Source of the DNA: Campylobacter sp.
Lineage (GTDB): Bacteria; Campylobacterota; Campylobacteria; Campylobacterales; Campylobacteraceae
DNA: 64,000 nt
Reading direction: 5' to 3'
Assembly (NCBI RefSeq): GCF_019423325.1
Contig: NZ_JAHZBQ010000003.1
Coordinates: 138,601-202,600 of the forward strand
Positions within the stretch are counted from its first letter, which is position 1, and every line of letters starts with the position of its first letter. The notes beneath the pieces were generated by a model. That model had not been told where the DNA came from, did no database searches, and saw only the letters and a program-made list of their open reading frames with translations. The position numbers were made by a program, and so were the translations under genes. Shown one piece after another: positions 1-64,000 of the stretch.

Positions 1-244
1 TCTCGCAGTGCGATAGCCCTGCTTCAGTGTAGTTTAAAATCGATTCGTACGCGATGTTGCCTAACAGCTCCTGCAGCCTATTTGCGGGATTTTTGAAAAA
101 CTCGGCAAACTCCTTATACGGCGTAAAAACCTGATCCAGGTTTTTCATCGCATCGCCGTAGATACCCTTTTTCAGGCGAAACATCGTCATTTCTTGAGAA
201 CTTACAAACTTCTCTATTGCTTTTATCGTATCGTTTTTATTCAC
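1..244 (-). CDS. hypothetical protein, N-terminal part (gene runs off left edge)
   Basis: Minus-strand frame is open from a GTG at 244 (AGGG-type RBS about 10 nt upstream) to position 1. In-frame ATGs at 190 and 184. Not in the ORF track because it is truncated. Product not recognised. Confidence 0.35.
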   Translation of the reverse strand, partial: MNKNDTIKAIEKFVSSQEMTMFRLKKGIYGDAMKNLDQVFTPYKEFAEFFKNPANRLQELLGNIAYESILNYTEAGLSHCE

Positions 245-379
245 TGAATTTTTCCCTTTTAAAATATGAAACGCTCGGATTATATCGTTTGTTTTATAAA
301 AATCCGTTAAAAATCGGTTAAATTTTGCCCTAGCGTTTTAGCCAAATTTCTTTGAGCGCTTTTGATTAAATTTCCTGCC

Positions 380-733
380 TCAGCCGCCGCACTTCTCGCA
401 CAATCCTCGCACGAGCACACTTTTGACATTTTTTTGTGGCAAAGTAGGCATCGAAATCTCCTCCATTTTATGGCAGCTTTCACAGATAAAATACGCTTTG
501 GCGCCGTCGGTGAGCTCATAAAAGCTTTTATGATTATTCTCGCTGGTAATTATCAAATTTTTTTCTTCCAAAAGCGCTATATTGCGATATATCGTGGTTT
601 TATTAGCACCTGTTAGTTCTACTAGTTCATCATAGCTTACCGGGCATTTTTTCTCGCTTAGGATCTGCACGATCTGCACTCTAAGTGCTGTAGGAGCAAT
701 ATCGTGACTCGCTAAAAAATCTTTGTGATCCAT
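380..733 (-). CDS. Fur-family metalloregulator, probable Zur
   Basis: 117 aa. Winged-helix N-terminus (TALRVQIVQIL, TTIYRNIALLEE) and two CxxC pairs (CESC, CEKC) as in Fur/Zur/PerR. The Zur role is inferred only from divergent placement next to a znuA-like gene. Confidence 0.75.
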   Translation of the reverse strand: MDHKDFLASHDIAPTALRVQIVQILSEKKCPVSYDELVELTGANKTTIYRNIALLEEKNLIITSENNHKSFYELTDGAKAYFICESCHKMEEISMPTLPQKNVKSVLVRGLCEKCGG

Positions 734-790
734 TTTACGCCTTTTTTAAAATTTAAGCGATGATAGCGAAATTTAGATAAATTTATATTA

Positions 791-800
791 AGTTGCAACT
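791..800. promoter_or_regulatory. 10-bp perfect palindrome AGTTGCAACT in the regulator/znuA divergent spacer (candidate operator)
   Basis: Read directly. AGTTGC recurs immediately after it (AGTTGCAACTAAGTTGC). Operator function is inference. Confidence 0.25.
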
Positions 801-847
801 AAGTTGCTTTTGATATACTTCCGCAATTTTTTTTGGAAAGGAATTTT

Positions 848-1774
848 ATGAAAAAGCTTATTTTCACGCTTTTAGCAGCTAGTTGCGTAGTATTCGCCAA
901 ACCTACGGTCACTACGACCATACTTCCTACGAAGTATTTTGTTGAACAGATTGCAGGCGATACCCTGCAGGTAAATACGATGGTCGGCAAAGGCGCCGAT
1001 CCGCACACATACGAGCCTAAGCCTTCGGAGATGAAAATGCTAGAAAATAGTGATCTGTATTTTGCAGTCGGTATAGAATTTGATGAAGTCTGGCTACCAA
1101 AGCTTGCTGCATCGTATCCGAAGATGAAGATAATCCGCACCGAAGATGGCATTACCAAAATGGCTATGGCAGAGCATCACCATCACGACGAACATGATCA
1201 TAGCTCACATCACGATGATCACGATCATGACGCGCATCATGAGCATGGTGACAAAGACCACGAGGCGCACGAGCACCATCACCATCACGGCGGTTTAGAC
1301 CCACATATCTGGCTCGATCCGCAGCTTGTAAAAATTCAAGCTAAAAATATTAAAGACGCGTTAACCAAACAGTATCCTAAGGATGCTAAAATTTATGAAA
1401 TAAATTTCGATAAATTTGCTAAAAAGCTTGACGAGCTAGACGCTTACGCAAAGCAGAAATTAGCGGGCGTCAAGGGAAAGAAATTTATGGTTTATCATCC
1501 GTCTTGGGGCTATTTCGCGCATCGATACGATTTAGAGCAGATCGCAGTCGAAGTGGAGGGCAAAGAGCCTAAGCCTGCGGATTTAGCCGAGCTAATCGAG
1601 GAAGCCAAAGAGGAAAAGATCAAGGTGATTTTCGTCGCACCGCAGTTTTCCAAAAAGGCAGCGCAAACCATCGCCGCACAAACGGGCGCAAAGGTGATGG
1701 AGATCGATCAGCTGCCGCTAGATTGGTACGAGACAATGAAAAAGACGATCGACGTTTTCGGAGAAAATTTGTAG
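848..1774 (+). CDS. znuA: periplasmic zinc-binding protein ZnuA (ABC substrate-binding, cluster A-I)
   Basis: Signal peptide MKKLIFTLLAASCVVFA. Contains the conserved DPHTYEP and DPHIWLD motifs and a long His/Asp/Glu-rich loop (HHHHDEHDHSSHHDDHDHDAHHEH...HHHHHGG) typical of ZnuA. I prefer the ATG at 848 (AGGA upstream) over the TTG at 833 given in the track. Confidence 0.85.
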   Translation: MKKLIFTLLAASCVVFAKPTVTTTILPTKYFVEQIAGDTLQVNTMVGKGADPHTYEPKPSEMKMLENSDLYFAVGIEFDEVWLPKLAASYPKMKIIRTEDGITKMAMAEHHHHDEHDHSSHHDDHDHDAHHEHGDKDHEAHEHHHHHGGLDPHIWLDPQLVKIQAKNIKDALTKQYPKDAKIYEINFDKFAKKLDELDAYAKQKLAGVKGKKFMVYHPSWGYFAHRYDLEQIAVEVEGKEPKPADLAELIEEAKEEKIKVIFVAPQFSKKAAQTIAAQTGAKVMEIDQLPLDWYETMKKTIDVFGENL

Positions 1775-3940
1775 TTGATGAAATTTATTAAAATTTTAAT
1801 TTTATCCGCGATCTTTAGCTCGCGGATATTTGCGTGCGCTCTGTGCGCCCTATACACGCCCACTGCGCACGTTAGCATCACTCCCGTCGCACAAGACGGC
1901 AAGATCGTGAGTCTGCATTTTTCGTGGCTTTTCTCTCAAAATTTTACCGACGTCATAATGCAGACCTACGATATAAATTCCAATGCCAAGCTTGAAAATA
2001 GCGAGCTTGCCGAGATAACTAAGGCGATGACCGATTATCTAACCCCCAAAAACTATCTTTGCGAAGCGGAATTCTACGATCAAGCGCCAAAAAACGCAAA
2101 GCTCGCGCTTAGCAACCTAGTAGGCACGCAGATCAAGGGAAATTTTAAAAACGCAATAAGCCTCGTCAAAAAGGGCAGACTCGTGTTCGAGTTCGATCAA
2201 AAGGTCGGCTTCGAGCTGCGCAATAACCGCGTTCTTAAAATTTCCATTAACGACGATCAGGGATTTTTCAATTTCAAAATGCTTGACGATAAGCCCATTA
2301 ATCTGGGCGAGGGCTTTGTAGCGAAGCCTAATTCAAATTTAGCCACCACTTTTATAGAATTTAGCGGCGAAAAGCCAAAAATCGCAGATAAAAAACCGCC
2401 AATTTCAAGCGCGCCGAACTCCGATTTAGCGCGGGATGGTCTTGTATCTAGCGAGCAGAGTCTTGTGGACTCAGAGGATAAACTTGCGCAAGGCGAGCAA
2501 ACAAAACCTAATGCCAGCTCGGCGCGCAGATCAAACCAAAGATCCGTCGGCGACATCGTTTCGGAGGCTGCAGCAGAGGCTCAAAAAAACATCGCCGCTT
2601 CGGATACTCTCGCGCAGATTAATAAAACCGCCAAAAAGGACGCGCAGGCAAAAGGTGGCCCCGCAAATTCTGCAGCGTCTGTAGATAAAGACGCGGGTGA
2701 AAATTTGACGGCGATCCGAGACAACTCTTTAAATTCCACGCATTCTACGCAAAATCTAGCGACGCCGCCCATGGAGAGTTCTTTAAATTTAGCGCAAAAT
2801 AGCGCGAGCAAAAACGGCGCCGCATCCGACAGCGACAATATTTCAAGCGAGCCACAAAAAGAGGCTACGCTGGGATTTGTCGCGCAAAAGACGATGGATT
2901 TTATGAAAAGCCTCAAAACGGCGTTTCGCGCAAGCAGCGAGCATGCAAGCGCAAGCACGATCCTATGGGTCTTGGCGCTTTCTTTTATATACGGCTTTTT
3001 CCACGCGGCAGGCCCAGGGCACGCGAAGCTGCTAACGGCGAGCTATTTCCTAGCCCATGGCGGCAGCTACGTCAAAGCCTTCGGATTTGCCCTTAAAATC
3101 GGGCTTCTACACGTCCTGGGAGCGCTCGTTTTAGTAAGCGCGAGCATGTTCGTGCTGCAAAACGTCGCAGGGCTCGTCTCTGCAAACTCCGCCTCGATCA
3201 CCACGAAAATTTCGGCGCTTCTGATCATCGTCATAACGGCGCTCATCATCTACGACAAAGCTCGCCGCATAAGATCGGGCGCCCACCACGATGCGGGCTG
3301 CTCCTGCGCCGCTTGCGCTTCCGTTGCAAACACCGCAGAGACGGACGCGCACTTAAAAAATACGGCGTTTGCAAACGCTAGGGATTCCGCTCACGCAGCG
3401 TCAAAGAGTTATAAATTTTCTAAATTTAATATCCAAAGCGGCGAATCCGCGCAGTATTTGGATGCCAAAAATTTAGGCGCCGCAACGGCAGAGCTAAATT
3501 CGGATTCAAATTTAGCCGCAAATTTAGAGGAAAACTCGTCTAGCCAAAACGAGCAAAAACAGGCTTTAAATTCTGCAAATTTAAAAAACCAAACCTCATC
3601 TCGCTCGCTGCGAAATGGCGCGACTGGCGGCGGCGAGAAAGGGCGAGAGTGGCTTATCGCGCTTGCGGCGGCGCTCGTGCCCTGCCCTGGCACGATCCTT
3701 ATTTTCGTGCTTGCCTTCAGCCTCGGAAGCTTCGCGCTTAGCGTCGCAAGTGCACTTTTCATCGGTTTTGGAATGAGCGTCGTGATATTTCTAGCCGCGC
3801 TTTTCGGCGCGAAGGCAAACGAGCTAAGCTCAAAGCGGCTCGTAAGCCTGAAGCTTTACGTCGAATTTTTGGGGCTTTTCGTGATGTTTGGGCTCGGGAT
3901 TTTTATGTATTTCCTCTCAGACAACCTCAGGGTGCTGTGA
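1775..3940 (+). CDS. fusion protein: N-terminal DUF1007-like periplasmic domain + C-terminal NicO-type nickel/cobalt transporter-like membrane domain
   Basis: 721 aa. Signal/anchor N-terminus, then a DUF1007-like domain of about 200 aa. A Ser/Ala/Asn-rich linker follows (residues 201-365). The membrane domain carries HAAGPGHAK and LVPCPG motifs typical of the NicO/RcnA superfamily, with a long Cys/His-containing low-complexity loop (residues 500-625). Begins 1 nt after the znuA stop. Confidence 0.6.
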   Translation: MMKFIKILILSAIFSSRIFACALCALYTPTAHVSITPVAQDGKIVSLHFSWLFSQNFTDVIMQTYDINSNAKLENSELAEITKAMTDYLTPKNYLCEAEFYDQAPKNAKLALSNLVGTQIKGNFKNAISLVKKGRLVFEFDQKVGFELRNNRVLKISINDDQGFFNFKMLDDKPINLGEGFVAKPNSNLATTFIEFSGEKPKIADKKPPISSAPNSDLARDGLVSSEQSLVDSEDKLAQGEQTKPNASSARRSNQRSVGDIVSEAAAEAQKNIAASDTLAQINKTAKKDAQAKGGPANSAASVDKDAGENLTAIRDNSLNSTHSTQNLATPPMESSLNLAQNSASKNGAASDSDNISSEPQKEATLGFVAQKTMDFMKSLKTAFRASSEHASASTILWVLALSFIYGFFHAAGPGHAKLLTASYFLAHGGSYVKAFGFALKIGLLHVLGALVLVSASMFVLQNVAGLVSANSASITTKISALLIIVITALIIYDKARRIRSGAHHDAGCSCAACASVANTAETDAHLKNTAFANARDSAHAASKSYKFSKFNIQSGESAQYLDAKNLGAATAELNSDSNLAANLEENSSSQNEQKQALNSANLKNQTSSRSLRNGATGGGEKGREWLIALAAALVPCPGTILIFVLAFSLGSFALSVASALFIGFGMSVVIFLAALFGAKANELSSKRLVSLKLYVEFLGLFVMFGLGIFMYFLSDNLRVL

Positions 3941-4179
3941 TCGCAAAATTTAAACGCAAATTTCAAAGGCGGCTCGCGTGAAATATAAGTTTACGCAATG
4001 CGTTAAATTTTAAATCCGGTGCGAATTGTTTTCAGAATAGTAAGATTTTAAAATTTACGCCGCACGGACTGCATAAATTAAGCTCCGATCTCGACTATTA
4101 ATTATGCGGCGGAATTCGCTCTTTATAAATCACGTTAAATTTTGCTACAATACGGGCGAAATTTTTATCAAGGATAGAT

Positions 4180-5148
4180 ATGTCGCCTTCTTTGCAAGAT
4201 GCTATTTCGCAAACTTCAATCGAGCAAAAAGCGTGCGCTAAAATTTTTAATAGATACCGCTACCTCAGTATAGTCGTCTTTTTTGCGGTCCTGTTCGTAT
4301 TAGTGTATCTAGACGGCGTTGAAACAGACACTCCCTCTATAGAAATTGCCGAATTTTTGGGCGTCTTGATCCTTTTTCCGATCTTTTGGATATTTTTTCT
4401 GCATTGCGCCGGTCAAAAAACCGAAGCGGAAATTCGCTACTATAAATTTTACAAAGAGATATTCGTCCGCGCCGTCATAGACGATATGAACGCCGATTTA
4501 AAATACTATCCCTATACCGGCATGCAAGAAGAGGAATTTCAAAAATTTAGAATTGATAGGAAGTCCGGGATCAAAAGCGAGGATCGGATTACGGGCGCGC
4601 ACTGCGGGATTAAATTTAGCCTCAGCGAGGTACATAGCAATAGCAGGTTTTACATGAAAACGGATAATCCGCTCATAGCGGCGATTATGTTGATCAAAAT
4701 ATTCTACGATAATTATATGGACTTTGACGGCAACGTACTGATCTGCGAGCTCGCGAAAAAAACCTCGGGCAAAACGATAGTGGTAAGCAGGGAGCTAAAC
4801 GCCAAGATCTTCGGCGAAAAAGAGATGATGGACGATTTGGATTTTATGCGCGATTTTCGCGTGTTTGCGGATGACAAAGTAGAAGCGCGCTATTTGCTAA
4901 CGCCCGCGTTTATGGAGCGTCTGCGCGAAATAAATCGCGAAACGAACGGCGAGTTTAGCTTGAGCGCGGTATTTATGGATAAGCGTTTATATCTATTTTT
5001 AAACGGTGCGCCCGATCTTTTTGAAACTACTCTTTTTGATAGGCCTGCTAGCATAGAGCTCGCGCGCGAATACCAAACGCAGATCCGCAAAATTTTAAGC
5101 CTAATCGAGACACTGGGGCCACAAATTAGCAGGACGCATTACGGCTGA
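4180..5148 (+). CDS. membrane protein, DUF3137-like
   Basis: 322 aa with two N-terminal TM helices. The C-terminal FRVFADDKVEARYLLTPAFMERL pattern resembles the DUF3137 consensus as I remember it. Confidence 0.4.
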   Translation: MSPSLQDAISQTSIEQKACAKIFNRYRYLSIVVFFAVLFVLVYLDGVETDTPSIEIAEFLGVLILFPIFWIFFLHCAGQKTEAEIRYYKFYKEIFVRAVIDDMNADLKYYPYTGMQEEEFQKFRIDRKSGIKSEDRITGAHCGIKFSLSEVHSNSRFYMKTDNPLIAAIMLIKIFYDNYMDFDGNVLICELAKKTSGKTIVVSRELNAKIFGEKEMMDDLDFMRDFRVFADDKVEARYLLTPAFMERLREINRETNGEFSLSAVFMDKRLYLFLNGAPDLFETTLFDRPASIELAREYQTQIRKILSLIETLGPQISRTHYG

Positions 5149-5216
5149 AATTTTGTATCGACTAAATTTAGTCCGGGTGGAATTTTTCGGCGAAGCATAA
5201 TTTCGGCAAAAACGTA

Positions 5217-5292
5217 AAATTTAATCAGCGGCGCAATCTCTCGGTAGTTGCCCTAAATTTAATCAGCAATAAAATCGCTCGGCGGTTGCCCG
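5217..5292. repeat. two tandem imperfect ~38-bp units (AAATTTAATCAGC...CTCGG..GTTGCCC)
   Basis: Read directly. A third degenerate AAATTTAATCGGCG copy lies near 5442. Sits in a 590-bp non-coding spacer. Confidence 0.5.
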
Positions 5293-5740
5293 AAATTTAA
5301 ACGGGCGATACGATTAGAGAGATGAAGCACCCGCTAATAAATTTAAAGCAAAAGCACCCTCCGTGTCTAAAAATTTATAAAATTTGACCGCGTTTCGCAT
5401 CGCAGCCTCTAGCTTTTAGTGCCAAACCTGCATAGCGGCAAAATTTAATCGGCGACGCTTGTAATGATGAAATTTAAAGCAGATCTACAAGGACGAAATT
5501 TAAATTTAAAAGCAAGCTCAGGGCGAGAGTTAAATTTAAAGCGCTCGCGGCGTTTGCAAAAGTCGCACGCCACAACGTACCGCAAGCGCAGGTCTGCGCA
5601 TACTCAAGTTCCGCCAAAATCCTCGCCGCGCGTTCCCGCATCGCCTCATCAAACGCCGTCATAGCTGAAATTGTAAATTTAAATTATAAAGAATTAAAAC
5701 GAGGCGAAATTTAAAATTCCGCCTCCTAAGCGGAAAAGGA

Positions 5741-7318
5741 TTAAAGCGCCGCGTAGCGCACCATTAGGCAGGTTTGAAGCGCCGCCAGTTTATCGAGCGT
5801 GCTTTTTTGCACTTCGGAATCGACCAAAATGACCGCCAAAGCGTCCCCCTCCTTGCCTCTGCCTAGGCGGAAGTCCGCGATATTGATGTTTTCGTCGGCT
5901 AGGATAGTGCTTACGGACTTGATAACGCCCGGCACGTCGGTGTTTTTGAAGATTATCATCTTGCCCTTCGGCTTAAAATCGGTCTTAAATCCGCCGATAT
6001 TTACGATACGCTCCTCGCTGCCGTCAAAGACCGTACCTGCGACGTTTGAGATCGCCTCGTCGGTCATGATTTTTACCGCGATCTCGCTTTTATAGACGCT
6101 GTTTGCAAGCTCGCCGAAGCTCGTCTCGATCCCCTTTTCATCCGCAAGAAATTTAGCATTGACGTAATTTAGCGAATCGCCCAAAGAATCGTGCAGCGCG
6201 CCTACGATGGCAAAAACGAGCATCGATTTTAGATACTGCACCACCTCGCCGCTGCCCTCGATCGTGATCGATTTGATCGGGCCTTTATTGATCTGCGCCG
6301 CAAGATAGGCCATTTTCGAGACCAAATTTATATACGGCTCGATACCGCGCGGCAGATCCTCAAGCTTAAGCGGCAAATTTAAGGCGTTTGGATAGTTCAA
6401 GCCGCGTGCGGCGCTGATCGCCTGCTCCGCGGCTTCCCTGGCGATATTGCTTTGCGATTCGAGCGTATTTGCGCCAAGATGCGGAGTCGCGCTTAAATTT
6501 TCGATATCCAAAAGCTCATGATCGGTCGCAGGCTCTTTGTCGAACACGTCGATGCCGAGATACGCGATCTTGCCGCTGCGTAGATTGTTTGCGAGCGCTT
6601 TTTCATTATACAGCCCGCCTCTGGCGCAGTTTATTAGGCGCACGCCGTCTTTCATCTTCGCTATTTGCGGCTCGCCTACCATATTTATCGTCTCTTGATT
6701 TTTCGGCGTATGGATCGTGATGAAATCGCAAGATAAAATTTCGTCGAAATTTTTCGTATATTTTACTCCGAGCTTCGTGGCCTTTTCGGGCTCAATATAT
6801 GGGTCGTAGGCAATGACGTTCATTCCAAACGCAAGCGCGCGCACCCCCACGCGCGAACCGATATTTCCAAAGCCGATGATGCCGAGGCTCTTTTTATAAA
6901 GCTCGGTGCCGTACCATTTCTCGCGCTTCCAAATTCTATTAATTTTCAGATCGTTGCAGGAATTTACATATTTGCGCGCCGCATTTAGTAGGTGGCACAT
7001 GGTCATTTCGACCGCGGCGATGGTGTTTGCCGTAGGTACGTTCATCAAAATAATGCCGCGCTTGGAGCAGCCGTCGATATCGCAGTTATCCACACCCACG
7101 CCCGCGCGCACGATCGCTTTTAGCTTGGTGCCGGCATTTAGAAATTTCTCATCCACCGCCGTAGAGCTTCTGGTAATCGCAACGTCCGCATCGCCTAAAA
7201 TTCCATATAGCTCGCTCTTGGGCACGCTCGTGGCGTCGATTACTTTAACGTCCGATTCCTGCTTAAGCATATCAAAACCGATTTTGTGGATTGCGTCGCA
7301 GACTATGATAGTTTTCAT
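5741..7318 (-). CDS. serA: D-3-phosphoglycerate dehydrogenase
   Basis: 525 aa. D-2-hydroxyacid dehydrogenase core with GFGNIGSRVG (GxGxxG) and a C-terminal ACT-type domain. Long-form SerA length. Confidence 0.9.
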   Translation of the reverse strand: MKTIIVCDAIHKIGFDMLKQESDVKVIDATSVPKSELYGILGDADVAITRSSTAVDEKFLNAGTKLKAIVRAGVGVDNCDIDGCSKRGIILMNVPTANTIAAVEMTMCHLLNAARKYVNSCNDLKINRIWKREKWYGTELYKKSLGIIGFGNIGSRVGVRALAFGMNVIAYDPYIEPEKATKLGVKYTKNFDEILSCDFITIHTPKNQETINMVGEPQIAKMKDGVRLINCARGGLYNEKALANNLRSGKIAYLGIDVFDKEPATDHELLDIENLSATPHLGANTLESQSNIAREAAEQAISAARGLNYPNALNLPLKLEDLPRGIEPYINLVSKMAYLAAQINKGPIKSITIEGSGEVVQYLKSMLVFAIVGALHDSLGDSLNYVNAKFLADEKGIETSFGELANSVYKSEIAVKIMTDEAISNVAGTVFDGSEERIVNIGGFKTDFKPKGKMIIFKNTDVPGVIKSVSTILADENINIADFRLGRGKEGDALAVILVDSEVQKSTLDKLAALQTCLMVRYAAL

Positions 7319-7374
7319 TAAATTTAACCTTTAGAAGTGGATCCGCAAGGCGAGGATGCCTTGCGGAAAGAGTT

Positions 7375-9042
7375 TTATTTATTTAGTTGATCTTTGATCA
7401 GATCCCCTAGGCTTTGCTTCTCATCGTCGTTGCTATTGATCTCATTTAGCGCCTCGCGCTCCTTCTGATGAGCCAGCCTGCGCACGCTTAGGCGGATTCT
7501 ATTTTTCTTCTCATCGATGAAAGCGATCGCAGCCTCGATTTCGTCGCCCACCTTTAGGCTATCTACGCTTACGTTGCCAAGATCTTCCTTGCGGATAAGC
7601 GCGTCGATACCGCCTCCCAGCTCGACAAAAATTCCGAACTCTTTAATATCGCGGATCTTGCCTTTTACGACATCGCCTTGATTGTGGCTCTTGGCAAACT
7701 CGCTAATCGGGCTATCGCCGAGCTCCTTGTGGTTTAGAGAAATTTTTTGAGTATCTTTGTCGATCTTGATGATCTTAACCTCGATCTCGTCGCCTACTTT
7801 GAATAAATTTTTGCACTTCTCGCCGCGATCCCACGAAGCATCTTCGTTATGCAAAAGTCCCTCTACGCCGTCGATCCTTACAAACGCGCCGAAATTTGTA
7901 ATCGTAGTGACGCTACCTTTTAGCACGTCGCCCACTTTATGCTTGGCAACGAACTCGTCAAACGGCTTGGTAAGTAAATTTTTAAGACTTACGCGTAATC
8001 TACGCTCGCTAGGGTTAATCTCTACGACCTCAACGTCAAGCTCCTCGCCCTCGCTGATGAAATCTTTCGGATTTTTGATATTTTTATCCCACGAAATTTC
8101 ACTGATATGCAAAAAGCCCTCGATATCGTTGCCAAGATCGACAAACGCGCCGTAAGGCTCGATATTACTTACTTTTACGCGGATAGTATCGCCTACTTCC
8201 AGGCTATCTTTGATCTCGTTCCAAGGATCTGGCATCGCCTCTTTAATCGAAAGGGAGAGATGCTTTTTATCGTTGTCGTATTTGATAACTTTAACCGGAA
8301 CCTTATCGCCCTCTTTGTAGATCGAGCTTGGATTTACCGGGCCTTTGTATGAAATTTCGCTGTAGTGCACGAGCCCGTCCACACCGCCTACGTCTACGAA
8401 CATACCGTAGGTTGTGATTTTTTTAACGACGCCTTCGATGATGCCCTCAGTAGCGATTACTTTCTCGATCGCCTCTTTGCTTGCTTTGCGATCCTCATCA
8501 AGTAGCTTCTTGCGCGATACTACGATGCTTTGTTCGTCTCTATCAACTTTAATGATCTTTACCTTGAAATTTTTACCGACAGCGCCATTTGGGTTTTTAA
8601 GCGCGCTTTGCGAGCGAGGCATAAAAAATTCCACATCATCTGCGTTAGCACAAACGAAACCGCCCTTATTAAACGATAGAATTTTAACGTCATAAACATT
8701 TTCTGCGTTTTCATCATAGGAGTCGATGAATGCCTTTACTTTTTCCTTCTTTAGAGCCTTTTTATACGATACGACCGGGCGACCGCCTCTGCTTCCGATA
8801 ATAGCGACTTTGATGTCATCTCCTACATTAACCTGCGGGTTTCCTTGCTCATCGCTAACCTCGGCGGCATCTAAAATACCCTCCGACTTCCTGCCTACGT
8901 CTATGAAAACCTCACCGTCCTTAAGGGCGATAACCTTACCTGTGACGACCTCGTCGCGAGACTTGCCGGCGTCATACTCCTCTAACAATGTCGCAAAATC
9001 TTCCTCTGCGTGGTTTTGAACCTTCTCGTTCACCTCAGCCAT
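7375..9042 (-). CDS. rpsA: 30S ribosomal protein S1
   Basis: 555 aa made of six tandem S1/OB repeats (recurring G.V..I...GAFV.. pattern). Confidence 0.92.
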   Translation of the reverse strand: MAEVNEKVQNHAEEDFATLLEEYDAGKSRDEVVTGKVIALKDGEVFIDVGRKSEGILDAAEVSDEQGNPQVNVGDDIKVAIIGSRGGRPVVSYKKALKKEKVKAFIDSYDENAENVYDVKILSFNKGGFVCANADDVEFFMPRSQSALKNPNGAVGKNFKVKIIKVDRDEQSIVVSRKKLLDEDRKASKEAIEKVIATEGIIEGVVKKITTYGMFVDVGGVDGLVHYSEISYKGPVNPSSIYKEGDKVPVKVIKYDNDKKHLSLSIKEAMPDPWNEIKDSLEVGDTIRVKVSNIEPYGAFVDLGNDIEGFLHISEISWDKNIKNPKDFISEGEELDVEVVEINPSERRLRVSLKNLLTKPFDEFVAKHKVGDVLKGSVTTITNFGAFVRIDGVEGLLHNEDASWDRGEKCKNLFKVGDEIEVKIIKIDKDTQKISLNHKELGDSPISEFAKSHNQGDVVKGKIRDIKEFGIFVELGGGIDALIRKEDLGNVSVDSLKVGDEIEAAIAFIDEKKNRIRLSVRRLAHQKEREALNEINSNDDEKQSLGDLIKDQLNK

Positions 9043-9154
9043 ATGCTTCCTTTAAATTTATTTGTGCTTTTTTGAAAAGAACTAAAATGTGCGATTTTAG
9101 CTAAAATTTGCTTTCGATTTGATAAATTTCTAAGAGTAAATTTGATAAGAGAGT

Positions 9155-9991
9155 TTATAAATTCTGCGTTAAATCTTCTATTCTCGCTACCACTTTTTTG
9201 ATGATCCAATCAGGCGTGCTGGCTCCTGCGGAGATGCCGCAGAGGCTTTTGTTTTCAAACCACGAGCGCTCAAGTTCGCTTTCGTTTTCTATAAGGTAGC
9301 TGTCTTTGCAAAAATTTTGCGAGATTAAAAAAAGCTGCTTGGTGTTGGAGGAATTTTTCCCGCCTACGATTATCATCACATCGGCCTTTTGCGACAGGCT
9401 TTTTACAGCCTCTTGATTTTCCAGCGTCGCATTGCAAATCGTATTAAAAATTCTTAGCTCCCTTGCGCGCTGCATCAAAAAATCCGCGATTTTGGTAAAG
9501 CTTTCTATCTTTTTCGTAGTCTGTGAAACGAGCGCGACGCGCGAGCCAAGCTTGACGTCTTGCAGTTCCTTCGTATCCATGATCACGAATACGCGCGATT
9601 TTGCGTAGGATTTCACACCCTTTACCTCGGGATGATTTTTATCGCCGAAGATCACGATGTCATAGCCCTCCGCGCTCATCTTTTCTACGATCTGCTGCGG
9701 CTTAGTAACGAAGGGGCAGGTAGCATCGATGAGCTCTTTATTTTGCGCCTTTAATCTTTGCAGATCGTCCTTTTGGATGCCGTGGGTGCGGATGATGAGC
9801 TTTTGCTCGTCCTTGATCTCGTTAACGCCCTCTAAGGTTTTGACGCCGAAATTTTGTTTTAAACGGTTAATCTCTTCGGCGTTATGTATCAGTTCGCCGA
9901 TCGTAGCGGCCTCGCCGGCGCTTTCTGCGATCTTGATCGCGCGCTTGACGCCGAAGCAAAAGCCGTAGCTTTTGGCCATCTCAATCTTCAA
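9155..9991 (-). CDS. ispH: 4-hydroxy-3-methylbut-2-enyl diphosphate reductase
   Basis: 278 aa. GFCFGVKRAI N-terminus, ATCPFVTK and the third Cys region (TICNAT) of LytB/IspH. Confidence 0.92.
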   Translation of the reverse strand: MKIEMAKSYGFCFGVKRAIKIAESAGEAATIGELIHNAEEINRLKQNFGVKTLEGVNEIKDEQKLIIRTHGIQKDDLQRLKAQNKELIDATCPFVTKPQQIVEKMSAEGYDIVIFGDKNHPEVKGVKSYAKSRVFVIMDTKELQDVKLGSRVALVSQTTKKIESFTKIADFLMQRARELRIFNTICNATLENQEAVKSLSQKADVMIIVGGKNSSNTKQLFLISQNFCKDSYLIENESELERSWFENKSLCGISAGASTPDWIIKKVVARIEDLTQNL

Positions 9992-11255
9992 CGCCGGCTC
10001 CGATCTGTCTTAAAATCGCGGCGAAATTCGGAAACGACGTCGCGATACAATCGCTATCCTCGATGATCATCCCCGATCTTAAACCCAAAATCGCAAAGCT
10101 CATCGCGATGCGGTGATCGCCACACGGCGTGATGATCGCCGCGTTCGCCTCGCCGCCTTCGATCTGCCAGCCGTCCTGCAGCTCGCGCGCCTTAATACCG
10201 CAAGCGCGAAGCCCTTCGCAGGTTACTTTTATGCGGTCGCACTCCTTTACGCGCAGCTCGGCGGCATTTTTAAGCACGCTAGTTCCTTGTGCGCAGGCAA
10301 AAGCGATCGCAAGCGCTGGCGCTTCGTCTATCAGCCACGAGATATTTTCGCTCACCTCTACGGCGTGAAGCGGCGCGTAAGCAACCTCTATATCGCCGAT
10401 CTGCTCGTAAATTTCGCTCGTTTTATTAAATTTAACCTCGGCACCCATACGTTTTAAAATTTCATACGCCTCTATACGGGTTTTGTTTAGCAGCATATTT
10501 TTTAGCACTATGCGCGAGCCCGGGGTTATCGCTGCGGCGACCGCGAAGAAAAACGCCGAGCTGGGATCGTTTGGGATAAAAATTTCAAGCGGTTTAAGCG
10601 GCGAGCTAAGCGGCGCAACTTCGATCGCAAGACCGTTTCGCGAAATTTGCGCGCCCATCGCTTTTAGCATCCGCTCGCTGTGATCGCGGCTAAGCTCGGG
10701 CTCGCTAAATTTACATCCGCTGCCGCGCAGAGCCGCTAAAATCAAAGCGGTCTTTACCTGCGCGGACGCAATCTTACTTGCGTATTCAAAATACCCAAGC
10801 TTTTGCCCGAGCACCGCAATCGGCGCCTTTTCGCCGCCTGCTCGTCCGTAAATTTTAGCGCCTACTTTGCAAAGCGGATCCGCAACGCGCCTCATCGGGC
10901 GCTCGCTTAGATACCGATCGCCGCACAGCACGAAAAATCCCTCCCGCCCCGCCAAAAAGCCCATAAATAGCCGCATAGCGGTGCCAGAGTTGCCGCAATC
11001 AAGCGGGACGTTCGGCTCTTTGATAGCCTTCGGCGGAGTGATTAAAATTTCGCCCTCTACGCGCTGCACGCAAGCGCCCAAAAGCTCCACGATCTTTAGC
11101 GTATTTTGCGTATCCTCGGCGGCTAGATAGTTTGAAATTTTACTCGTCCCCTCCGCTAGCAGCGAAAAGATCGCCGCACGGTGCGAGATCGATTTATCCG
11201 CGGCGATGTTTGAAATCTCCGCCCGCAAAGGGCCCGCTTGCGCAAAAATCCTCAT
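9981..11255 (-). CDS. aroA: 3-phosphoshikimate 1-carboxyvinyltransferase (EPSP synthase)
   Basis: 424 aa with LDCGNSGTAMR and GDHRIAMSFA motifs. Overlaps the ispH start by 11 nt. Confidence 0.92.
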   Translation of the reverse strand: MRIFAQAGPLRAEISNIAADKSISHRAAIFSLLAEGTSKISNYLAAEDTQNTLKIVELLGACVQRVEGEILITPPKAIKEPNVPLDCGNSGTAMRLFMGFLAGREGFFVLCGDRYLSERPMRRVADPLCKVGAKIYGRAGGEKAPIAVLGQKLGYFEYASKIASAQVKTALILAALRGSGCKFSEPELSRDHSERMLKAMGAQISRNGLAIEVAPLSSPLKPLEIFIPNDPSSAFFFAVAAAITPGSRIVLKNMLLNKTRIEAYEILKRMGAEVKFNKTSEIYEQIGDIEVAYAPLHAVEVSENISWLIDEAPALAIAFACAQGTSVLKNAAELRVKECDRIKVTCEGLRACGIKARELQDGWQIEGGEANAAIITPCGDHRIAMSFAILGLRSGMIIEDSDCIATSFPNFAAILRQIGAGVED

Positions 11256-13582
11256 CGCAGTCCAAGTCCCAGTTCGCTGCTAAGCGCGGCTAAAATTTTA
11301 TCGGTAAAGCCCGCTACTTCCTCATCGCACAGCGTTTTTTGAAGGTCTTGAAATACAAGTCTGATCGTCAGGCTCTTTGAATCGCCCAGGCTTTCGTCGC
11401 TATAAAGATCGCTCGGGATAAATTCCTTTAGCGCCTCGATTTTAAGGGAATCTATGCACTGCTTAATCTGCTCGAAACGCATTCCGCTCGGCACCAAAAT
11501 ACTTAGATCGCGCGATACGCTAGGGAATTTCGAATAAGCGTCCGCTACGATATTTTCAAATTTAAGCTTGGAAAAATCGATCTCGCACAGATAGCTTTTA
11601 TCCAGATCGCGCCCTGCTTCTACGGCGTAATCCACGCGCCCGATAAAGCCCACTATCTGCCCGCCCTGCTCGATCTGCGCCTGCTCGAATTCGCTTAAAA
11701 ATTTCAAATTTTCGCCAGGCAGCCTGACCTTAAATTTACCGATGACGCTTTGGATTAAATTTGCAAAATACAAAAAATCCACCGCAGCGGGTTTTGCGCC
11801 GGCAGCGATAGAGGGCTCCGCCTTTAATCCGCTAGCGATAAAGCCCAGCCTTAGGCTCTGCGCGCCGCTTTCGTCAAAGACCTCTCCTAGCTCAAAAAGC
11901 TTGACGCTTCTGCGAGAATTCTTTAAATTTCGCTCAGCAGATTCCAGCAGATGATTAATCAGCGTCGGTCTTAGCGCGTCCAGCTCGCCGTTTATCGGAT
12001 TTAAAATTTTAACCTTGCACGGCGCAAAGCCTAAGCTTTCTAGCGCCTTGCCGTCGTCAAATACATAATGCACGCACTCGAAAAATCCTACCGCTGCCGC
12101 CTTGCTGCGAAGCTTGCGTCCATTACATAAGCTTACGTAGGTATCGTTTAAGCGGTTTTTTTCGTAGAAGCTTAGCGGTGCGGCGGCGATATTATCGATG
12201 CCTACGATACGCACGATCTCCTCGCAAACGTCGTGGGAATTTACGATATCGTGGCGGAAAGGCGGCACCTTGGCAGTGATAAGATCGGCTTCGACGCCCA
12301 CATCAAAGCCCAGCCTTTTTAAAATTTTTACGATCTTATCGCGCGGAATTTGCGCGCCGATCATTGAGTTTATCTCTTTTTCGCTAAAGCCCACGATAAG
12401 CGGCTCCAAAGCATTTGAAATCTTTTGTGTGCCCGCATATAGGCTAACGGCTTTATTTTTAAGTAGCAATCTAAATAGCAGATCTAGTCCCAGCCTAAGC
12501 TTTGGTTCGCTGCCTCTGCTTGAGCGATACACGTGCTCGTCACCTTTTAGGCTTTTATTTTCGTTTACTGCTTTGGCGATAATTAGTGGCGCGGTATAGT
12601 TTGCCTCTAATAGCACCACTTTGCTACTGCAACATGCCTTTAGCTCCGCGTCTTGGCAAATTCCTGCTACGCTAAGCAGTCTCTTGCCCGCATAAACGCC
12701 GAACTCGCCGTTTGGCATGGGCTTTATGTCAAGCGCCACCTTGCCATCTGCGGAAGCGATCTTTTCAAAATCATAAGCGCGCAGCAATACTCCGGTAGAG
12801 TGAGTAGCGTAGTTGATGAAATTTTGCACCGCGCAGCTTTGCAAAATACCAACGCTTGCAAGACGCAAGGTCTGCTTTAAATTTAACTTCAGCTCGCCTT
12901 TGATCTCATAAGCTCGAAAAGCAAATTTAGCGCTTACCTCATCGCTTGCACGCACGCTTAAAATTCTACCGATACCAGGTGCTCCGTCGGCATCTTCAAA
13001 TTCGTGCTTTTCCTTTAGCGGCAGATCAAGCGCTGCGCCTAGATCGCGCGCTATGCCTAAGATGCTAAGGCAGTCGCCGCGATTAGCGGTAAGCTCAATC
13101 TCGATAAGATCATCATTAAAAATTTCATACTCGCGCAGCTCTTTACCGAGCACGAGCTCGCCGATGCTGCTATCAAGCACCATGATGCCGTCATTCGTCT
13201 TAGCAAGTCCAAGCTCGGTTGCCGAACAGATCATACCAAAGCTCTCCACGCCGCGAAGTTTGGCAGGCTTTATCTCAAGTCCGCCAGGAAGCACGGTACC
13301 GATTAGGCTAACCGCGACATATTGCCCTGCCTCGACGTTTTTTGCACCGCAGACGATCTGCAGACTCTGCTTACCGACATCAACCTCGCAGACATTTAGA
13401 TGATCGGAATTCTCGTGTCGACGCTTGCTTTTTACGAGTCCTACGACGACGCCTTTAGGAAGTGAAATTTCATCGTGAGCGTCAACCTCAAGACCGATGG
13501 AATTTAGCGTAGAAAGTAGCCTTTCGCTTGAAATTTCGCTTATGTCGATCCACTCCTGCAACCAATTTCTCGTTATTATCAT
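11252..13582 (-). CDS. pheT: phenylalanine--tRNA ligase beta subunit
   Basis: 776 aa. N-terminal tRNA-binding OB domain, B3/4-B5 core and a C-terminal FDX-ACB-like domain. 4-nt overlaps with pheS and aroA. Confidence 0.92.
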
Positions 13583-14574
13583 TTAAACTGCTCCAATAAT
13601 CTAATATCGCCTTCAAATAGCGAGCGCAGATCGGGGATACCGTGCAGCAGCATCGCAAAGCGCTCCACGCCGAGCCCGAATGCGTATCCGCTGACGTTTT
13701 TCCAGCCCACCGCTTTAAAGACGTTAGGATCGACCACACCGCTGCCTAACACCTCGAGCCAGCCCGTCTGCTTACAGACGCGGCATCCCTCGCCGTGGCA
13801 GAAAATACAGCTGATATCGACCTCAGTGCTAGGCTCCGTAAACGGAAAGAAGCTCGGGCGGAAGCGCACCTTTACGTCTCCAAACATATAGCGCAAAAAT
13901 TCCTCTAAAACGTATTTTAAATTTGCAAAGCTCACGCGGTCTCCCTGCTCGACTACGAGACCTTCTACTTGATGAAACATCGGCGTGTGGGTTAGATCCA
14001 TATCACGGCGAAAGACCGCGCCCGGGGCGATCATACGCACCGGCGGAGCTTTAAATTTCTCCATCGTGCGGATCTGAACGCCGCTGGTGTGCGTGCGTAG
14101 CAGCCGCCCGTCATTTAGATAAAACGTATCTTGCATATCGCGTGCAGGGTGGTATTTGGGTAAATTTAGCGCCTCAAAATTATGGAAGTCATCCTCGATG
14201 AGCGGACCGCTTTCGACGCTGAAATTTTGCGCGATGAAGTAGTCTATGATCTTATCCATCGTCTCCATCACGGGGTGCAGCGCGCCGCAGCTTACGTTTT
14301 CGTTAAAAAGCGTGACGTCGATTGCTTCATTTTTCATCGCCTCTTTTTGCTCTGCTGCTTCCAGGCTCGCCCTTTTTGCAGCGATGAGCTCGCTGAAATA
14401 ATCGCGCTTTTCATTCGCGCTTACGGCAAGCTCTTTTTTCTGCTCGGGCGCTGCGGATTTGAGCTCGGAAAAAAGCGCCGTTATGATGCCTTTTTTGCCG
14501 AAAAGCTCCAAGCGCACGGCTTCCAGCTCGCTTAAGCTCGATGCGGCGTCGATTTTTGCTTTAATCTCTTGCAA
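13579..14574 (-). CDS. pheS: phenylalanine--tRNA ligase alpha subunit
   Basis: 331 aa. Class II aaRS motifs ([26 protein letters not shown]). Confidence 0.93.
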
Positions 14575-14703
14575 ATTCTATCCTTGTGGTTAAATTTAAT
14601 GGCGCGATTGTAGTTAAAATTTGATAAAAGCTAGGTAAATTTGCGTGTTTGGATTTTTTGGCTATAATCGCGGCTAAATTTCAACCTTATAAAAGGATCT
14701 AAA

Positions 14704-15060
14704 ATGAACGTCTTCGAAAAGATCGTAAACGGCGAAATCCCGTGCAACAAAGTGTTAGAGAACGATGAATTTTTGGCATTCCACGACATCAATCCAAAAG
14801 CGCCTATCCACATCCTGGCTATCCCTAAAAAATGCTACGAAAACTTCCAAGTAACGCCTCCCGAGGTGATGGCGAAGATGAGCGCTTTCATCCAAGAAGT
14901 AACCCGAAAAATGGGGCTTGATAAGAGCGGATACCGTCTCGTTTGCAACTGCGGCGAAAACGGGGGCCAGGAGGTGATGCATTTGCACTTCCATATCCTG
15001 GGTGGAATGAAGCTGCCGTGGGACCGCGTAAGCGACCGAAATACCGAAGAGAATTTTTAA
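14704..15060 (+). CDS. HIT-family (histidine triad) nucleotide-binding protein
   Basis: 118 aa with the histidine triad HLHFHILGG. Confidence 0.88.
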   Translation: MNVFEKIVNGEIPCNKVLENDEFLAFHDINPKAPIHILAIPKKCYENFQVTPPEVMAKMSAFIQEVTRKMGLDKSGYRLVCNCGENGGQEVMHLHFHILGGMKLPWDRVSDRNTEENF

Positions 15061-15617
15061 GGCTCGAACCAAATTCTATTAAAATCAAAATTCCGTGAAA
15101 TTGTAAAATTTTACGGAATTTGCGAAATTCTTTGAAATTTTTAAAATTCCGCTTCATTTATAAGCACCGGGACTTTAAAAATAATCAAAATAGTAAAACT
15201 ACAAGCCAAAAAATTTATCATCAGATGCTAAAAAGAAATATAAATTTATCACAGACGATCTCTTAGCAAATGCCATTCTTGAGCTACAAAGCCTTAGTTC
15301 TTAGAATTTTTACAGCTATAAAATTTGAAATCGGCAAGGGAATTTTAACGACGCGGCAAAATTTTAAATGAAACCGAGCTTTATAAAAAGAGTTATACTT
15401 TTACATGGCGAATGAGTTAAATTTCAACGATATGAAATTTAAAACCTACATGAATTTTACTTTAAATGAGCAACTCTACTTCAATTTTCAAGCAAGATTT
15501 AAAATTTTAGTGTGAAATTATAATCTTAGAATTTTAAAATTTTTTGAAATTTAAATATTAACTTTAATAGATTTTAGGGGCATGCGCCCCTAAAAATTTT
15601 GAAAGGATTTGCGGGGA

Positions 15618-16061
15618 TTATTTGCTTAGCATTGAGCTTAGCATCCATAGGCGTTTTTCATAATCGCCATAGTGATCCTGCGCAATATTTGAAGTCGTAT
15701 CGTCGCCCTCTTCTTCGGCTACTTCTTGAAGCTTTTTAAATTCTTTTACCAAATACTCATAGGCTTTTTTAACATCCTCGAGTACCTCAGATACGCTATA
15801 GCTGTCTTTTACGCTAATCGGAGCGTCTTTTGAAAGCTCAATTAGATCCTTAGCCTTAGTTACGGCCTTGCCACCTATTTGAAGCGCGCGCTCGGCCATA
15901 TCGTCGAAGAGCTCGCCCATCTCGTCGTATGCTTTCTCGGTGTAAGCGTGAACCTGCGCGAATTGTAAGCCCTTAACATTCCAGTGATAATCGTGGAATG
16001 CAACAAAGAACGCATGAGCGTCCGCCTGAAGTTTGTTTAGTTGTTTTACCGTTTTTGACAT
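15618..16061 (-). CDS. dps: Dps-family DNA-protection/ferritin-like protein
   Basis: 147 aa. Four-helix ferritin-like pattern with HWNVKG and D..AER ferroxidase-site residues. Confidence 0.85.
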   Translation of the reverse strand: MSKTVKQLNKLQADAHAFFVAFHDYHWNVKGLQFAQVHAYTEKAYDEMGELFDDMAERALQIGGKAVTKAKDLIELSKDAPISVKDSYSVSEVLEDVKKAYEYLVKEFKKLQEVAEEEGDDTTSNIAQDHYGDYEKRLWMLSSMLSK

Positions 16062-16229
16062 TGTGTCTCCTTTATTTAAAATTGCTGTAATTATAGCAAG
16101 ATTTGCTTAAATTATAATTATACTAAGTAATAAATTTTATCTTTTAGTGAAATTTTGAAATTAAATAGCTTTTAAATTTATCTACAATTTTTTTGAAATT
16201 TCAGCTATGCTGCATTATAATGCCGCATT

Positions 16230-17147
16230 ATGAAAAACAAATTTATGATAACCATAACCGACCTTAACGGCTCTAGGAATTTTTTGCTTTCGCAAATCAT
16301 CAAAAAGATCGCGTTATATTTGGTACTATTTGTTTTTACCATTTTCGTTACGGGTGCGCTATATATCAGGTATCTGGGCTCTAAAATCGACAGCCTTTCG
16401 CGAACCAAAACCGAGCTTAACGAGCTAAATCAAAAACTTCGCGACGGTATCGCGGCAAGTCAGATGGAATTTGAAGCCATCGAGGGTAAAATTTCGGATT
16501 TAGAGCATCAGTTTGGGCTCGATCCTGAGGAGGATGAGCGCGCGATCGACCGCCTATCTCACATCAAGACTACTTCCGAACAAGAGATCAAAGAGCGCGC
16601 GCAAAAGATCATCAACGAAAAATTCTCCGACGCGCTGATAAAAGAAATTTTTATGCAGATCCCAAACGGCAGGGTAATGCGCACTCATCAGCTCAGCGAG
16701 AAATTCGGCTGGCGCAACCATCCCATCTTAAAGCGCAAGCAGTTTCACCCGGGCGTTGATCTACGTACGCCGCCTAAAACGCCTATCTACGCGCCTGCAG
16801 ACGGCATCATCCAATACAGCGGCGCTGGCGTTACTGGCTATGGCAATCTAGTCGAGATTCGCCACAACTACGGCTTTACGACACGATATGCGCATTTGGA
16901 TTCAAATTTAACTCGCAAAGTAGGCGAGTTTGTAAACAAAGGCGATCTTATCGCTTTTAGCGGCAACACCGGGCTTAGCACCGGACCTCATCTGCACTAC
17001 GAGATTAGATTTTTGCAGCTGCCGCTAGATCCGCTAAATTTCATCAACTGGAACGAAAAAAATTACAAAGAAATTTTTACTAAGGAGGAAGATGTCCCAT
17101 GGCAATCTTTAATAAAGGCGATGCAAACACCGCTCAAACAACAATAA
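16230..17147 (+). CDS. M23/LytM-family peptidoglycan endopeptidase
   Basis: 305 aa. N-terminal TM helix, coiled-coil segment, and a C-terminal LytM domain with HPGVD ... GNTGLSTGPHLHYEI. Confidence 0.85.
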   Translation: MKNKFMITITDLNGSRNFLLSQIIKKIALYLVLFVFTIFVTGALYIRYLGSKIDSLSRTKTELNELNQKLRDGIAASQMEFEAIEGKISDLEHQFGLDPEEDERAIDRLSHIKTTSEQEIKERAQKIINEKFSDALIKEIFMQIPNGRVMRTHQLSEKFGWRNHPILKRKQFHPGVDLRTPPKTPIYAPADGIIQYSGAGVTGYGNLVEIRHNYGFTTRYAHLDSNLTRKVGEFVNKGDLIAFSGNTGLSTGPHLHYEIRFLQLPLDPLNFINWNEKNYKEIFTKEEDVPWQSLIKAMQTPLKQQ

Positions 17148-17515
17148 TCTCGTCAGGCACGCTCATCAAAGGAGAGCTGCACCTGTCGTGCATTTTGCAT
17201 ATCGATGGCAATGTCGAAGGCGACGTGATCTCCGATAACACCGTCGTCATCGGTAAAAATGGTACCGCGCGCGGCTCGATCAGGGCCAAACATATCGTAA
17301 TCAGCGGCAAATTTTTCGGCAATATCGAAGCCGAGCTCGTCGAGCTGCTAGGCGGCGGTGTGCTCGTAGGCGACGTGCTATCGCAAAGCTTCGGCATCGA
17401 AGTGGGCGCAAAATTTAACGGAAAAAGCGCGGTGAGTGGCGGCGATCAAGCCCTAGTCATCGACGGCAGCGCAAGTGAAGACGTCAAGCTCATCGACAAA
17501 GCTCTAGGCGAATAA
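17099..17515 (+). CDS. bactofilin-family cytoskeletal protein (CcmA-like)
   Basis: 138 aa. MAIFNK start and a repetitive beta-helix pattern (I.G.L......I.G.VEGDV.....V.IG..G...G.I.A). Overlaps the M23 gene by 49 nt. Confidence 0.8.
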   Translation: MAIFNKGDANTAQTTIISSGTLIKGELHLSCILHIDGNVEGDVISDNTVVIGKNGTARGSIRAKHIVISGKFFGNIEAELVELLGGGVLVGDVLSQSFGIEVGAKFNGKSAVSGGDQALVIDGSASEDVKLIDKALGE

Positions 17516-17779
17516 ATCGCACATATTTGGAATTCTTGGAATTTTAAAGGCTTTGAAACTCGCAAAATTTCGGAATTTAAAAGCCTAAAAAATTCCCATA
17601 CTTTGAAATTTTTGAATTTGAAATTTTAAGAATTCTGAATATTTTAAAATTTTCTAAATATGGAATTTATACAAAATTTACTGCAAAAAACGCAGATTTT
17701 AAAATTAAATTTAAAAGCGTAACGAGATCGTTTACAATTTTGACCTCATCGTCGCGCCTACTTTAAAAATTTGGCGACG

Positions 17780-18094
17780 TCATTTTTTAGAATCTTTCGA
17801 GTTAATCATAAATTTATCAATCAAAATAGCTAGCACTACAAATATAATCACGAATGCGATTACGTAGGTAATTTTAAGTTGATCTACTCCTTTCTCAAAA
17901 GCGAGAAAATCTACAACAAAAGATGGATTATAAAAATTTCCAAACAGGGAGGCTAGCGTATTGATGCTATTCATATAAAAACCAGCTCCAAAAAAAGCAG
18001 CCACAAGTGCAATAATAATACCCATCAACCTTTTAGCGTTAGACGACACGGTAAATCCTTTTAAAAAATGTATTTGAAGATTATACCCCCCCAT
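17780..18094 (-). CDS. small integral membrane protein, unknown function
   Basis: 104 aa with two hydrophobic helices. AT-rich. No recognisable family. Confidence 0.4.
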   Translation of the reverse strand: MGGYNLQIHFLKGFTVSSNAKRLMGIIIALVAAFFGAGFYMNSINTLASLFGNFYNPSFVVDFLAFEKGVDQLKITYVIAFVIIFVVLAILIDKFMINSKDSKK

Positions 18095-18449
18095 TAATCT
18101 TAGCTTAAATTACGTACGAAGACGAAGGTAGAAAATTTAAGGATCGGAATTTATATGCAGAATTTAGGCCAGATTTTACCGGACCACCATAAATTTTTTA
18201 AAGAGGATTTTAACGTAAAGTTATAGTAAACTTTAGAATTAAGCTTCAAAAATTTTAGAATTTGCAGGGCAAGCGAATTTATACTTAAAATTTTACTATG
18301 ACAAATATGAATTCTTTTCATAGCGTCTTTTGACTCGTTATAGCTCTTTGTGCCGCTAGCTCAAATATCCGCGAGGTGATAAATTCTGCGGGCTAGGCTA
18401 ATTTAAGCCCATTATTAGATTAGTTATGTATAATGCGACTTCTTTTTGT

Positions 18450-18540
18450 GGACAGATGGGTGAGTGGCCGAAACCACACCCCTGCTAAGGGTGCAGCTTC
18501 TAACCGGGGCTCGAGGGTTCAAATCCCTCTCTGTCCGCCA
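18450..18540 (+). tRNA. tRNA-Ser (anticodon GCU)
   Basis: Hand-folded. Acceptor GGACAGA/TCTGTCC, anticodon stem CACCC/GGGTG with loop CTGCTAA, long variable arm, T arm GAGGG-TTCAAAT-CCCTC, encoded CCA. Confidence 0.9.
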
Positions 18541-18591
18541 CTACCTTAGAATTTAAATCAATAAAATTTCACTTCCGTGATTCAGCTGATT

Positions 18592-19221
18592 TCAGCCGCC
18601 TAGGATACTGCCTAAAAGCAGCACTGGCATCATTAGCGGCATCACGATGAGCCCTTGCATGTCGGTATCCATTTTCGCATCGCGCTCGCTTTTGATACCG
18701 CTATCGACCGCTATACGCGCAGGGTACTCGATCGGCACGCTTAGGCGGTGCGATCTGCGCAGCTCGTCGTGATCTTTTAGGCGCTTAAAATATTTGCCTT
18801 CGATCAGATAAGAGTAACGAAACGTAGAACTATACGCGGGCTCCAGCTGCTCTGGATCATCCATCAGCTTAGCCTGCACGGATAGCGGCAGATCGTATTT
18901 TACGAGCTCGATTTCGTGCTGGATATACGCGGCATTGCTGCCCTCGTTGTATCTGTCGATCGTGAGCATGCTTACGTTGCGCCTTATCGCGTCTTTATTC
19001 AGCGACGCCAGACTCGCGACCTTGGCGCGCACGGCACTAAGATTTGCATCAAATACATAATCGTAAATCTCACCGCTCATACGCAGCTGACCGCCGGACG
19101 CTGCGCTCATCGCGACGATATGCTCGCGCCCTTGCATGTAGCCCGGCAAATTCTTACTCGCGCATCCGCTAAAAACTCCACAGCATAGTGCCAAAACCGC
19201 GCCGCAAATCCAAAATTTCAT
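18592..19221 (-). CDS. lipoprotein, unknown function
   Basis: 209 aa. Lipobox in MKFWICGAVLALCCGVFSGC and a C-terminal hydrophobic helix. Confidence 0.55.
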   Translation of the reverse strand: MKFWICGAVLALCCGVFSGCASKNLPGYMQGREHIVAMSAASGGQLRMSGEIYDYVFDANLSAVRAKVASLASLNKDAIRRNVSMLTIDRYNEGSNAAYIQHEIELVKYDLPLSVQAKLMDDPEQLEPAYSSTFRYSYLIEGKYFKRLKDHDELRRSHRLSVPIEYPARIAVDSGIKSERDAKMDTDMQGLIVMPLMMPVLLLGSILGG

Positions 19222-19493
19222 AAACTTCCTTCGTAAAATTTAAAGACGGATTGTATTAAATTTTGCCTTAACGAAAGTGGAATTTTACGGCGCGGCGGAA
19301 TGGAATTATGTGATAGAATTTTATGGCGGCGACGCGTAGAATTTCACGCGGATTTACATTAGATTTCGATGAAATTTTACTTGTTTCTAGCCTTTATCCT
19401 ATTTGCTATGCCCCAAAAGCAATATTTTTATACAAATAATGTAATTTTTATTAGCTCAATTCGCCTTAATTTAACCATATTAGTAATTTAAAT

Positions 19494-19988
19494 CTATAAA
19501 TCATTCTCTTGCAAATATTGTTTTAACATTTTAATAGCACGCTGCTGCATCGAAACATATTTATTTATAAAATATGCAGAAAGCAAGCTTGAAATAACGA
19601 CGATAACAATCATTGTATACCCCAATCCTGAACGAGTTTCCTCAATGCAAAGCAAAGCTATAAAAAATGGAATAAATGCTGCAATATTACAAACAGTTCT
19701 TATGGCAGACCAAAATAATCTTGATAAACCTCCCATTTCATTCGTAGTTAAATTTTTATAATTGATTACTTTATTCCCATTTGCACATACCACCATTTCA
19801 TCGCCTTGTGATAAAGTATCGTTTTGAATTTTCAGAATAAATTGCCTACCATCTATCCTAAAAGTCGAGCTATACATATTAGAAGTAGATACACCACCCT
19901 TACCATTCCTTACGCTACCACTAACATTCGTTTCTAAATTTGTTCTTAGATTATCTATTATTCCTCTATAAATTTTTAAATCAAACAT
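19494..19988 (-). CDS. hypothetical membrane protein (AT-rich singleton)
   Basis: 164 aa. Soluble N-terminal ~90 aa followed by two TM helices. Visibly more AT-rich than its neighbours. No family recognised. Confidence 0.45.
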   Translation of the reverse strand: MFDLKIYRGIIDNLRTNLETNVSGSVRNGKGGVSTSNMYSSTFRIDGRQFILKIQNDTLSQGDEMVVCANGNKVINYKNLTTNEMGGLSRLFWSAIRTVCNIAAFIPFFIALLCIEETRSGLGYTMIVIVVISSLLSAYFINKYVSMQQRAIKMLKQYLQENDL

Positions 19989-20107
19989 AGTTGCTCCTTA
20001 AATTTTTAAATAGTATTTTATTGCATTCCAACTTAATTTTTAAATAAAATTTTGTATCTGATCACAGCATATAGGCAAAACCACCTATCATCATGGATTG
20101 CGGCGCG

Positions 20108-21325
20108 CTACTTTCGATTTGCGTTAGCAAGCATCAGCTTTATGCGGTTTTCTTGATTTACCGCGCTTGCGCCCGGGTCGTAGTCGATAGCGGCGATGTT
20201 TGCTTGCGGGTAGTTCTGTTTAATCTTTCGGATCATTCCGCGCGCGATGATGTGGTTTGGTAGGCAGCCGAAGGGCTGCGCGCACACGACGTTTTGTATG
20301 CCGTGACGCATAAACTCGACCATCTCCGCCGTCAGCAGCCAGCCCTCGCCCATCTTCACGCCGTGACCGATGTAGCCATCGGCGGCGGCACGAACCTCGC
20401 TAAATGGGCTCGGCGCGCGAAATCCGAAGCGCTTCATCTGCTTAATCATCATGCGCTGGAAAAATTCCACTACTTTAGCGACCGCAAGCGAGCCGTAATA
20501 CGCCGCGCCGCCCTTGCCGTAGAGCTGCTTGTCGTAGACCGCATCATAGATGCAGGTAAGCACGAAGTCCATCAGCCCCGTATTGACGGGCTCGGCGTTT
20601 TCGCGGATGAGGTAGGCGTTTAGCCCGTTGTTGCCGATGGGCGAATATTTAAGATAAATTTCGCCCACGATGCCCACTTTTACTCGCGGCTTATCGTCAC
20701 GCTCGATTTTAGCGAACTGCGAGAGGATAAATTTGAAATTTTTCTTGAGATTGAAAAACGATCTTTGATCGGTCAAATTTTTGATCCGCTCGGCGCAGAG
20801 TTCATAAATTTCATTCGTTTGATTTTTGATCTTTTCGTAGGGCTTGCACTGATTATACAGCCCCATCATCAAATCGCCGTAAAATATTGCGGCGAAGAGC
20901 TTTAGAAGCGATTTTTTGCCGAGGCTAAATTCATTCTCATCTAGCGATCCAAAATTTAACGAGATCGCGGGGACGTAGCCAAAGCCGCTGTCCTCAAGCG
21001 CTTTGCGAAGCAAATTTATGTAGTTGCTCGCTCTGCAGCCGCCGCCCGTTTGGCTGATGAGAAGCGCTACTTTATGCGTATCAAACTCGCCACTTTTGAG
21101 CGCGTCGATAAACTGCCCGATGACGAGCAGCGCGGGGTAGCACATGTCGTTATGCACGCTGCGAAGCCCTTCCTCGACGATATTTTGGCGATTTTCGCCG
21201 AGCAAGACGCTCTTATAGCCCTCGTCGCGCAGCACGCCTTGCATAAAGCGAAAATGCGGATCGATCATCGTGGGGATCAATATTGTGTGGGTCGCTTTCA
21301 TATCTTTCGTAAATTTAGCAAACAT
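20108..21325 (-). CDS. 2-hydroxyacyl-CoA dehydratase-family protein (D-component-like)
   Basis: 405 aa. Family resemblance (MCYPALL, SQTGGGCRASNY, VCAQPFGCLPN). The ATG overlaps the stop of the upstream activase gene. Confidence 0.6.
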   Translation of the reverse strand: MFAKFTKDMKATHTILIPTMIDPHFRFMQGVLRDEGYKSVLLGENRQNIVEEGLRSVHNDMCYPALLVIGQFIDALKSGEFDTHKVALLISQTGGGCRASNYINLLRKALEDSGFGYVPAISLNFGSLDENEFSLGKKSLLKLFAAIFYGDLMMGLYNQCKPYEKIKNQTNEIYELCAERIKNLTDQRSFFNLKKNFKFILSQFAKIERDDKPRVKVGIVGEIYLKYSPIGNNGLNAYLIRENAEPVNTGLMDFVLTCIYDAVYDKQLYGKGGAAYYGSLAVAKVVEFFQRMMIKQMKRFGFRAPSPFSEVRAAADGYIGHGVKMGEGWLLTAEMVEFMRHGIQNVVCAQPFGCLPNHIIARGMIRKIKQNYPQANIAAIDYDPGASAVNQENRIKLMLANANRK

Positions 21326-24279
21326 TAGCGCGCATCCTTTCTTGCTTCTTGTTGCGCGCCTTGCCTCTCGCGCTCTATCATAGTCGCTTTTAGGCTACGC
21401 AGGCGGATCTTGACCGCACCTAGGTTCGTAACCTCGTCGATTTTAAGTTGAGTGTAAATTTTACCGTTTTGACGCAGTATGTCGCGCACCTCGTCGCCCG
21501 TGATCGCATCTATCCCGCAGCCGAAGCTCACTAACTGCACCAGCTGCATACGCGGGTATTTACAGACGAACCGCGCCGCACTATAAAGCCTGGCGTGGTA
21601 GGTCCATTGATTAAGGCTTTTCGTCTGCACCCTGCTAAGCGGCAGCGCGTCCTCGCTAAGCACTATAAAGCCCAAGGAATTTAGATAGCGATCGATACCG
21701 TGATTTATCGTCTTATCAATATGATACGGGCGACCCGCTAGCACGACGGCAGGCATGCCGCTTATATTGATCTCCTTTAGGGTCTCCTCGCCTTTTATTA
21801 AAACGGTATTTTTATAGTTTTGCAGCTCCTTAAGGCCTTGCAAGACGGCGTTTTTAACGGCGTCGGAATGAAATTTATACCCAGCGTCCGCAAGCTCAGC
21901 CTGCATCGTTTTGCAAAACGAATCTTGCATGTTAAGATCCACGTGCGGGTAGAGGAATTTTTTCTCCTCTAGCGCGCCTACGTTCGCGCGTATCAGCTCG
22001 GGGTAGTATGCGACTACGGGGCAGTTGTAGCAGTTCTCGCTGATATTTTCATCTAGGCTGTAGCTCATACACGGATAGAAGATAAAATCGACGCTCTTAT
22101 TTAGCAGATCGTAGATGTGGCCGTGCACGCTTTTAGCCGGGTAGCAGACGGTATCGCTCGGGATGCTTTGGCTTGCCAAAAACAGCGTCTCTTTTCGCGG
22201 CTTTTGCGACAGCACGACGCTCATGCCTAAATTTTCAAAAAACGCACTCCAAAACGGGATCATCTCAAACATATTCAAAACAAACGGAATTCCGACTCGC
22301 GGTGCGTCTTGCTTCGGCGGCTTACGATATTTTCGCAAAAGCTCGTTTTTAAACTCAAATAAATTCGTAATGTCGTGGCGGATCTCTTTGCCCGCGCCGC
22401 GCTCGCATTTATTGCCCGAGACAAATTTAGTATCGCCGAAGTAGCTGATCGTAAGCGGGCATTTGTTCGTACAGAGCTTGCAGACGCTAAATTCGCTGCG
22501 ATGAGTGAAATTTTCAAGTTCTGCACGACTGATCATATCGGTACGCTCGTTTGCGTTATTTTTGGCAAAAAGTGCCGCGCCGTATGCACCCATAAGCTCG
22601 CTGATATCTAGACGGATCACGTCCTTGCCGAGCTCTTTTTCAAACGCGCGCAACACGGCATTGTTTAAAAATGTCCCGCCCTGCACTACGATGTTTTGAC
22701 CCAAATCGTCGGCATTTCGCACGCGGATAACCTTGTAAATCGCATTTTTTATGACGCTAATAGCAAGTCCGGCGCTGATGTCCTCGATCGTAGCACCGTC
22801 CTTTTGAGCCTGCTTAACCGAGGAGTTCATAAAGACCGTGCAGCGGCTGCCAAGCTTGGCTGGATGAGTCGCAAAAAGGGCTAGGTTTGCGAAATCTTTA
22901 ATGTCGTAACCCAAAGAATTTGAAAAGGTCTGCAAAAACGAGCCACAGCCCGAGCTGCACGCCTCGTTTAACACGATAGAATCAATATTGCCGTCTTTAA
23001 TGGAGAAACACTTGATGTCCTGGCCGCCGATGTCGATGATAAAATCTACCTTCGGATTGAAGTGGCGCGCAGCGCTGTAATGCGCGATCGTCTCGACGAT
23101 ACCGTAATCGAAGCGAAAGGCGGTTTTAATGAGATCCTCGCCATAGCCGGTAACGCCGCTGCCCTTGATCTTGATGCGACCCTCGCAAAGATCGTATAGC
23201 TCCTTAAGTCGCGGCAACAGGATATCGACCGGATCGCCTTTATTGGAGGAGTAAAATTTATACAGCAGCTCGTAGTTTGCGCCCATAAGCACGACTTTGA
23301 TCGTAGTGCTGCCGCAATCCACGCCCAAATACGCATCTCCACTGTAGGTGTGGATATCCACCTTAGGCACGCTCGCGCGGGCATGGCGAGCGGTGAACTC
23401 GTCAAATTCCGCTCTGTCTTTGAAAAGCGGCGGCTCGGCTTCCAGCGCGGTCCTGTCAGGCTCCTTTTTTAAAAGCGCGATCGTCTCTTCTAAATTTAAC
23501 GTTTCGCCCGTATCTTTTGCGTACAGCGCGCTGCCGTAAGCCACGAAGTAAGGCGCAATATCGGGGAAAGTCGCCGTTTCGTCGGTGAGCTTTAGCACCT
23601 CTTTAAAGCGCTTCTGAAGGCCTTTTAGGAAAAACAACGGACCGCCTAGAAACAGGATATTGCCCTTGACCTCGCGACCCTGCGCAAGCCCTGAGATCGT
23701 CTGCTCGACGACCGCGGCGTAGATACTAGCGCAAATATCCTCTTTTCTAACGCCTTGATTTAGTAGCGGCTGAATGTCGCTTTTAGCAAATACGCCACAA
23801 CGTGAGGCGATCGGGTAAATTTTATTAGCCGCAAAGCTTAGGCGGTCAAGCTCCGTGATATCCAGATGCAAAAGATTGGTCATCTGATCGATAAATGCAC
23901 CGGTACCGCCCGCGCACGAACCGTTCATCCGCTCTTCAAGTCCGCCCGTGAGAAATAAAATTTTAGCATCCTCACCGCCCAGCTCGATCACGACATCGGT
24001 CTTTGGAAACATCCGCTTGACGCCGAGCGAGGTAGCGAAAACCTCTTGGACGAACGGAATTTTGCAATTTTTGGCGATACCCATGCCCGCCGAACCCGCT
24101 ATGGCGACGCTGAATTGCTCGCCTGCATAGGTTTTTTGGATTTGCAAAATTTTATCCAGCACCAGCTCCTTGGGCTTTGCCAAATGCCTCTCGTAGCTCT
24201 TGCTTAAAATTTCATATTTATCGTTTAAAACTACCGTTTTAACAGTGGTTGATCCTACGTCAATGCCTAAAAAAATCAC
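21325..24279 (-). CDS. acyl-CoA dehydratase activase-related protein with two BadF/BadG/BcrA/BcrD ATPase domains
   Basis: 984 aa. Two ASKHA ATPase starts (GIDVGSTTVKTVVL and GVDCGSTTIKVVLM), a Cys cluster (CKLCTNKCP...CERG) and a C-terminal DUF2229-like region. Confidence 0.7.
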   Translation of the reverse strand: MIFLGIDVGSTTVKTVVLNDKYEILSKSYERHLAKPKELVLDKILQIQKTYAGEQFSVAIAGSAGMGIAKNCKIPFVQEVFATSLGVKRMFPKTDVVIELGGEDAKILFLTGGLEERMNGSCAGGTGAFIDQMTNLLHLDITELDRLSFAANKIYPIASRCGVFAKSDIQPLLNQGVRKEDICASIYAAVVEQTISGLAQGREVKGNILFLGGPLFFLKGLQKRFKEVLKLTDETATFPDIAPYFVAYGSALYAKDTGETLNLEETIALLKKEPDRTALEAEPPLFKDRAEFDEFTARHARASVPKVDIHTYSGDAYLGVDCGSTTIKVVLMGANYELLYKFYSSNKGDPVDILLPRLKELYDLCEGRIKIKGSGVTGYGEDLIKTAFRFDYGIVETIAHYSAARHFNPKVDFIIDIGGQDIKCFSIKDGNIDSIVLNEACSSGCGSFLQTFSNSLGYDIKDFANLALFATHPAKLGSRCTVFMNSSVKQAQKDGATIEDISAGLAISVIKNAIYKVIRVRNADDLGQNIVVQGGTFLNNAVLRAFEKELGKDVIRLDISELMGAYGAALFAKNNANERTDMISRAELENFTHRSEFSVCKLCTNKCPLTISYFGDTKFVSGNKCERGAGKEIRHDITNLFEFKNELLRKYRKPPKQDAPRVGIPFVLNMFEMIPFWSAFFENLGMSVVLSQKPRKETLFLASQSIPSDTVCYPAKSVHGHIYDLLNKSVDFIFYPCMSYSLDENISENCYNCPVVAYYPELIRANVGALEEKKFLYPHVDLNMQDSFCKTMQAELADAGYKFHSDAVKNAVLQGLKELQNYKNTVLIKGEETLKEINISGMPAVVLAGRPYHIDKTINHGIDRYLNSLGFIVLSEDALPLSRVQTKSLNQWTYHARLYSAARFVCKYPRMQLVQLVSFGCGIDAITGDEVRDILRQNGKIYTQLKIDEVTNLGAVKIRLRSLKATMIERERQGAQQEARKDAR

Positions 24280-24573
24280 ATCTCGCTCTTTACTGAATAA
24301 ATTTTACTCGGCCGAATTCTCAAATTTAGCGCGAGCTTTATAAATTAAAATTTGCATTTTATAGTAATATTTTTAAACGCAAATAAAATCAGGATATATT
24401 TTATCTTTTTCCATAGAAAAAGACGATTTCTAGGCAGTTTAGAATTAAAAATTTTAATGGAAAAGTTGTAAAATTTTAGATTTAATGCGAGTAGATTTTG
24501 CGCGAAATCTTTTAAAATCTCGCGCATTATAAAAAAGCTTCCTTTTGAATTAAGAAGCGTAAAATTTAAAGGA

Positions 24574-24930
24574 TTATTTTCGAAGTTCTTTGATTTTAGC
24601 CGCTTTACCGCGTCTGTCGCGTAGGTAAAATAGTTTCGCGCGGCGAACGCGTCCTTTTCTTAGAACCTCGATACTTTCGATGCTCTCGCTGTAGATCGGA
24701 AAAATTCTCTCTACGCCGACGCTATTTGCACCGATCTTGCGGATGATAAAGGTCTCACTTACGCCGTTTCCGCGGCGCGCAATGCAGGTACCTTCAAAAT
24801 TTTGAATTCTGCTCTTATCGCCCTCTTTGATCCTGATGGCTACTTTTAAGGTGTCGCCGGCACGGAAATCAGGCACACTTTTGCTTGTGATCTGAGCGTC
24901 CTCAAACGCTTGGATATACTTGTTTTTCAT
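24574..24930 (-). CDS. rplS: 50S ribosomal protein L19
   Basis: 118 aa. Conserved L19 sequence (FRAGDTLKV...EG.K.RIQ.FEG.CIARRG). Confidence 0.93.
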
Positions 24931-25628
24931 AAATTTCCTTTATTTCTGGCGATCTTTCGGTACATATCCGGGCGGAAGAACCTCGTTTTGCATAGCGCCA
25001 TTTGATTTTTTAAGCTGCGCATTTTAGCGTGATTACCCTTTAAAAACTCTGAAACTATAGATAAATTTTCAAAAATATCAGGCTTTGCGAACGCGGGTGC
25101 CTCTAAAATTCCGCCTTCAAAGCTTTCTTCGACGAGCGAGCCTTCATTGCCCAAAACGCCCCTTATATTGCGGCTTATCGCATCGCACATGCAAAGCGCG
25201 CCGAGCTCGCCGCCGGTAAGAACGAAATCGCCGATGCAAAAAATTTCATCTACATATCTTTCGACTATGCGCTCATCTATCCCCTCATAGCGCCCGCAAA
25301 TAAAGCATAGGCTCTCTTCGCCGCTTAAACGCTTGGCATCGTTTTGGTTAAATTTTTTACCGGCGGGCGAGAGGTAGATAAACTTGGCGTTTTTAAATTT
25401 AGCTCTTACGTGTTCGATCGTTCCGGCAAGCGGCTCCGTGCCGATCAAAAGTCCCGCGCCGCCGCCGATCATATAATCATCTACCTTTTTATACCGATTT
25501 GTCGTGAAATTTCGCGGGTTAAAAAAATGCGTCGAGATTATTTTCTTATCGACCGCGCGCTTTAAAATCGAGTCCTCAAAATACGGCGCGATGAGATTTT
25601 CAAATAGCGAGATGAAGATAAAATTCAT
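24927..25628 (-). CDS. trmD: tRNA (guanine37-N1)-methyltransferase
   Basis: 233 aa. TrmD motifs ([30 protein letters not shown]). Confidence 0.92.
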
Positions 25629-26155
25629 GAGTTTTCCAAAATCGCGCGCGCATTTTGCGTAAAAATTTTACGCTCGCTAAGCGAAATTTCTTTCACATAG
25701 GCATCCACGTAGGGGATGAAAAATTCTTTCGGCAAAGCCTGCGAGATTAAGCTTTCATCCGTTTCTACCTCGAAAAGATATCCATTTCCGATCTGCGATA
25801 TGTCCTTTACGCGCCCCAAAACTGCACCGTCTTCATAAATTTCAAGCCCGATGATATCGAAGTAAAAGAACTCGCCCTTTTGCAATTTGCAAAATTTCCG
25901 CGTGTCCTCTTTGCTTCGGTAAAGGATTTGGTTAGTTAAATTTGCCGCCGCTTCTACACTTTCGTAATTTTTAAAGATAGCGCTAGAATTTGCGCCGTTA
26001 AAGGATAGAATTTCTAAAATTTCGCCGTTTCGCAGATAAAATTTGGCGCCTTTTTTAAACTGAGAGGGGAAGTCGCTGCGATCAAAAATTTTAACCGCGC
26101 CCTTTAGACCTATAGTTCGACCGAGCTTCGCGACCTCTAAAAGATCATCAGGCAT
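25625..26155 (-). CDS. rimM: ribosome maturation factor RimM
   Basis: 176 aa. Starts with the [12 protein letters not shown] pattern and has a PRC-barrel C-terminus. Sits in the rpsP-trmD operon. Confidence 0.88.
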
Positions 26156-26390
26156 CTTTGGCTTTGACGGTAATTTTATAATTGATCGGATCTTTTGCTT
26201 TATAGCCGATGATGACGGTCTTTATGGCGTTTATCATTTTGCCGTCCTTGCCGATGAGTTTGCCTGTATCGGCCTTGTCGGCATAGACGATGATCTCAGT
26301 AAAGTTTTCACCGACCCGCTTTTGCGTAGAAACGGACTGCGGATAGTCGGCGATCAACTTTGCGTATTCTTTTATAAAATTTTCTACCAT
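26148..26390 (-). CDS. KH-domain RNA-binding protein (UPF0109/YlqC-like)
   Basis: 80 aa with LIGKDGKMINAI (GxxG KH loop). Conserved position between rpsP and rimM. Confidence 0.85.
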   Translation of the reverse strand: MVENFIKEYAKLIADYPQSVSTQKRVGENFTEIIVYADKADTGKLIGKDGKMINAIKTVIIGYKAKDPINYKITVKAKDA

Positions 26391-26391
26391 T

Positions 26392-26622
26392 TTATTTGCT
26401 TGTGATTTGAGCGACCCTATCGCTTAACTTCGCGCCTACGCTCTTCCAGTATGCTAAACGCTCCGCGTCGAATTTAATATTATCGCTCTGTTTTAACGGA
26501 TTATAAAAGCCGATCGTCTCGATAAAGCCGCCGTCGCGTCTTTTCCTGCTATCCGTTACCACGATGCGGTAAAAAGGCTGCTTCTTTCTTCCGATTCTTG
26601 TAAGCCTAACAACTGTTGCCAT
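26392..26622 (-). CDS. rpsP: 30S ribosomal protein S16
   Basis: 76 aa. [22 protein letters not shown] is classic S16. Confidence 0.93.
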
Positions 26623-26700
26623 TTTTTCTCCTTAAATTTTTGTAAGTTTTAGAACTTGCAGATGGCTAAAACTTAAACATCTGCAAACTCTACCGAGAGG

Positions 26701-28041
26701 CTATCTCGGTAAATTTTGCCTTTGAGCGATTGAGGCAAGCCCCTGCATGCCGCCCTTGCCCGAAAATTTCTTCGCAAGCTTCGAAGCGCCCGCGAATTGC
26801 TTCAAAAAGCGGTTCACCTCCACCTGTGAAAGCCCAGCACCAGCAGCAAGTCTGCGCTTGCGCGAATTATTTAGCAGATCGGGATTTTCGCGCTCTTTCG
26901 GCGTCATAGAATTGATCATCGCTTTGATATGAAGTATCTCTTTTGAGTTTTCCAAATCGATATCTTTTATCTTATTCGCCATTCCGGAAAGCCCCGGGAT
27001 CATGCCGATCAAATTTTTCATATTGCCGAGCTTTTTCACGCTTTCGAGCTGATTTACGAAATCATTAAAATTAAACTCGCCCTTTTTGATCTTTTTGTTT
27101 AGAGCCTTAGCTTCTCTTTCGTCGAAGACGGCGCTTGTCTTCTCGGCTAACGTCGCTAAATCGCCCTCGCCCATAATGCGACCTGTAATTCTATCGGGTA
27201 TAAAGCCCTCTAAATCGGCCACCTTCTCGCCGGTTCCGATAAAGCGAAGCGGGATGCCAAGCTGCTGCGCGATACCAAGAGCTACGCCGCCTTTGGTATC
27301 TGCGTCAAATTTGCTTAAGATCACGCCCGTAAGACCCAAAATTTCATCAAATTTAGCGGCCGTTTTAATGCCGTCTTGACCGCTCATGGCGTCCGCTACG
27401 TAAAAAATTTCATGCGGATTTAGAGTTTTTTTCATCTCCGCAAGCTGTGCCATCAGAGCCTCATCGATCGCAAGACGCCCCGCCGTATCTACGAGCAGTA
27501 CGTCATAAAGCCCGCTTTTAGCCTTGCTTAGCGCTTTTTCTGCAACTTTTAGCGGATCGCTCTCGCCCTCGATGAAAAACAGCTCGATCTCATTCGCCTC
27601 GCACAGCTGACGGAGCTGCTCGACCGCGGCTAGGCGCTGCAAGTCGCACGCTGCAACCAAGACCTTTTTTTTACGAAGTTTCAGATAGTTCGCGAGTTTT
27701 ATCGTGCTTGTAGATTTTCCGCTTCCTTGAAGTCCCGTCATCAAAGCTACTGTAGGAGGCGTGCTAGCGAACACAAATCCCTGGCTGCTGCCTCTAGGCG
27801 CCGTTAAAATTTTAGTCAAATTTGTCTTGATGGACTGCAAAAACGGCTTCTGCCCTATCGTACCGATACGAAGATCGGCTTCGACAAGCGCTAAAAAATC
27901 CTTTACGACTTTGTGGTGCACGTCGGCCTTTAAAAGCGCCTTTTTTAGCGTCTCCAAGGCGTTTTTTAAAGCTTTTTCGTCATCGATTGTTTTTAATTTA
28001 TTGACCGCGTTTTTAAACGACTCGCTTATGATCTCAAACAC
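26701..28041 (-). CDS. ffh: signal recognition particle protein Ffh
   Basis: 446 aa. NG domain with GLQGSGKSTS, DTAGR and KFD, plus a Met-rich M domain. Confidence 0.93.
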   Translation of the reverse strand: MFEIISESFKNAVNKLKTIDDEKALKNALETLKKALLKADVHHKVVKDFLALVEADLRIGTIGQKPFLQSIKTNLTKILTAPRGSSQGFVFASTPPTVALMTGLQGSGKSTSTIKLANYLKLRKKKVLVAACDLQRLAAVEQLRQLCEANEIELFFIEGESDPLKVAEKALSKAKSGLYDVLLVDTAGRLAIDEALMAQLAEMKKTLNPHEIFYVADAMSGQDGIKTAAKFDEILGLTGVILSKFDADTKGGVALGIAQQLGIPLRFIGTGEKVADLEGFIPDRITGRIMGEGDLATLAEKTSAVFDEREAKALNKKIKKGEFNFNDFVNQLESVKKLGNMKNLIGMIPGLSGMANKIKDIDLENSKEILHIKAMINSMTPKERENPDLLNNSRKRRLAAGAGLSQVEVNRFLKQFAGASKLAKKFSGKGGMQGLASIAQRQNLPR

Positions 28042-28107
28042 TTTGATCCCTTATAAAATTTTTAAACTTGCGATGTTACCTAAAATTAACTTAAAAGCCA
28101 TTGAATA

Positions 28108-28857
28108 TCAGAGATCCTTAGGAATTTCAAAGCCGAATTCGTTGAAGCTTGTACCTAGCGGAGCTTTAAATTTTAGCCCCAAAATTTCGGTCTCGTATGA
28201 GTGCAGAAACATCCGCTTCGCGCGGCTTTTAGCGTATTTTTCATCGCCTATTACGCCGAATCCCGCATTGGCCAGATGCACGCGGATCTGATGCGTCCTG
28301 CCCGTCTCGATCCGCACTTTTACGAGCGATTTTTTGCCGCTTATCATCAGCGGATAAACCTCGCTAAATGCGCTCTTGCCGTTTGGCGAAATTTTAGAAA
28401 ACGCGCCGCTGCGGGTCTTTATCGTCAAAATCGGCTCGTCAAATTTCATCTCTTCGCTCACGATCCCCTTCACGATCGCGATGTAGCTTTTTTTCACGCG
28501 CAAATTTTTAAATTCCGCAATCGCCGCTTCGCGAAATTCCTCGTTCTTATATAGCAGCACGACGCCGCTAGTCTCCTTATCCAGGCGGTTTAGAAGCCCG
28601 AATTTATAGATTTTTTCTAAATTTTCGCTGCTCATAAAGGGCGGCTTATTGACCGCCAAAACGTTCTCATCCTCGTAAATGATCGCGGGTTTTGCGGGCT
28701 TCATCACGCTAAATTTAGTATTTTCGCCGAGCATCTCGCGCGCTAGAGCGATCTTTGCGCCGCGCGCGCTCACAAGCCCCGCATCGATGAGAGCCTTGGC
28801 TTCGTTGTGCGAGATGTTTTCCTGCGCCGCCAGCAGTTTGTAGGCTTTTTCTTGCAT
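28108..28857 (-). CDS. RluA-family pseudouridine synthase with N-terminal S4 domain
   Basis: Conserved NRLDKETSGVVL and GRTHQIRVHL motifs. I prefer the ATG at 28857 (TAATG overlap with the waaA stop) over the track start at 28902. Confidence 0.85.
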   Translation of the reverse strand: MQEKAYKLLAAQENISHNEAKALIDAGLVSARGAKIALAREMLGENTKFSVMKPAKPAIIYEDENVLAVNKPPFMSSENLEKIYKFGLLNRLDKETSGVVLLYKNEEFREAAIAEFKNLRVKKSYIAIVKGIVSEEMKFDEPILTIKTRSGAFSKISPNGKSAFSEVYPLMISGKKSLVKVRIETGRTHQIRVHLANAGFGVIGDEKYAKSRAKRMFLHSYETEILGLKFKAPLGTSFNEFGFEIPKDL

Positions 28858-30245
28858 TAAATTCTTTCCTTGATTAAATTTTCTATCTCTTGCAGATCGC
28901 AAATTTTATCTATCCGCGTCCCCTTTAGCGGCTCTTTTAAAAGGCTTGAAATTTCATCCGCGCTGCACAGAGCGATATTTTGCACGAGCGCGTACAGCGC
29001 CTTTTGATTATGAAAAAATCGCCCGCTAATGATCGGCACGCCGAAGCTTGCCGCCTCGATCGGACTATGTCCGCCGATATTGCGCAAAAAGCTGCCGCCC
29101 AAGATCACGACGTTTGAAATTTTATAAAAGTTCGCTAGCTCCCCGAAGGCATCGAGCAAGATAAAATCGCTCCGAAGCCCCGCGCTGTCGCTAAATCGCT
29201 CAAAGCTAAGCCCGTGCTCGCGCGCCCAAGCCTTGCAAATTTCGTAGGCCTTTTCAAAGCGCTCCGGGTGCCTCGGCGCCAGGATGATTTTTAGCTTTTG
29301 CGGCGCGTCGATCGCAGGCGCTGCATTCCGTGCGGCAGAATTTAAAGACGCGCCGTTTAAAGTCGCCGCATTCGGCACGGCGAACGAAGCGTCGCTTAAG
29401 CTCGCCGCATCCAAAGAAGCTGCGTTTAAATTTACCGGCTCGGTCGAGCCCTGCTCGTCGCGAAGCTCGGCCGTAGGCAAGTCCGTCTCGCTGCGGATAC
29501 TCGCTGCGCGCTGGTATTTTTCGAGTGCACTTTGCGAGCCGTGAAATTTTATAAAATCGTTTAAATTCGATAAAACAAGCTCCTCTTCACCCTCGTGAGT
29601 GTTTGAGATCGTAAGCACAAAGCTATTTGCGGCCGCGGCGGAATAGTCCTTCGTCGCAACGGCGATATTCGCGCTTTTCACGTTGCCCGCGACCTTTATA
29701 TTTTTTGCGCCGAGCTCCCACAGTCGCGCCGCATCAAGCTCGCTCTGCGCAAGCACCAGATCGATATTTTCAAACACTTTGCGATAATAAAGCTTAAAGC
29801 GCAAATAGCTCGCGTACGAGCGGTCGCTAATGCGCGCGTTTAGCAGGATCACGTAGCTTCCGCGCGCCTTGGCGGAACGGGTCAAATTTAGCCACAGCTC
29901 CGCTTCGAAAATCACCAGCACGCGGCTGCCAGTAAGCCAAAACGGAAGCCAGTTTTCAAACGGCAGGTAGCGAGAGTTCGGCGTGAGAGCACGCGCCGCA
30001 CCGAAGCCCGTCTGCGTGGTCGTGCTAAGCGCGACGCTCTCAAATTTAGAAATTAGTGGCGCAAGAGCGTTTACCTCGCCCAAACTGCAAGCGTGAAAGT
30101 GCACCGCAGCGGGGCTAAATTTAGGGTTTTTGTATAGAAAAAATCGCGCCTTCAGGCTCGTGCGGTATTTTGTTTTAAAGCTTAGGATAAAAATAAAAGG
30201 CGCAGCGACGAGCCACGCCAAAAACGCCAAGGCGGTGTAGATCAC
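28857..30245 (-). CDS. waaA: 3-deoxy-D-manno-octulosonic acid (Kdo) transferase with internal low-complexity insert
   Basis: 462 aa. N-terminal HACSLGEV region and C-terminal APRHPERF ... GGSF..IGGHSPIEAA typical of WaaA/KdtA. Residues ~236-316 are Ala/Ser/Asn-rich and repetitive. Confidence 0.85.
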   Translation of the reverse strand: MIYTALAFLAWLVAAPFIFILSFKTKYRTSLKARFFLYKNPKFSPAAVHFHACSLGEVNALAPLISKFESVALSTTTQTGFGAARALTPNSRYLPFENWLPFWLTGSRVLVIFEAELWLNLTRSAKARGSYVILLNARISDRSYASYLRFKLYYRKVFENIDLVLAQSELDAARLWELGAKNIKVAGNVKSANIAVATKDYSAAAANSFVLTISNTHEGEEELVLSNLNDFIKFHGSQSALEKYQRAASIRSETDLPTAELRDEQGSTEPVNLNAASLDAASLSDASFAVPNAATLNGASLNSAARNAAPAIDAPQKLKIILAPRHPERFEKAYEICKAWAREHGLSFERFSDSAGLRSDFILLDAFGELANFYKISNVVILGGSFLRNIGGHSPIEAASFGVPIISGRFFHNQKALYALVQNIALCSADEISSLLKEPLKGTRIDKICDLQEIENLIKERI

Positions 30246-30949
30246 TCGGCTTCTTTATATAAAATTCTGCCGCAATACGGGCAGGTTACGATGTCGTCGC
30301 TTTTGATGACCGCGGAATATGTCTTGTCGCTTATGCGCATAAAGCAGCCGTAGCAGGCCTGTTTGCGCACCGGCGAGACCGCCGTATTGCCCGCCCATTT
30401 GCGGATTTTTTCGTAGAATGAGACGGTTTTTGGATTCATCGCCTGCATTAATTTATCGCGCTTGGCGTAGATCGCGCCGCGAGCGACCTCGACCTCGCCC
30501 ATCTCGGCGCTTACCTGCTCTTGCAAGCTTTTTAACTCGGCTTCAAACGCCTCTTGCTTTTCGCTCTGCTCCTTTACGAGCGCTTCCTTTGCGGCTACGA
30601 TCTTTTCTAGCCTTTCGATCTCCTCGTTTGTGGCTTCGAGCTGCTCTTTTGCGATGTCCTCTTCGACGCTAAGGGCCTTGATCTCCTTTTCGGTTTTTGC
30701 CGCGCCGCTTTTTTTGCCCGTGCTTTTTAGCTTGGACGAAAATGCGCTAAGCTGCGCGTTTGCTTGTAAAATTTGAGATTTTAGCTCGGCGATCTCCGCA
30801 TTTAGAGTTTCGATCTGTTCTTTTGCGCCTGAAATTTCGCCGCTTTTTTTGCTTAGTTTCTCCTGCGCGGCTTCGATTTTAGGCTTAAATCCGTCCAGCT
30901 GCTTATCGAATTCGCAAAGCTCTACCAATTGGCTTAAATATTTGTTCAT
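30242..30949 (-). CDS. coiled-coil / C4 zinc-ribbon protein (COG1579, HP0958-like)
   Basis: 235 aa. Long heptad-rich coiled coil followed by CYGC...CPYCGRIL. Conserved pairing with the nif3-like gene. Confidence 0.7.
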   Translation of the reverse strand: MNKYLSQLVELCEFDKQLDGFKPKIEAAQEKLSKKSGEISGAKEQIETLNAEIAELKSQILQANAQLSAFSSKLKSTGKKSGAAKTEKEIKALSVEEDIAKEQLEATNEEIERLEKIVAAKEALVKEQSEKQEAFEAELKSLQEQVSAEMGEVEVARGAIYAKRDKLMQAMNPKTVSFYEKIRKWAGNTAVSPVRKQACYGCFMRISDKTYSAVIKSDDIVTCPYCGRILYKEAE

Positions 30950-30958
30950 CTTTTTCCT

Positions 30959-31681
30959 TTAATAATACGTAAATGGATTTTTTTGCTCGCTTATTATAAC
31001 TTCAATTTCGCTTTTTTGCAAGAAAGGTGCGAGCGCGCGCCCAAAATAGCGCTCACTTTCAAAATGATTTATATCGATCAAACTCACGCCGTTTTCTAAA
31101 TTTTGAAGCGCCGCGTGATATTTTATATCGCCCGTGATGAAGCAATCCACGCCCAAACTTTGATTTAGTTCGCTCCCACTACCGGTGCAAAGCGCGATAT
31201 TTTGGATGAAATTTTTCGTCTTTACCGCGCGCAGATGCTCAATGCCAAGCTTGCGCTTTATATCCGCGCACAGATGCTCAAAGCTCAAATCCGCGCGCAT
31301 GAAAACCAAAAATTCCTGCTCATCCGTAATTTCAAATTTTAAAATTTCGCGCGCTACGAACCTGTTTAAAACGTGCTTGTCAAAGTTCGTATGCATCACG
31401 ATGAGAGAGATATTTTTGCGGATCATCTCATAGATCAAATTTGCGGGATATAGCCGCGGATCAAGCGATTTTAGCGGACTGAAAATCAGCGGGTGGTGCA
31501 CCACGAAAAGAGAGCCCGCCTCAGCCTCGCGCACCAGCTCGCTAGTAACGTCGAGGCTTAGATAGATTTTTGAAATTTCATCATCCAAGTTTCCGAGCGT
31601 TAGTCCACTATTATCCCACGTCTCTGCGTCGCAAAAAGGCGCGGCGGCATTTAAAATTTCATAAATTTCGCCCGTTTTCAT
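30959..31681 (-). CDS. Nif3-like dinuclear metal centre protein (GTP cyclohydrolase 1 type 2 homologue)
   Basis: 240 aa. NIF3/DUF34 pattern (WDNSGL, VVHHPLIF, ITGDIKYH, INHFESE). Confidence 0.85.
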   Translation of the reverse strand: MKTGEIYEILNAAAPFCDAETWDNSGLTLGNLDDEISKIYLSLDVTSELVREAEAGSLFVVHHPLIFSPLKSLDPRLYPANLIYEMIRKNISLIVMHTNFDKHVLNRFVAREILKFEITDEQEFLVFMRADLSFEHLCADIKRKLGIEHLRAVKTKNFIQNIALCTGSGSELNQSLGVDCFITGDIKYHAALQNLENGVSLIDINHFESERYFGRALAPFLQKSEIEVIISEQKNPFTYY

Positions 31682-31686
31682 AAATC

Positions 31687-32685
31687 CTACTTTACGCTTT
31701 TATCTGTCTTATTTGCGGAATTTTGCTTGCCGCAAGCGTTTTTTAAATTTACGCCTGCGGAGGAAGCGGGCGCCGCGCCGCCCTCTTTGCCGCCTTTTTT
31801 ACCGCTGCATGCCGTGCCGCAAAGATCGGCGACATATTTTTGCGGATCTGCATAGCAAAGCGCGCAGTTTTTGGCAAGATCGCGGATCTTTAAAATATAA
31901 TCCTGCCTCTGCGTGACCGAAATCGCTCCGCGCGCGTCAAGGACGTTGAACGTGTGCGCCGCGAGCATGCAGTAATCATACGCAGGAAGCGCCAGGCCGT
32001 GCTTTAGGATGCTTTTGCACTCGCCGAAGCAGTTTTCAAACTGATTAAAAAGCATCGCGGTGTCCGCAAGCTCGAAGTTGTATTTACTAAACTCGAACTC
32101 GCCTCTTTTATGCACGTCGCCGTAGGTTACTAGCCCCGCCTTGTCGTCCCAGACGATGTCGTAAACGTCGTCTTTGTTTTGCAGATACATCGCCAAGCGC
32201 TCAAGCCCGTAGGTGATCTCGCCGCTAATTAGCTCGCACGTGATGCCGCCCACCTGCTGAAAATATGTAAACTGCGTCACCTCCATGCCGTCTAGCCAAA
32301 CCTCCCAGCCAAGCCCCCAGGCCCCGAGCGTCGGACTCTCCCAGTTGTCTTCTACGAAGCGGATATCGTGGCTTTTAAGATCTAGCCCCAGCTTTTCTAA
32401 GCTTTTTAGATAGAGCTCTTGGATATTATCAGGGCTCGGTTTTAAGATCACCTGAAACTGATAATACGCGCCCAAGCGGTTTGGGTTTTCGCCGTAGCGT
32501 CCGTCTGTAGGGCGACGCGAGGGTGCTACGTATGCCGCGCGCCAAGGTTTGCTTCCTAGGCTGCGCAAAAAGGTGGCCTGATGATAGGTGCCCGCGCCCG
32601 CTGGCATATCGTAAGGCTGAACGAGCAAGCAGCCCTGCTCGTGCCAGTAGTTTTGAAGCGTCAAAATAATCTGTGAAAACGTCAT
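31687..32685 (-). CDS. glyQ: glycine--tRNA ligase alpha subunit with low-complexity C-terminal tail
   Basis: 332 aa. Highly conserved GlyQ core ([29 protein letters not shown]). The last ~45 aa ([34 protein letters not shown]...) look like an extension. Confidence 0.92.
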
Positions 32686-32913
32686 TTTTATCCTTTTATC
32701 GATATGTAAATTTAAATTTTATCTTCCAAAGCGCCTTTCAAAGCCTGCTTTAAAGGCTCTTTGCAGCTCTTAAATTTTTCAAATTTCAGCCGAGCATTCG
32801 CCCGTCAAGTCGGAATTTACTGAAACCAGGTCATTTTTTCAAAACAAGGCGATCTCTTATTTTCGCCTAAAATTTTAGCGAAATTTCGTTTTGCAAGCCC
32901 CGCTGCGGCAAAT

Positions 32914-33534
32914 TTATCTATACTCCAGCAGCTTGAAATATTTTTTCGCGATCGGATCAAGGGCGAATATATCGAAATCTCCCTTATCGCCGAGATCGCT
33001 TGCTGCGGGATACTCGCCGTCCGTGACGTAAAACGCCCCGTCTAGCCTCACTTCGCCGTCCTTGCATCTAGCTTTTTCGTCCCAAAAATACCGCCACTTA
33101 TATCTTGTGCCGCGCTCGGAGCTGCCCACCTGTAGCGTCAAGCTTTGAAACGAACTCTCGCGCGGGCTATATCTGATGATCATCTGCCCCTCGTCGATTG
33201 CGGCGTTACCCTCGTCGTCATAGCCCTCGCCCAGATCGAAATGCTCGCCGTAATATTCGATAGTAACGTCTTTTGAGGGCTTGTAATCCTCCGCAATACC
33301 GCTAAATTTCACGCCCCCTTTGCGCTCGTTCGCATTTTTTTCTAAAATTTTCAAACTGTTCTCGTTCGCGCAGTAGCTTAAATTTAACTTTACGATCTCC
33401 TCTTTATTCGCTTTCAAAAATTGCCTCAAACTATCCACGGAGGCGGCGTCCGATAAAAACACCTCCTTGCTTTTAATCTCTTTTGCGCCTAAAAGCGCGA
33501 CAAAAGCAAGCGACAGAGCGACGATCTTTTTCAT
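32914..33534 (-). CDS. secreted/periplasmic hypothetical protein
   Basis: 206 aa. Signal peptide MKKIVALSLAFVALLGA. No family recognised. Confidence 0.5.
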   Translation of the reverse strand: MKKIVALSLAFVALLGAKEIKSKEVFLSDAASVDSLRQFLKANKEEIVKLNLSYCANENSLKILEKNANERKGGVKFSGIAEDYKPSKDVTIEYYGEHFDLGEGYDDEGNAAIDEGQMIIRYSPRESSFQSLTLQVGSSERGTRYKWRYFWDEKARCKDGEVRLDGAFYVTDGEYPAASDLGDKGDFDIFALDPIAKKYFKLLEYR

Positions 33535-33747
33535 TTTATTCCTTTAAATCGATCAAATTTTACTAAATTTCGCGCGGGTTTCGGCTCTTAAATTTTAAAA
33601 CCCGCACGAAGTATAAATTTAAAAATTTAGCCTCGCGGCACCTATGGCTCGCCGTTTAAATTTGCCGCTGCGTAAATTTAAACATTTTTTGAGCGCCAAA
33701 TTTTACTCGCTAAGCTCGCGCCTAGCGCTGCCGCGCACCTTTGCGCT

Positions 33748-34248
33748 CTAGTCCTCAAGTAGTACTTCGATCTGCTCGGAGTCCTTTTTCAGCGCCTCCG
33801 CTTTTGCCGCGCGATCCGCCTTTAGCTTCGAGCTTAGCACCTCGTCGTTTAGAGCTAAAATTTGCACCGCCAGATACGCCGCGTTTTTCGCTCCCGCCTT
33901 GCCGATCGCAAGCGTCGCGACGGGGATACCCGCAGGCATCTGCACGGTCGAATACAGCGCATCTACGCCGCTAAGCGCGCTGCCGCCGAGCGGAATGCCG
34001 AGCACCGGCTTGGTCGTATTTGCGGCGACCGCGCCCGCAAGATGCGCCGCCATGCCCGCCGCGCAGATGAAAACCTGCGCGCCCTTTTTCTCGGCGTCCG
34101 CGACATATTTAGCCGTACGAGCGGGGCTTCGGTGTGCCGAAGATACGATCATCTCGTACGCCGCGCCGAATTCATTTAAAATTTTAGCCGCCTCGTAAAC
34201 GACCTCGTAATCGCTCTTTGAGCCCATTATTATAGAAACAAATTTCAT
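33748..34248 (-). CDS. purE: 5-(carboxyamino)imidazole ribonucleotide mutase
   Basis: MKFVSIIMGSKSDY start and AAGMAAHLAG motif. The ATG at 34248 forms an ATGA overlap with the upstream U32 gene stop, with AGGAG 7 nt upstream. Confidence 0.92.
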   Translation of the reverse strand: MKFVSIIMGSKSDYEVVYEAAKILNEFGAAYEMIVSSAHRSPARTAKYVADAEKKGAQVFICAAGMAAHLAGAVAANTTKPVLGIPLGGSALSGVDALYSTVQMPAGIPVATLAIGKAGAKNAAYLAVQILALNDEVLSSKLKADRAAKAEALKKDSEQIEVLLED

Positions 34249-35513
34249 TCCATCTCCTTTCTTAAAAAGCAAAACTCCGCGAGCTTCACAGGCAGCTTAA
34301 TCTCATTTAGATTGCCGCTGTGAATCTCGCTAAATTCCTTACCGCTGCGGCTTTGCAGCTTCTTAAATTTTAAATATGGCTTGCCGCTAAGCTCGTAAAT
34401 TTCGCCGATTTCATTATCGCAAGCGCAAATTTTAAAGCCGCGCGGAGCAAAAATTTCATACGCTTCGCCGGGTAAAATTTTATCTTTGACGCTTATAAAC
34501 TCGCCGTCCTGCGAGATCGCGCAAACCTGATGCGTGCCAAGCTCGATGCTGCGGTCTAAATTTTGCGTATCCTCTCGCTCGTATGGGCGTTTTATCAAAT
34601 ATCCGTCGCTAAAGCCGCGGTTTTTAAGCGTCGCGATCTCGCGCTCGTAAACACGGGCCTCAAATTTATCGCCCGCAGCATCGTCGATCGCCGCGCGGTA
34701 GGCATTCGTGGCGCATGCGACGTAGTATTCGCTCTTGGTGCGCCCTTCGATTTTAAAGCTGTCGATCGCGCCCGTTTGCATGATCTTTTGCACGTGCGAA
34801 ATGAGGCTAAGATCCTTCGCGTTCATTACGAAAGTCCCCTCCCCCTCGCGTTCTTGCAAGCGGAAAAGCGCGCTGGTTTCGGGATTTTTCGCGTAAAGCT
34901 CGTAGTTAAATCTGCAGTCGTTCGCGCAGCTTCCGCGGTTGCTGAAGCGTCCGCTTTGCACCGCGCTAACAAGACAGCGCCCGCTGTATGCGAAACACAT
35001 CGAGCCGTGCACGAAAATTTCGATCTCGAGGTTTGGAAGTTTTTCCTTAATCTCCACGGCGTCTTTGAGCGTCATTTCGCGCGCCGCGACGATGCGGGCG
35101 GCGCCCAGCTCCGCCCAAACCTGCGCATCCAGATAATTTAGCACGTTAGCTTGGGTGGAGACGTGAATCGGGATCTCAGGCGCTACGGCTCGCGCGAGGC
35201 TTGCGACACCCAAAGTGGCGATTAAAATTCCATCCACGCGCAGATCGCGAAGAAATTCCAGATGCCTTTCGATGTTTCCTAGCTGGCCGTTGGTCGCAAA
35301 GCCATTTACGGTCGCGTAGAGCTTCTTGCCGCGCTCGTGTGCATACGCGACACCCTGTGCGAAGCTTTCCTTGCTAAATTCCTTCGCGCTTCGCTGGCGT
35401 AGCGAAAATGAGCCCGTGCTTGCATACACGGCGTCCGCGCCGTAAGCCAGGGCGATTTTTAGTTTCGTTAAATTCCCAGCAGGAGCTAAGAGTTCGGGTT
35501 TTTTCAAATACAT
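34245..35513 (-). CDS. peptidase U32-family protein
   Basis: 422 aa. U32 signature region EIFVHGSMCFAYSGRCLVS. Confidence 0.85.
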   Translation of the reverse strand: MYLKKPELLAPAGNLTKLKIALAYGADAVYASTGSFSLRQRSAKEFSKESFAQGVAYAHERGKKLYATVNGFATNGQLGNIERHLEFLRDLRVDGILIATLGVASLARAVAPEIPIHVSTQANVLNYLDAQVWAELGAARIVAAREMTLKDAVEIKEKLPNLEIEIFVHGSMCFAYSGRCLVSAVQSGRFSNRGSCANDCRFNYELYAKNPETSALFRLQEREGEGTFVMNAKDLSLISHVQKIMQTGAIDSFKIEGRTKSEYYVACATNAYRAAIDDAAGDKFEARVYEREIATLKNRGFSDGYLIKRPYEREDTQNLDRSIELGTHQVCAISQDGEFISVKDKILPGEAYEIFAPRGFKICACDNEIGEIYELSGKPYLKFKKLQSRSGKEFSEIHSGNLNEIKLPVKLAEFCFLRKEME

Positions 35514-35575
35514 TCCTAGTGATTTTTTAAGCGCGATTTTACTACAATTTAGCCAAAATTTTATTTAAGGAGCAG

Positions 35576-36367
35576 TTGATGCGAGCCGATCTACACAACC
35601 ACACCTATCTTTGCAACCACGCTAGCGGCGAGCCGCGGCAGTATTTAGAAGCGGCGATCGCACGAGGCATAGAAATTTTCGGCTTTGCGGATCATGCGCC
35701 GATGAACTTCGATCAAAAATACCGAATGAGCTTCGAGCAGATGGAGCTTTACGAAGGGATGATTAGGGATCTGCGGGATGAGTTTAGCGGGCGGATCGAC
35801 GTGCGGCTGGGATACGAGGTCGATTTTATGACGAAAAAAGAGCTGATGGATGAGCGGATTTTCGCGCGCAAGCTCGATTATCTCATCGGCTCGGTACATT
35901 TTTTAAACAACTGGGGCTTTGATAACGAGGAATTTTTAGATCAGTGGAGCGGGCGCGAGATAGACGACGTTTATCGCGAATACTTTGCGCTGATCTGCGC
36001 GCTGTGTAGAAGCGGTAAATTCGACATTTTAGGGCATATGGATCTGATTAAAATTTTTAAATTTACTCCGAAAAAAGATATCAGAGTTTTGGCAGGCGGC
36101 GCAATAAACGCGATCAAAAAAAGCGGCATCGTCGTGGAGCTAAACTCCGCTGGGCTTCGCAAGCCCGCAAATGAAATTTATCCGAGCGACGCGCTTTTAG
36201 AGGTGCTTGCGGATGCGGACGTGCCGATCACGCTTGGCTCGGATGCGCACTCGGTTGCCCAAGTAGCGCTAAATTACGATAAAATTTATGCCAAAGCGCG
36301 CGAGTTCGGCTACGATAAGATCGCCGTTTTCAAAAATCGCGAGCGTGAGTTTGTAAAGCTAGCGTAA
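35576..36367 (+). CDS. PHP-domain histidinol-phosphatase-family protein (HisJ-like)
   Basis: 263 aa. DLHNHT N-terminal metal motif, later HMDLIK and GSDAHS. Confidence 0.75.
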   Translation: MMRADLHNHTYLCNHASGEPRQYLEAAIARGIEIFGFADHAPMNFDQKYRMSFEQMELYEGMIRDLRDEFSGRIDVRLGYEVDFMTKKELMDERIFARKLDYLIGSVHFLNNWGFDNEEFLDQWSGREIDDVYREYFALICALCRSGKFDILGHMDLIKIFKFTPKKDIRVLAGGAINAIKKSGIVVELNSAGLRKPANEIYPSDALLEVLADADVPITLGSDAHSVAQVALNYDKIYAKAREFGYDKIAVFKNREREFVKLA

Positions 36368-36596
36368 ATTTTAACGGCAGCCGCTTTTAAATTTCAAACA
36401 AGCGCGGACAGCGAGAAATTTTAAAATTTCAAAATCTTCAGTGGCGTGAAAATTTCAGATTTCAAAAGGCATGGCGGCGCAAAATTTTAAAAATCGCGGC
36501 GCGCAAAACGGCGCAGATAAAGTCGAATTTCAACTAAATAATGTTAAAATCCGCCATTAAATTTAGCCCAAATACGGGCGGAAAAAAGGAAAAAAT

Positions 36597-38024
36597 ATGG
36601 GAAAATTTGTTAATGACGTGAAGGAATTTTTTAAATTTTGCGATGAAAACGAGGTCGAGTTCGTGGATTTTAGATTTACCGATCTAAAGGGTACCTGGCA
36701 CCACGTCGCTTACAACTACAAGCGCCTGCCGAAGGACTTCGCCGACGGAATTCCATTTGACGCAAGCTCGGTAGCGGCGTGGCAGCCGATCGATAAATCC
36801 GATATGATGCTAAAGCCCGACGTAGGGACGGCGTTTTTGGATCCATTCACCGCGGACGTTACGATCATCGTCATCTGCGACGTTTACGATATCTACAAAA
36901 ACGAGCTTTACGAAAAATGCCCGCGCTCTATCGCTAAAAAAGCCGAGCAGTTTCTGCAAACCACGGGTCTTGGAGATACCTGCTACTTCGGGCCTGAGAA
37001 TGAGTTTTTCGTTTTCGACGACGTAAAGATCATCGACGATATGAACTGCGCGATGTTTAAGGTAGATACCGAAGAGGGGCATTGGAACAGCGGCAAAAAC
37101 TACAAAGACGGCTTTAATAGCGGCCACCGCCCGGGCGTAAAGGGCGGCTACTTCCCCGTCCAGCCCGTCGATTCGATGGTCGATCTGCGCGCCGAGATGC
37201 TAAAAGTGCTTGAGCAGATCGGGCTTGAGACCTTCATCTGCCACCACGAAGTAGCGCAAGGCCAGGGCGAGATCGGCGTTAAATACGGCACCCTCGTCGA
37301 GGCCGCCGACAACGTGCAAAAATACAAATACGTCGTAAAGATGGTCGCGCACCTAAACGGCAAGACCGCGACCTTTATGCCAAAACCGCTCTACGGCGAT
37401 AACGGCAGCGGAATGCACGTGCACCAATCGATCTGGAAAAAGGGCAAAAATACCTTTTATAAAAAGGGCAACTACGCAAATTTAAGCGACGCGGCTAGAT
37501 GGTATATCGGCGGCGTGCTAAAGCATGCACGCAGCGTCGCAGCGTTTACGAACCCGAGCACCAACAGCTACAAACGCCTCATCCCGGGCTTTGAGGCGCC
37601 GTCCATTCTAACTTATTCGAGCCAAAACCGCTCCGCTTCGATCCGCATCCCTTACGGCAGCGGCGAGCACTCCGTGCGCGCAGAGATGCGCTTCCCCGAT
37701 AGCACAGCGTGCCCGTATTTGGCATTTGCGGCGATGCTTATGGCTGGAATCGACGGTATCAAAAACAAAACCGAGCCGGTCGGACCGATGGATGAGAATT
37801 TATTCAAGCTGCACCTGGATGAGATTCGCGAGCGCGGCATCGAGCAGCTTCCGCACACGCTTCGCGGCAGCCTAGAGGCAGTGATCCGCGATAATGAGTA
37901 TCTGCGCCCGATAATGAGCGAGCTTTTCATCGAGACCTATCAGCATTTTAAATTTGAAACTCAGGTTTGGCCTTACGAGGCGCGCCCTACGCCGTTTGAG
38001 TTTGCAACGAACTACTCGTGCTAA
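36597..38024 (+). CDS. glnA: glutamine synthetase, type I
   Basis: 475 aa. GS-I motifs ([37 protein letters not shown]). Confidence 0.93.
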
Positions 38025-38153
38025 GACAGGCTTATTTTATGCCGCGCCGCCCGATTTTTACGAGACGGTGCGGCATAGAGCCTTGGAATTTTAAAATTTC
38101 TCCGCGCGCGAACTTTTAAAATTCTACCGTATGCGCGAACTTAAATACCGCCC

Positions 38154-39407
38154 GTGAAGCTTCAACTCTTTTACTCTAAACGCGAAATTTTATACTTTCT
38201 ACTCATTTTGCTTGGAATTTTATCGATAAACTTAGGCGTGAAATTTTATGAATTCAAAGAATTCCGCGCGAAAAACTACGCTTTTTACGGCGCGCAAATT
38301 TTAAATGCCTACACCAAAACGAACGAGCGCGGCCGCAGTTACACGGTGCTAAAGCTCAAAACGGCGGATTTTACCCTCTACACGACTGCCGGGCTCGAGC
38401 GGGAATTTCACCGCTTCGCGCGCGTAAATATCGGCATCGTAACCAAAAACGTAAAATTTTTAGATTTTTTAAAGCAGCGCTTTTACGCACCAAATTTTAA
38501 AATTTCAGCCGAGACCGCGCCCTCTGGGGCAAAATGGCGCGCGATAAGCTTCGTTCGCGCCCAACACGAAGATGAGATGACGGCGGATCTTTACTCCGCG
38601 CTGTATTTTGCGACCGAAATTTCAAAACCGCTGCGCGCCAGCGTGACGAACTGGGGCATAGCGCACATCATCTCGATCAGCGGCTTTCATCTGGGCATTA
38701 TCTTTAGCACGGTCTTTCTGCTTGCAATGCCGATCTACCGCTATTTTCAGGATCGCTACTTTCCATACCGCAGCGCGAGGCGCGATCTTAGCGTCTTTGT
38801 GATCGTGCTGATGAGCGGGTATCTCTTCGTGCTCGATTTTACGCCGAGCTTTCTGCGCTCGCTTGCGATGTGCTGCGTGGGCTTTTTCCTCGCGATGCGA
38901 AATTTCTACGTACTTAAATTTACGAACCTCTTCCTAACGATCGCGCTTCTACTTGCGTTTTTCCCGCACTTAGCCTTTTCGATCGGATTTTATTTCTCCT
39001 GCCTGGGCGTACTGTATATTTTCCTCTACCTGCACCACTTCGCACCTAAATTTAAGCTCTGGCAGAACGTCATACTTTTTAACCTCTACGTTTGGCTCAG
39101 CATGAACGCGGCGGTCTATTATTTCTTCCCGACCGCTTCGCTGCAGCAGCTTAGTGTAATGCCGCTGGGATACGTGTTCGTGATCTTTTATCCGCTAAGC
39201 ATATTTTTGCATATATTTGGGCTCGGCGGCGCGCTCGATACGCCGCTGCTTGCGTTTTTAAACTTTACTTTGCCGAGCTTTCAAGCGCAAATTCCGCCAC
39301 TTCTTTTCGCGCTCGCAAACATCTGTGCGCTTGCTGCGATAAAGATTCGCTACGCAGCGCTTGGTTGCGCGATAATCGGAATTTCGCCGATATTTTTTAT
39401 AACGTAG
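38154..39407 (+). CDS. comEC: ComEC/Rec2-family competence membrane protein (short form)
   Basis: 417 aa, polytopic. Conserved competence-domain stretch NWGIAHIISISGFHLGI. GTG start. Confidence 0.75.
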   Translation: MKLQLFYSKREILYFLLILLGILSINLGVKFYEFKEFRAKNYAFYGAQILNAYTKTNERGRSYTVLKLKTADFTLYTTAGLEREFHRFARVNIGIVTKNVKFLDFLKQRFYAPNFKISAETAPSGAKWRAISFVRAQHEDEMTADLYSALYFATEISKPLRASVTNWGIAHIISISGFHLGIIFSTVFLLAMPIYRYFQDRYFPYRSARRDLSVFVIVLMSGYLFVLDFTPSFLRSLAMCCVGFFLAMRNFYVLKFTNLFLTIALLLAFFPHLAFSIGFYFSCLGVLYIFLYLHHFAPKFKLWQNVILFNLYVWLSMNAAVYYFFPTASLQQLSVMPLGYVFVIFYPLSIFLHIFGLGGALDTPLLAFLNFTLPSFQAQIPPLLFALANICALAAIKIRYAALGCAIIGISPIFFIT

Positions 39408-39486
39408 CGCACGAAAATTCCAGCGGGAATTTTATCCGTTGGAATTTTATGCTAAAATCGCGCTTCAAATCTCACAAAGGATCAAA

Positions 39487-39777
39487 ATGTTTATTGCGAA
39501 CCTCACCTACGTCAAAGAAGTAAGCGAAGTGGACCGCTTTATCAACGAGCACAACGCGTTTTTGGATAAATTTTTCGCGGCGGATAAATTTATCTGCTCG
39601 GGGCGCAAAGTCCCTCGCACCGGCGGCATCATCTTAATCAACGCCAAAGACCGCGCGGAGCTTGATGAGATCATCGCGCAAGATCCGTTCTTTCAAAACG
39701 GCGTCGCAAAATACGAGATCATAGAATTTGCGCCGACGAAATTTGCGCCCGAGTTTTGGAGGCTTTTCGGCGAATAG
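39487..39777 (+). CDS. YciI-family protein
   Basis: About 96 aa from the internal ATG (AAGGA RBS). YciI-like pattern (...H..FL.......I.SG......GG.I......R.E.D.II..DPF). Confidence 0.7.
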   Translation: MFIANLTYVKEVSEVDRFINEHNAFLDKFFAADKFICSGRKVPRTGGIILINAKDRAELDEIIAQDPFFQNGVAKYEIIEFAPTKFAPEFWRLFGE

Positions 39778-39948
39778 ACGGCGCGGGTTAAATTTTAAAA
39801 TTTACGCGCTTAAACACGCCTCTGAAATTTAGCTTTTTTTGCGTACGAGATGAAATTTTAACCCGAATTAAAAGCCGAAACGCGGCGGTAAATTTAGATA
39901 AGCTTAAAACCGAAATTATGCAAAACGGCGAAATTTAAAGGAGATCGG

Positions 39949-40645
39949 GTGCTGATAAAACTGCGGCTCGCAACGCCGCAAGATGCGGAGGCGCTGCTTG
40001 AAATTTACGCGCCTTACGTAAAGCAAACGGCGATCAGCTTTGAATACGACGTGCCCAGCGCCGCGGAATTTGTGGGGCGCATCGGACAGACGCTGCAAAG
40101 ATACCCCTATCTGCTCGCTTACGTAAGCAACGAGACGGCATGCACGGGCGATGAACGGAATGAAAATTTTAAAATTTCTGCGAGCGCGGCAGGCGCAGGG
40201 AGTGAAATTTTGCCCGCATACGAGGCGCGAAATTGCGCAAGCGGTGCGGCGAAACAAAATAGCGCAAATTTAAAACACGGGCAAATCCTCGGCTACGCCT
40301 ACGCTTCGGTTTTCAAAGAGCGGGCGGCATACGATTGGTCGGCGGAGTGCTCGGTTTACGTGTCGCGAAACGTGCGCGCTTAGGGCTCAAAACATAGTAG
40401 ATATGAACGCTTGCATCGCTTGCGGGGATGACGAATATCTAAACGACGCGAGCGTGCGATTTCACGAGCGTATGGGTTTTCGCTTCGTCGGCAGATTCGA
40501 GCGCTGCGCCTATAAATTCGGCCGCTGGTACGATATGGCATGGATGCAAAAGCCCATCGGCGAGCATCTGCAAAATCAGCCCGCAATGAGGCCTTTCGCG
40601 CGCTTTAGAGATGAAATTTGCGCGAGCGCGGGCATTGAAATTTAA
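39949..40645 (+). pseudogene. GNAT N-acetyltransferase (phosphinothricin-acetyltransferase-like), disrupted
   Basis: The N-half (IRLATPQDAEALLEIYAPYV...AYDWSAECSVYVS) ends at a TAG at 40381. The C-half (ALRAQNIVDMNACIA...SVRFHERMGFRFVGRFERCAYKFGRWYDMAWMQK) continues in another frame. The acetyl-CoA P-loop segment (R/Q-x-x-G-x-G/A) between them is missing. An extra low-complexity insert lies at ~40135-40288. Confidence 0.7.
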
Positions 40646-40660
40646 TTTAAAGGAAAAACT

Positions 40661-41527
40661 TTGACCCATTTTATCATTGACGACGAAAATATCGACGTCG
40701 ATAATATATTCGACGTCGTAAATCTCAAAGAGGGCGACGAGCTGAATATCGTCTCCAACACCGCTAAAAAGATCGACGCCTTGACCCTTGCGCGCCTATC
40801 GAAGATGGGCGTTAGCATAGGCGAGGTTTTTACGATCGGCAAGCAAAGAAAGGACTTCGCCGATAAGATCATCGTGTTTTTGATGGGTAAGCTCTGCGGG
40901 CAGGAGGGCAAGATCGGTATCGTCAGCAACGACAAATTTTACGACGACGTGATAGAATTCTTTAACGATCTAAACTACCGCAAAAATCCTAAATTTGAAA
41001 AGATCAGTCTAGCCTCGCATGCCGCAGGGGCGAACGCAAAGCAAGGCAAGGCAGGCGGCGCGGCGGAGAAAAAAGCCCAAAAACCGGAGCCGAAAACTGC
41101 AAAGCAGGAGCCAAAGGCCCAAAAGCAAGGTGCAAAAGCCGCAAAGCAGGAGCCGAAGGCTGTACAACATGAACAAAAAGCCGTAAATTCTAAAATCTCC
41201 AAAGCAGACCTTGCCGCGGCGGAGGCGCTGATCCCGCAGTGCGTGAGCCTACAAGCCCTCTATGCCGCATGCGTCGCAAAGCTCGGCAGAGCCAAAGGCT
41301 GCGAGGTCTACCGCGAGATCAAGGACGGCGCGCGAGCAAGGTACGCGAGCATCGCCTACGATAGCGACTTAAAAGACGGCGCCGTAAGGCGAAACGCGAT
41401 CAAGCTTTACCGCGAAAGCGGCGGCGATATGGCGGAATTTCACAATAGGCTGACGAGCGAATACAAACACGCTGGTCCTGAAATTTATAAAGAATTTAAA
41501 GAAAAACTCGTCGGAAAGATGATCTAG
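40661..41527 (+). CDS. hypothetical protein; possible NYN/LabA-like N-terminal domain, Lys/Ala/Gln-rich repeat linker
   Basis: 288 aa. FIIDDENIDVD and IGIVSNDKFYDDVIEFF resemble NYN/LabA PIN-fold motifs (weak, from memory). The linker has KQEPKA-type repeats. Confidence 0.4.
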   Translation: MTHFIIDDENIDVDNIFDVVNLKEGDELNIVSNTAKKIDALTLARLSKMGVSIGEVFTIGKQRKDFADKIIVFLMGKLCGQEGKIGIVSNDKFYDDVIEFFNDLNYRKNPKFEKISLASHAAGANAKQGKAGGAAEKKAQKPEPKTAKQEPKAQKQGAKAAKQEPKAVQHEQKAVNSKISKADLAAAEALIPQCVSLQALYAACVAKLGRAKGCEVYREIKDGARARYASIAYDSDLKDGAVRRNAIKLYRESGGDMAEFHNRLTSEYKHAGPEIYKEFKEKLVGKMI

Positions 41528-41793
41528 GCACTTCGGGCGCAAGGATTTAAGGCACAGCGATAGTACGCGTCGCGACGTAGCGGCTAAAGCACGGCCTGGC
41601 AGCGTTAGATGTATCGTTACGGCGCGCGGCGATATGATGTAGCGCAACTAGACGCAACTAAAATGAAAATATTCGCTTGCGCGGCATCAGTCTTATTTTA
41701 CCGTATATAACCAAGCAAAGCCCAGGCGCTTAGGCATAGTAGCAGAGTAAAGATATATAGGATAAATTTCATTCTGCCAGGTTCAATCCGAGT

Positions 41794-42183
41794 CTAATCA
41801 TAGTTAAAGCTATATGGCTTGTAGCCGAAAATATGCAAGGTCTTTAAAGCGAGCTCTCTGACCTCTATCCAGGATTTGTTCTGATATACTAGATAGTCAT
41901 AAGTATCTCCCTCTAGCAAGCTTTGATCTTTAAAGTATCTATCTATGAGCTCCAAAAGTTCTCTTAGCGCATCCCTCTCATATGGCAGGAAGCAAAATTC
42001 AAATTGCTCCAATAAAGCGTTCTTGCATTCGGTATATAGAAATTCTATCATTTCCGATGGGCTTTCGTAATATTCAACCGCAGGATGTATCAAATGATCA
42101 ACTTGATATTCCAAAGAAGCCATACGGCATAGATTAACCATAAGCCCGCTTTTCCTAAATATCTCTTTTCCGTCAATTTGCAT
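41794..42183 (-). CDS. putative toxin-immunity protein, unknown family A (copy 1)
   Basis: 129 aa. About two-thirds identical by eye to the adjacent 42219-42608 product. Shared LCRMASLEYQV ... FEFCFLPYER ... SLLEGDTYDYLVY.NKSW.EVRELALKTL.IFGYKP..FNYD. Confidence 0.55.
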   Translation of the reverse strand: MQIDGKEIFRKSGLMVNLCRMASLEYQVDHLIHPAVEYYESPSEMIEFLYTECKNALLEQFEFCFLPYERDALRELLELIDRYFKDQSLLEGDTYDYLVYQNKSWIEVRELALKTLHIFGYKPYSFNYD

Positions 42184-42218
42184 TTAGGTTTCCTTTTATT
42201 GGGATATAAACTTCATAC

Positions 42219-42608
42219 TCAATCATAGTTGAAGTTTTCTGGTTTGTAGCCGAAAATATACAAAGTCTTCAAGGCTAGCTCTCTGACCTCTACCCATGAT
42301 TTATTGTGATAGACCAAATAATCATAGGTATCTCCCTCTAGCAGGCTGTTATCTCTAAAATATTTATGAATAAGATCCGCAAGTTCTTTTAAGATCTCTC
42401 TTTCATAGGGTAAAAAACAGAATTCAAATTTTCCGTCAAGGGCTCGCTCGCATTGGCTACATAGTACTTCTGCCATCTCCGATGGATCTTCGTAGTATTC
42501 AGCCGTAGCATGCACCAAATAATTGACTTGATATTCTAAAGAAGCCATGCGGCATAGCGAATATAGCAATGGAGCTTTATAATATATACTTTCTTCATTC
42601 ATTTGCAT
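42219..42608 (-). CDS. putative toxin-immunity protein, unknown family A (copy 2)
   Basis: 129 aa tandem paralogue of 41794-42183. Confidence 0.55.
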   Translation of the reverse strand: MQMNEESIYYKAPLLYSLCRMASLEYQVNYLVHATAEYYEDPSEMAEVLCSQCERALDGKFEFCFLPYEREILKELADLIHKYFRDNSLLEGDTYDYLVYHNKSWVEVRELALKTLYIFGYKPENFNYD

Positions 42609-42701
42609 TTAAATTTCCTTTTATTGGGATGTGGGTTTTGCCCGCATTATATCGTAATATATTTTTAAAATTCTCGCAGAAATTATCATTTTATAAAACT
42701 A

Positions 42702-42974
42702 CTATTTTAAAAGCGTAATTTGTTTTAAAGCCTTTTTCGCGCATCCCCTTAGATCCTCTTCACTTAATGAATCGCCTACCGTATCATCACCCCTCAACTC
42801 TTCGTCTGGTTCGAATTCATCGATGTCCGTAAGAAGTCTATTAAGCGGCTCATAATATTCATCGGGGAAATTTTTATCATTCATAAATTTATCCCAATAT
42901 ATCTTTTCAAATTCAAATACGTCGATTCTGTTTTGCAAAAAATCCTCTATTATTTTTATATATTCCTCTATCAT
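42702..42974 (-). CDS. small acidic protein, colicin-immunity-like (self-protective immunity family) candidate
   Basis: 90 aa. The I..FE.....F.........Y...L......D.FEPD.ELR pattern resembles colicin/CdiI-type immunity proteins as I remember them. Confidence 0.4.
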   Translation of the reverse strand: MIEEYIKIIEDFLQNRIDVFEFEKIYWDKFMNDKNFPDEYYEPLNRLLTDIDEFEPDEELRGDDTVGDSLSEEDLRGCAKKALKQITLLK

Positions 42975-42995
42975 TGACCCTCTTTCGGTATATTT

Positions 42996-43268
42996 TTAAT
43001 CGCCCACCGCTTTAATACTTAGAACCGACCATAGATTACTACCTATATTCACGCCTTCGCATAAATTTTTTATAATTGTTAAGTCGTTAGAAGAAATTTC
43101 TAAATCATATTCATACATTTGAACTAAAAAATCTTCCAGCGCTATACCATATTCTCCAGCCTTAACCAGCTCTTCCAAATAAATTACAAAGTCGCACCGA
43201 CCGACTCCAGCAAATTCATCTTTGTAATTACTGAATAAATTTAAAAATATCAGATCGCCGTATCTCAT
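42996..43268 (-). CDS. small protein, MafI-like immunity candidate
   Basis: 90 aa. The central GEYGIALEDFLVQMYEYDLEIS resembles the MafI-family immunity consensus as I remember it. Confidence 0.35.
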   Translation of the reverse strand: MRYGDLIFLNLFSNYKDEFAGVGRCDFVIYLEELVKAGEYGIALEDFLVQMYEYDLEISSNDLTIIKNLCEGVNIGSNLWSVLSIKAVGD

Positions 43269-43515
43269 TCGCCACTTTTCTTAAATTTATTTCTCATAGC
43301 CGCCCATTTTTAGAATGCAAATTTAACACTACAAATTTCATTCCGTAATGAACTATCTATAAGAATCCGATACTGCCCAATGCTAGTAAGATGATAGAAA
43401 TTCATCAAATATTCTTCCGTCATTTTTCCTCGCTTTAACTATGCTAACGTATATTTTCTTTAAATTCTAAAAATCAAATAAGCGTAGATTGACGCAAACT
43501 CGCCTTTATTAAATT

Positions 43516-44076
43516 TTAGTATAAATCAGACCAAAAAGGCACATACGGGCATTTTCCGACCGGCTTAAGAGGATTTTTACCAAATTCCCTCAAAAAGTAG
43601 TCATATAAATTTTTCCCATAATAAATGATATCGGTATAGTGTATAGATAAGACCGGCGGATCCGGTAATTTAAGACACGGCATATATCTATGAGAATATA
43701 CGGGTATAATCTTAGGCGCAATTTTGGCTACTTCTAGTACAACGGCTCGCTTGCGAGATCCGTCTTCGGGCATCGGACCCCATTTTTGCGTATTCCAATA
43801 GCCCTCGTTTGGGAAAATTTCATCAATAGGATCGTTTTTTAAGTACTCAAAGACGTAGTTCATAGCCCGCTTTATCTCCTTTATATTTTCATCGCTAAAG
43901 TCTCTCCAATTATAAAGTTTTACCGAAATAGGCAATGTATATGATAAAAAATCTCTTAGGCTTTTTGGAAATTTAAACTCATAAATTTGCTCTATTTTGT
44001 CTATTTCGCTCTCTTTCAAACCATCGCTCAATTCTATGCCGCTCTTTTCTAGCAGCTCTTTTATTTGCTTATACAT
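43516..44076 (-). CDS. SMI1/KNR4 (SUKH-1) family protein
   Basis: 186 aa. N-terminal LSDGLKESEIDKIEQIYEFKFPKSLRDFL is the hallmark SUKH/SMI1 opening. Size is typical. Confidence 0.7.
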   Translation of the reverse strand: MYKQIKELLEKSGIELSDGLKESEIDKIEQIYEFKFPKSLRDFLSYTLPISVKLYNWRDFSDENIKEIKRAMNYVFEYLKNDPIDEIFPNEGYWNTQKWGPMPEDGSRKRAVVLEVAKIAPKIIPVYSHRYMPCLKLPDPPVLSIHYTDIIYYGKNLYDYFLREFGKNPLKPVGKCPYVPFWSDLY

Positions 44077-44101
44077 ATTCTATTTTATCCTTATTAGGCT
44101 T

Positions 44102-44470
44102 TTAGTCGTAGTCGAAGTCGTCAAACTCATAACCAAAAATTTGGATTGTTTTTAGAGCTAATTCGCGTAGTTCGCAAAAGGTGCTATTGTGGTATATAAA
44201 ATCTTCATAGTCTGTCATAGAAGCCTTTTCCTCTTCCTCCCAAAATTTTGAATCGCACTCCGTAAATTTATCTAGCATTTTGGCTATCGCTTTACGTTCC
44301 TCTATACTGAAATAAATTTTGTTTGATTCCGCTAGGGCTATTTTACAAGCACTTTCACAATCTTCTATTAAATCTATGCACAACAAATACTTATCAAGCA
44401 TATATTTTTCTTGACACTCTAATGAGGCAAGGCAGCATAATTCTTTTAATAATCTTTCTTTTATCGACAT
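44102..44470 (-). CDS. putative toxin-immunity protein, unknown family A (divergent copy 3)
   Basis: 122 aa. Shares CLASLECQ near the N-terminus and a C-terminal DYEDFIYHN..F.ELRELALKTIQIFGYEFDDFDYD with the 41794/42219 pair. Confidence 0.5.
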   Translation of the reverse strand: MSIKERLLKELCCLASLECQEKYMLDKYLLCIDLIEDCESACKIALAESNKIYFSIEERKAIAKMLDKFTECDSKFWEEEEKASMTDYEDFIYHNSTFCELRELALKTIQIFGYEFDDFDYD

Positions 44471-44486
44471 TTTATTCTCCTAAATT

Positions 44487-45098
44487 TTATATCCCGTACC
44501 ACTTCGTTACATCCCCCTCTTCGTCGATATCGACCTCTATGTATTTGTATTTATTGTAAAGGCTCGGAATCAAAATTTCGTCATAATATTTTTTGCCGCA
44601 TTCTGCGATAAACATATACATATTATGATGGCACCACCGATTCGGCTCTTCCCAAAAAGCACCGTCTACGCGAGTATAATTTTTTAGAGGTTCGTATGGG
44701 CGAGCTATAAATTTATCTAAATTATAAAAGAAATTTTTTCTTAAAATTTTCCATTCTTCAAATTTTTTCATATTTAAATTTATATTGGCGCTAGTTTTAT
44801 GTTTTATGTCGGTATCTATGAAATTATTTAGATAAAATTGCCCAAATAGCATTATTAAAATATCTCTTACATTATCATCGCATAAATTAAAATTATGAAT
44901 TAATGCACTGGCGATAGAGTCGGTCTCATAGACTTCGGTGCTTTTCATTAGGCTAAACGCCTCAAGCTCATAAAAATCCAGTGGTCTTTTCCCGCTTGCG
45001 GCTTGAAAATCTTTAAAAATCTTAAATCTAAAATCTTCCGCTTCGCTAAAGAAATAGACGTATGGACTTAAATTTAGATTAAGTGCTTTTATTCTCAT
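44487..45098 (-). CDS. hypothetical protein (island gene)
   Basis: 203 aa, AT-rich, co-directional. No family recognised. Confidence 0.45.
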   Translation of the reverse strand: MRIKALNLNLSPYVYFFSEAEDFRFKIFKDFQAASGKRPLDFYELEAFSLMKSTEVYETDSIASALIHNFNLCDDNVRDILIMLFGQFYLNNFIDTDIKHKTSANINLNMKKFEEWKILRKNFFYNLDKFIARPYEPLKNYTRVDGAFWEEPNRWCHHNMYMFIAECGKKYYDEILIPSLYNKYKYIEVDIDEEGDVTKWYGI

Positions 45099-45130
45099 TT
45101 TATACCGTCCAAACTATTGTTTTTCGCATT

Positions 45131-45469
45131 TTAGTATTGTTTTGCATAATAAGCTCTTCCTTGCTGCGTTTCAGTCACGCCAAAGTATTTGCTATTTACA
45201 CTGACCGGCTCATAACTTTTATCATCTCTTAAAATATTTAAAATTTCAGATTTATCACATATCTCTTTCATTTCTGTATCATAACCCCAATTTGAACTAA
45301 ACAATCTTATATAACCTTGCTCGTATAAGAACAATAAAATTTCTTTCGCCACTTTAAGCGAATTGGCAACGTTAATAGAATTTAATTCCCAAACGATCTC
45401 CCATAAAGAGATATAATCGCCATCTTCGACTATTCCCGATAAAATAGTTAAAATCGTCTTTTTATTCAT
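45131..45469 (-). CDS. hypothetical small protein (island gene)
   Basis: 112 aa. No family recognised. Overlaps the upstream gene by 8 nt. Confidence 0.45.
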   Translation of the reverse strand: MNKKTILTILSGIVEDGDYISLWEIVWELNSINVANSLKVAKEILLFLYEQGYIRLFSSNWGYDTEMKEICDKSEILNILRDDKSYEPVSVNSKYFGVTETQQGRAYYAKQY

Positions 45470-45941
45470 TTAAAACCGCATTTCCTTTTAATGGAATTTT
45501 AACTACCGCACCGTCTTTGCTATTTTTAGCACAAGAATCCGGCGTACAATTTTCATAGAAAAATTTGATTTTATAAAAATTCTCATCCCCTGATGCAACT
45601 GCCAATAATAAGCTTTTTATGCGACGAAATCTATCGAAAATATTCGGCTTTGTATCTTCTTGATATTCATACGTTTTAAAACATTCGCTTTTTGCGTCTA
45701 TATCTACGTCGCGCCAACTTCCGTTTAGAAATATATCATTAGAGATAGAAATAATACCTTGCATTATTTCTGGGTCCAACTCTTTATTTTTATAATGCTG
45801 CAAAATCTTTTTTAAATCGGCTTCCAATTTCCAATACTCATCATCGGACCATAGATTATTATCTAAAATCATACCTATGAACGAATTTGCATCATATCTA
45901 TCATCAAATGCGGTATTTCTATAAAAATTTACAAGATTCAT
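45462..45941 (-). CDS. hypothetical protein, unknown family B (copy 2)
   Basis: I prefer the ATG at 45941 (AAAGGA RBS; MNLVNFYRNTAF...), which aligns with the start of the paralogue 45946-46332. Shared Y-R-N, NSF.G, W-S-D..YWKL and ..I.DRF.R.K.L motifs. Confidence 0.5.
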   Translation of the reverse strand: MNLVNFYRNTAFDDRYDANSFIGMILDNNLWSDDEYWKLEADLKKILQHYKNKELDPEIMQGIISISNDIFLNGSWRDVDIDAKSECFKTYEYQEDTKPNIFDRFRRIKSLLLAVASGDENFYKIKFFYENCTPDSCAKNSKDGAVVKIPLKGNAVLNE

Positions 45942-45945
45942 TGCA

Positions 45946-46332
45946 TTAATCCTTTGGAACATACCAAAAACCGCTATTGTCAAGCTTTTCTTTGAATGCG
46001 ATGCTGTTGCAAAGAACCTTTAATCTTTCAAATCTATCATATATGCTAGGCGCCACGCCGTCGCTGTTTTTTGCACACAGCATATTGCTTACATAAATTT
46101 CCGATTTGTCCTCCACGCCGATAACATCATTAAATATTGCTATTATTGCGACGAAAATTTCTCTTGGAAGCGTTTTGTTATGATAAAAGCTCAAAATCTG
46201 CATTAAAGCTTTATCCAACTTCCAATAGTCGCAATCTGACCAAGTTTTTTGATAGATAAATTTTCCGACAAACGAATTGATGCTGAATTTATCAGAATTT
46301 GTTGAATTTCGGTATAAAAGCTCTAAGTCCAT
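45946..46332 (-). CDS. hypothetical protein, unknown family B (copy 1)
   Basis: 128 aa paralogue of the 45462-45941 product. Confidence 0.5.
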   Translation of the reverse strand: MDLELLYRNSTNSDKFSINSFVGKFIYQKTWSDCDYWKLDKALMQILSFYHNKTLPREIFVAIIAIFNDVIGVEDKSEIYVSNMLCAKNSDGVAPSIYDRFERLKVLCNSIAFKEKLDNSGFWYVPKD

Positions 46333-46408
46333 TAATCACCTATCCTTTTTTTCATTTCTTTATTAAATTTAGCCATCTTTATGGCAAATTTTCGTTTATA
46401 AAAATCGA

Positions 46409-46744
46409 TTATTTTTTATTTGATAGCTCTTTAGATAGAATTTCTGAATTGGGATACAATTTTTTCAAAAATTCTATCTCTTCTTGATCTAGCTCATCTA
46501 AAACCTCTTCTATAGGTTTTTCGCTTAAAATTTTTCCATAAACCAAACTCAGCCTTTTATATGCGCGCGGGTTACCGTTCTTTTCAAATTGCCTTATTAT
46601 AGCAATTCTGCACTCTTTTGTTATTTCGGAATCGCCCATAAAAAGATCTTTTATATCGCAAGAGGCGCTTTGCTCTTTATATAGATAAAATATCCACGCA
46701 AATAATATTATAGCGGCGGCAATAAAGTAAATTTTATTTTTCAT
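46409..46744 (-). CDS. membrane-anchored small protein (first gene of the island)
   Basis: 111 aa. N-terminal TM/signal anchor IYFIAAAIILFAWIFYLY. Confidence 0.45.
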   Translation of the reverse strand: MKNKIYFIAAAIILFAWIFYLYKEQSASCDIKDLFMGDSEITKECRIAIIRQFEKNGNPRAYKRLSLVYGKILSEKPIEEVLDELDQEEIEFLKKLYPNSEILSKELSNKK

Positions 46745-46838
46745 GAAAGCTCTTATTCTTGTTATACCTTACTTATTTTTGGCTTTTTAGACATAAACGA
46801 TCAATCATAGAATTTGCCGATTTGATTAGTGATAAAAG

Positions 46839-46914
46839 TGGTGTCCTGCGTTGGATTCGAACCAACGACCCCCTCATTAAAAGTGAGATGCTCTACCTAC
46901 TGAGCTAGCAAGAC
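46839..46914 (-). tRNA. tRNA-Lys (anticodon UUU)
   Basis: Hand-folded, 76 nt. Acceptor GTCTTGC/GCAGGAC, anticodon loop CTTTTAA, T arm GTTGG-TTCGAAT-CCAAC, encoded CCA. Confidence 0.9.
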
Positions 46915-46925
46915 ATCGTAAGAAG

Positions 46926-47002
46926 TGGCGCGACGAATGGGGCTCGAACCCACGACCTCCGCCGTGACAGGGCGGCATTCTAACCAGCTGAACTACCGTC
47001 GC
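46926..47002 (-). tRNA. tRNA-Asp (anticodon GUC)
   Basis: Hand-folded, 77 nt. Acceptor GCGACGG/TCGTCGC, anticodon stem CCGCC/GGCGG with loop CTGTCAC, encoded CCA. Confidence 0.9.
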
Positions 47003-47062
47003 ACCAAAAATCACACTCGCAGCGCAAGTGCTAAAGAAGTATGAAATCCAAGGATTTCAAAA

Positions 47063-47138
47063 TGGTGGTCGCTGTAGGGATCGAACCTGCGACATCCACC
47101 TTGTAAGGGTGGCGCTCTACCAGCTGAGCTAAGCGACC
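47063..47138 (-). tRNA. tRNA-Val (anticodon UAC)
   Basis: Hand-folded, 76 nt. Acceptor GGTCGCT/AGCGACC, anticodon stem CCACC/GGTGG with loop CTTACAA, encoded CCA. One C-A mismatch in the T stem. Confidence 0.88.
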
Positions 47139-47265
47139 GTTTGGGTTTAAAAAGAAATGTAATTATATATCTAATACGATTAATTTTCACTTAAACAATG
47201 ATGAAAAGACTGAAATTGTGCTATACTTGCGACATAAAATTTTATCAAAGGCTCGGTAAATTTAG

Positions 47266-47853
47266 ATGAAAAAGTTGGTTTTCGCCCTGTTTTTGGCGCT
47301 TCAAGCCCCCGCTTACTCGCCGAACGAGATCGTAAACGCCATCGCCGCAGTAGCGCAAAACGAAGGGGTAAAGCCTGAAATTTTATACACCATCGTCAAA
47401 ATCGAAAGCGACTTCGAGCCCTACACGATCTCCTTTTTGACGAACAAAGCAAACGCCGATTATTTCGCAGGTCTGCGCAACCAAAATATCCGCATCAAAA
47501 CAAGCAACTATAGCCTAAATTCCAGCAAATGGGTCGTTACTATCATACCGGCAAACGAAATTTACGCCGTGCAGATCGCCAAGTACCTCTACGAGGATGG
47601 CTTTAGCATCGACGTGGGGCTCGGGCAGCTAAACGCCGTAAATTTCAGCCAAAATGAGATCGATTATATATTTAATCCGATGTATAACCTCACCAAATGC
47701 GCCAAAATTCTACGCAAATGCTGGAATGCTAAAGACAAAAATATCAAAGACACGATCGAGTGCTACAACTACGGCATGCGCAAACGCTACTCAAACCCCT
47801 ACTACAAGCGCTTTTACGAACATTACGAGAGATTTTTCGGTAAGCCCTATTAA
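47266..47853 (+). CDS. lytic transglycosylase (SLT domain) protein
   Basis: 195 aa. Signal peptide, catalytic-Glu region IVKIESDFEPY, and the GLGQLN motif. Confidence 0.75.
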   Translation: MKKLVFALFLALQAPAYSPNEIVNAIAAVAQNEGVKPEILYTIVKIESDFEPYTISFLTNKANADYFAGLRNQNIRIKTSNYSLNSSKWVVTIIPANEIYAVQIAKYLYEDGFSIDVGLGQLNAVNFSQNEIDYIFNPMYNLTKCAKILRKCWNAKDKNIKDTIECYNYGMRKRYSNPYYKRFYEHYERFFGKPY

Positions 47854-47874
47854 GAGTTAGTAAAATTTCGCTAA

Positions 47875-48945
<1,071 letters not shown>

Positions 48946-49010
48946 AATTTTAATATATTGGCAAAACTTGCTTTTTCTTGACGCCTAATTAAAAGACGGT
49001 TTGAAATTTT

Positions 49011-49040
49011 AACGCTCGTCGGACGGGCGTTAAAATTTTT
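49011..49040 (+). terminator. candidate kdsA terminator hairpin
   Basis: AACGCTCG-TCGGA-CGGGCGTT (one mismatch) followed by AAAATTTTT. Lies 65 nt after the kdsA stop. Confidence 0.35.
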
Positions 49041-49164
49041 ATAATACACGCATGGTTCACACCTAAAAATGTAAAAACATCTGAGCATAAATCGATAGAC
49101 TTATCATTGCCCTTGATCATTGTCTGTTTTACCAAAAAATTCAAACTTTCAAGTTTATAAATTT

Positions 49165-49425
49165 TTAAGCCTTAAATTTAAAAATTTCACCCACCTCGAT
49201 GCCTAAAATTTTTGAAATTTTATAAATATGCTCTAAATTAAAGTGCTTGTCGTAGCGGCAGCTCTCGCAGTTTGAGTAAAACGCGACCGACTTTATATCC
49301 ATACTTAGCGCCATATCCAGCTGGCTCATACCCTTGCTTTCGCGTAGTTTACGGACGTTGGCGGAGATTTGAAGATAAAAATTTTGTATCTCGTCTCCGT
49401 CAAAAAAGGCTAAATTTTCACTCAT
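49165..49425 (-). CDS. XRE-family helix-turn-helix transcriptional regulator
   Basis: 86 aa. HTH_3 pattern NVRKLRESKGMSQLDMALSMDI. Divergent from the Cys-rich peptide gene. Confidence 0.8.
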   Translation of the reverse strand: MSENLAFFDGDEIQNFYLQISANVRKLRESKGMSQLDMALSMDIKSVAFYSNCESCRYDKHFNLEHIYKISKILGIEVGEIFKFKA

Positions 49426-49430
49426 TTTTT

Positions 49431-49443
49431 TATCCTATAGGTA
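49431..49443. promoter_or_regulatory. operator-like half-degenerate palindrome TATCCTATAGGTA
   Basis: Shares the CCTATAGG core with the perfect palindrome at 49486-49499. Lies 6 nt upstream of the XRE start codon. Confidence 0.4.
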
Positions 49444-49485
49444 AAGTAAAAATTAAACTTTATTTGGATAAAATCCGCAAATCTA

Positions 49486-49499
49486 TATCCTATAGGATA
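49486..49499. promoter_or_regulatory. perfect 14-bp palindrome TATCCTATAGGATA (candidate XRE operator)
   Basis: Read directly. Lies 35 nt upstream of the peptide ATG, where a -10 element would be expected. Confidence 0.45.
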
Positions 49500-49533
49500 A
49501 ATAATTAGTAAATTTCTAGAGAAAGGAGAAGAA

Positions 49534-49698
49534 ATGAGTGCCACTATAAATCAATATGAAAAGCTATTCGGCAAAATTATTGAAGTTGTCGCAGGCCGAA
49601 CTTGCGCTTGCTTTTGCTCATGCAGTTGCGGCATGTGCGTATGCTCGTGCCGCGGTCGCAGAAGTGAAAACGACGAAATTGCATGGGAAATATGCTAA
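49534..49698 (+). CDS. 54-aa cysteine-ladder precursor-like peptide (MSATINQYEKLFGKIIEVVAGRTCACFCSCSCGMCVCSCRGRRSENDEIAWEIC)
   Basis: Translated by hand. Missing from the ORF track, apparently because it falls below the track's size cut-off (smallest listed ORF is 60 aa). ATG preceded by GAAAGGAGAAGAA (AGGAG with 7-nt spacing). Cys-free leader-like N-terminus, 8 Cys in 16 residues, TAA stop. Sits 48 nt upstream of a radical SAM/SPASM gene. Confidence 0.7.
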   Translation: MSATINQYEKLFGKIIEVVAGRTCACFCSCSCGMCVCSCRGRRSENDEIAWEIC

Positions 49699-49704
49699 AA
49701 ATTT

Positions 49705-49728
49705 ATCGGCGGACCGAACTCCGCCGAT
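49705..49728 (+). promoter_or_regulatory. intercistronic stem-loop between peptide gene and maturase gene
   Basis: ATCGGCGG-ACCGAACT-CCGCCGAT: a perfect 8-bp GC-rich stem in an AT-rich context. Followed by a T-rich stretch and the AGGA RBS of the maturase. Confidence 0.55.
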
Positions 49729-49746
49729 ACTATTTCAAGGATTTTT

Positions 49747-51156
49747 ATGATTTTTTCAAAATATGGCTTCGCCTTTCATGTAGGTAATGATGTAGCATTA
49801 TATAACTCTTTAAGGATGAAGCCGATCTATTTAAGCGATAACAAATTTAAGAAAATAAAAGAGATTGTTGACAAAAATGTGAAATTATCACAAGACTTAA
49901 AATGCGAAATCGACGAATTGATAAAGTATAAAATTTTAGTCAAAGAGGGCGATGATGAAAAAATTTTAAATTTTGTAAAATCGGTTATTCCTCAACCACA
50001 AATAAACGTATGCTATTTTATTTTAAGCGAACAATGCAATCTGGCTTGTAAATATTGCTTTTTAGGCAACAATAATCAAGAAAAGAGAAAGCGTTTCAAA
50101 AAAGAAAATATGAGTAAGCAAACGGCAATGGATGGAATTTTATTTTTCATAAAACAACTCGAAAGTGCAAATTTCGATGAAAATTCCAAGCCTACCATTT
50201 TATTTTACGGTGGCGAACCACTTTTAAATTTTGAAACACTTGTTTTTATAGTAAATAAAATTAACGAGCTTAAAAAGAGCTGTAAAGTTTTAGAAAAAGT
50301 TGAATTCGACTTGGTCACAAACGGGCTTTTATTAAACAAACAAAGGCTTTTAAAGCTAAACGAACTTGGCGTAAATATCGGTATTTCGATAGATGGTTGT
50401 AATAACGAAACAAATAAAATGCGCGTGGATATCGGCGGAAATTTTGTATTTGAAAAAATTATACAAAAACTTGATTTGGCAAAGTCACTTGGGGTTCCAA
50501 TTTCGCTTTCCGTAACGCTTACGCAAGATAGTATCAAAAATAAAAACGATATGCTTGAGCTTGTCAAGAAATACAATATAAAGGGCTTCGGTTTTAATAT
50601 TTTAATGTCGGATGAGAAGATTTCGGATTTGCACTATCAAAAAACGAGTGAGTTTTTAATCGAAATGTTTAAAGAATTGCGCAAGCTTGGAATTTATGAA
50701 GATAGAATGATGAGAAAGGTAAAATCCTTTGCAAAATCAAGCGTTTATTTTTCGGATTGTGCAGCTACAAGCGGCGGACAGATTGTAATTGCGGCAAACG
50801 GAGATGTGGGAATTTGCCAAGGCTGTTTGTATGATAGAAAATATTTTGTAACGAATGTCTTGGATGAAAATTTTAATCCGACGACCAATGAAATTTGGCA
50901 AAAATTTCGCCATCTCTCGCCGCCCGAAAAGAATGAATGTCAAGAATGTGAAGCTCTTGGCATTTGTGGTGGCGGCTGTCCGATAAGTGCGGCAAACGAA
51001 AAAGTAGGCAATACGATTGATTCTTTGGATAGGAGATTTTGCATTCACGCAAAAGAGAGTCTAAAATTTCTGATCTCAGACCTGCATAGGATCATAACAA
51101 AAGGCGAAAATAGCGAAATTTATGAAAAATGCGAAGTTGATAAGTTAGCGAGATAA
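49747..51156 (+). CDS. radical SAM / SPASM-domain peptide-modifying enzyme (maturase-like)
   Basis: 469 aa. CxxxCxxC radical SAM motif CNLACKYC and the GGEPLL SAM-binding motif. Full SPASM signature: C-x13-G-x4-C (CAATSGGQIVIAANGDVGIC), CQECEALGICGGGC (Cx2Cx5Cx3C) and a distal Cys (RRFCIH). About 90 aa precede the SAM cluster, where an RRE/PqqD-like element would sit. Confidence 0.85.
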   Translation: MIFSKYGFAFHVGNDVALYNSLRMKPIYLSDNKFKKIKEIVDKNVKLSQDLKCEIDELIKYKILVKEGDDEKILNFVKSVIPQPQINVCYFILSEQCNLACKYCFLGNNNQEKRKRFKKENMSKQTAMDGILFFIKQLESANFDENSKPTILFYGGEPLLNFETLVFIVNKINELKKSCKVLEKVEFDLVTNGLLLNKQRLLKLNELGVNIGISIDGCNNETNKMRVDIGGNFVFEKIIQKLDLAKSLGVPISLSVTLTQDSIKNKNDMLELVKKYNIKGFGFNILMSDEKISDLHYQKTSEFLIEMFKELRKLGIYEDRMMRKVKSFAKSSVYFSDCAATSGGQIVIAANGDVGICQGCLYDRKYFVTNVLDENFNPTTNEIWQKFRHLSPPEKNECQECEALGICGGGCPISAANEKVGNTIDSLDRRFCIHAKESLKFLISDLHRIITKGENSEIYEKCEVDKLAR

Positions 51157-51301
51157 TCCGTTATATAAATTTGCCGACTTTAATGTTTTACTTGACCCAA
51201 CCTTAATTCGAAATAGACACTAATTCTAGGTGCTGCTATCTGCAAGAGCTCATCATATATTTTATCTAAAATTTTGCTTCTTAATGCTAAAATAAATTCT
51301 T

Positions 51302-51378
51302 GACCTTTTCGTCTAGTGGCTCAGGACGTTGCATTCTCAGTGCGAAAACGCGTGGTTCAAATCCCGCAAGGGTCGCCA
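51302..51378 (+). tRNA. tRNA-Glu-like (anticodon CUC) with a bulged T stem
   Basis: Hand-folded, 77 nt. Acceptor GACCTTT/AAGGGTC. The D arm TCGTCTAGTGGCTCAGGAC is Glu-like. Anticodon stem TTGCA/TGCGA with loop TTCTCAG. The T arm GCG(T)GG-TTCAAAT-CCCGC needs one bulged T. Encoded CCA. Confidence 0.65.
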
Positions 51379-51433
51379 TTATGGACTTATACAAGCCTCT
51401 TGATTTTAAACGGTAAATTTATCTATGATTTTA

Positions 51434-52210
51434 TCATGGACTTTCATACAGCCCGTCAGATTTTAAATAATAAATTTTATCTGCGATTTTATCGATGAAA
51501 CTTTTATCGTGCGAGACGATGATCTCGCTTACGTCAAGCTCCGCCAAAATCCCCGCCACGCGCTCCTGCATTGCCTCATCAAGCGCCGTCGTAGGCTCGT
51601 CCAGTAGCAGTATCCTAGGCTCGCACACCAGCGCGCCCGCAAGCGCCACCAGCTTTTTCTCGCCGCCGCTTAGATGAAAGGGTACTCGCTCGCGCAGATG
51701 TTCGATTCCCAAGCGTCGCAGCGTCTCCAGCGCCTTGCGCTCAATCTGCTCTTCGCTTAAAATTTCAAGCTTTTTTAGATGGTCGTTTTCGCTGCCCTGC
51801 CTTAAAATTTGCGCCTTACGACCAAAAAATTTAGAAAAAATTCCACGCTTTTTCTCCGCATTTCGTGCTTGTTTTAGCCGCTCATTTTGTGCACGCAGAC
51901 TAAATGCGACGTCCTCAAACACGCTCGCGCACAAAAATTGATCGTCGCTGTTTTGAAATAAAAACCCGATCTCGTGGCGAAATTTTACAAAATCCTCCGC
52001 ACACTCGAGCTTCTCACCGAAAAGCTCGATTTCGCCCTCGCCCCATTGCCTTAGGCCGCCTAAAATTTGAAGCAGGCTCGTCTTGCCCTGCCCGTTCGCG
52101 CCCAAGATCGCCACTTTTTCCTTATGCCCTACGCTCAAATTTACGCCGCGAAAAATTTCTCGCTCGCCGTTTTTAGCGCTTAAATCCAGCGCCTTAAGCG
52201 AACAGCTCAT
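51434..52210 (-). CDS. ECF-type nickel/cobalt transporter ATPase (NikO/CbiO)
   Basis: 258 aa. Walker A GANGQGKT, signature LSGGEKK, Walker B LLLDEP. 4-nt overlap with the upstream T-component gene. Confidence 0.8.
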   Translation of the reverse strand: MSCSLKALDLSAKNGEREIFRGVNLSVGHKEKVAILGANGQGKTSLLQILGGLRQWGEGEIELFGEKLECAEDFVKFRHEIGFLFQNSDDQFLCASVFEDVAFSLRAQNERLKQARNAEKKRGIFSKFFGRKAQILRQGSENDHLKKLEILSEEQIERKALETLRRLGIEHLRERVPFHLSGGEKKLVALAGALVCEPRILLLDEPTTALDEAMQERVAGILAELDVSEIIVSHDKSFIDKIADKIYYLKSDGLYESP

Positions 52211-52914
52211 AAGATAGCTCCGATTTTAACAGATACGCACGCCAGCACGAACGCCAAAAACGAGGCCTCCGAGACGCCCAAACCATCGCGACATTCGTAA
52301 AATAGCCTACCGCAAAACCCTCGCGCGCTCATTACCATGCTTAAATTCCTTGCCTGCTCAAGCGCCGAAATCGCTAAAATCCCGATCAAATTCGCATAAA
52401 TTTTATAGGTAAAAATTCCGCTCGTCCCTACAAATCCGCGCATGCGCAAAAGTGCTTGCAGTCTCGCCAGATCCGAGCGTAAAAAATTTACGAATCGCCC
52501 ACAGCAATACACCAAAGCGCTTAGCTTTTCGCCGAGCCCGAGCCCGTAAAATCCGCGCGCGAAAAAATATTCGTCTTTGCCGTAAAATAGCAAAATTGCA
52601 AACGCCATTATCAAATTCGCGCGCAAAAATATCACGCCCGCAAGCTCGTAGTTGCCGACTATGGCGGGGCTTAACGCGCTTAAAATCGCAAAGATATTTA
52701 ATACCGCAAGCCTTGTGCAGACCGCGCGTGCAATCGAAATTTTAAGCGCAAAAAGAAGTAGCGGCGGGGCAAAAAACGCCGCGTAAAGCTGCCCGCTAAA
52801 TCCGACGCCGAAGCTGAAGATGAAAAACGCGAGCAGTGATACGGCGGAGCTCATTTGCGCGCTCTTTTCGCTAGCCACATTAAGCCAAAAAAGCCGAAAA
52901 TCAAGGCCAAACAA
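52207..52914 (-). CDS. ECF transporter transmembrane T-component (NikQ/CbiQ)
   Basis: 235 aa, polytopic. Contains the ALEQARNLSMVMSARGF region typical of CbiQ/EcfT. Confidence 0.7.
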   Translation of the reverse strand: MFGLDFRLFWLNVASEKSAQMSSAVSLLAFFIFSFGVGFSGQLYAAFFAPPLLLFALKISIARAVCTRLAVLNIFAILSALSPAIVGNYELAGVIFLRANLIMAFAILLFYGKDEYFFARGFYGLGLGEKLSALVYCCGRFVNFLRSDLARLQALLRMRGFVGTSGIFTYKIYANLIGILAISALEQARNLSMVMSARGFCGRLFYECRDGLGVSEASFLAFVLACVSVKIGAIL

Positions 52915-53492
52915 AGCGCGATTTTAGGCGCCTCGGCGGACTGGCTTTGAAACGCCAGGCTCCTAATATCACTCTTAGAGCTTTCTTTCGGCAAGATGCT
53001 TTGCGAGGCGGAATTTTTCAAAGGCTCGGAAGCACTTGAAATTTTATCTTCAGACACACTGCCTTTCGGCGCGATATTTTCGGACGCGCTGTCTTTGGAC
53101 GCGAAATTTTTAGCGGCGTTCGAATTTTGCGGCATAGGATTTTCAGAAACGTCAGAATTTTGAGGCGTGGAATTTTCAGGATCACCGGAATCCTGCGGCG
53201 TAAAGCCTTCGGCGCTAAATTCCATCTGTGTGCCGTGCCCTGCACCTCCGTAAATTTGAATAGTAAAATTTTTAGCTGGCATTCGTATGCTCGCAAGTCC
53301 CTCTTTATCGGTCCTAGTGCGTAAAATTTCGCGCCCGTCCACACTGATTAAAACTTCGCACTCCATGCAGGGAGAATTTTTATAAAAATAGCTATAAATC
53401 GCCACTCTATCGCCCTCTTGCGTCGCGAAAAGATGAAGCGCATGCGAAAATGCGAAGGAGCTCAAAACCGCTAAGAAAAATAGCGCTCTCAT
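52851..53492 (-). CDS. bitopic accessory component, NikL-like candidate
   Basis: 213 aa. Signal peptide/TM, a beta-rich domain of ~90 aa, a low-complexity Ser/Asn/Pro linker, and a C-terminal TM anchor. Its position between the M and Q genes matches the NikKMLQO layout. Start and overlap with nikQ are uncertain. Confidence 0.45.
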   Translation of the reverse strand: MRALFFLAVLSSFAFSHALHLFATQEGDRVAIYSYFYKNSPCMECEVLISVDGREILRTRTDKEGLASIRMPAKNFTIQIYGGAGHGTQMEFSAEGFTPQDSGDPENSTPQNSDVSENPMPQNSNAAKNFASKDSASENIAPKGSVSEDKISSASEPLKNSASQSILPKESSKSDIRSLAFQSQSAEAPKIALCLALIFGFFGLMWLAKRARK

Positions 53493-54091
53493 CGCCTTTG
53501 TCCGCCGTAAAATTTCGCAATAAAGCTAAGCGCAAAAAAGGTGATGATTCCTTCCAAAACAGCCAGGATCGCGCCTTCGAGCGAGATGAGCGTCGCGATA
53601 GCAAAAAACTCCCGCCCGCTGATGAAAAGCACGAGATCAAGAAGCAGCATCGAGCAGACGATCGGCACGAAACCCGCTAAAAATAGATAAATTTTTTGCG
53701 TGCGCGCTTTTAGCTCTTGCGCTTTTGAGGCGGCGGCGGCAAAGAGCCCGCCCAAAACCGCCGGAAAGCCGATGACTGCGGTATTTACGCCGAGCACGCT
53801 AAGCCCTCCAAAGCCAAAAAATACCCCTTGCAAAAACAGCGCGACGAAAATCGCCAAGATCGCGCGTGAGCCCAAAAACGCGCCCACGAGCCCGCTTAGC
53901 ATCAGGTGCATGGAGCTGACGCCCACGGGCAGGTGCACAAAAGATGCGACGAAAAACAGCGCGCTAAAACATGCGATCCTCGGGATTTCAGACTGCCTTG
54001 CGCGCCATAAAATCGCCGCTACCGCAGGCGCCGTAACCGCCCAGCCAGCAAGCAGCACGGGCGCACTCAAAACTCCTTCGCTAATATGCAC
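53489..54091 (-). CDS. ECF transporter substrate-capture component (NikM/CbiM)
   Basis: 200 aa. The MHISEGVL N-terminus (metal-ligating N-terminal Met-His) is diagnostic of CbiM/NikM. Polytopic. Confidence 0.85.
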   Translation of the reverse strand: MHISEGVLSAPVLLAGWAVTAPAVAAILWRARQSEIPRIACFSALFFVASFVHLPVGVSSMHLMLSGLVGAFLGSRAILAIFVALFLQGVFFGFGGLSVLGVNTAVIGFPAVLGGLFAAAASKAQELKARTQKIYLFLAGFVPIVCSMLLLDLVLFISGREFFAIATLISLEGAILAVLEGIITFFALSFIAKFYGGQRR

Positions 54092-54860
54092 GGCTCGCCT
54101 CCTTTAAATCGCTCACGTTTTTTAGACGCGCAAAAACGCGGGAGCTAGTTAAATTTAAGGCATTTGCGACCTTTGCAATAATTGCCTTGATTGCTACAGA
54201 TCTTGCTTTTACGGCTTTAGTCGCGACAGAATTTTCGGCTGTAAAACTCGCGGCTTGCGTCCTATTTGCGGCGGCTGTTAGCGCAGAACTCGGAGCGGTC
54301 TCGGAACCGCTTACGGAACCGGCAAATTTGATAAATTTTACGGCTCGCACGGCGCAAGAATTTTCGCTTGCTACAATTGCAGGAGCGGCGAGCGGATTTT
54401 GCAACGCAAAATTTAAGGCTCCGAGCGATCTCGGTGAGATGCTTGTGCGGTAAAACAGAGCCTGCGAAATTTCAAAAGTCGGGGTTTGCGAAATTTCAAA
54501 AAACGAAATTTTACGTGCTGGTATTTTAAGCTCATAAATCCATGAATATGAAATTTTGCGGCTCGAAGCTACTAAGAGCGGATTCCTACCGAGCAAAATT
54601 CCACATAGCAGAGTTCTGCTACTTGAAATTTTACTCAGCGGAATTTTGCTCCGTAAAGTTTTAACCAAACCCTGAGACGCAGACTGCGCGCGGGTGCAAA
54701 ACGACAAAATTCTTCCCCGTAAAATTTTAGCCGCAGAATTCGCTTGAAATTTTACGTCGCCAAGCAAAACGCGCGAAAATAAAATTTCAAAGCTCCGCTC
54801 AAGCGTAAATTTAAATTTATCCGCAGCGACGCAAATTTCGCCCAAAAAAAGAGATCTCAC
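54081..54860 (-). CDS. questionable ORF in the AAATTT-rich spacer between nikK and nikM
   Basis: 259-aa ORF that exactly fills the gap. The composition is odd and repetitive (KISSS, KIPARKISFFEISQTPTFEISQ), the opposite strand also has long ORFs, and no family is recognised. Confidence 0.2.
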   Translation of the reverse strand: MRSLFLGEICVAADKFKFTLERSFEILFSRVLLGDVKFQANSAAKILRGRILSFCTRAQSASQGLVKTLRSKIPLSKISSSRTLLCGILLGRNPLLVASSRKISYSWIYELKIPARKISFFEISQTPTFEISQALFYRTSISPRSLGALNFALQNPLAAPAIVASENSCAVRAVKFIKFAGSVSGSETAPSSALTAAANRTQAASFTAENSVATKAVKARSVAIKAIIAKVANALNLTSSRVFARLKNVSDLKEASRAY

Positions 54861-54872
54861 CGAGCCGCTCCC

Positions 54873-55622
54873 CTATTTTTTCAGCTCGTCTGCTTTGATC
54901 CAAAGCACGGCGCCCAGCTCGTTTACGGGCTGCTCGCTTCCTTTAGCGGCTTCCTCCTCGCTAAGAGCCGCAAAGCCCCACCAGCCGGCAACCGGCATCA
55001 CGAAGCTAAACTCGCCCGCGCCGTTGGTTTTAACGACCTGTGTGACATGCGCCTCGCTAGGGGCTTTGTAGCCCTTATCGTTATATAGCTCGATCTCCAC
55101 GTCCGCGCCCGGGACGGGCTTTCCGTGCAGTAAAAAAACTCCGCTAAATATCTCTCCCGCATACAGCGCATAAGGTCGCACTAGCGGCACGATCTCCGCC
55201 TCTAGCCCGAGCGGCTTATCCCAGCCTTCGCCCGCGTCGTAAGCATCGACGTAGGTTTTGGTGATATGGCGGATCATCTTGCGCTCAGCCGGCTCGGCAT
55301 AGGGTTTTGGATCAAAATAAAACGCTAAAAGCGATGGCTTGTCCGCTTTGAATTCCGCCGCGAAATAGGAATTTTCACCCTTTTTCTGCTCTTTTAGACC
55401 GCTTAGGAGCGATTTTTTCTCGCCGTCAATAAAAACGCCGAATTCTGCGGGCTTTTGTAGATTCATAGACTCCTGCAAAAACGGATGGGAGAATTCCAAA
55501 TTTAGCTTCACGATAGCATCTTTTTGATCCTCTACGACATTTTTATCCGTCGTAAGAACGCCGAAATGTGCGAACGCAAGGCTCGCCGCGAAAATTCCTA
55601 AAAAAGCAAATTTTGCCTTCAT
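54873..55622 (-). CDS. periplasmic DUF4198/COG5266 protein (NikK/CbiK-type accessory component)
   Basis: 249 aa. Signal peptide then AHFGVL at the mature N-terminus and a transthyretin-like C-terminal part, as in the NikK components of Nik ECF systems. Confidence 0.7.
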   Translation of the reverse strand: MKAKFAFLGIFAASLAFAHFGVLTTDKNVVEDQKDAIVKLNLEFSHPFLQESMNLQKPAEFGVFIDGEKKSLLSGLKEQKKGENSYFAAEFKADKPSLLAFYFDPKPYAEPAERKMIRHITKTYVDAYDAGEGWDKPLGLEAEIVPLVRPYALYAGEIFSGVFLLHGKPVPGADVEIELYNDKGYKAPSEAHVTQVVKTNGAGEFSFVMPVAGWWGFAALSEEEAAKGSEQPVNELGAVLWIKADELKK

Positions 55623-55762
55623 GTAATACCTTTTATAATAAAATATTACGGAATTGTATCACTTTTTTTCATCCGTATTGCTTAAATGTGGGTTTATTTT
55701 GAGTATTTAAAGCAAACTTTAGTTAAAATGTCGCAATTTAAATTACCAAAAAGAGGCAGAAA

Positions 55763-57013
55763 ATGATAAATTTAAAACTTATCGAGACGAATTTCGACGA
55801 ATTTAATAAAAAACTCATCGCCAAAAAAGTCCCGCCGCAAACCCTGCAAACGCTACTAGATGCCTACAACGAGCTAAAATCCAAAAAGACGGAGTTAGAG
55901 AACCTCCAAGCCGTGCAAAACGTAAAGAGCAAGGAGCTAGGCCTCGCCGCGCGCGAGGGTAAGGACGTAGGGGCGCTAAAATCGCAACTTGAGGAAAACA
56001 AGCAAAAGATCCAAAGCCTAAGCGAGCTCGTAAATGAGCGCGAGCAAAACTTAGAAGCGATCGCCGCGTGCGTGCCGAATATCATCGACGACGACGTGCC
56101 GATCGGCGCGGACGAGAACGAAAACGTCTGTATCAAAAAGGTGCTTGATCCGCGCACGTTCGACTTCGCGCCCAAGCAGCACTTCGATCTCGGCGAGGCG
56201 CTGGGATGGCTTGATTTCGAGCGCGGCGTCAAACTCAGCGGCAGCCGCTTCACCGCGATCCGCGGGCTGGGCGCAAAGCTGAATATGGCCCTCATCAACT
56301 ACATGATCGAATTTAATAACTCGCGCGGCTTCGAGCTCGTAAATATGCCGTTTTTGGTGCGTGATCAGATCCTCTACGGCACGGGTCAGCTGCCTAAATT
56401 TAAAGACGACCTCTACCACGTTGACGACGAGGAGCAAAACCTCTACCTCATCCCTACGAGCGAGGTTACGGCGACGAATCTCTTTAACGATGAAATTTTA
56501 CGCAGCGAGGAGCTGCCGATCAAGCTCACCAGCTACAGCCACTGCTTTCGCAAGGAGGCGGGCTCGGCGGGGCGCGATACGCGCGGCATGATCCGCCAGC
56601 ACCAGTTCGAAAAGGTCGAACTCGTCGCCATCACGCGCCCAGAGGATAGCACAAAGATGCTTGAGGAGATGATTTCGTGCGCGAGCGATCTACTAGCTAG
56701 CCTAGGCCTTCCGCACAGACACATGCTGCTTTGTAGCGGCGATCTAGGCTTTAGTGCCGCAAAGACCGTGGATTTGGAGGTTTGGCTGCCGGGGCAGAAC
56801 CAATACCGAGAGATCAGCTCGATCAGCAACTGTCGCGATTTTCAGGCACGTAGAGCCAAAATCCGCTTCAAAGACGGCAAGAAAAATAGCCTCGTTCATA
56901 CGCTAAACGGCTCCTCGCTCGCAGTCGGCCGCACGCTAATCGCGGTAATGGAAAACTACCAGCGCAAGGACGGCAGCATCGAAATCCCGCGCGTTTTAGA
57001 AAAATATATGTAG
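55763..57013 (+). CDS. serS: serine--tRNA ligase
   Basis: 416 aa. N-terminal coiled-coil arm and class II motifs ([39 protein letters not shown]). Confidence 0.93.
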
Positions 57014-57020
57014 GCGGCCC

Positions 57021-57794
57021 GTGCGAAAGCCTTACAAAAACCCAAATTCTAACGCCCGATTCGCAGCCACTGGGTCTTGCGCGGAAAAATTTAAAAAGCG
57101 CGGCGTTAAATTTTTCGTGCTGCAAAACACAGGATTTTTTGCAACAAAATTTGGTAGCACGAAATTTTGCGGCGCAGAGCCCGGGGCACACGATGCCAAG
57201 CTTCGCGGTTTTAAATTTTGCAATGAAACGCTTCGTCATACGCGACAAATTCGGCAATCACGACACTCGCATTTTAAATTTCACGACGAGAAATTTAATG
57301 GCGCGAAATTTGCGACCTGCGGAACAAGATTTTTAGGGGCGAACTTTCGCGGCGTGGAATTCTGCAAATCAAAATTTATGGCACGCGGCGTCAAATTTTA
57401 CAAAGCAGAATTGCGCGAGACGGGTTTTTTAACTCGCACTGCAGAATTGTACGGCACAAAATTTCACGAGATGAAGTTCCAGACGCTAAATTTAGAGCTT
57501 AAAATGAAATTTAGCGAAGCGAAATTCGGCGAGGTAAAATTCCGCGATGGCGCGCTTTTAAAATTTGCCGCCGCAAAAGGGCTGCGACGCAGTCCTAGCC
57601 TTTGTGTCGCCATACCCTTTAAATTTACCGCGCTGCAAAACGCGGGATTTTTTGCAACAAAATTTGACGAAGCGGAATTTTGCGGCGTAAAATTTTATAA
57701 AGCAAGATTGCGCCGCGCAAAATTTTATGCTGCAGAATTTGCGGCGAAGGGCGAGAAATTTTGCGGCATGAAACGGCGCGGAGCGGGCGCGTGA
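57021..57794 (+). CDS. pentapeptide-repeat-like protein (Phe/Leu at ~5-residue periodicity)
   Basis: 257 aa. Runs such as GANFRGVEFCKSKFMARGVKFYKAELRETGF. Internal duplication (LQNTGFFATKFGSTKFCGA / LQNAGFFATKFDEAEFCGV). The TGA overlaps the nadD GTG (GTGA). Confidence 0.4.
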   Translation: MRKPYKNPNSNARFAATGSCAEKFKKRGVKFFVLQNTGFFATKFGSTKFCGAEPGAHDAKLRGFKFCNETLRHTRQIRQSRHSHFKFHDEKFNGAKFATCGTRFLGANFRGVEFCKSKFMARGVKFYKAELRETGFLTRTAELYGTKFHEMKFQTLNLELKMKFSEAKFGEVKFRDGALLKFAAAKGLRRSPSLCVAIPFKFTALQNAGFFATKFDEAEFCGVKFYKARLRRAKFYAAEFAAKGEKFCGMKRRGAGA

Positions 57795-59290
57795 AGATCG
57801 CGCTTTTCGGCGGCAGTTTCGATCCGCCGCATGCAGGACACGACGCCGCGGTAAAGGCGATTTTATCAAGCCTAAAGCCCGATTTGCTGGTAATAATGCC
57901 GTCGTTTTTAAACCCGTTTAAAAAGAGCTTTTCGGCGCCGCCGCAGCTGCGGCTTAGATGGTGCCGCGCGCTGTGGAGCGACGCCCCGCACGTGGAGGTA
58001 AGCGATTATGAAATTTCGCAAAACGTGCCGGTACCCACGATACAAAGCGTGAAATTTCTGCTCGAAAAATACGGCGGAAACGGCAAAATCGCGGCAGAGA
58101 CGGCAGCCTCGACGAGCGAAACCCCGACAGCCGTAACGGATAGGGCTTTATCTAACGGCGCAAATATTGCGAATAAAATTTCTGCCGGTGCTTATACTCC
58201 TGGCAGTGCAGACGAAATTTTACCCGAGAAGACGGACGGGGCTTTGTCGTGCGGCATAGCTAAAATTTCAAGCGACGATGCCTGCACCGCCGTTAATACG
58301 GATAGAGTAAGTATCTCCGCCAACGCAAAAAACAAAATTCTGCAAGGCAGCGTGGCAGATAAAATTTTGATCTGCGATGGAAGTGAAACAAAGGGGATTT
58401 CGCAAAGCACGGTGAGTGGAATTTCGGGCGGCTGCAAAAGTAATGCGGGCGGTGCAAACGACGTAAGCAAAATTTTAAGTGCAGATGCGAGCGAAATCAC
58501 AAATGCAAGCGTAATTTCAAGCCCCGTTGCAAGCGAAATTTCAAGCAGCAATGCAAATTGCATTGCTGATACAGGCGATATAAATGACGCAAATAGTGCA
58601 GGTGACACAGGCGGCGCAGATGACGCGAGCGATGTGCGCGATGTGAGCAGTGCAGATGAAGCAAGCAAAGCAAATAGTGCAAGCGGCACAGATACAATCT
58701 CAAAGCTCTACATCGTCGTGGGCGCCGACAACCTAGCAGAGCTTCATAAATGGCGCGATTTTAGCGAGCTGCAAAAATTGGCGGAGTTTGTAGTGCTTAC
58801 TAGACCTGGCTACGAGATCCCGCGGCAGTGGGCGGCTCTAAGGCGCATCGAGATTGCCGTAGATGCGAGCTCAAGCGGTTTTAGGCGAGATTTCAAAGGC
58901 GAAATCCCACCCAAGATCGCAGCAGAGGTCATAAAATTTTATAAAAGGAAAGATATGCAAGATCCAAAGCAGAGGGCGGAAAAGATCGCCGAAATTTTAA
59001 ACGAAAAGAAAGCCGAAGACGTCCAGATCATCGATATGGAAGGGCGCGAATATATCGCGAAATTCGTGGTTATCGCCACTATGCTAACCTCCCGCCACGC
59101 AGCCTCGCTTATCGAGGAGCTAAAAAGCGTGCTTAAGCCGCTTGGGGAGGAGTTTTTGGCTATCGAAAGCGGCGATGAGTGGAGCGTCGTCGATCTCGGC
59201 GATATCATAGTCCATCTCATCAGCGAGGCTTACCGCGCCAAATACAATATCGAGGACTTCCTCGACAAACTCAAAAAAGAGCAATTTTAA
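57791..59290 (+). CDS. nadD: nicotinate-nucleotide adenylyltransferase with ~200-aa low-complexity insert, reading frame continuous with rsfS
   Basis: VKIALFGGSFDPPHAGH (GxFxPxHxGH) from the GTG at 57791. C-terminal half is KLYIVVGADNLAELHKW...ISSS-like. Residues ~106-314 of the track ORF are Ser/Ala/Asp/Asn-rich. There is no stop before the rsfS domain. Confidence 0.8.
   Translation: MKIALFGGSFDPPHAGHDAAVKAILSSLKPDLLVIMPSFLNPFKKSFSAPPQLRLRWCRALWSDAPHVEVSDYEISQNVPVPTIQSVKFLLEKYGGNGKIAAETAASTSETPTAVTDRALSNGANIANKISAGAYTPGSADEILPEKTDGALSCGIAKISSDDACTAVNTDRVSISANAKNKILQGSVADKILICDGSETKGISQSTVSGISGGCKSNAGGANDVSKILSADASEITNASVISSPVASEISSSNANCIADTGDINDANSAGDTGGADDASDVRDVSSADEASKANSASGTDTISKLYIVVGADNLAELHKWRDFSELQKLAEFVVLTRPGYEIPRQWAALRRIEIAVDASSSGFRRDFKGEIPPKIAAEVIKFYKRKDMQDPKQRAEKIAEILNEKKAEDVQIIDMEGREYIAKFVVIATMLTSRHAASLIEELKSVLKPLGEEFLAIESGDEWSVVDLGDIIVHLISEAYRAKYNIEDFLDKLKKEQF
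58955..59290 (+). CDS. rsfS: ribosome silencing factor RsfS (iojap-like), internal start in frame with nadD
   Basis: MQDPKQRAEKIAEILNEKKAEDVQIIDM...FVVIAT..S.RH......E.......GDEWSVVDLGDIIVHL. AAAGGAAAG RBS before the ATG at 58955. Confidence 0.75.
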   Translation: MQDPKQRAEKIAEILNEKKAEDVQIIDMEGREYIAKFVVIATMLTSRHAASLIEELKSVLKPLGEEFLAIESGDEWSVVDLGDIIVHLISEAYRAKYNIEDFLDKLKKEQF

Positions 59291-59299
59291 GGAGGGAGC

Positions 59300-60673
59300 G
59301 TGCCGAGACAGACCTGGAGCAGCAAGCTCACATATATCTTAACTGTCGCAGGCGCCACGATCGGCTTTGGCTGCACGTGGCGGTTTCCGTATTTAGTCGG
59401 GCAAAACGGCGGCGGCGCCTACGTGCTCATATTTTGCATCGCAATGATCGTGCTTGGGATCCCGATGATCTTGGTAGAAAACGTCATCGGACGCCGTGCG
59501 CTAAGAAACTGCGTCGATGCCTTTGCAGCGCCTAAAAAGGACGGCTCGCGCATAAAGCCGGCATGGAAAATCGTAGGCATCATGGGCGTAATCGGCGCGT
59601 TTGGAATTTTGGCCTACTATATGGTCCTTGGCGGCTGGGTGCTAACCTACATCGTAAACATCGTAAGCGGCAACTTCGACCTCTCCGCGCGGATCACAGA
59701 CCCCGCATTTACGCAAAAATTCTACGCAGATCACATCGAAAATAGCCCGCTCGGCGTCGGAGCTTACACGCTCGTTTTCATAGCGATCAACTGGTACATT
59801 TTGAAAAACGGCATCATCGAGGGGATCGAAAAATTCGTAAAATTTCTAATGCCCGCGCTATTTTTGTGCTTCATCGCGGTGATCCTTACAAATTTAACGC
59901 TCGAAGGCGCAAAGGAAGGCGTGAAATTTTATCTCGGCGTCGATTTTGCCAAGATCACGCCCAAGCTTTTGATCGACGTTTTGGGACAGGTCTTTTTCGC
60001 GCTCTCGCTCGGTTTCGGCGTGATGATCACGCTATCTAGCTTCCTCAACAAAGACGAGAAGCTGATGCAAACGGCCACCATCACCGCAGTCGTAAACACC
60101 CTCATCGCCGTGCTTGCGGGCTTTATGATCTTCCCATCGCTCTTTAGCGCGGGGCTTGAGCCGAGCAGCGGCTCGTCGCTGGTTTTTAAGAGCCTGCCGA
60201 TCGCGTTTTCGCACATGCCGTTCGGCAACGCCGTCGCGGTGGTCTTTCTCTCGATTTTGCTCATCGCCGCGCTTACGACGTCGATCACGATCTATCAGGT
60301 CATCATAAATTTCGTCGAGGAGCGCTTCGGTTTTTCGACGCTAAAGGCGGTAAATTTAACGCTCGGCGGCGTCTTCGTGCTCGGCAACCTGCCCTGCATA
60401 CTCTCAAGCAGCGTGCTTGCGGACGTTAAAATTCTGGGGCGCTCGGTTTTCGACGCCTTCGACTTCGTAAGCGCGAACGTATTTTTCGTGCTAACGGCGC
60501 TTCTGTGCTGCGTCTATGTGGGCTGGGTGCTGAAAAAGGACGCGATCTACGAGCTCACCAACGAAGGCGATCTAAGCGCGCGGCTCGCAGGAGTTTGGTT
60601 TTTATACGTCAAATTTATCCTGCCGCTCATCATCGCGGTGATCTTCGGATACGGGATTTTCGGCCAAATTTAA
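59300..60673 (+). CDS. sodium-dependent transporter, NSS (SNF) family
   Basis: 457 aa. WSSKLTYILTVAGATIGFGCTWRFPYL..NGGGAY is the NSS TM1 signature. Polytopic. Confidence 0.88.
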   Translation: MPRQTWSSKLTYILTVAGATIGFGCTWRFPYLVGQNGGGAYVLIFCIAMIVLGIPMILVENVIGRRALRNCVDAFAAPKKDGSRIKPAWKIVGIMGVIGAFGILAYYMVLGGWVLTYIVNIVSGNFDLSARITDPAFTQKFYADHIENSPLGVGAYTLVFIAINWYILKNGIIEGIEKFVKFLMPALFLCFIAVILTNLTLEGAKEGVKFYLGVDFAKITPKLLIDVLGQVFFALSLGFGVMITLSSFLNKDEKLMQTATITAVVNTLIAVLAGFMIFPSLFSAGLEPSSGSSLVFKSLPIAFSHMPFGNAVAVVFLSILLIAALTTSITIYQVIINFVEERFGFSTLKAVNLTLGGVFVLGNLPCILSSSVLADVKILGRSVFDAFDFVSANVFFVLTALLCCVYVGWVLKKDAIYELTNEGDLSARLAGVWFLYVKFILPLIIAVIFGYGIFGQI

Positions 60674-60932
60674 AGCCGCAAGAGTTTTAAATTTTAAATT
60701 TGCCCGCGGCGGTGCGGCTCACTTCGCCGCAATATATTTTATGCCAAGGCATGATAGAATTTTAAAATTTCATTCGCTCCGTTACATACGCTGCAGCGTG
60801 GGTTTTTACTCGGTGCGACACATTGTATTGAAACTTGCGGCACGGCGGTCTTGCGACTAGGTGCGAGACACCGCACCGCAGTTATAATATAAATTCAGCG
60901 CAGGCGTAGCCTGCCCCTTGTAAAGCGTCGTC

Positions 60933-61012
60933 GGGGGTTAGGTGGGGTTTGGGGCGGGAAGCGCCGCCTCTGCGAGAAGTGCGACCTCGCAACCGAGGCC
61001 CCTTCCCGCCCC
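60933..61012. other. G-tract run (G5-N6-G4-N3-G4-N1-G3) merging into a 62-nt GC-rich hairpin
   Basis: Read directly. GGGGCGGGAAG (60951-60961) pairs perfectly with CTTCCCGCCCC (61002-61012). Inner helices are GCCTC/GAGGC and TGCGAG/CTCGCA. A TATAAT lies at 60883-60888 upstream. Confidence 0.5.
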
Positions 61013-61205
61013 GTAAAAAGCTTTAACGCGTCTAGCGAAGCGGGCGTCAGAATTTTGAAATTTTATCTGCACGCGCCGTGCAAGCGTGATCATAAACGCA
61101 AAAAGGCGCGGCTAAATTTTAAAATTCCATCTGCCGCGACACTTTAAAATTTCCGCGACAAGCGCGCGATAAATTTAAAATTTAGCCGCAATTTAGGGGT
61201 TTTCA

Positions 61206-61787
61206 ATGCTTCTGTTTTTCTTTACGATCTTTCCGATATCGCTGATGCCGGGCATCAACATGACCTACGCGCTAAATCTCGGCATCGCGCGCGGCTATCT
61301 TAGGGCGCTGCCTGCACTGATCGCGCAGGTGCTGGGCGTCGCAGCCGTGGCGCTTGCGTGCGTATTCGGCGTCGCGGGCATTCTGCTTGCGCACCCTGCG
61401 GCGCTTAGCGCGATTAAAATTTTAGGCGGCGCGTATATCTTCTATCTGGGCGTCGCGACCTTTTTGGCGCGCGGAAATTTCAAGCTGCAAAAACAAAAGC
61501 GCAGCGAAAATATCTTCTTCCAAGGCCTCGTAGTCGCGGTCTCAAACCCCAAGGCATGGATATTTTTTACCGCACTCTTTCCGCCATTTTTGGATGCAGA
61601 CAATCTTTTCGGCGCGCGCACATTTGCTCTCGTGGCGATCTTGTGCGTGAGTGAAAGCATCTGCCTTAGCATATATGCGCTGGGCGGAGCGGTGCTAAAA
61701 AATCTGCTGAAAACCCATCTGAAATACCTCGAAATTTTCTGCTCGGTGCTGATGTGTGCGATCGGGCTGTGGATGATTTTGAGCTAA
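61206..61787 (+). CDS. LysE/RhtB-family amino-acid exporter
   Basis: 193 aa with six hydrophobic segments. PGINMTYAL N-terminal motif and NPKAWIFF motif. Confidence 0.8.
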   Translation: MLLFFFTIFPISLMPGINMTYALNLGIARGYLRALPALIAQVLGVAAVALACVFGVAGILLAHPAALSAIKILGGAYIFYLGVATFLARGNFKLQKQKRSENIFFQGLVVAVSNPKAWIFFTALFPPFLDADNLFGARTFALVAILCVSESICLSIYALGGAVLKNLLKTHLKYLEIFCSVLMCAIGLWMILS

Positions 61788-62239
61788 AATTTTGATTAAA
61801 TTTAGCGCCCGGGTTTTGATGAAATTTTAAATTTAAAAGATAGATTGAAAAGCGGTATTGCTGCGGCTAAATCCTAAGAAAAGCTCTTAAAATTTAACCA
61901 TTAGCTTTGAATTAAAATTTTAAGCGATCGGTTATTGCGTGCAGCAAGCGCGGCGGCGGTTATCGTCCAGGGTTAGCTTGCGGTGCGTCTAAGAGATTTG
62001 CGGGCAGCGATTATCGTCCGCAGCTAATCCGCAGCGAACCTACGAGCGCTTAAGAGATTTCAGCTTTGTGTACTGCACGAGCCGTATCCTCTCTACTCGG
62101 ATTATGCGTTTAAACGGATTTTGGCTCTGCGAGTAGCACCGCTTCCGTTTGTGACATGCCCGCGCAATTTAAAATTTACGCAAGCGAAGCGCAATGGACT
62201 CAGGTTTTTGTATCGCCGCGTCCGCTTAAATTTTAAAAT

Positions 62240-62863
62240 TTAATCTCTACCGTGAAGCTCGCCCATATAAAATTTCACCGAGCCGAGACCCTCTTTTTTC
62301 GCCCATTCATAGGCACCTGAGACGAACTCCCAGTTGATGCCCGCGTAGAATTTCTCCAAATATTTCGGACGCGCGTTGTGCTCATCGATGTAATACGCGT
62401 GCTCCCAAACGTCCACGACTAGAAGCGGCACGAGTCCCTCGGTCACCGGCGTAGCGGCGTTTTGAGTCGCTTTGATGCAAAGCTTGCCTGATTTCGGATC
62501 GTAAGCGAGCCACACCCAGCCCGAGCCGAAATGAGCCGTAGCAGCAGCCAAAAACTCGCTTTTAAAATCCGAGAAATTTTCCGCCAGTGCCGATTTTAGC
62601 TCCGCGGACGGCTCGCTAGGCTTTGCGATGCAATCCCAGTAAAAATCGTGGTTGTAAACCTGCGCTGCGTTGTTAAAAAGCCCGCCGCTAGCAGCCGTTA
62701 CGATCTCGTAAAGCCCCTTGCCCGCAAACTCGCCCGATTCGGTAAGTTTATTTAAATTTGCCACATAGGTCGCATGGTGCTTGCCGTGGTGATAATCACA
62801 GGTTTCTTTGCTTACGACCGCATTGTGCGCCGCATCGAACGGCAACTCTCTAAGTTTAAACAT
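62240..62863 (-). CDS. sodB: superoxide dismutase (Fe/Mn family)
   Basis: 207 aa with HHGKHH, FGSGWVWL and DVWEHAYY. Confidence 0.92.
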   Translation of the reverse strand: MFKLRELPFDAAHNAVVSKETCDYHHGKHHATYVANLNKLTESGEFAGKGLYEIVTAASGGLFNNAAQVYNHDFYWDCIAKPSEPSAELKSALAENFSDFKSEFLAAATAHFGSGWVWLAYDPKSGKLCIKATQNAATPVTEGLVPLLVVDVWEHAYYIDEHNARPKYLEKFYAGINWEFVSGAYEWAKKEGLGSVKFYMGELHGRD

Positions 62864-63016
62864 CTTTCTCTCCTTGAAATGAATTTTGAAGCGATTATAG
62901 CCTAAAATTTCTAAACGAATAATAAAATTTATTATTTAGGATTAATTTTAAGATAAATTTCAATCGAAGCTCGCTCCTAATATAATCTCGCTTCAAATTT
63001 AAAATTTAGGCGGTTT

Positions 63017-63326
63017 ATGAACACCAAAGGCTTTGTTTTCATAATTATCGGAGCGCTTTTTTGAGTGCGGCTGGGCTTACGGACTTAAGCACGCTTCTAG
63101 TGCGCACGATTGGCTACTGACCACCACCTGCGTAATCGTGAGCTTTTTATATTTATGCTTGCTTTAAAATACGTCGGCGCGGCGCTTGCATACGTCCTAT
63201 ATACGGGTATCAGCACGATCGGCGCCGTGATGCTGGGCATATTCGTCCGCCGCGAGAAAATTTCTGCGCGCAAAGCACCTGTTATTTCTCATAATTTCAA
63301 GTGCCGTAATGTTTAAATTAATTTAG
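63017..63326 (+). pseudogene. SMR-family (SugE/EmrE-like) small multidrug/guanidinium exporter, at least three frame disruptions
   Basis: MNTKGFVFIIIGALF then a TGA at 63062 after a T6 run. The next frame gives ECGWAYGLKHAS...VSFLYLCLL. The third frame (track ORF 63110-63316) gives ALKYVGAALAYVLYTGISTIGAVMLGIFV.REKISA. The last TM (LLFLIISSAVMFKLI) is in yet another frame. Confidence 0.7.
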
Positions 63327-63379
63327 AATTTTGGCGAATTTAGCTAAGCTTAGCGCTAAATTTAACGCAAAGGAAAATC

Positions 63380-63850
63380 ATGAAAATCATTGAAGGCTCG
63401 CTTGCTCTTAAGGGCAGCGAAAAAATTCTAATCATCAACGCCCGTTTCAACCACATCATCACAGATCGCCTAGTCGAAGGGGCGCACGATGCGTTTTTGC
63501 GCCACGGCGGCAAGGAGGAAAATTTAAGCCTGATGCTTGTTCCTGGCGCGTTTGAGATCCCGCTCGCGCTTGAAAAGGCGCTAGCTTCCAAGCTCTACGA
63601 CGCCGTCGTCTGCCTAGGCGCGGTTATCCGCGGCTCTACACCGCATTTTGACTACGTAAGCGCCGAGGTAAGCAAGGGGATCGCGAACACCATGCTAAAA
63701 TACGGCGCACCCGTGACTTTCGGCGTGCTAACTACCGATAATATCGAGCAGGCAATCGAGCGTGCAGGCGCGAAGGCTGGCAACAAGGGCTTTGAAGCGA
63801 TGAGCGGCGCGATCGAGCTTCTAAGTCTATTTCGCAACATAAAGGCTTAA
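63380..63850 (+). CDS. ribH: 6,7-dimethyl-8-ribityllumazine synthase
   Basis: 156 aa. ARFN..I...[23 protein letters not shown]. Confidence 0.92.
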
Positions 63851-63851
63851 A

Positions 63852-64000
63852 ATGGCCACCAGACACCAAGCCAGGCTCGCTGCGATCTCGCTGCTTTACT
63901 CCCAAGATATGAACGGCGGCGGCGAGGACTTTGCGGACGAATATCTGGATGAAAAGCGCATTCGCAACGAGCAGCGCAACTGGACGCTGGCGCTTCTGCG
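63852..64000 (+). CDS. nusB: transcription antitermination factor NusB (N-terminal part, runs off right edge)
   Basis: MATRHQARLAAISLLYSQDM... Conserved ribH-nusB adjacency. Truncated by the window end. Confidence 0.8.
   Translation, partial: MATRHQARLAAISLLYSQDMNGGGEDFADEYLDEKRIRNEQRNWTLALL

Follow-up and report, generated by a model that had tools for sequence, protein, structure and literature searches.

The island at positions 41794-46744 of the window (the whole 64,000-nucleotide stretch of Campylobacter sp. DNA that was analysed) is best explained, at a probability of about 0.8, as a heterogeneous polyimmunity locus, in which a clade of uncultured Campylobacter keeps toxin-less immunity genes on the chromosome. 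An array of orphan immunity genes had been proposed in a preliminary description of this DNA, and that reading was borne out by Pfam family assignments, by the synteny of homologues with toxin genes, by cassette variation among relatives and by purifying selection.

Layout and gene families of the island

In the ORF list of the window, the island consists of eleven co-directional ORFs, all on the minus strand, one more than the ten previously counted; the same eleven genes were called on the source contig by a public gene caller. From the 41794 side upward they code for 129, 129, 90, 90, 186, 122, 203, 112, 159/173, 128 and 111 residues, and the intergenic gaps, read from the tRNA side onward, are 76, 4, -8, 32, 16, 25, 247, 21, 93 and 35 nt. 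The short or overlapping spacers described earlier are present, and the coding share of the span is about 89%. The dN/dS ratios of the nine genes for which they could be computed, against 9-31 distinct orthologues per gene in related contigs, lie between 0.07 and 0.45. These ratios and the agreement with the public gene caller mark the ORFs as real genes.

The AT-rich, co-directional run beside tRNA-Lys was also recovered: the GC content is 33.4% versus 47.2% elsewhere in the window, and the first island ORF begins 95 bp past the 3' end of tRNA-Lys. This composition resembles that of CDI toxin/immunity arrays (35-36%) and not that of the core genome (about 47%). The upstream boundary is formed by a tRNA-Val(tac), tRNA-Asp(gtc), tRNA-Lys(ttt) cluster on the same minus strand (46839..47138; ARAGORN, with Rfam tRNA scores of 62.9-68.9 bits), and the far side is flanked by a plus-strand gene for a PIN7-like protein ending at 41527.

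Eight of the eleven genes carry immunity evidence: two Imm41, one ImmD, three FamA, one SUKH-like and one MafI-like. In the Pfam search suggested by the preliminary description, three of them scored over curated cut-offs. The first codes for a 128-aa Imm41-family protein (45946..46332, minus strand; PF15592, 40.7 bits for a cut-off of 26.9), is found in all 30 complete islands of the lineage and has a dN/dS of 0.22. The second Imm41 gene (45462..45941, minus strand; 43.0 bits versus 26.9; dN/dS 0.09) codes for 159 residues if read from its ATG at 45941, the form chosen by the gene caller, whereas the mechanical ORF opens with a TTG at 45983 and would give 173 residues. The two Imm41 proteins are 35% identical. 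The third is a 90-aa colicin-D-type immunity protein of the ImmD family (42702..42974, minus strand; PF09204 Colicin_immun, 39.3 bits versus 22), which spans 85 of the 88 profile positions and has a dN/dS of 0.07.

Two immunity-like proteins of about 90 aa had been announced, one colicin-type and one MafI-type. The former is this ImmD protein, whereas the latter (90 aa, small and acidic; 42996..43268, minus strand) stays below the curated cut-off of the NCBIfam model NF033691 immunity_MafI (25.7 bits for 31, E=7e-6). It is nevertheless 69% identical to a 96-aa gene that comes after CdiI at the CDI locus of contig L010, and its dN/dS, 0.45, is the top of the island range. The 186-aa SUKH-like gene (43516..44076, minus strand), previously called a clear SUKH protein, also lies under the Pfam SMI1_KNR4 cut-off (20.4 bits versus 25.4); SMI1_KNR4 matches were obtained for 15 of 45 aligned sequences (the window protein and 44 of its relatives). 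Among 1179 representative relatives, P0170 (45% identical) and P0167 (48%) are encoded directly 3' of proteins ending in a PF00545 Ribonuclease domain, and WXG100 and FtsK/EssC genes accompany one of these two loci.

Three proteins remain without any lead, fewer than the "at least five" first announced, and no toxin or immunity family link was found for them. TM111 (111 aa, one N-terminal hydrophobic helix; 46409..46744, minus strand) has no Pfam match and is the first gene of every one of the 30 complete islands (dN/dS 0.17); a paralogue (29% identical, E=3e-11), absent from the window, precedes it in many relatives. U112 (112 aa; 45131..45469, minus strand), whose first 8 nt are shared with the 3' end of the Imm41 gene, and U203 (203 aa; 44487..45098, minus strand) match no Pfam or NCBIfam family. 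The relatives of U112 are all at least 84% identical, the named ones being from uncultured Campylobacter, and the gene is found in 20/30 islands (dN/dS 0.24). U203 has 21 relatives, again all at least 84% identical, is found in 21/30 islands (dN/dS 0.18), and gave an unusable AlphaFold model (pLDDT 47).

No island gene matched a housekeeping family in Pfam or NCBIfam. Defence islands, too, typically hold small, variable, AT-rich genes beside a tRNA. That the island serves anti-phage defence or is a toxin-antitoxin cluster is however barely credible, as none of the 10 island proteins tested was matched by PADLOC, toxin partner genes are absent, and what the proteins do match are interbacterial immunity families and genes adjoining CDI toxins.

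FamA genes, Ntox30 toxins and toxin-gene remnants

Duplication within the island, previously reported for two families, was confirmed, except that one family, FamA, has three members rather than two. The first 129-aa FamA gene (42219..42608, minus strand) is proposed to encode an Ntox30 immunity protein and is 60-72% identical to four FamA genes located after an Ntox30 orphan toxin of L010. The last one (129 aa; 41794..42183, minus strand; dN/dS 0.13) is 67% identical to its neighbour and 77% identical to the FamA gene directly following that toxin. A6 (122 aa; 44102..44470, minus strand) is a diverged member, 33-37% identical to the FamA genes (E down to 2e-15), which retains the invariant C-terminal block ELRELALKT..FGY..F.YD; in L065 and L082, another diverged variant, of 117 aa, lies directly 3' of an Ntox30 toxin that is itself diverged. 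The protein encoded at 42219..42608 has 616 relatives, with no Pfam domain on the 120 listed among them. The FamA AlphaFold model is all-helical (pLDDT 88) and no PDB match was found by fold or by sequence. The block shared with the CDI locus extends past the last gene: about 76 bp (41718..41793, minus strand), with a terminator-like hairpin at 41735-41720, are also conserved in the CDI locus, 3' of its FamA block, and form the distal edge of this common block. By blastn, window 42622-41718 matches L010 9987-10891 (77%) and L015 9551-10466.

In L015, L031 and L081 the CdiA ORF ends in RVRIH and, further on, ETHIPIKGNPNAN followed by the stop codon, which is overlapped by the FamA start. The L015 ORF, of at least 2261 aa, contains a TPS domain (144.8 bits), Fil_haemagg repeats and a C-terminal Ntox30 match that falls just under the cut-off (22.9 bits versus 25, E=1e-4). 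The Ntox30 motifs RxH and THIP were both found in CdiA C-termini, THIP being a defining motif of the family (PMC3482391). Toxin identity co-varies with immunity identity (Spearman 0.58; 19 of 5000 Mantel permutations reach that value), a supportive but not decisive result, since linkage alone makes neighbouring genes partly co-vary. Taken together, these sequence data suggest that FamA is likely an antidote family for Ntox30 toxins. The earlier interpretation would have been contradicted by homologues never found beside toxins; FamA genes and SUKH-like relatives were found directly after toxin genes, and the MafI-like homologue inside a CDI array.

The island was previously said to hold no toxin. 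There is indeed no intact toxin gene, but two Ntox30 3' vestiges were found on the minus strand. The first (42595..42666) is translated as a peptide ending in KNILRYNAGKTHIPIKGNLNANE and its stop codon, comparable to the CdiA C-termini ending in KYFDDAGNIKRAKTNETHIPIKGNPNAN, and overlaps the next FamA start exactly as in intact toxins. The second (42173..42208, YIPIKGNLNAN and stop codon) extends into the beginning of the last FamA gene and shares the direct repeats D3 and D4 with the first. Toxin tails of 11 and 23 codons thus precede the two 129-aa FamA genes. These short stubs show a derivation from toxin-immunity modules for at least the FamA cassettes. Furthermore, blastn and sequence inspection revealed at 43269..43515 (minus strand) a deletion scar in the place occupied in relatives by I159, a 159-aa immunity gene. 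The start region of I159 is retained, and after it come 41 nt that match the point in the CDI locus where a 113-aa gene meets the orphan toxin T463; homology to L004, L039 and L023 stops at window 43414 and restarts at 43303, and window 43373-43333 matches L010 4117-4157 (85%). Judged from the sequence, the scar marks a lost cassette.

Locus and content in related genomes

The 30 complete islands fall into 28 architectures, all from MAGs or metagenome contigs, in which FamA-type repeats can yield chimeric assemblies; TM111, both Imm41 genes and FamA are found in all of them. Wherever a contig of the lineage extends far enough, the island adjoins PIN7; it is a fixed chromosomal locus of this lineage, not a mobile island. 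It contains no intact toxin, delivery gene, integrase or transposase, in agreement with the preliminary description, and the other window ORFs scanned are of housekeeping type or unconnected with toxin delivery.

An AT-rich island adjoining a tRNA gene could also be a recombinase-driven mobile array, either integron-like or similar to the recombinase-associated AID clusters of Bacteroidales, or a tRNA-Lys element that has lost its integrase, and in about ten related loci tRNA-Lys and the island are indeed separated by a 408-aa tyrosine integrase. In related loci, however, a separate integrase element attaches at the 3' end of tRNA-Lys. In L004, 15-bp direct repeats of the tRNA-Lys 3' end (CAACGCAGGACACCA) belong to this element, and the island is outside the element because these repeats end before it. 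The tRNA-Lys 3' end has no further copy within the window, nor was any attC-like or other common intergenic repeat found except the toxin-tail repeat, and the site is the same in every lineage contig reaching far enough, which makes such an array very improbable.

A second locus of the lineage, a trpB-adjacent CDI (two-partner secretion) locus, has cassettes in common with the island. The 159-aa CdiI gene following the RNase-type CdiA of L010 is 94% identical to an island gene of L004, and six MAGs have it in their island while their own CdiA has another toxin at its end (island/CDI contig pairs L039/L015, L041/L031, L066/L033, L079/L024 and L075/L050, and L023 by architecture). In the sole MAG with that CdiA/CdiI pair at the CDI locus (L027/L049), the gene is missing from the island. 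These observations bear on the possibility that the island genes are not orphans, and serve as extra immunity copies, at a second and constitutive site, against the cell's own CdiA C-terminal domain and its own orphan modules. Ntox30 orphan modules do occur in the CDI arrays of most strains of the lineage, and one MAG has FamA at both loci, with nine copies after its own CdiA-Ntox30 (L015) and one in its island (L039). In the window strain, certain island genes, above all FamA, may be cognate to the strain's own CDI toxins and not orphan. As an explanation of the whole island this is unlikely: at least five MAGs hold in the island the CdiI of an RNase-type CdiA with their own CdiA ending in another toxin, no retrieved CDI locus pairs a toxin with an Imm41, ImmD or SUKH-like gene, and FamA copies differ by 20-40%, as expected of distinct specificities.

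The toxin stubs and the deletion scar, the highly unstable cassette content and the broken copies of Imm41a, U203 and FamA in some relatives could also be those of a functionless, decaying remnant of an old CDI orphan-module array, whose immunity genes would erode after the toxins. The erosion is however one-sided, the immunity genes being full-length and the Ntox30 remnants, where detected, being cut to 17-27 codons in chromosomal islands versus about 80 or more in CDI loci; the exceptions, L012 and L057 (scored as island type, with 82-aa remnants), look like hybrids of island and CDI locus, as do L036 and L025. Moreover, all eleven ORFs are intact in the window under the dN/dS values given above, and four gene families persist in every complete island. 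The island has been long retained, because its genes show a synonymous divergence close to that of the core genes on either side of it (dS about 0.25-0.32). Such a relic is thus quite improbable, and a maintained polyimmunity locus is preferred.

Relation to described arrays and proposed function

Heterogeneous polyimmunity loci were described by Zhang, de Souza, Anantharaman, Iyer and Aravind (2012, Biol Direct 7:18; PMC3482391), and Imm41 is a frequent component of them, epsilon-proteobacteria being among the listed hosts. The island has every structural feature given for these loci: tandem, co-directional and closely spaced genes of unrelated families (Imm41, ImmD, SUKH-like and others), uninterrupted by intact toxin genes, with strong strain-to-strain differences in content and sometimes an adjacent recombinase. 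It differs from them in its short toxin-gene stubs, in its main repeated family, FamA, which is absent from described Imm families, and in having an identifiable putative source locus, the CDI array of the same lineage.

Orphan cdiA-CT/cdiI module arrays located downstream of cdiBAI were reportedly described by Poole et al. in PLoS Genet in 2011. The trpB-linked locus of the lineage is an array of this type. The island shares with such arrays the tandem order, the apparent exchange by homologous recombination and a cassette layout in which a toxin 3' part precedes an immunity gene that begins at, or just before, the toxin stop; it differs in not lying downstream of cdiBAI, in toxin parts cut to 11-23 codons or wholly absent, and in its Imm41, ImmD and SUKH-like genes, which have no toxin partner in the retrieved CDI loci. 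The maf genomic islands of Neisseria are said, after Jamet et al. in 2015, to carry MafI immunity genes. Like these multi-cassette islands with small acidic MafI-type proteins, the window has one gene matching the MafI model, although under its curated cut-off; neither the window nor the related loci examined showed a MafB toxin or a MafA gene. The AID clusters of Bacteroidales, attributed to Ross et al. in 2019, reportedly counter T6SS effectors and lie on mobile elements or beside a dedicated recombinase. By contrast, the delivery system linked with the island is CDI (T5SS), the island is fixed in the chromosome, and the integrase of some relatives belongs to a separate element. Both are orphan immunity arrays against toxins of other strains or species and, as far as sample names suggest, both occur in host-associated communities (Ross et al. 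2019; bioRxiv 10.1101/471110).

In the proposed mechanism, cassettes appear to move by recombination between the island site and the trpB-linked CDI locus, presumably from the latter, and on transfer the toxin part would be trimmed off and the immunity gene retained. The genes would be co-transcribed, starting on the tRNA side, and their products would probably act by binding, and so inhibiting, a single type of toxin domain each. The predicted targets are variants of Ntox30, a toxin predicted to be an RNase, for the three FamA proteins; RNase toxins of PF00545 type for the SUKH-like protein; colicin-D-type tRNases for the ImmD protein; and, for the Imm41 pair, the toxin types linked with Imm41 by Pfam and Zhang et al. 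Such toxin domains would come from neighbouring strains via CdiA or other polymorphic toxin systems, and the cell would thereby survive toxins that it does not make. Polyimmunity loci are a known kind, of which the island is a well-resolved new example. Ntox30 had no assigned immunity family in the 2012 survey (PMC3482391), and FamA would fill this slot.

Gene content and family assignments of the island

Between the PIN7-like gene (40661-41527, plus strand) and the tRNA-Val/Asp/Lys cluster (46839-47138, minus strand), eleven minus-strand open reading frames were counted, one more than the ten genes claimed in the preliminary description. Read from the tRNA side, these are TM111 (46409-46744, 111 aa), Imm41a (45946-46332, 128 aa), Imm41b (45462-45941, 159 aa), U112 (45131-45469, 112 aa), U203 (44487-45098, 203 aa), A6 (44102-44470, 122 aa), a SUKH-like gene (43516-44076, 186 aa), a MafI-like gene (42996-43268, 90 aa), ImmD (42702-42974, 90 aa) and two copies of the FamA gene (129 aa each), the first at 42219-42608 and the last at 41794-42183. 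The spacers between these genes range from -8 to 93 nt, with the sole exception of one 247-nt spacer, and the GC content of the island is 33.4%, versus 47.2% in the remaining window. The same eleven genes were predicted by a public gene caller on the source metagenome scaffold of 388,907 bp, scaffold_32 of ERZ28594951. Furthermore, the comparison with orthologues gave dN/dS values of 0.07-0.45 for the nine computable island genes, indicating that the open reading frames are real genes under purifying selection. The RNA search revealed the three tRNAs of the cluster and no further RNAs, and the promoter and terminator scans did not give any signal above the shuffled background. The compact layout on one strand would fit a single transcript, which possibly reads through from the tRNA operon. 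The other scanned ORFs of the window, which include PheT, ribosomal protein S1, SerA, Ffh, AroA, KdtA, GlnA and KdsA, are of housekeeping type or unrelated to toxin delivery.

The HMM searches proposed in the preliminary description placed three genes above their Pfam cut-offs: the Imm41b/Imm41a pair (PF15592; 43.0 and 40.7 bits, gathering cut-off 26.9) and ImmD, which matched Colicin_immun (PF09204) with 39.3 bits (cut-off 22) over profile positions 3-87 of 88. The MafI-type assignment was recovered as a match to NCBIfam NF033691 (25.7 bits, E = 7.2e-6, profile positions 21-63 of 67), but this score does not reach the curated cut-off of 31. PDB sequence searches with the ImmD-like (phmmer), MafI-like and Imm41 genes gave nothing meaningful.

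The gene formerly called a clear SUKH protein does not deserve that adjective, its SMI1_KNR4 (PF09346) score of 20.4 bits being under the gathering cut-off of 25.4. An exhaustive search yielded 1179 representative relatives. In an alignment of the window protein with 44 of them, 15 of the 45 sequences matched SMI1_KNR4 at E<=1e-3 (best 6.4e-6), and in the PDB, YobK (2prv) and 3d5p, a Smi1/Knr4 protein, were hit by the family profile with E-values no better than 0.25-0.39. The gene is thus best described, on sequence grounds, as a probable distant relative of SUKH. The genomic context was analyzed for two relatives. For P0170, which is 45% identical to the window protein, the preceding gene, 13 nt away, encodes a 400-aa protein with a C-terminal Ribonuclease domain (PF00545), at a locus where WXG100 and FtsK/EssC genes indicate type VII secretion; for P0167 (48% identical), the distance is 10 nt and the preceding ORFs likewise have PF00545 at their C-terminal ends (53.8-54.6 bits). 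Since both directly follow PF00545 toxins, the SUKH-like family behaves as an immunity to secreted RNase toxins.

None of the remaining island genes matched a curated family of Pfam or NCBIfam. For U203 and U112, word-indexed searches found relatives only at identities of at least 84%, the named ones belonging to uncultured Campylobacter. The AlphaFold model of U203 had a pLDDT of 47 and was left out of the fold search. Formally, a novel toxin may be concealed in these two genes without family. TM111 is related only to its own paralogue; a kinship with the membrane protein that ends the CDI array was discarded as no similarity was seen, and a kinship of U112 with the 113-aa genes of two related loci (the CDI locus L010 and the island L004) received no support from BLASTP. 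A role of the island in anti-phage defence was also considered and rejected, the PADLOC models having given 0 matches with the ten island proteins tested.

Several features were observed in the flanking regions. A GNAT acetyltransferase gene (39949-40645, plus strand), which is a single 257-aa gene in L004, L005 and L006, is split in the window into ORFs of 144 and 80 aa and is probably a pseudogene in this strain. The PIN7-like protein contains a central Lys/Ala/Gln/Glu/Pro-rich repeat (KQEPKAQK...) and its length varies, from 288-295 aa in the lineage to 407 aa in a distant one. On the other side, KdsA (2-dehydro-3-deoxyphosphooctonate aldolase; 47905-48945, plus strand, 346 aa) has a low-complexity insertion of ~75 aa rich in Ala, Ser and Gln; its residues 1-334 align to just 241 positions of the Pfam DAHP_synth_1 profile, and its identity among related loci is only 79-96%, versus 97-98% for the neighbouring SLT gene. 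A second low-GC segment (49000-51160, plus strand, 34%), whose radical-SAM/SPASM gene (49747-51156) is closely followed by tRNA-Glu at 51302, may be a further acquired segment.

FamA, Ntox30 toxins and toxin remnants

FamA is an unnamed helical family with 616 relatives, and no Pfam domain was present on any of the 120 matches listed. A few relatives are labelled 'phytanoyl-CoA dioxygenase', a label that Pfam does not support, and uncultured Campylobacter is the source of the named relatives. Context look-ups and a scan of one genome for each species gave 75 loci, every one of them in a MAG of uncultured Campylobacter, and these loci split into two types: the tRNA-Lys/PIN7 island and a CDI locus adjoining trpB. 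The latter begins with a 2,940-aa CdiA of the TPS/haemagglutinin-repeat type, followed by many small genes. In three loci (L015, L031 and L081), the CdiA frame runs into a C-terminal domain, ...RVRIHAPENN...NETHIPIKGNPNAN*, and FamA is the next gene, its start overlapping the toxin stop. In the L015 CdiA, a TPS domain (144.8 bits) and haemagglutinin repeats were recognised, and its C-terminus matches Ntox30 (PF15532) with 22.9 bits (E = 1e-4), just under the cut-off of 25. The RIH (RxH) and THIP motifs were seen in all the variants of the CdiA C-terminus paired with FamA, and the motifs reported for Ntox30 are RxH, R and THIP (Zhang et al. 2012, PMC3482391); for this toxin, the same work names no immunity protein, no delivery by T5SS and no epsilon-proteobacteria. 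In L065 and L082, a diverged toxin (...EGHIPIKGNKNLGE*) is followed by a diverged FamA variant of 117 aa. The identities of toxin and immunity co-vary over 15 distinct pairs (Spearman 0.58; 19 of 5000 permutations as high), a result which, given the linkage of the genes, is no more than supportive.

The structure comparison suggested earlier succeeded in its first half: a confident, all-helical model (pLDDT 88) is available for FamA, but it has no significant PDB match, Foldseek giving only generic helical bundles (best E = 0.77) and the profile search of PDB sequences nothing. A6, which shares 33-37% identity and an invariant C-terminal block with FamA, is by sequence a third, diverged member of the family. 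With this number of relatives, no Pfam model and a confident helical model unmatched in the PDB, FamA is a concrete and testable candidate immunity family for Ntox30, and the one useful new lead of the analysis.

Each 129-aa FamA gene of the window has the 3' end of an Ntox30 gene in front of it, the overlap being the one seen at intact loci. The stub before the first copy (42595-42666, minus strand) reads ...KNILRYNAGKTHIPIKGNLNANE* over 23 codons and that before the last copy (42173-42208, minus strand) reads YIPIKGNLNAN* over 11 codons. Where stubs were detected in the chromosomal islands of relatives their length was 17-27 aa, the domain of the CDI locus being ~80 aa or more; the hybrid contigs L012 and L057 are exceptions to the short island stubs. 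The island and the CDI locus are homologous over a stretch that starts at the toxin tail and ends ~76 bp beyond the last FamA stop. No toxin fragment was recognised before the other nine of the eleven genes. Pfam and NCBIfam did not detect any toxin domain among the island ORFs, and tblastn of the CdiA C-terminus, the Ntox30 fragment and T463 (the 463-aa orphan toxin in the CDI locus of L010) against the window gave nothing at E<=1e-4. The earlier statement that the island has no toxin therefore holds for intact toxin genes and has to be amended for the two Ntox30 stubs.

The spacer of 247 nt (43269-43515) is the scar of a deletion: at this position relatives have I159, a 159-aa CdiI gene, of which the scar retains the start region. 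After it come 41 nt that match, at 85%, the CDI-locus junction where a 113-aa gene meets the T463 gene.

Two further details were seen at gene borders. The C-terminal tail of Imm41b, ...KIPLKGNAVLNE* (45461-45497, minus strand), overlaps the U112 start and resembles the Ntox30 tail HIPIKGNLNANE* (repeat D3). It was considered as a possible additional toxin stub; in relatives with U112 after FamA only GNAVLNE of this tail is retained, so that the resemblance may be just a ribosome-binding site and junction. Just past the last FamA, a 24-codon hydrophobic ORF, MKFILYIFTLLLCLSAWALLGYIR, and a terminator-like hairpin (41698-41772, minus strand) were noted, the ORF overlapping the ~76 bp (41718-41793) conserved likewise behind the FamA block at the CDI locus.

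Orphan immunity genes and the CDI locus of relatives

The comparison sequences are MAGs or metagenome contigs throughout. The CdiA of L010 has a Ribonuclease domain (PF00545; 25.4 bits against a cut-off of 24) at its C-terminus, and I159 is the next, overlapping gene. A gene 94% identical to I159 is found in the L004 island, and the MafI-like gene comes next in both loci. Of the 30 complete islands, 20 carry I159; the window does not. In MAGs where both loci were recovered and the island carries I159, the strain's own CdiA ends in another toxin: Ntox30 in two cases (island L039 with CDI locus L015, L041 with L031), a colicin-E3-like 'Cytotoxic' domain of 117.6 bits in one (L079 with L024) and an unassigned toxin in two (L066 with L033, L075 with L050). 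In the single MAG whose CDI locus (L027) carries the pair of RNase CdiA and I159, the island (L049) is devoid of I159. At the level of gene content, the distribution of I159 in these MAGs is direct evidence that island genes are orphan immunities.

The trpB-linked CDI loci (L010 2-11400; L024, L033, L050, L074 and L082) vary in the toxin at the CdiA C-terminus, and a small gene of its own lies downstream of each toxin. The types comprise the PF00545 RNase, the colicin-E3-like 'Cytotoxic' domain (117.6 bits), a weak ParB_N-like match and no fewer than three domains without assignment; in addition, three lipoprotein-like small genes follow an orphan toxin-like ORF of 463 aa. These toxin/immunity arrays are AT-rich like the island, with 35-36% GC. 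No TPS or haemagglutinin gene was found in the island or among the scanned ORFs of the window, and a tblastn search of the window with the C-terminal 1,000 aa of a CdiA was likewise negative.

Four contigs join the two types of locus across the FamA repeat. In L012 and L057, CDI-array genes are followed by FamA and PIN7; in L036 and L025, island genes are followed by FamA and next by TrpB or CdiA. All four may be assembly chimeras across the repeat; alternatively, the two loci could have truly recombined or inverted, and the two arrangements would then be the reciprocal outcomes.

Residence at the site and comparison with polyimmunity loci

In about ten relatives, a 408-aa tyrosine integrase lies between tRNA-Lys and the island. 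In L004 (1937-5538), it is carried by an element of ~3.6 kb and 34% GC at the tRNA-Lys 3' end, which contains little else and is bounded by a 15-bp direct repeat of this 3' end, CAACGCAGGACACCA; the element is also present in L025, L043, L049, L066, L068, L069, L075, L117 and L122. Past the second repeat, the L004 sequence continues as in the window, which places the island outside the integrase element. The window has no integrase, no second copy of the tRNA-Lys 3' repeat and no inter-cassette or integron-like repeats besides the toxin-tail repeat. The possibility that the island is itself an integrated element was rejected on the lack of this second repeat and the separate boundaries of the relatives' element, and the same observations make the island a fixed chromosomal locus. 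It adjoins an integration hot spot.

Among the 30 complete islands, window included, 28 gene orders were found, and metagenome contigs contain further variants. TM111, Imm41a, Imm41b and FamA are present in all 30, ImmD in 24, the MafI-like gene in 22, U203 in 21, U112 in 20, the SUKH-like gene in 19 and A6 in 12. In a separate metagenome scan, FamA adjoined the PIN7-like gene in every same-lineage contig reaching far enough, and no empty island site was found in the lineage. A distant lineage, in which the PIN7-like protein is ~50% identical, has other neighbours and no tRNAs at this place and is thus uninformative on insertion. The median dS values of the island genes (0.10-0.26, and 0.56 for FamA) are comparable to those of the flanking core genes (0.25-0.32), indicating a long residence at the site.

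The preliminary description had read the island as an array of immunity genes without toxins, a reading which is supported by the Pfam families, the FamA/Ntox30 synteny and the contexts of the SUKH-like relatives; the search it proposed for toxin domains upstream of homologues found CdiA-Ntox30 before FamA and PF00545 before these relatives. The island is a heterogeneous polyimmunity locus, a well-resolved further case of a known kind. Following the structural criteria of Zhang et al. 2012 (PMC3482391), such loci consist of at least four tandem genes from structurally unrelated immunity families (here Imm41, ImmD, FamA and SUKH-like), in the same orientation with short spacers (here all eleven on the minus strand), without interrupting toxin genes or cassettes (here only stubs of 11 and 23 codons), and vary in gene number and type among close strains (here 28 architectures in 30 islands). 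Orphan cdiA-CT/cdiI arrays lie downstream of cdiB-cdiA-cdiI, whereas the island lies between tRNA-Lys and the PIN7-like gene and its toxin parts are gone; it is therefore not such an array. The AID clusters of Bacteroidales (Ross et al. 2019) are alike in logic and differ in mobility and in the secretion system involved; such clusters are located on a mobile element or headed by a dedicated tyrosine recombinase with inter-cassette repeats, and the island has neither. No papers on CDI or polyimmunity loci in this Campylobacter lineage were found.

From the families, each island product would bind and block one type of incoming toxin, and the cell would survive CDI and other polymorphic toxins made by its neighbours. 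The shared blocks, stubs and scars suggest that cassettes are exchanged with the CDI locus by homologous recombination. In the fullest reading, FamA would be an undescribed all-helical immunity family, here first assigned to Ntox30; the tRNA-Lys island and the trpB-linked CDI locus would form a two-locus system in which cassettes are copied from one locus to the other by homologous recombination across three shared stretches (conserved toxin tail, FamA genes and the conserved 76 bp downstream of these); the island would serve the whole lineage as an archive of immunities against the toxins that circulate among conspecifics; and the hybrids L012, L057, L036 and L025 would be products of exchange or inversion and not artefacts. 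Taken together, these propositions are tentative, and we give their conjunction about one chance in three.

The general picture of orphan immunity is unchanged by this island. The origin of its cassettes is unusually clear, with a donor CDI array in the same lineage and stubs and scars at the borders, and the 28 gene orders in 30 islands, with genes under purifying selection, illustrate how a polyimmunity locus is fed. For a Campylobacter clade known only from metagenomes, these data point to an intense competition by CDI toxins, apparently a warfare at the level of strains.

What the first reader, a model, noticed from the sequence alone, without database searches (positions are those of the whole stretch)
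49165..51156. Candidate new RiPP-type locus: hidden 54-aa cysteine-ladder peptide, radical SAM/SPASM maturase and divergent XRE regulator
An AT-rich three-gene unit lies between kdsA and a tRNA-Glu-like gene.
- Maturase: 49747-51156 encodes a 469-aa protein. It has the radical SAM motif CNLACKYC and a complete SPASM signature (C-x13-G-x4-C, then CQECEALGICGGGC, then a distal Cys). This is the architecture of peptide-modifying maturases such as AlbA, SkfB, CteB, QhpD and anSME. About 90 residues precede the SAM cluster, where such enzymes carry a leader-recognition element.
- Peptide: 48 nt upstream is a 54-codon gene that the supplied ORF track omits. Its ATG at 49534 follows a strong RBS (AGGAG, 7-nt spacing). 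It encodes MSATINQYEKLFGKIIEVVAGRTCACFCSCSCGMCVCSCRGRRSENDEIAWEIC.
- Regulator: an XRE HTH gene is transcribed divergently, with palindromic sites in the shared spacer.

I do not recognise the C-x-C-x-C-x-C-x-C core as any rSAM-RiPP class I know (SCIFF/ranthipeptides, sactipeptides, CXXX-repeat peptides, streptide-type, mycofactocin, PQQ, QhpC). No transporter, protease or immunity gene accompanies it.
Basis: partly seen in the sequence, partly recalled or inferred. Interest (0 to 1): 0.92.

Follow-up and report, generated by a model that had tools for sequence, protein, structure and literature searches.

The report
Reduced FibroRumin peptide-maturase cassette, borrowed switch
This is a real cysteine-rich peptide gene plus its radical-SAM modifying enzyme, but it belongs to an already catalogued (though chemically unstudied) family called FibroRumin; the Campylobacter copy is a stripped-down version wired to a regulator borrowed from a stress-resistance operon.

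Summary
In detail: an 86-aa XRE gene (49165-49425, -), a 54-aa Cys-rich ORF (49534-49698, +) and a 469-aa RRE/radical SAM/SPASM enzyme (49747-51156, +) lie between kdsA and tRNA-Glu(CTC).

It is not a new RiPP class.
- The enzyme is a full-length, above-cutoff match to NCBIfam TIGR04136, "FibroRumin system radical SAM peptide maturase" (661 bits, cutoff 400). RefSeq already gives this name to the same Campylobacter clade.
- The peptide is a divergent homologue of the paired target family TIGR04135/PF27848 (36.4 bits, cutoff 45).

In 82 loci from other taxa the standard layout is two precursors (types B and A), the maturase and a coupled UvrA-like ATPase, carried on mobile elements.

The Campylobacter version differs:
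- one type-A-like precursor with a rewired Cys ladder found nowhere else;
- no UvrA-like gene;
- an XRE/operator/promoter block (49164-49506) 96.5% identical to the module that elsewhere sits beside a terD-terC operon.

All three genes are under purifying selection, although one sublineage is decaying.

No paper in the searchable library describes the family's chemistry or function.

Verdict: new variant of a known kind, moderate-to-low interest.

The parts
49164..49506 (.). Regulatory module shared with ter loci: XRE gene plus 81 bp of control region holding both operators and a -10-like box
   Evidence: It is 96.5% identical over 343 bp to C. rectus-type contigs L101 and L102, and about 85% identical to L105-L107. 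In those contigs it lies divergent to terD-terD-x-terC. Similarity ends at 49506, just before the peptide's RBS.
49165..49425 (-). XRE-family HTH regulator, 86 aa
   Evidence: Pfam HTH_3 at 24.5 bits. PADLOC 'Control_protein' (R-M C-protein-like) at 33.6 bits. pN/pS 0.135 over 10 copies. The identical protein occurs in 7 FibroRumin contexts and one ter context.
49431..49444 (.). Operator-like site O1 (TATCCTATAGGTAA), overlapping the XRE ribosome-binding region
   Evidence: Direct repeat D1 and inverted repeat I3. Conserved, with single-base variants in 3 of 13 copies. Present in the ter loci. Regulator binding is inferred, not shown.
49486..49499 (.). Operator-like site O2: perfect 14-bp palindrome TATCCTATAGGATA, next to a -10-like AATAAT (49500-49505)
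   Evidence: Invariant in all 13 Campylobacter copies. Identical in ter loci L101, L102 and L105, with one mismatch in L106 and L107. The promoter role is inferred from position only.
49524..49528 (+). Ribosome-binding site AGGAG of the peptide gene, 5 nt before the ATG
   Evidence: Read directly from the sequence. Invariant in 13 copies.
49534..49698 (+). Precursor peptide, 54 aa. Leader MSATINQYEKLFGKI; core CACFCSCSCGMCVCSC; tail RGRRSENDEIAWEIC
   Evidence: TIGR04135 at 36.4 bits, E 3.8e-9, below the cutoff of 45. My type-A profile scores 39.7 bits end to end, against 24.4 for type B. All Cys are invariant in 13 copies, with pN/pS 0.25 over 10 of them. PF27848 is recorded on identical ORFs.
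49704..49729 (+). Perfect 10-bp stem / 6-nt loop hairpin between the peptide and enzyme genes (candidate attenuator or transcript-stabilising element)
   Evidence: I14. RNA fold -19.3 kcal/mol, z = -3.7. Variation across copies falls mainly in the loop; the stem is kept except for one G>A change in the decaying L004/L016 sublineage. The function is inferred.
49747..51156 (+). FibroRumin-family radical SAM/SPASM peptide maturase, 469 aa
   Evidence: TIGR04136 at 661 bits (cutoff 400), covering profile positions 1-458 of 458. pN/pS 0.093. AF2 model pLDDT 84, pTM 0.84. Full-length structural matches to TigE 8VPO and CteB 5WGG.
49747..50001 (+). N-terminal RRE (winged-helix leader-recognition) domain, about aa 1-85
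   Evidence: The model shows three strands then three helices at pLDDT 82-94. It aligns with the RRE-containing full-length structures of TigE and CteB. The TigE RRE is residues 3-85 (PMC10878394).
50035..50058 (+). Radical SAM cluster motif C97-x3-C101-x2-C104
   Evidence: Read from the sequence. Invariant in alignment A1. Pfam Radical_SAM at 67 bits.
50758..51042 (+). SPASM domain with eight conserved Cys (338, 357, 360, 398, 401, 407, 411, 432)
   Evidence: Pfam SPASM scores 19.3 bits, just under its gathering score of 21.5. The fold matches the SPASM domains of anSME, CteB and TigE.
51302..51378 (+). tRNA-Glu(CTC), marking the downstream edge of the cassette
   Evidence: ARAGORN and Rfam at 49.8 bits. 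The cbiO-tRNA-Glu(CTC) adjacency is kept in Campylobacter sp. VBCF_05 (L099), where synteny ends at the tRNA.

Best explanation
The locus is a reduced member of the FibroRumin radical-SAM RiPP family that entered an uncultured oral Campylobacter lineage horizontally.

Proposed mechanism:
1. The 54-aa peptide is the substrate of the adjacent enzyme.
2. The enzyme's N-terminal RRE domain binds the conserved leader (MSA..Y..LFG.I).
3. The radical SAM/SPASM core then modifies the Cys-dense core of the peptide. The most likely chemistry is several intramolecular Cys-derived thioether cross-links. This last step is an inference by analogy with the nearest characterised enzymes (CteB, PapB).

Compared with the standard family layout, the Campylobacter version has lost the second (type-B) precursor and the translationally coupled UvrA-like ATPase. 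Its remaining precursor has a rewired Cys spacing.

Its transcription comes from a borrowed native control block: an XRE repressor gene, two palindromic operators and a -10-like box. In C. rectus-type genomes the same block sits beside a terD-terD-terC operon. A hairpin between the peptide and enzyme genes probably sets their expression ratio.

Shown: family membership, the peptide-enzyme association, the domain architecture, purifying selection, and the chimeric origin of the regulator.
Inferred: the thioether chemistry, repression by the XRE, the role of the hairpin, and the biological function.
For: Family identity
- The enzyme matches TIGR04136 at 661 bits (cutoff 400) over the whole profile, and the peptide matches TIGR04135 at E 3.8e-9.
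- RefSeq uses the FibroRumin name for this clade's enzyme.

Peptide-enzyme association
- In 82 non-Campylobacter loci, 72 of 75 with enough upstream sequence have a profile-positive Cys-rich ORF just upstream. Of those 75, 66 have both A and B types.
- 63 of 67 loci with enough downstream sequence have a UvrA-like gene directly downstream.

Architecture
- The AF2 model (pLDDT 84) has an RRE, a radical SAM barrel and a SPASM domain.
- It aligns over its full length with TigE (TM 0.72/0.75) and CteB (TM 0.69/0.73).

Functionality
- pN/pS is 0.093 for the enzyme, 0.25 for the peptide and 0.135 for the XRE. The flanking genes give 0.05-0.13.
- All Cys are invariant. The RBS and the O2 operator are invariant, and the hairpin stem is kept in 11 of 13 copies.

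Derived reduction
- The nearest relatives (L010/L011 and L018, about 60% identity) are canonical.
- No UvrA-like gene exists anywhere in the 64-kb window.

Horizontal origin
- The enzyme is 33.5% GC against flanks of about 50%.
- Canonical loci sit among recombinases, relaxases, TnpV and integrases.
- The cassette abuts a tRNA gene at which synteny with another Campylobacter breaks.

Borrowed regulator
- Window 49164-49506 is 96.5% identical to the ter-associated module.
- No XRE homologue was detected in the non-Campylobacter FibroRumin loci scanned, apart from one weak hit on the opposite strand in L084 (E 3e-4).
Against: - The peptide scores below the curated TIGR04135 cutoff (36.4 against 45). 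It also lacks the near-invariant Asn and the canonical Cys spacing of type-A precursors.
- Two family components that are almost always present (type-B precursor, UvrA-like ATPase) are absent, so the product or role may differ from canonical systems, or be partial.
- One sublineage shows decay: P158L in the invariant GGEP motif in L004 and L016, Q260* in L004, plus a weakened RBS and hairpin.
- The chemistry is wholly uncharacterised. The best structural match, TigE, makes C-C bonds, not thioethers. The eight SPASM-region Cys could ligate both auxiliary clusters fully, unlike CteB, whose open iron site binds the substrate Cys.
- No transcript, peptide or binding data exist.
Confidence: 0.75

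Rival explanations
1. Decaying remnant. After losing the type-B precursor and the UvrA-like partner during integration, the two-gene cassette is functionless cargo on its way to pseudogenisation.
For: - L004 carries Q260*. RefSeq splits that copy into 259-aa and 201-aa proteins, seen on 6-10 contigs.
- L004 and L016 carry P158L in the invariant GGEP motif, an AAGGA>AAGAA change in the RBS and a weakened hairpin.
- Two near-universal family components are missing.
Against: - 12 of the 13 Campylobacter copies recovered show no nonsense or frameshift in the sequence available; four of them are cut off by contig ends.
- Enzyme pN/pS is 0.093, similar to housekeeping flanks.
- Every Cys, the RBS and the O2 operator are invariant, and the hairpin stem is kept in 11 of 13 copies.
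- The XRE-peptide spacer is more conserved (130 of 146 columns) than the neighbouring kdsA-XRE spacer (192 of 254).
Confidence: 0.1
2. Not a secreted antimicrobial. The Cys-ladder peptide acts inside the cell as a metal-, metalloid- or redox-handling peptide. It has taken the place of the terD/terC stress operon under the same stress-responsive XRE switch.
For: - No exporter, leader protease or immunity gene is present here, and none recurs in the flanks of canonical loci scanned.
- Both termini of the precursor are conserved family-wide: the N-terminal Y/FG motif and the C-terminal acidic-Trp motif.
- C-x-C density resembles metallothioneins (own knowledge).
- The promoter/operator block is shared with a ter operon.
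- One scaffold (L115) joins this lineage's kdsA-XRE to terD-terC in place of the peptide-enzyme pair.
Against: - This rests on purely contextual evidence.
- L115 may be an assembly chimera: it contains a run of N and the junction lies inside a shared 343-bp repeat.
- Sharing a regulator does not imply sharing a function.
- Many RiPPs use exporters and proteases encoded elsewhere.
- Radical SAM modification would consume thiols if thioethers are formed.
Confidence: 0.12
3. The enzyme serves a distal protein substrate (for example sulfatase-type Cys oxidation), and the small ORF is incidental.
For: The enzyme gives generic sub-threshold hits to anSME (114 bits) and structural similarity to anSMEcpe.
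Against: - The anSME score is far below its cutoff of 349, whereas TIGR04136 is far above its own.
- An RRE domain is present, which anSME lacks.
- Homologous peptides lie beside 72 of 75 homologous enzymes.
- The peptide is under purifying selection.
Confidence: 0.02

Closest known systems
FibroRumin system (NCBIfam TIGR04136 maturase + TIGR04135 / Pfam PF27848 Cys-rich target peptides)
   Same: - The enzyme is an above-cutoff, full-length member (661 bits).
- The precursor lies immediately upstream on the same strand and shares the leader (MSA..Y..LFG.I), the Cys-dense core and the acidic-Trp tail.
- No dedicated exporter or protease.
- Lives in horizontally mobile DNA.
   Different: - Only one precursor, against the usual B + A pair (66 of 75 loci).
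- Core spacing is CxCxCxCxCxxCxCxC, against CxCxxCxxCxCxCxC, and the conserved Asn is lost.
- The peptide scores below the curated cutoff.
- No coupled UvrA-like ATPase (present in 63 of 67 loci).
- It has an XRE regulator that the other FibroRumin loci examined lack.
- The host is Campylobacter, whereas the named hosts of other members are Clostridia-type MAGs, Bacillus and Atopobium.
SCIFF/ranthipeptide maturase CteB (PDB 5WGG/5WHY) and PapB
   Same: - RRE + radical SAM + SPASM architecture (CteB).
- Best characterised relatives by sequence: CteB at 105 bits in the PDB search, PapB at 119 bits in NCBIfam.
- Cys-rich substrates.
- Likely Cys-centred chemistry.
   Different: - Only about 21% identity to CteB.
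- Scores are far below the family cutoffs (95 against 425; 119 against 340).
- The precursor is unrelated to SCIFF or to the CX3D/E repeat peptides.
- There are eight rather than seven SPASM-region Cys.
Cyclopropyl synthases TigE/TvgB (PDB 8VPO)
   Same: Top structural match over the whole length (TM 0.72/0.75), with the same three-domain layout.
   Different: - The defining GYW motif, whose Tyr ligates auxiliary cluster I (PMC10878394), is absent in all 22 family members checked.
- The substrates are Ile/Val repeat peptides, not Cys ladders.
XRE/C-protein-type autoregulated switches; the terD-terC-associated XRE of C. rectus-type Campylobacter
   Same: - The regulator and 81-bp control region are nearly identical (96.5%).
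- The two palindromic operators are 55 bp apart, one over the regulator's own RBS and one at the divergent promoter.
   Different: The divergent operon is a RiPP pair instead of terD-terD-x-terC. No experimental data exist for either arrangement.

Membership tests
FibroRumin system | Maturase scores above the curated TIGR04136 cutoff over the full length | tested here: met
   661 bits against a cutoff of 400, E 9e-199, profile positions 1-458 of 458. RefSeq gives the same name to proteins of the same 90%-identity cluster.
FibroRumin system | Adjacent Cys-rich precursor matching TIGR04135 / PF27848 | tested here: inconclusive
   NCBIfam gives 36.4 bits, below the cutoff of 45, although E is 3.8e-9. 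Canonical A and B peptides score 64.9 and 53.3. A precomputed Pfam PF27848 hit is recorded for the 98%-identical P0121 and for identical-length ORFs in L112 and L116. The local Pfam copy returned nothing for the peptide. The peptide aligns end to end with my type-A profile at 39.7 bits.
FibroRumin system | Tandem pair of precursors (type B then type A) upstream of the maturase (empirical norm) | tested here: not met
   There is only one precursor. The shared ter-type module ends 27 nt before its ATG, leaving no room for a second gene. Among other taxa, 66 of 75 loci have both types.
FibroRumin system | Translationally coupled UvrA-like ABC ATPase downstream (empirical norm) | tested here: not met
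   tRNA-Glu follows 145 nt after the stop codon. tblastn of three UvrA-like partners against the whole window gives a best E of 0.86, on the cbiO-like ATPase. The gene is present in 63 of 67 other loci.
RRE-dependent radical SAM/SPASM RiPP maturases (general class) | N-terminal RRE fold, CX3CX2C motif, and the SPASM Cys motif | tested here: met
   The AF2 model has three strands then three helices at residues 1-80 with pLDDT 82-94. It aligns over its full length with TigE and CteB, which contain an RRE. The Cys motifs are invariant.
SCIFF / ranthipeptide (CteB, PapB) | Above-cutoff match to TIGR03974 or NF047865, and a SCIFF or CX3D/E-type precursor | tested here: not met
   95.4 bits against 425, and 118.6 against 340. 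The peptide matches no SCIFF model.
Anaerobic sulfatase maturase | Above-cutoff match to TIGR03942; no RRE; distal sulfatase substrate | tested here: not met
   114.4 bits against 349.45. An RRE is present. A conserved adjacent peptide is present.
Radical SAM cyclopropyl synthases (TigE/TvgB) | GYW motif whose Tyr ligates auxiliary cluster I (PMC10878394) | tested here: not met
   No GYW in the window enzyme or in any of the 22 aligned family members.
Thioether-forming (sacti-/ranthi-type) chemistry | Loss of 2 Da per cross-link, with loss of free thiols | not testable with these tools
   This needs anaerobic co-expression and MS/MS. It is inferred only from the Cys-rich substrate and the nearest characterised relatives.

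The most novel reading that the evidence does not exclude
FibroRumin peptides may not be bacteriocins at all. They could be intracellular, radical-SAM-tailored Cys-ladder peptides that handle metal, metalloid or redox stress (or, in canonical loci, DNA-related stress, given the UvrA-like partner). On this reading, the two-gene core in this Campylobacter lineage has been slotted in place of the terD-terC operon under the same XRE stress switch. That would be a natural module swap pointing to an equivalent physiological role.
Probability: 0.12. Interest if true: 0.7.

Novelty: new variant of a known kind. Interest (0 to 1): 0.35.

Why it matters
The FibroRumin family is large, with at least 1,258 database clusters at E <= 1e-30. 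It has been catalogued by HMM, yet I found no paper describing its product, chemistry or role.

The Campylobacter version is the smallest natural form seen here: one precursor and one enzyme, apparently kept by selection without the UvrA-like partner. That makes it a convenient minimal system for reconstituting the chemistry, and for asking what the second precursor and the ATPase add in canonical systems.

The precise reuse of a ter-operon regulator/promoter block is a neat example of a foreign biosynthetic pair being domesticated under a native switch. It also suggests concrete induction conditions to try.

None of this amounts to a new RiPP class.

Tried and rejected
- Literature. Full-text searches for 'FibroRumin', TIGR04135/TIGR04136, core-motif strings, and UvrA + radical SAM + RiPP combinations gave nothing relevant. 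Haft & Basu 2011 could not be opened by DOI or PMC id. The statement that the family is uncharacterised therefore rests on absence from the searchable library.\n- Empty-site test. The closest outgroup contig (L097, CbiO 86% identical) ends about 590 bp past cbiO, with a degenerate tRNA-like stretch and an unannotated 82-aa ORF. The next relative (L099) keeps cbiO-tRNA-Glu but has unrelated genes beyond it. No clean empty site was found.\n- Phage carriage. Only two distant (35-39% identity) hits in 2.9 million viral contigs, so this idea was rejected.\n- Known defence systems. PADLOC gave only generic viperin-type radical SAM hits for the enzyme and nothing for the peptide. The UvrA-like partner from other taxa resembles mad3/mad8, but that gene is absent from this window.\n- RNA elements. 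Rfam found nothing in 48900-51450 except the tRNA.\n- Promoter scan. The sigma-70 consensus scan was no better than shuffles (10 sites found, 9.0 expected) and did not pick out the spacer. The proposed -10 box is therefore my own reading of the sequence.\n- Operator statistics. The operator 12-mer count in the window is not significant by count alone (3 matches, 1.55 expected). Its significance rests on pairing, position and conservation.\n- A hybrid A/B origin of the peptide. The C-terminal 'W + 3 residues' resembles type B, but profile scores favour type A overall (39.7 against 24.4 bits). This is left as a note.\n- An error of mine. The first kdsA C-terminal dN/dS slice was out of frame and was discarded.


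Full report
**1. Observation**

- XRE, 49165-49425 (-), 86 aa;
- a 54-aa ORF, 49534-49698 (+), with exactly the quoted sequence;
- a 469-aa ORF, 49747-51156 (+).

The enzyme carries C97-x3-C101-x2-C104 and a SPASM-type set of Cys: C338-x13-G-x4-C357-x2-C360, then C398-x2-C401-x5-C407-x3-C411, then C432. All of these are invariant in a 22-sequence family alignment.

The flanks are as stated. kdsA matches TIGR01362 at 380 bits. tRNA-Glu(CTC) lies at 51302-51378.

The peptide-enzyme pair is AT-rich. The enzyme is 33.5% GC with GC3 33%. The neighbouring genes are about 50% GC with GC3 55-66%, and the window as a whole is 46%.

One small correction: AGGAG ends 5 nt, not 7, before the peptide ATG.

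**2. What it is**

- The enzyme matches NCBIfam TIGR04136, "FibroRumin system radical SAM peptide maturase", at 661 bits (cutoff 400) across the whole profile.
- Every other peptide-maturase model scores far below its own cutoff: PapB 119 against 340, anSME 114 against 349, and SCIFF maturase 95 against 425.
- The peptide matches the paired model TIGR04135, "FibroRumin family radical SAM-modified Cys-rich RiPP", at 36.4 bits and E 3.8e-9. That is below the cutoff of 45.

A database search found at least 1,258 related enzyme clusters at E <= 1e-30, and many of them are named FibroRumin maturase by NCBI. Proteins in the same 90%-identity cluster as the window enzyme are already named this way in RefSeq for "uncultured Campylobacter sp." (WP_297948638.1, WP_297942054.1). 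A 98%-identical peptide (P0121) is in NCBI and ENA records. It is unnamed but carries a precomputed Pfam PF27848 FibroRuminTarg hit.

So the Cys ladder is not an unrecognised class. It is a divergent member of a family catalogued in silico.

**3. Is the peptide-enzyme pairing real?**

I fetched 82 non-Campylobacter loci encoding homologous enzymes at about 49-61% identity. I then scanned their neighbourhoods. The loci were not dereplicated, so some are near-duplicates.
- Of 75 loci with at least 450 nt upstream, 72 have a profile-positive Cys-rich small ORF just upstream on the same strand.
- Of those 75, 66 have two ORFs. The first is type B (..Y..MLG.I…C.SQCTGCMCNCRCSC.GG…EWEE.). The second is type A (MSA..Y..LFG.I…ARCACVACNSCTCACSCR…EIEW).
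- The exceptions carry fused A/B forms or longer Cys/Pro-rich peptides.

The rival idea of a distal substrate is effectively excluded.

**4. Architecture**

An AlphaFold2 model built from the family alignment is confident (mean pLDDT 84, pTM 0.84). Residues 1-80 form three strands followed by three helices at pLDDT 82-94.

Foldseek against the PDB gives full-length matches to two RRE-radical SAM-SPASM enzymes: TigE (8VPO, TM 0.72/0.75) and CteB (5WGG, TM 0.69/0.73). These are followed by anSME, ChlB, SuiB and SkfB. The sequence-profile search gives the same leading hits.

The TigE paper defines its RRE as residues 3-85. It also states that all cyclopropyl synthases carry a GYW motif whose Tyr ligates auxiliary cluster I (PMC10878394). 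That motif is absent from all 22 FibroRumin enzymes checked, so TigE-type chemistry is not indicated.

The claim of a leader-recognition domain ahead of the SAM cluster is confirmed at the level of fold.

**5. How the Campylobacter copy differs from the family norm**

*(a) The UvrA-like partner is missing.* In 63 of 67 other loci with enough downstream sequence, a ~705-aa UvrA-like ABC ATPase follows the maturase, and in the loci with called genes its start overlaps the maturase's stop codon. It scores 338 bits to TIGR00630, below that model's cutoff, and carries Pfam UvrA_DNA-bind. In the window, tRNA-Glu follows the enzyme after 145 nt. No UvrA-like gene exists anywhere in the 64 kb; the best tblastn E is 0.86.

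*(b) There is only one precursor.* It aligns end to end with my type-A profile (39.7 bits, against 24.4 for type B).

*(c) The core of that precursor is rewired.* CACVACNSC-TCACSCR in the family becomes CACFCSCSCGMCVCSCR here. One Cys is lost, two are gained, and the near-invariant Asn is gone. The tail ends W-E-I-C rather than at the Trp.

An exhaustive phmmer search of 1.84 billion representative proteins found this ladder core only in the Campylobacter cluster. The next hits are ordinary A/B precursors at E 3e-6 to 3e-4.

A neighbour-joining tree places the Campylobacter enzymes next to L010/L011 and L018, which are fully canonical. The tree has no bootstrap support values. On this evidence, the two-gene form is most simply explained as derived by loss.

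**6. The regulator is borrowed**

This was the unexpected result.

No XRE homologue lies near any other FibroRumin locus, apart from one weak hit on the opposite strand in L084 (E 3e-4). Yet the XRE's 90%-identity cluster has 227 members and includes Campylobacter rectus.

In C. rectus-type contigs (L101-L104) and in a second species-level group (L105-L108), the XRE sits divergent to terD-terD-x-terC. The synteny on its other side is conserved: UPF0093, TM2, lspA, glmM, rpsT.

Window 49164-49506 is 96.5% identical over 343 bp to L101 and L102, and about 85% identical to L105-L107. This block is exactly the XRE ORF plus 81 bp of control region. It contains both operator-like palindromes:
- O1, TATCCTATAGGTAA, at 49431-49444. 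It overlaps the XRE's own ribosome-binding region.
- O2, the perfect 14-mer TATCCTATAGGATA, at 49486-49499.

It also contains an adjoining AATAAT at 49500-49505. Similarity stops there, 18 nt before the peptide's AGGAG.

So the "three-gene unit" is a chimera. An imported peptide-enzyme pair is fused, close to the likely transcription start, to a native Campylobacter regulator/operator/promoter block.

Across 13 Campylobacter copies this spacer is more conserved (130 of 146 invariant columns, O2 invariant) than the kdsA-XRE spacer (192 of 254).

The XRE resembles restriction-modification "controller" proteins in PADLOC (33.6 bits). That fits an autoregulated two-operator switch. Binding and repression are inferred, not shown. 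The consensus promoter scan did not single out this spacer.

**7. Other anatomy**

A perfect 10-bp stem with a 6-nt loop (49704-49729) lies between the peptide stop codon and the enzyme's RBS. It folds at -19.3 kcal/mol with z = -3.7. Between copies, the changes fall mainly in the loop.

By analogy with other RiPP operons (own knowledge), it probably raises the precursor-to-enzyme ratio through partial termination or transcript stabilisation. This is an inference.

**8. Is it functional?**

Thirteen Campylobacter copies (the window plus 12 others) all sit at the same kdsA…tRNA-Glu…cbiO site.

Pooled Nei-Gojobori pN/pS values, which are pairwise and not tree-corrected, are as follows:

| Gene | pN/pS |
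|---|---|
| Enzyme | 0.093 |
| Peptide | 0.25 |
| XRE | 0.135 |
| cbiO (flank) | 0.133 |
| SLT-domain gene (flank) | 0.048 |

All nine Cys are invariant. Peptide substitutions are confined to positions 16, 18, 20, 35 and 47.

One sublineage is decaying.
- L004 and L016 carry P158L in the invariant GGEP motif, an AAGGA>AAGAA change in the RBS and a weakened hairpin.
- L004 also carries Q260*. RefSeq records that copy as two fragments, seen on 6-10 contigs.

The cassette is therefore maintained in most lineages but is dispensable.

**9. Origin**

The host is an uncultured oral Campylobacter lineage. Outside its own clade, its CbiO has relatives at 86% and then no more than 60% identity.

Flanks of canonical FibroRumin loci are dominated by serine recombinases, MobA/VirD2 and Mob_Pre relaxases, TnpV, integrases and rve transposases. 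No recurrent exporter or protease appears. The family is very rare in viral contigs.

In Campylobacter sp. VBCF_05, cbiO-tRNA-Glu(CTC) is conserved but synteny ends at the tRNA. Horizontal arrival next to the tRNA is therefore well supported by composition, phylogeny and context. I did not find a clean empty site.

One scaffold, L115, joins this lineage's kdsA 3' end, spacer and XRE (92.7% identity to window 48710-49506) to terD-terD-x-terC. If real, the ter operon and the FibroRumin pair are alternative cargoes of one switch at one site. However, the scaffold contains a run of N and the junction lies inside the shared 343-bp repeat. It may be an assembly chimera.

**10. Mechanism and its limits**

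The best-supported account runs as follows.
1. The RRE docks onto the conserved leader.
2. The Cys-dense core enters the radical SAM/SPASM active site.
3. Several Cys-derived cross-links are installed.

Thioethers are the most likely chemistry, because the closest characterised relatives (CteB, PapB) make them on Cys-rich substrates.

Against over-confidence:
- identity to those enzymes is only about 21%;
- the top structural match makes C-C bonds;
- the eight SPASM-region Cys could fully ligate both auxiliary clusters, unlike CteB.

The biological role is open. No exporter, protease or immunity gene appears anywhere in the family, both peptide termini are conserved, and the promoter is shared with a ter operon. 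These points keep an intracellular stress-related role alive as a minority hypothesis.

**11. Literature**

No paper in the searchable library mentions FibroRumin, TIGR04135, TIGR04136 or the core motifs. A review credits Haft & Basu (2011) with the in-silico discovery of radical SAM/SPASM-peptide pairs and 68 HMM subfamilies (PMC10114670). I could not open the original paper. From my own knowledge, the TIGR0413x models date from that effort.

"Chemically uncharacterised" therefore means "not found in the accessible literature".

**12. Verdict**

It is a genuine RiPP-type pair, but of a known, already-annotated family, and the regulator is a separate borrowed module.
- Novelty: a new variant of a known kind, with a minimal architecture, a unique core and a regulator swap.
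- Interest is moderate-to-low (0.35). The locus is useful as a minimal model for an unstudied family and as a tidy case of promoter capture. It is not a discovery of a new class.

Noticed in passing
window 43516-46744 (- strand): An AT-rich stretch (30-34% GC) beside the tRNA-Lys/Asp/Val cluster (46839-47138). It encodes an array of small genes, including two Imm41 immunity-protein homologues (45462-45983 and 45946-46332; 43 and 41 bits) and a weak SUKH-1/SMI1_KNR4 hit (43516-44076). It looks like an orphan polymorphic-toxin immunity array. The content varies between strains (compare L109 with L112).
   Followed up: partly
window 47905-48945 (kdsA), insertion at about nt 48350-48600: KdsA is 346 aa and matches the KDO8P synthase models in two stretches. 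The domain is split by a low-complexity insert of roughly 90 aa, rich in Ala, Ser and Gln. DNA alignments between Campylobacter MAGs break there (window ~48515-48551), and other copies encode 350- or 384-aa versions.
   Followed up: partly
L004 (4947-6353) and L016 (940-2346): One sublineage of the cassette is decaying. Both carry P158L in the invariant GGEP motif, an AAGGA>AAGAA change in the enzyme's RBS and a hairpin stem mismatch. L004 also has Q260*, which RefSeq records as two fragments, WP_366111769.1 and WP_297894128.1.
   Followed up: yes
L115 1-4884: This scaffold joins terC-x-terD-terD to the exact window XRE, the XRE-kdsA spacer and the kdsA 3' end. It is either an alternative allele of this site or an assembly chimera across the shared 343-bp XRE module. 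It contains a run of N and has a private 2-nt deletion in the spacer.
   Followed up: partly
window 49534-51156 compared with 49165-49425 and the flanks: Synonymous divergence among the Campylobacter copies is lower for the peptide and enzyme (pS 0.06-0.08) than for the XRE and the flanking genes (0.15-0.29). Possible reasons are later spread of the pair through the clade by recombination, or constraint from AT-biased codon usage. It remains unexplained.
   Followed up: no
L012 6401-8521; L014 2452-4593; L010 6392-8509: The UvrA-like ATPase coupled to canonical FibroRumin maturases resembles mad3 (152 bits) and mad8 of the PADLOC 'mads' defence-system models. It is a truncated UvrA paralogue (338 bits to TIGR00630, cutoff 730). 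Its role in a RiPP locus is unknown.
   Followed up: partly
L020, L037, L042, L080, L089, L092 (single fused peptides); L033 and P0280 (B+A in one ORF); L093, L094 (long Cys/Pro-rich peptides): Other architectural variants of the family exist. Some loci have a single precursor that combines the A-type and B-type core motifs. Others have longer Cys/Pro-rich precursors. L020, L080 and L093 also lack the UvrA-like gene.
   Followed up: no
L097 5040-5611: In the closest outgroup contig (CbiO 86% identical), the tRNA-Glu region is degenerate: ARAGORN finds no tRNA and identity is 72%. It is followed by an unannotated 82-aa HTH-like ORF before the contig ends.
   Followed up: partly

What the first reader, a model, noticed from the sequence alone, without database searches (positions are those of the whole stretch)
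49534..49698. Peptide architecture: Cys-free leader ending VVAG, strictly alternating Cys core, basic collar and acidic tail ending in Cys
Read directly from the sequence.
- Leader: residues 1-21 contain no Cys, look amphipathic, and end in V-V-A-G, reminiscent of Gly-Gly/Gly-Ala leader cleavage sites.
- Core: residues 24-39 hold 8 Cys in 16 positions (C-A-C-F-C-S-C-S-C-G-M-C-V-C-S-C).
- Flanks: the core is bracketed by R22 and R40-G-R-R. An acidic tail (SENDEIAWEI) follows and ends in a ninth Cys at the C-terminus.

Possible roles:
- a densely thioether-bridged (sactionine/ranthionine-like) ladder, although very few acceptor residues lie between the cysteines
- a metallothionein-like metal or Fe-S chelating peptide, since the spacing recalls CxC metallothionein motifs and a Ni/Co importer operon lies 300 bp downstream
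- a substrate for Cys oxidation or conversion

The Cys codons make the core a local GC-rich patch inside an AT-rich islet. This also creates the misleading out-of-frame Ala-rich ORF listed in the track.
Basis: seen in the sequence. Interest (0 to 1): 0.85.

Follow-up and report, generated by a model that had tools for sequence, protein, structure and literature searches.

The report
Divergent FibroRumin radical-SAM peptide precursor
The 54-residue cysteine-rich ORF is a real gene under purifying selection: an unusual, stripped-down copy of the catalogued but chemically uncharacterised 'FibroRumin' peptide family, sitting with its radical-SAM maturase on a small foreign DNA islet in an uncultured Campylobacter.

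Summary
Window 49534-49698(+) encodes MSATINQYEKLFGKIIEVVAGRTCACFCSCSCGMCVCSCRGRRSENDEIAWEIC, with 8 Cys in 16 core positions. The alternation breaks once, at C32-G-M-C35.

It is not a new kind of element. The next gene (49747-51156) scores 661 bits against NCBIfam TIGR04136, the FibroRumin radical-SAM maturase (cut-off 400). The peptide matches the precursor model TIGR04135 over its full length, but at 36.4 bits it falls below the 45-bit cut-off.

Across 14 Campylobacter copies, core pN/pS is 0.04 and all nine Cys are invariant. The overlapping Ala-rich ORF is spurious (pN/pS 0.74, with a stop in one copy).

Canonical loci (84 examined) carry two precursor types, the maturase, and in 65 of the 76 censused loci an Ecm16-like UvrA paralogue. 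The window has one precursor with a Cys spacing seen nowhere else, an XRE regulator with paired palindromes, no second precursor and no UvrA paralogue.

Double-glycine processing and a link to the Ni/Co transporter are not supported.

The likeliest mechanism is leader-guided radical cross-linking of the Cys core into thioethers. This is inferred; the family's chemistry is unpublished in the library searched. Verdict: new variant of a known kind, moderate interest.

The parts
49165..49425 (-). 86-aa XRE/Cro-type helix-turn-helix regulator, transcribed divergently from the precursor
   Evidence: Pfam HTH_3 at 24.5 bits. The best PADLOC hit is the restriction-modification 'Control_protein' at 33.6 bits. 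It is present in all Campylobacter copies with pN/pS 0.14. It shows no detectable similarity to the HTH_3 gene upstream of the related loci L093-L095.
49432..49441 (.). Palindromic decamer ATCCTATAGG, copy 1. Candidate operator; it overlaps the regulator's own ribosome-binding site.
   Evidence: The decamer occurs only twice in the 64-kb window, both times in the 108-bp intergenic region. It is invariant in 13 related copies. The operator role is inferred.
49486..49499 (.). Extended palindrome TATCCTATAGGATA, copy 2. Candidate operator about 35 nt upstream of the precursor ATG.
   Evidence: The core decamer starts at 49487 and is invariant in all copies. The operator role is inferred.
49523..49529 (+). 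Ribosome-binding site AAGGAGA, 5 nt before the ATG
   Evidence: Read from the sequence. Conserved in the related copies.
49534..49602 (+). Precursor codons 1-23: Cys-free leader carrying the family motif Y8-x-x-L-F-G13-x-I15
   Evidence: The motif [YF]xx[LMI][FLYQ][GD]x[IVL] is present in 33 of 35 type-A and 28 of 28 type-B precursors. The leader aligns to the type-A profile. Leader pN/pS is 0.73.
49603..49650 (+). Precursor codons 24-39: Cys core CACFCSCSCGMCVCSC (8 Cys, gaps 1,1,1,1,2,1,1)
   Evidence: All Cys are invariant and carry TGC/TGT synonymous changes. Core codons 22-43 have pN/pS 0.04. This spacing is absent from 110 distinct family precursors.
49651..49698 (+). Precursor codons 40-54 plus stop: R40 (a family-conserved basic residue after the last core Cys), a lineage-specific GRR, the acidic tail SENDEIAWEI containing the family Trp, a lineage-specific C-terminal Cys54, and TAA
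   Evidence: The tail motif [DE]x[x]W is present in 33 of 35 type-A and 25 of 28 type-B peptides. The distance from the last core Cys to Trp is 12, against 10-13 in the family. Only 1 of 110 other precursors ends in Cys.
49704..49729 (+). 10-bp GC-rich hairpin between precursor and maturase. Candidate partial terminator or processing site that could set the precursor-to-enzyme ratio.
   Evidence: Consensus scan. RNA fold -19 kcal/mol, z -4.2, with 0 of 200 shuffles folding as well. Substitutions among relatives fall in the loop, apart from one stem change in the decaying sub-lineage. The function is inferred.
49747..51156 (+). 469-aa radical-SAM/SPASM peptide maturase (FibroRumin type)
   Evidence: TIGR04136 at 661 bits against a cut-off of 400. 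C97/C101/C104 and eight SPASM Cys are all conserved. The AF2 model has pLDDT 82.8, with full-length Foldseek matches to TigE 8VPO, CteB 5WHY/5WGG and anSME. pN/pS is 0.10.
48946..51301 (.). AT-rich islet (about 30-39% GC) holding the three genes, between kdsA and tRNA-Glu(CTC)/cbiO. Probably acquired horizontally.
   Evidence: Composition profile. tRNA call. The nearest maturase relatives outside the lineage are only 60-63% identical, and those homologues that carry a source name are almost all Firmicutes (Clostridia, Bacillus), plus one Atopobium. The islet lies at the same place in every Campylobacter contig recovered.

Best explanation
The ORF is the single precursor peptide of a reduced, divergent FibroRumin-type RiPP system. 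The unit is XRE regulator, precursor, hairpin and radical-SAM/SPASM maturase, carried on a horizontally acquired islet in an uncultured Campylobacter lineage.

Proposed mechanism:
1. The regulator binds the two ATCCTATAGG palindromes and controls the divergent promoters.
2. The precursor is transcribed in excess over the maturase because of the intervening hairpin.
3. The maturase's N-terminal RRE-like domain docks the leader, through the conserved Y-x-x-L-F-G-x-I motif.
4. The enzyme's radical-SAM cluster and two auxiliary clusters then perform Cys-directed radical chemistry on the C-x-C core. The most likely outcome is several short-range S-C thioether cross-links that lock the core into a compact polycyclic peptide.
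5. The acidic Trp-containing tail is a second conserved element, serving either as a recognition element or as a source of acceptor residues.

Shown here: the reading frame, purifying selection, family homology of both genes, the enzyme's architecture, and the derived gene content.

Inferred: the regulator-operator pairing, the hairpin's function, leader docking, the chemistry (my estimate is about 45-50% for thioethers) and the biological role.

The confidence of 0.8 refers to the statement 'functional precursor and maturase pair of the FibroRumin family, in a derived and reduced form'.
For: Family assignment:
- Maturase: TIGR04136, 661 bits against a cut-off of 400.
- Peptide: TIGR04135, E 3.8e-9 across the full profile.
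- My own type-A precursor profile gives 40.1 bits, against at most 10.6 for 1000 shuffles.
- The 98%-identical cluster representative P0001 carries the Pfam PF27848 FibroRuminTarg tag.
- The precursor ends 48 nt before the maturase ATG on the same strand, as in 80 or more related loci.

Evidence that it is real and functional:
- 14 copies in 9 haplotypes give core pN/pS 0.04, with every Cys kept and TGC/TGT swaps present.
- Maturase pN/pS is 0.10 and regulator pN/pS is 0.14.
- All 3 + 8 Fe-S ligand Cys are conserved.

Enzyme architecture:
- The AF2 model (pLDDT 82.8) has an N-terminal three-strand, three-helix module, then a radical-SAM barrel and a SPASM domain.
- The best structural matches are full-length TigE, CteB and anSME.
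- CteB uses its RRE to bind the leader, and an open Fe of an auxiliary cluster contacts a substrate Cys (PMC8326336).

Basis for a thioether product:
- The closest characterised families by profile are PapB ranthipeptide maturase (118.6 bits), anSME (114.4), CefB (95.8) and SCIFF maturase (95.4). By their names and annotations all of these concern Cys-rich or Cys-containing substrates.
- Short-range thioether rings have precedent: CteA Cys32-Thr34 and the enteropeptin thiomorpholine.

Regulatory elements.
Against: - The peptide scores below NCBIfam's curated cut-off (36.4 against 45 bits).
- Its Cys register matches none of 110 family precursors.
- The type-B partner peptide and the UvrA paralogue, present in nearly all canonical loci, are missing. 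The product may therefore differ in kind from the canonical one.
- One sub-lineage shows decay: Q260* and P158L in the GGEP motif.
- No member of the family has a published structure or activity in the library searched, so the chemistry is argued only from relatives at about 20% identity.
- Those relatives include non-thioether enzymes: TigE (a cyclopropyl synthase, from my own knowledge) and anSME.
- No protease or exporter is visible, so it is unknown whether the leader is removed or the product leaves the cell.
Confidence: 0.8

Rival explanations
1. The maturase carries out Cys-directed chemistry other than thioether cross-linking. Examples are anSME-like oxidation of Cys to formylglycine or a thioaldehyde, Cys-Trp or C-C cross-links involving the invariant tail Trp, or an unprecedented transformation of the C-x-C lattice.
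For: anSME scores almost as high as PapB against the maturase (114.4 against 118.6 bits) and is a top structural match. The best structural match, TigE, is not a thioether synthase (its function is from my own knowledge). The tail Trp is nearly invariant across both precursor types.
Against: The Cys density (7-9 per core) and its invariance fit the donor role seen in sacti- and ranthipeptides. Any residue's C-alpha can act as an acceptor, and i+1 or i+2 rings are known. Nothing here distinguishes the options directly.
Confidence: 0.25
2. The peptide is a metallothionein-like or Fe-S/metal-chelating peptide, functionally tied to the neighbouring Ni/Co ECF importer. The C-x-C core acts as the metal ligand set, with or without maturation.
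For: C-x-C and C-x-x-C motifs resemble metallothionein spacing (sequence). A CbiM/NikL/CbiQ/CbiO operon and a DUF4198 gene lie nearby.
Against: The transporter operon is convergent, has host GC, and is separated from the islet by a tRNA gene. In a census of 76 distant family loci, no metal-transport gene recurs, whereas the radical-SAM maturase is always adjacent. The peptide has no Pfam metallothionein hit. Its leader and tail architecture is that of an enzyme substrate.
Confidence: 0.07
3. The system is a decaying remnant. After losing the type-B precursor and the UvrA-like partner, the Campylobacter copy no longer makes a functional product.
For: It lacks two components found in nearly all canonical loci. 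One sub-lineage carries a nonsense codon (Q260*) and P158L in the invariant GGEP motif, together with a leader I16D change.
Against: Purifying selection is strong at appreciable divergence (pS 0.07-0.18): core pN/pS 0.04, maturase 0.10, regulator 0.14. The ribosome-binding site, hairpin and palindromes are conserved. The maturase is intact in every complete Campylobacter copy except the one contig ERZ773003.843 (L004 = L012).
Confidence: 0.08
4. The peptide is a secreted bacteriocin of the double-glycine-leader type. It is cleaved after V-V-A-G21 by a C39 peptidase-ABC exporter to release RTCAC...EIC.
For: A-G at residues 20-21 follows hydrophobic residues.
Against: The aligned family position is M-A-[RK], with no Gly. 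A20V occurs in natural variants. No C39 or ABC exporter is found in the window or in 76 related loci.
Confidence: 0.05

Closest known systems
FibroRumin system (NCBIfam TIGR04136 maturase with TIGR04135 / Pfam PF27848 'FibroRuminTarg' precursors)
   Same: - The maturase is an above-threshold member.
- The precursor sits immediately upstream on the same strand.
- The leader motif Y-x-x-[LM]-[FL]-G-x-I is present.
- The core has a run of C-x-C, followed directly by a basic residue.
- The tail is acidic and carries the conserved Trp.
- The leader-core-tail spacings match the family.
   Different: - One precursor instead of the usual B + A tandem pair.
- Cys spacing 1,1,1,1,2,1,1, against 1,2,2,1,1,1 for type A and 3,2,1,1,1,1 for type B.
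- An extra GRR and a C-terminal Cys.
- The peptide scores below the curated cut-off.
- No Ecm16-like UvrA paralogue downstream.
- A C-protein-like XRE regulator with paired palindromes.
- The host is a Campylobacter, whereas named homologues are almost all Firmicutes, plus one Atopobium.
- The maturase has 15 lineage-specific substitutions at positions at least 95% conserved in the other sequences.
SCIFF / CteB and PapB ranthipeptide systems (thioether-forming radical-SAM/SPASM RiPPs)
   Same: - A minimal pairing of a Cys-rich precursor with one RRE + radical-SAM + SPASM enzyme.
- CteB is among the best sequence and structure matches (83.7 bits; Foldseek E about 4e-18, full length).
- No protease or exporter in the locus.
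   Different: - Only about 21% identity.
- Far below the equivalog cut-offs (118.6 against 340 for PapB; 95.4 against 425 for ScfB).
- Unrelated precursor sequence, with a far denser Cys core and a conserved C-terminal follower region.
- The product is unknown.
Enteropeptin (KgrC) and suisactin-type sactipeptides with very short thioether rings
   Same: They give precedent for radical-SAM thioethers between adjacent or near-adjacent residues. That is the geometry a C-x-C lattice would require (PMC12395415).
   Different: No sequence relationship was tested or claimed. Those peptides have one or two Cys, not eight.
UvrA-like self-resistance proteins (Ecm16, DrrC) in gene clusters for DNA-binding natural products
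   Same: The partner gene of canonical FibroRumin loci aligns almost end to end with Ecm16 (7SH1, 245 bits). At about 710 aa it is some 230 residues shorter than true UvrA, and its alignment to UvrA 3PIH starts only at UvrA residue 266, consistent with absence of the UvrB-binding region. The absence of that specific domain was not tested directly (PMC10192343).
   Different: This gene is absent from the window, so the analogy bears on the family and not on this copy. No RiPP has been linked to a UvrA-like protein in the papers found.

Membership tests
FibroRumin system (NCBIfam TIGR04135/TIGR04136; Pfam PF27848) | Maturase scores above the curated TIGR04136 cut-off | tested here: met
   661 bits against a cut-off of 400, covering profile positions 1-458 of 458.
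FibroRumin system (NCBIfam TIGR04135/TIGR04136; Pfam PF27848) | Precursor scores above the curated TIGR04135 cut-off | tested here: not met
   36.4 bits against a cut-off of 45, although E is 3.8e-9 over the full profile. Canonical type-A and type-B peptides score 55-68 bits. The 98%-identical cluster representative P0001 does carry a precomputed Pfam PF27848 tag.
FibroRumin system (NCBIfam TIGR04135/TIGR04136; Pfam PF27848) | Precursor gene immediately upstream of the maturase, on the same strand | tested here: met
   The stop codon ends at 49698 and the maturase ATG is at 49747. The same arrangement is seen in the related loci.
FibroRumin system (NCBIfam TIGR04135/TIGR04136; Pfam PF27848) | Tandem pair of precursor genes (types B and A), or a fused A+B peptide | tested here: not met
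   The islet has only one precursor. A six-frame profile scan of the whole window finds no other. Nearly all of the 84 distant loci have the pair or a fusion.
FibroRumin system (NCBIfam TIGR04135/TIGR04136; Pfam PF27848) | Family leader motif and acidic Trp-containing tail, at the family's spacings | tested here: met
   both motifs are present. Leader Gly to first core Cys is 11 residues (family 12-13). Last core Cys to Trp is 12 residues (family 10-13).
FibroRumin system (NCBIfam TIGR04135/TIGR04136; Pfam PF27848) | Canonical core Cys register (type A 1,2,2,1,1,1 or type B 3,2,1,1,1,1) | tested here: not met
   The window has 1,1,1,1,2,1,1, which is absent from 110 distinct precursors. A search of 1.84 billion representative proteins finds this core only in its own cluster.
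FibroRumin system (NCBIfam TIGR04135/TIGR04136; Pfam PF27848) | UvrA paralogue directly downstream. This feature comes from my own census and is not part of the curated definition. | tested here: not met
   Present in 65 of 76 distant loci and in L090-L097. Absent from the window: tblastn best E 0.55, and the profile hits only cbiO at 13 bits.
Sactipeptide / ranthipeptide (radical-SAM thioether RiPPs) | Radical-SAM CX3CX2C motif plus a SPASM domain with its full set of Cys ligands | tested here: met
   C97/C101/C104 and C338, 357, 360, 398, 401, 407, 411 and 432 are invariant in 22 sequences. Pfam hits to Radical_SAM, and to SPASM below its gathering cut-off (19.3 against 21.5 bits).
Sactipeptide / ranthipeptide (radical-SAM thioether RiPPs) | N-terminal RRE-type leader-binding domain | tested here: inconclusive
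   The AF2 model shows three strands and three helices in residues 7-79, with pLDDT 80-93. Foldseek alignments to TigE and CteB span 463-476 columns, that is the full length. No dedicated RRE profile was run and no peptide complex was modelled.
Sactipeptide / ranthipeptide (radical-SAM thioether RiPPs) | S-C(alpha/beta/gamma) thioether present in the mature product | not testable with these tools
   This needs MS or NMR of the product.
Sactipeptide / ranthipeptide (radical-SAM thioether RiPPs) | Membership of a characterised maturase equivalog (PapB, ScfB/CteB) | tested here: not met
   PapB 118.6 bits against a cut-off of 340. SCIFF maturase 95.4 bits against a cut-off of 425.
Double-glycine-leader bacteriocins exported by C39 peptidase-ABC transporters | Conserved GG/GA/GS cleavage motif at the end of the leader | tested here: not met
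   A-G is present only in this lineage and varies to V-G. The family consensus at the aligned position is M-A-[RK].
Double-glycine-leader bacteriocins exported by C39 peptidase-ABC transporters | Dedicated C39-peptidase ABC exporter in the locus | tested here: not met
   None in the islet. None among the recurrent neighbours in 76 loci.
Metallothionein-like metal-binding peptides | Sequence membership, or recurrent association with metal-homeostasis genes | tested here: not met
   No Pfam hit for the peptide. No metal-related gene recurs next to the family. The adjacent Ni/Co operon is host backbone on the opposite strand. Metal binding itself was not testable.

The most novel reading that the evidence does not exclude
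The FibroRumin maturase installs a previously undescribed scaffold on the C-x-C lattice, for example a ladder of very small thioether (thiomorpholine-type) rings or another Cys-derived polycycle. The canonical two-peptide product would act on DNA and be countered by the Ecm16-like UvrA paralogue. The Campylobacter copy would be a natural 'minimal' variant whose re-registered eight-Cys core, extra basic collar and terminal Cys give a product with a different target, one that no longer needs the immunity ATPase. If so, this would be a new structural RiPP class, and the family would be the first RiPP family tied to UvrA-like self-resistance.
Probability: 0.15. Interest if true: 0.8.

Novelty: new variant of a known kind. 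Interest (0 to 1): 0.45.

Why it matters
FibroRumin is one of the radical-SAM peptide families that were defined by computation. No product structure, chemistry or biological role for it could be found in the 8 million papers searched.

This window offers the simplest natural version of the system: one precursor, one enzyme and one regulator. That makes it an attractive minimal pair for heterologous reconstitution to learn what the enzyme does to a C-x-C lattice.

Its departures from the canon form a natural experiment on which parts of the family are essential. These departures are a new Cys register, the loss of the partner peptide and the loss of the UvrA-like ATPase, together with 15 substitutions in the maturase at otherwise conserved positions.

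The census also shows that canonical loci almost always carry an Ecm16-like UvrA paralogue. This gives a testable lead that the family's products act on DNA.

There is also a practical point. Automatic gene callers either missed this precursor or called the wrong overlapping frame, and NCBI's curated cut-off would leave it unnamed.

Tried and rejected
- **Literature.** Searches for 'FibroRumin', TIGR04135/TIGR04136, the core motifs, and radical SAM combined with UvrA, RiPP, Ruminococcus albus or Fibrobacter found nothing about the family. The Fibrobacter acid-tolerance paper only lists unrelated radical-SAM genes. The two radical-SAM reviews and compendia I read do not mention it.
- **Word-index search with the peptide.** It found only the peptide's own cluster. 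Distant precursors had to be reached through the maturase.
- **Islet-free Campylobacter allele.** I looked for one through the exact CbiO protein. Every contig recovered carried the islet, so the insertion borders and the direction of transfer could not be fixed.
- **Shared regulator.** I tested whether the XRE regulator is shared with the relatives that also have a divergent HTH gene (L093-L095). No similarity was detected.
- **Anti-phage defence reading.** PADLOC gave only generic hits: viperin-like for the radical-SAM core, and MADS mad3 for the UvrA paralogue. I rejected this as uninformative.
- **Second precursor, type-B pseudogene or UvrA remnant in the window.** None was found.
- **Ala-rich ORF 49556-49750 as the true gene.** Rejected.
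- **tRNA-Glu(CTC) as the integration site.** The islet lies on the tRNA's 5' side, which is not the usual arrangement. I left this open.
Full report
**1. The observation**

Window 49534-49698(+) translates to MSATINQYEKLFGKIIEVVAGRTCACFCSCSCGMCVCSCRGRRSENDEIAWEIC.
- a Cys-free N-terminal part ending V-V-A-G;
- eight Cys in residues 24-39;
- R22 and R40-G-R-R at the edges of the core;
- an acidic tail ending in Cys54;
- an AAGGAGA ribosome-binding site 5 nt before the ATG;
- an overlapping 64-codon Ala-rich ORF in another frame;
- an AT-rich setting of 30-39% GC, against flanks of about 49-61%.

Two details need correction. First, the alternation is not strict, because C32-G-M-C35 breaks it. 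Second, the Ni/Co transporter genes start 278 bp after the maturase stop rather than after the peptide. They are on the opposite strand, and a tRNA-Glu(CTC) gene lies in between.

The feature is not a chance ORF. It is the only segment in a six-frame scan of the whole window that matches profiles of the family's precursors (39 bits, E 6e-11). Shuffled versions of the peptide reach at most 10.6 bits, against 40.1 for the real sequence.

**2. What it is**

The gene 48 nt downstream (49747-51156, 469 aa) scores 661 bits against NCBIfam TIGR04136, 'FibroRumin system radical SAM peptide maturase', whose cut-off is 400. The peptide hits the partner model TIGR04135, 'FibroRumin family radical SAM-modified Cys-rich RiPP', over the full profile (E 3.8e-9). 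At 36.4 bits, however, it is below the 45-bit cut-off.

Pfam's newer family PF27848 'FibroRuminTarg' is already attached to the 98%-identical cluster representative P0001. The finding is therefore a member of a catalogued family and not a new kind of element.

The window comes from an uncultured Campylobacter lineage seen in many MAGs.

**3. Is the frame real and maintained?**

I compared 14 DNA copies from Campylobacter MAGs and metagenome contigs, which form 9 haplotypes.

| Region | pN/pS |
|---|---|
| Precursor, whole | 0.22 |
| Leader (codons 1-21) | 0.73 |
| Core (codons 22-43) | 0.04 |
| Overlapping Ala-rich ORF | 0.74 |
| Maturase | 0.10 |
| Regulator | 0.14 |

- All nine Cys are invariant.
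- Cys codons 28 and 32 show TGC/TGT synonymous swaps.
- V36I is the only core replacement.
- The overlapping Ala-rich ORF also acquires an in-frame stop in L001, so it is spurious.

One sub-lineage shows decay. In contig ERZ773003.843 the maturase carries Q260* and P158L in the invariant GGEP motif, and the leader carries I16D.

**4. The family, and how this copy departs from it**

A metagenome scan with a maturase alignment, plus look-ups of the nearest homologues, gave 84 distant loci.

Their precursors fall into two classes, normally encoded in tandem (B then A) just upstream of the maturase:
- Type A: MSANxxxYxK[LM]FGxI...VMA[RK]-CACVACNSCTCACSC-R..PE.EEIEW, with Cys gaps 1,2,2,1,1,1.
- Type B: M[IL]xYxxxxYxxMLGNI...-C[IM]SQCTGCMCNCRCSC-SGG...[DE][FV]EWE[VE][IL], with Cys gaps 3,2,1,1,1,1.

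Fused A+B peptides occur in a few loci.

- a Cys-free leader carrying Y-x-x-[LM]-[FL]-G-x-I;
- a run of C-x-C;
- a basic residue after the last core Cys;
- an acidic tail with a near-invariant Trp.

The window peptide is closest to type A (40.1 bits against 25.0 for type B). Its closest resemblance is to the type-A peptides of the nearest maturase relatives, for example MSASINQYAELFGNV...CSCRAIPEMEFEWENI in L014.

It departs from the canon in these ways:
1. It is the only precursor. There is no type-B gene or remnant anywhere in the window.
2. Its Cys register 1,1,1,1,2,1,1 is found in none of 110 distinct family precursors. It is also found in no other cluster among 1.84 billion representative proteins.
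3. It has an extra G-R-R after the core and a C-terminal Cys.
4. The gene that follows the maturase in 65 of the 76 censused loci is absent. It is also present in all the nearest relatives (L090-L097, maturases 60-62% identical). That gene encodes a UvrA paralogue of about 710 aa.
5. An 86-aa XRE regulator similar to restriction-modification control proteins is transcribed divergently. The decamer ATCCTATAGG occurs twice in the intergenic region and nowhere else in 64 kb.
6. The maturase has 15 substitutions at positions at least 95% conserved in the other sequences. They include H8F, Y296H, H358Q, E386K, W387F, N414S and H425D. All Fe-S ligand Cys are retained.

Because all the nearest relatives keep the full canonical set, the Campylobacter form is derived and reduced.

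**5. How it most likely works**

The AF2 model of the maturase (pLDDT 82.8) has three parts. An N-terminal three-strand, three-helix module is followed by the radical-SAM barrel and a SPASM domain.

Foldseek aligns the model over its full length with TigE (8VPO), with 5WHY/5WGG and with anSME. By sequence the closest solved structure is 5WGG, at 83.7 bits. The identification of 5WGG/5WHY with CteB is from my own knowledge; it fits the entry title on thioether bond formation in sactipeptide biosynthesis.

In CteB the RRE binds the leader as a beta-strand. An open iron of an auxiliary cluster contacts a substrate Cys (PMC8326336).

The closest characterised profile families are PapB, anSME, CefB and the SCIFF maturase. 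By their names and annotations all of these concern Cys-rich or Cys-containing substrates.

I therefore propose leader docking through the Y-x-x-L-F-G-x-I motif, followed by radical, Cys-directed cross-linking of the core. Thioethers are the most probable outcome, at about 45-50%. Very short thioether rings have precedent in CteA Cys32-Thr34 and in the enteropeptin thiomorpholine.

The conserved hairpin between the precursor and the maturase (-19 kcal/mol, z -4.2) has substitutions confined to its loop. It plausibly attenuates transcription so that precursor exceeds enzyme. The paired palindromes plausibly serve as the regulator's operators.

All of these mechanistic steps are inferences.

**6. 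Rivals**

- **Other Cys chemistry.** Cys chemistry other than thioethers cannot be excluded (0.25).
- **Metal chelator.** A chelator tied to the Ni/Co importer is unlikely (0.07). The operon is convergent host backbone beyond a tRNA gene. No metal gene recurs next to the family in 76 loci. The peptide has the leader and tail plan of an enzyme substrate.
- **Dead remnant.** This is unlikely given the selection values, although one sub-lineage is decaying (0.08).
- **Double-glycine processing.** This is not supported. The aligned family position is M-A-[RK], A20V occurs naturally, and no C39 exporter is present anywhere (0.05).

**7. Comparison with the known, and novelty**

The system works like the SCIFF/CteB and PapB systems, as a Cys-rich precursor paired with one RRE + radical-SAM + SPASM enzyme. 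It is not a member of those equivalogs (118.6 against 340 bits, and 95.4 against 425).

It is a member of the FibroRumin family by its maturase, and a sub-threshold, re-patterned member by its peptide. The membership table lists which features were met. I rate it a new variant of a known kind.

The family itself appears experimentally unexplored. No paper in the held library contains its name, its accessions or its core motifs. That library does not cover all subscription journals.

**8. A lead from the census**

The partner gene of canonical loci aligns almost end to end with Ecm16 (7SH1, 245 bits). [quoted passage not shown]

By analogy, canonical FibroRumin products may act on DNA. The window's copy has dispensed with this gene, which may mean a changed target. 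This is speculation, but it is directly testable.

**9. Verdict**

The finding is a real, selected and correctly read peptide gene. Its general nature is already catalogued, and the metal and double-glycine readings fail. Interest is moderate (0.45). The value lies in a minimal natural variant of an uncharacterised RiPP family, not in a new category.

Noticed in passing
Related loci L014-L097, e.g. L071 2395-4602(+) and L096 6380-8521(+): Canonical FibroRumin loci almost always carry a UvrA paralogue of about 710 aa directly after, and often overlapping, the maturase gene. This holds for 65 of 76 censused loci and for all the nearest relatives. The paralogue scores 337.7 bits against the UvrA model (cut-off 729.8). 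It has the UvrA DNA-binding domain and aligns nearly full-length with the echinomycin self-resistance protein Ecm16 (7SH1). This suggests a DNA-directed product or an immunity function for the family. Two loci (L076, L085) instead carry a protein combining TPR repeats with a metallo-beta-lactamase fold.
   Followed up: partly
L098, L099, L100: Public gene calls for this Campylobacter islet either omit the precursor altogether (L098, L099) or call the spurious 64-aa out-of-frame Ala-rich ORF instead (L100). NCBIfam's cut-off would also leave the true peptide unnamed.
   Followed up: yes
L004 = L012 (contig ERZ773003.843) and L011: One Campylobacter sub-lineage carries P158L in the maturase's invariant GGEP motif, I16D in the leader, and a G-to-A change in the hairpin stem. 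L004/L012 additionally has a Q260* nonsense codon. The system appears to be decaying there, unless this is an assembly error.
   Followed up: partly
window 51302-51378 (+): A tRNA-Glu gene with anticodon CTC lies between the maturase and the convergent cbiO. It is identical in all related Campylobacter contigs checked. The islet lies on its 5' side, so it is not an obvious integration target. I did not determine whether the tRNA belongs to the islet or to the host.
   Followed up: partly
window about 41800-46800 (- strand genes); tRNA cluster 46839-47138 (-): A second AT-rich island (about 30-37% GC) abuts the 3' end of a tRNA-Lys/Asp/Val cluster. It is packed with small, partly paralogous genes, for example two 129-aa paralogues at 41794-42183 and 42219-42608. 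Two of its genes are tagged Pfam Imm41 in the L098 gene table. It looks like an array of orphan polymorphic-toxin immunity genes.
   Followed up: no
window 47905-48945 (+), 52851-53492 (-), 57761-59290 (+): Several housekeeping proteins carry long low-complexity inserts rich in Ala, Ser, Gln and Asn. KdsA has an insert of roughly 100 residues splitting the profile match in two. The NikL-like ECF subunit has a repetitive 'PQNS/ENxxPK' middle. The NadD-RsfS fusion protein has an insert of about 190 residues. These GC-rich inserts seem to be a trait of this Campylobacter lineage.
   Followed up: no
P0147 / L101 243-635(+); L016, L034, L039, L077, L086, L089: Core modules in the family are shuffled naturally. 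Some loci encode single peptides that fuse an A-type and a B-type core behind one leader. P0147 is a 130-aa ORF with a complete A peptide followed by a complete B peptide, which is the reverse of the usual gene order.
   Followed up: no
L093 2887-3025: In a distant FibroRumin locus that has an unrelated divergent HTH_3 regulator, the intergenic region also holds paired CCTA...TAGG-type inverted repeats (CCTAAATATAGG and CCTATATTTAGG) around a TTGACA/TATAAT promoter. These resemble the window's ATCCTATAGG sites, although the two regulators show no detectable similarity.
   Followed up: no
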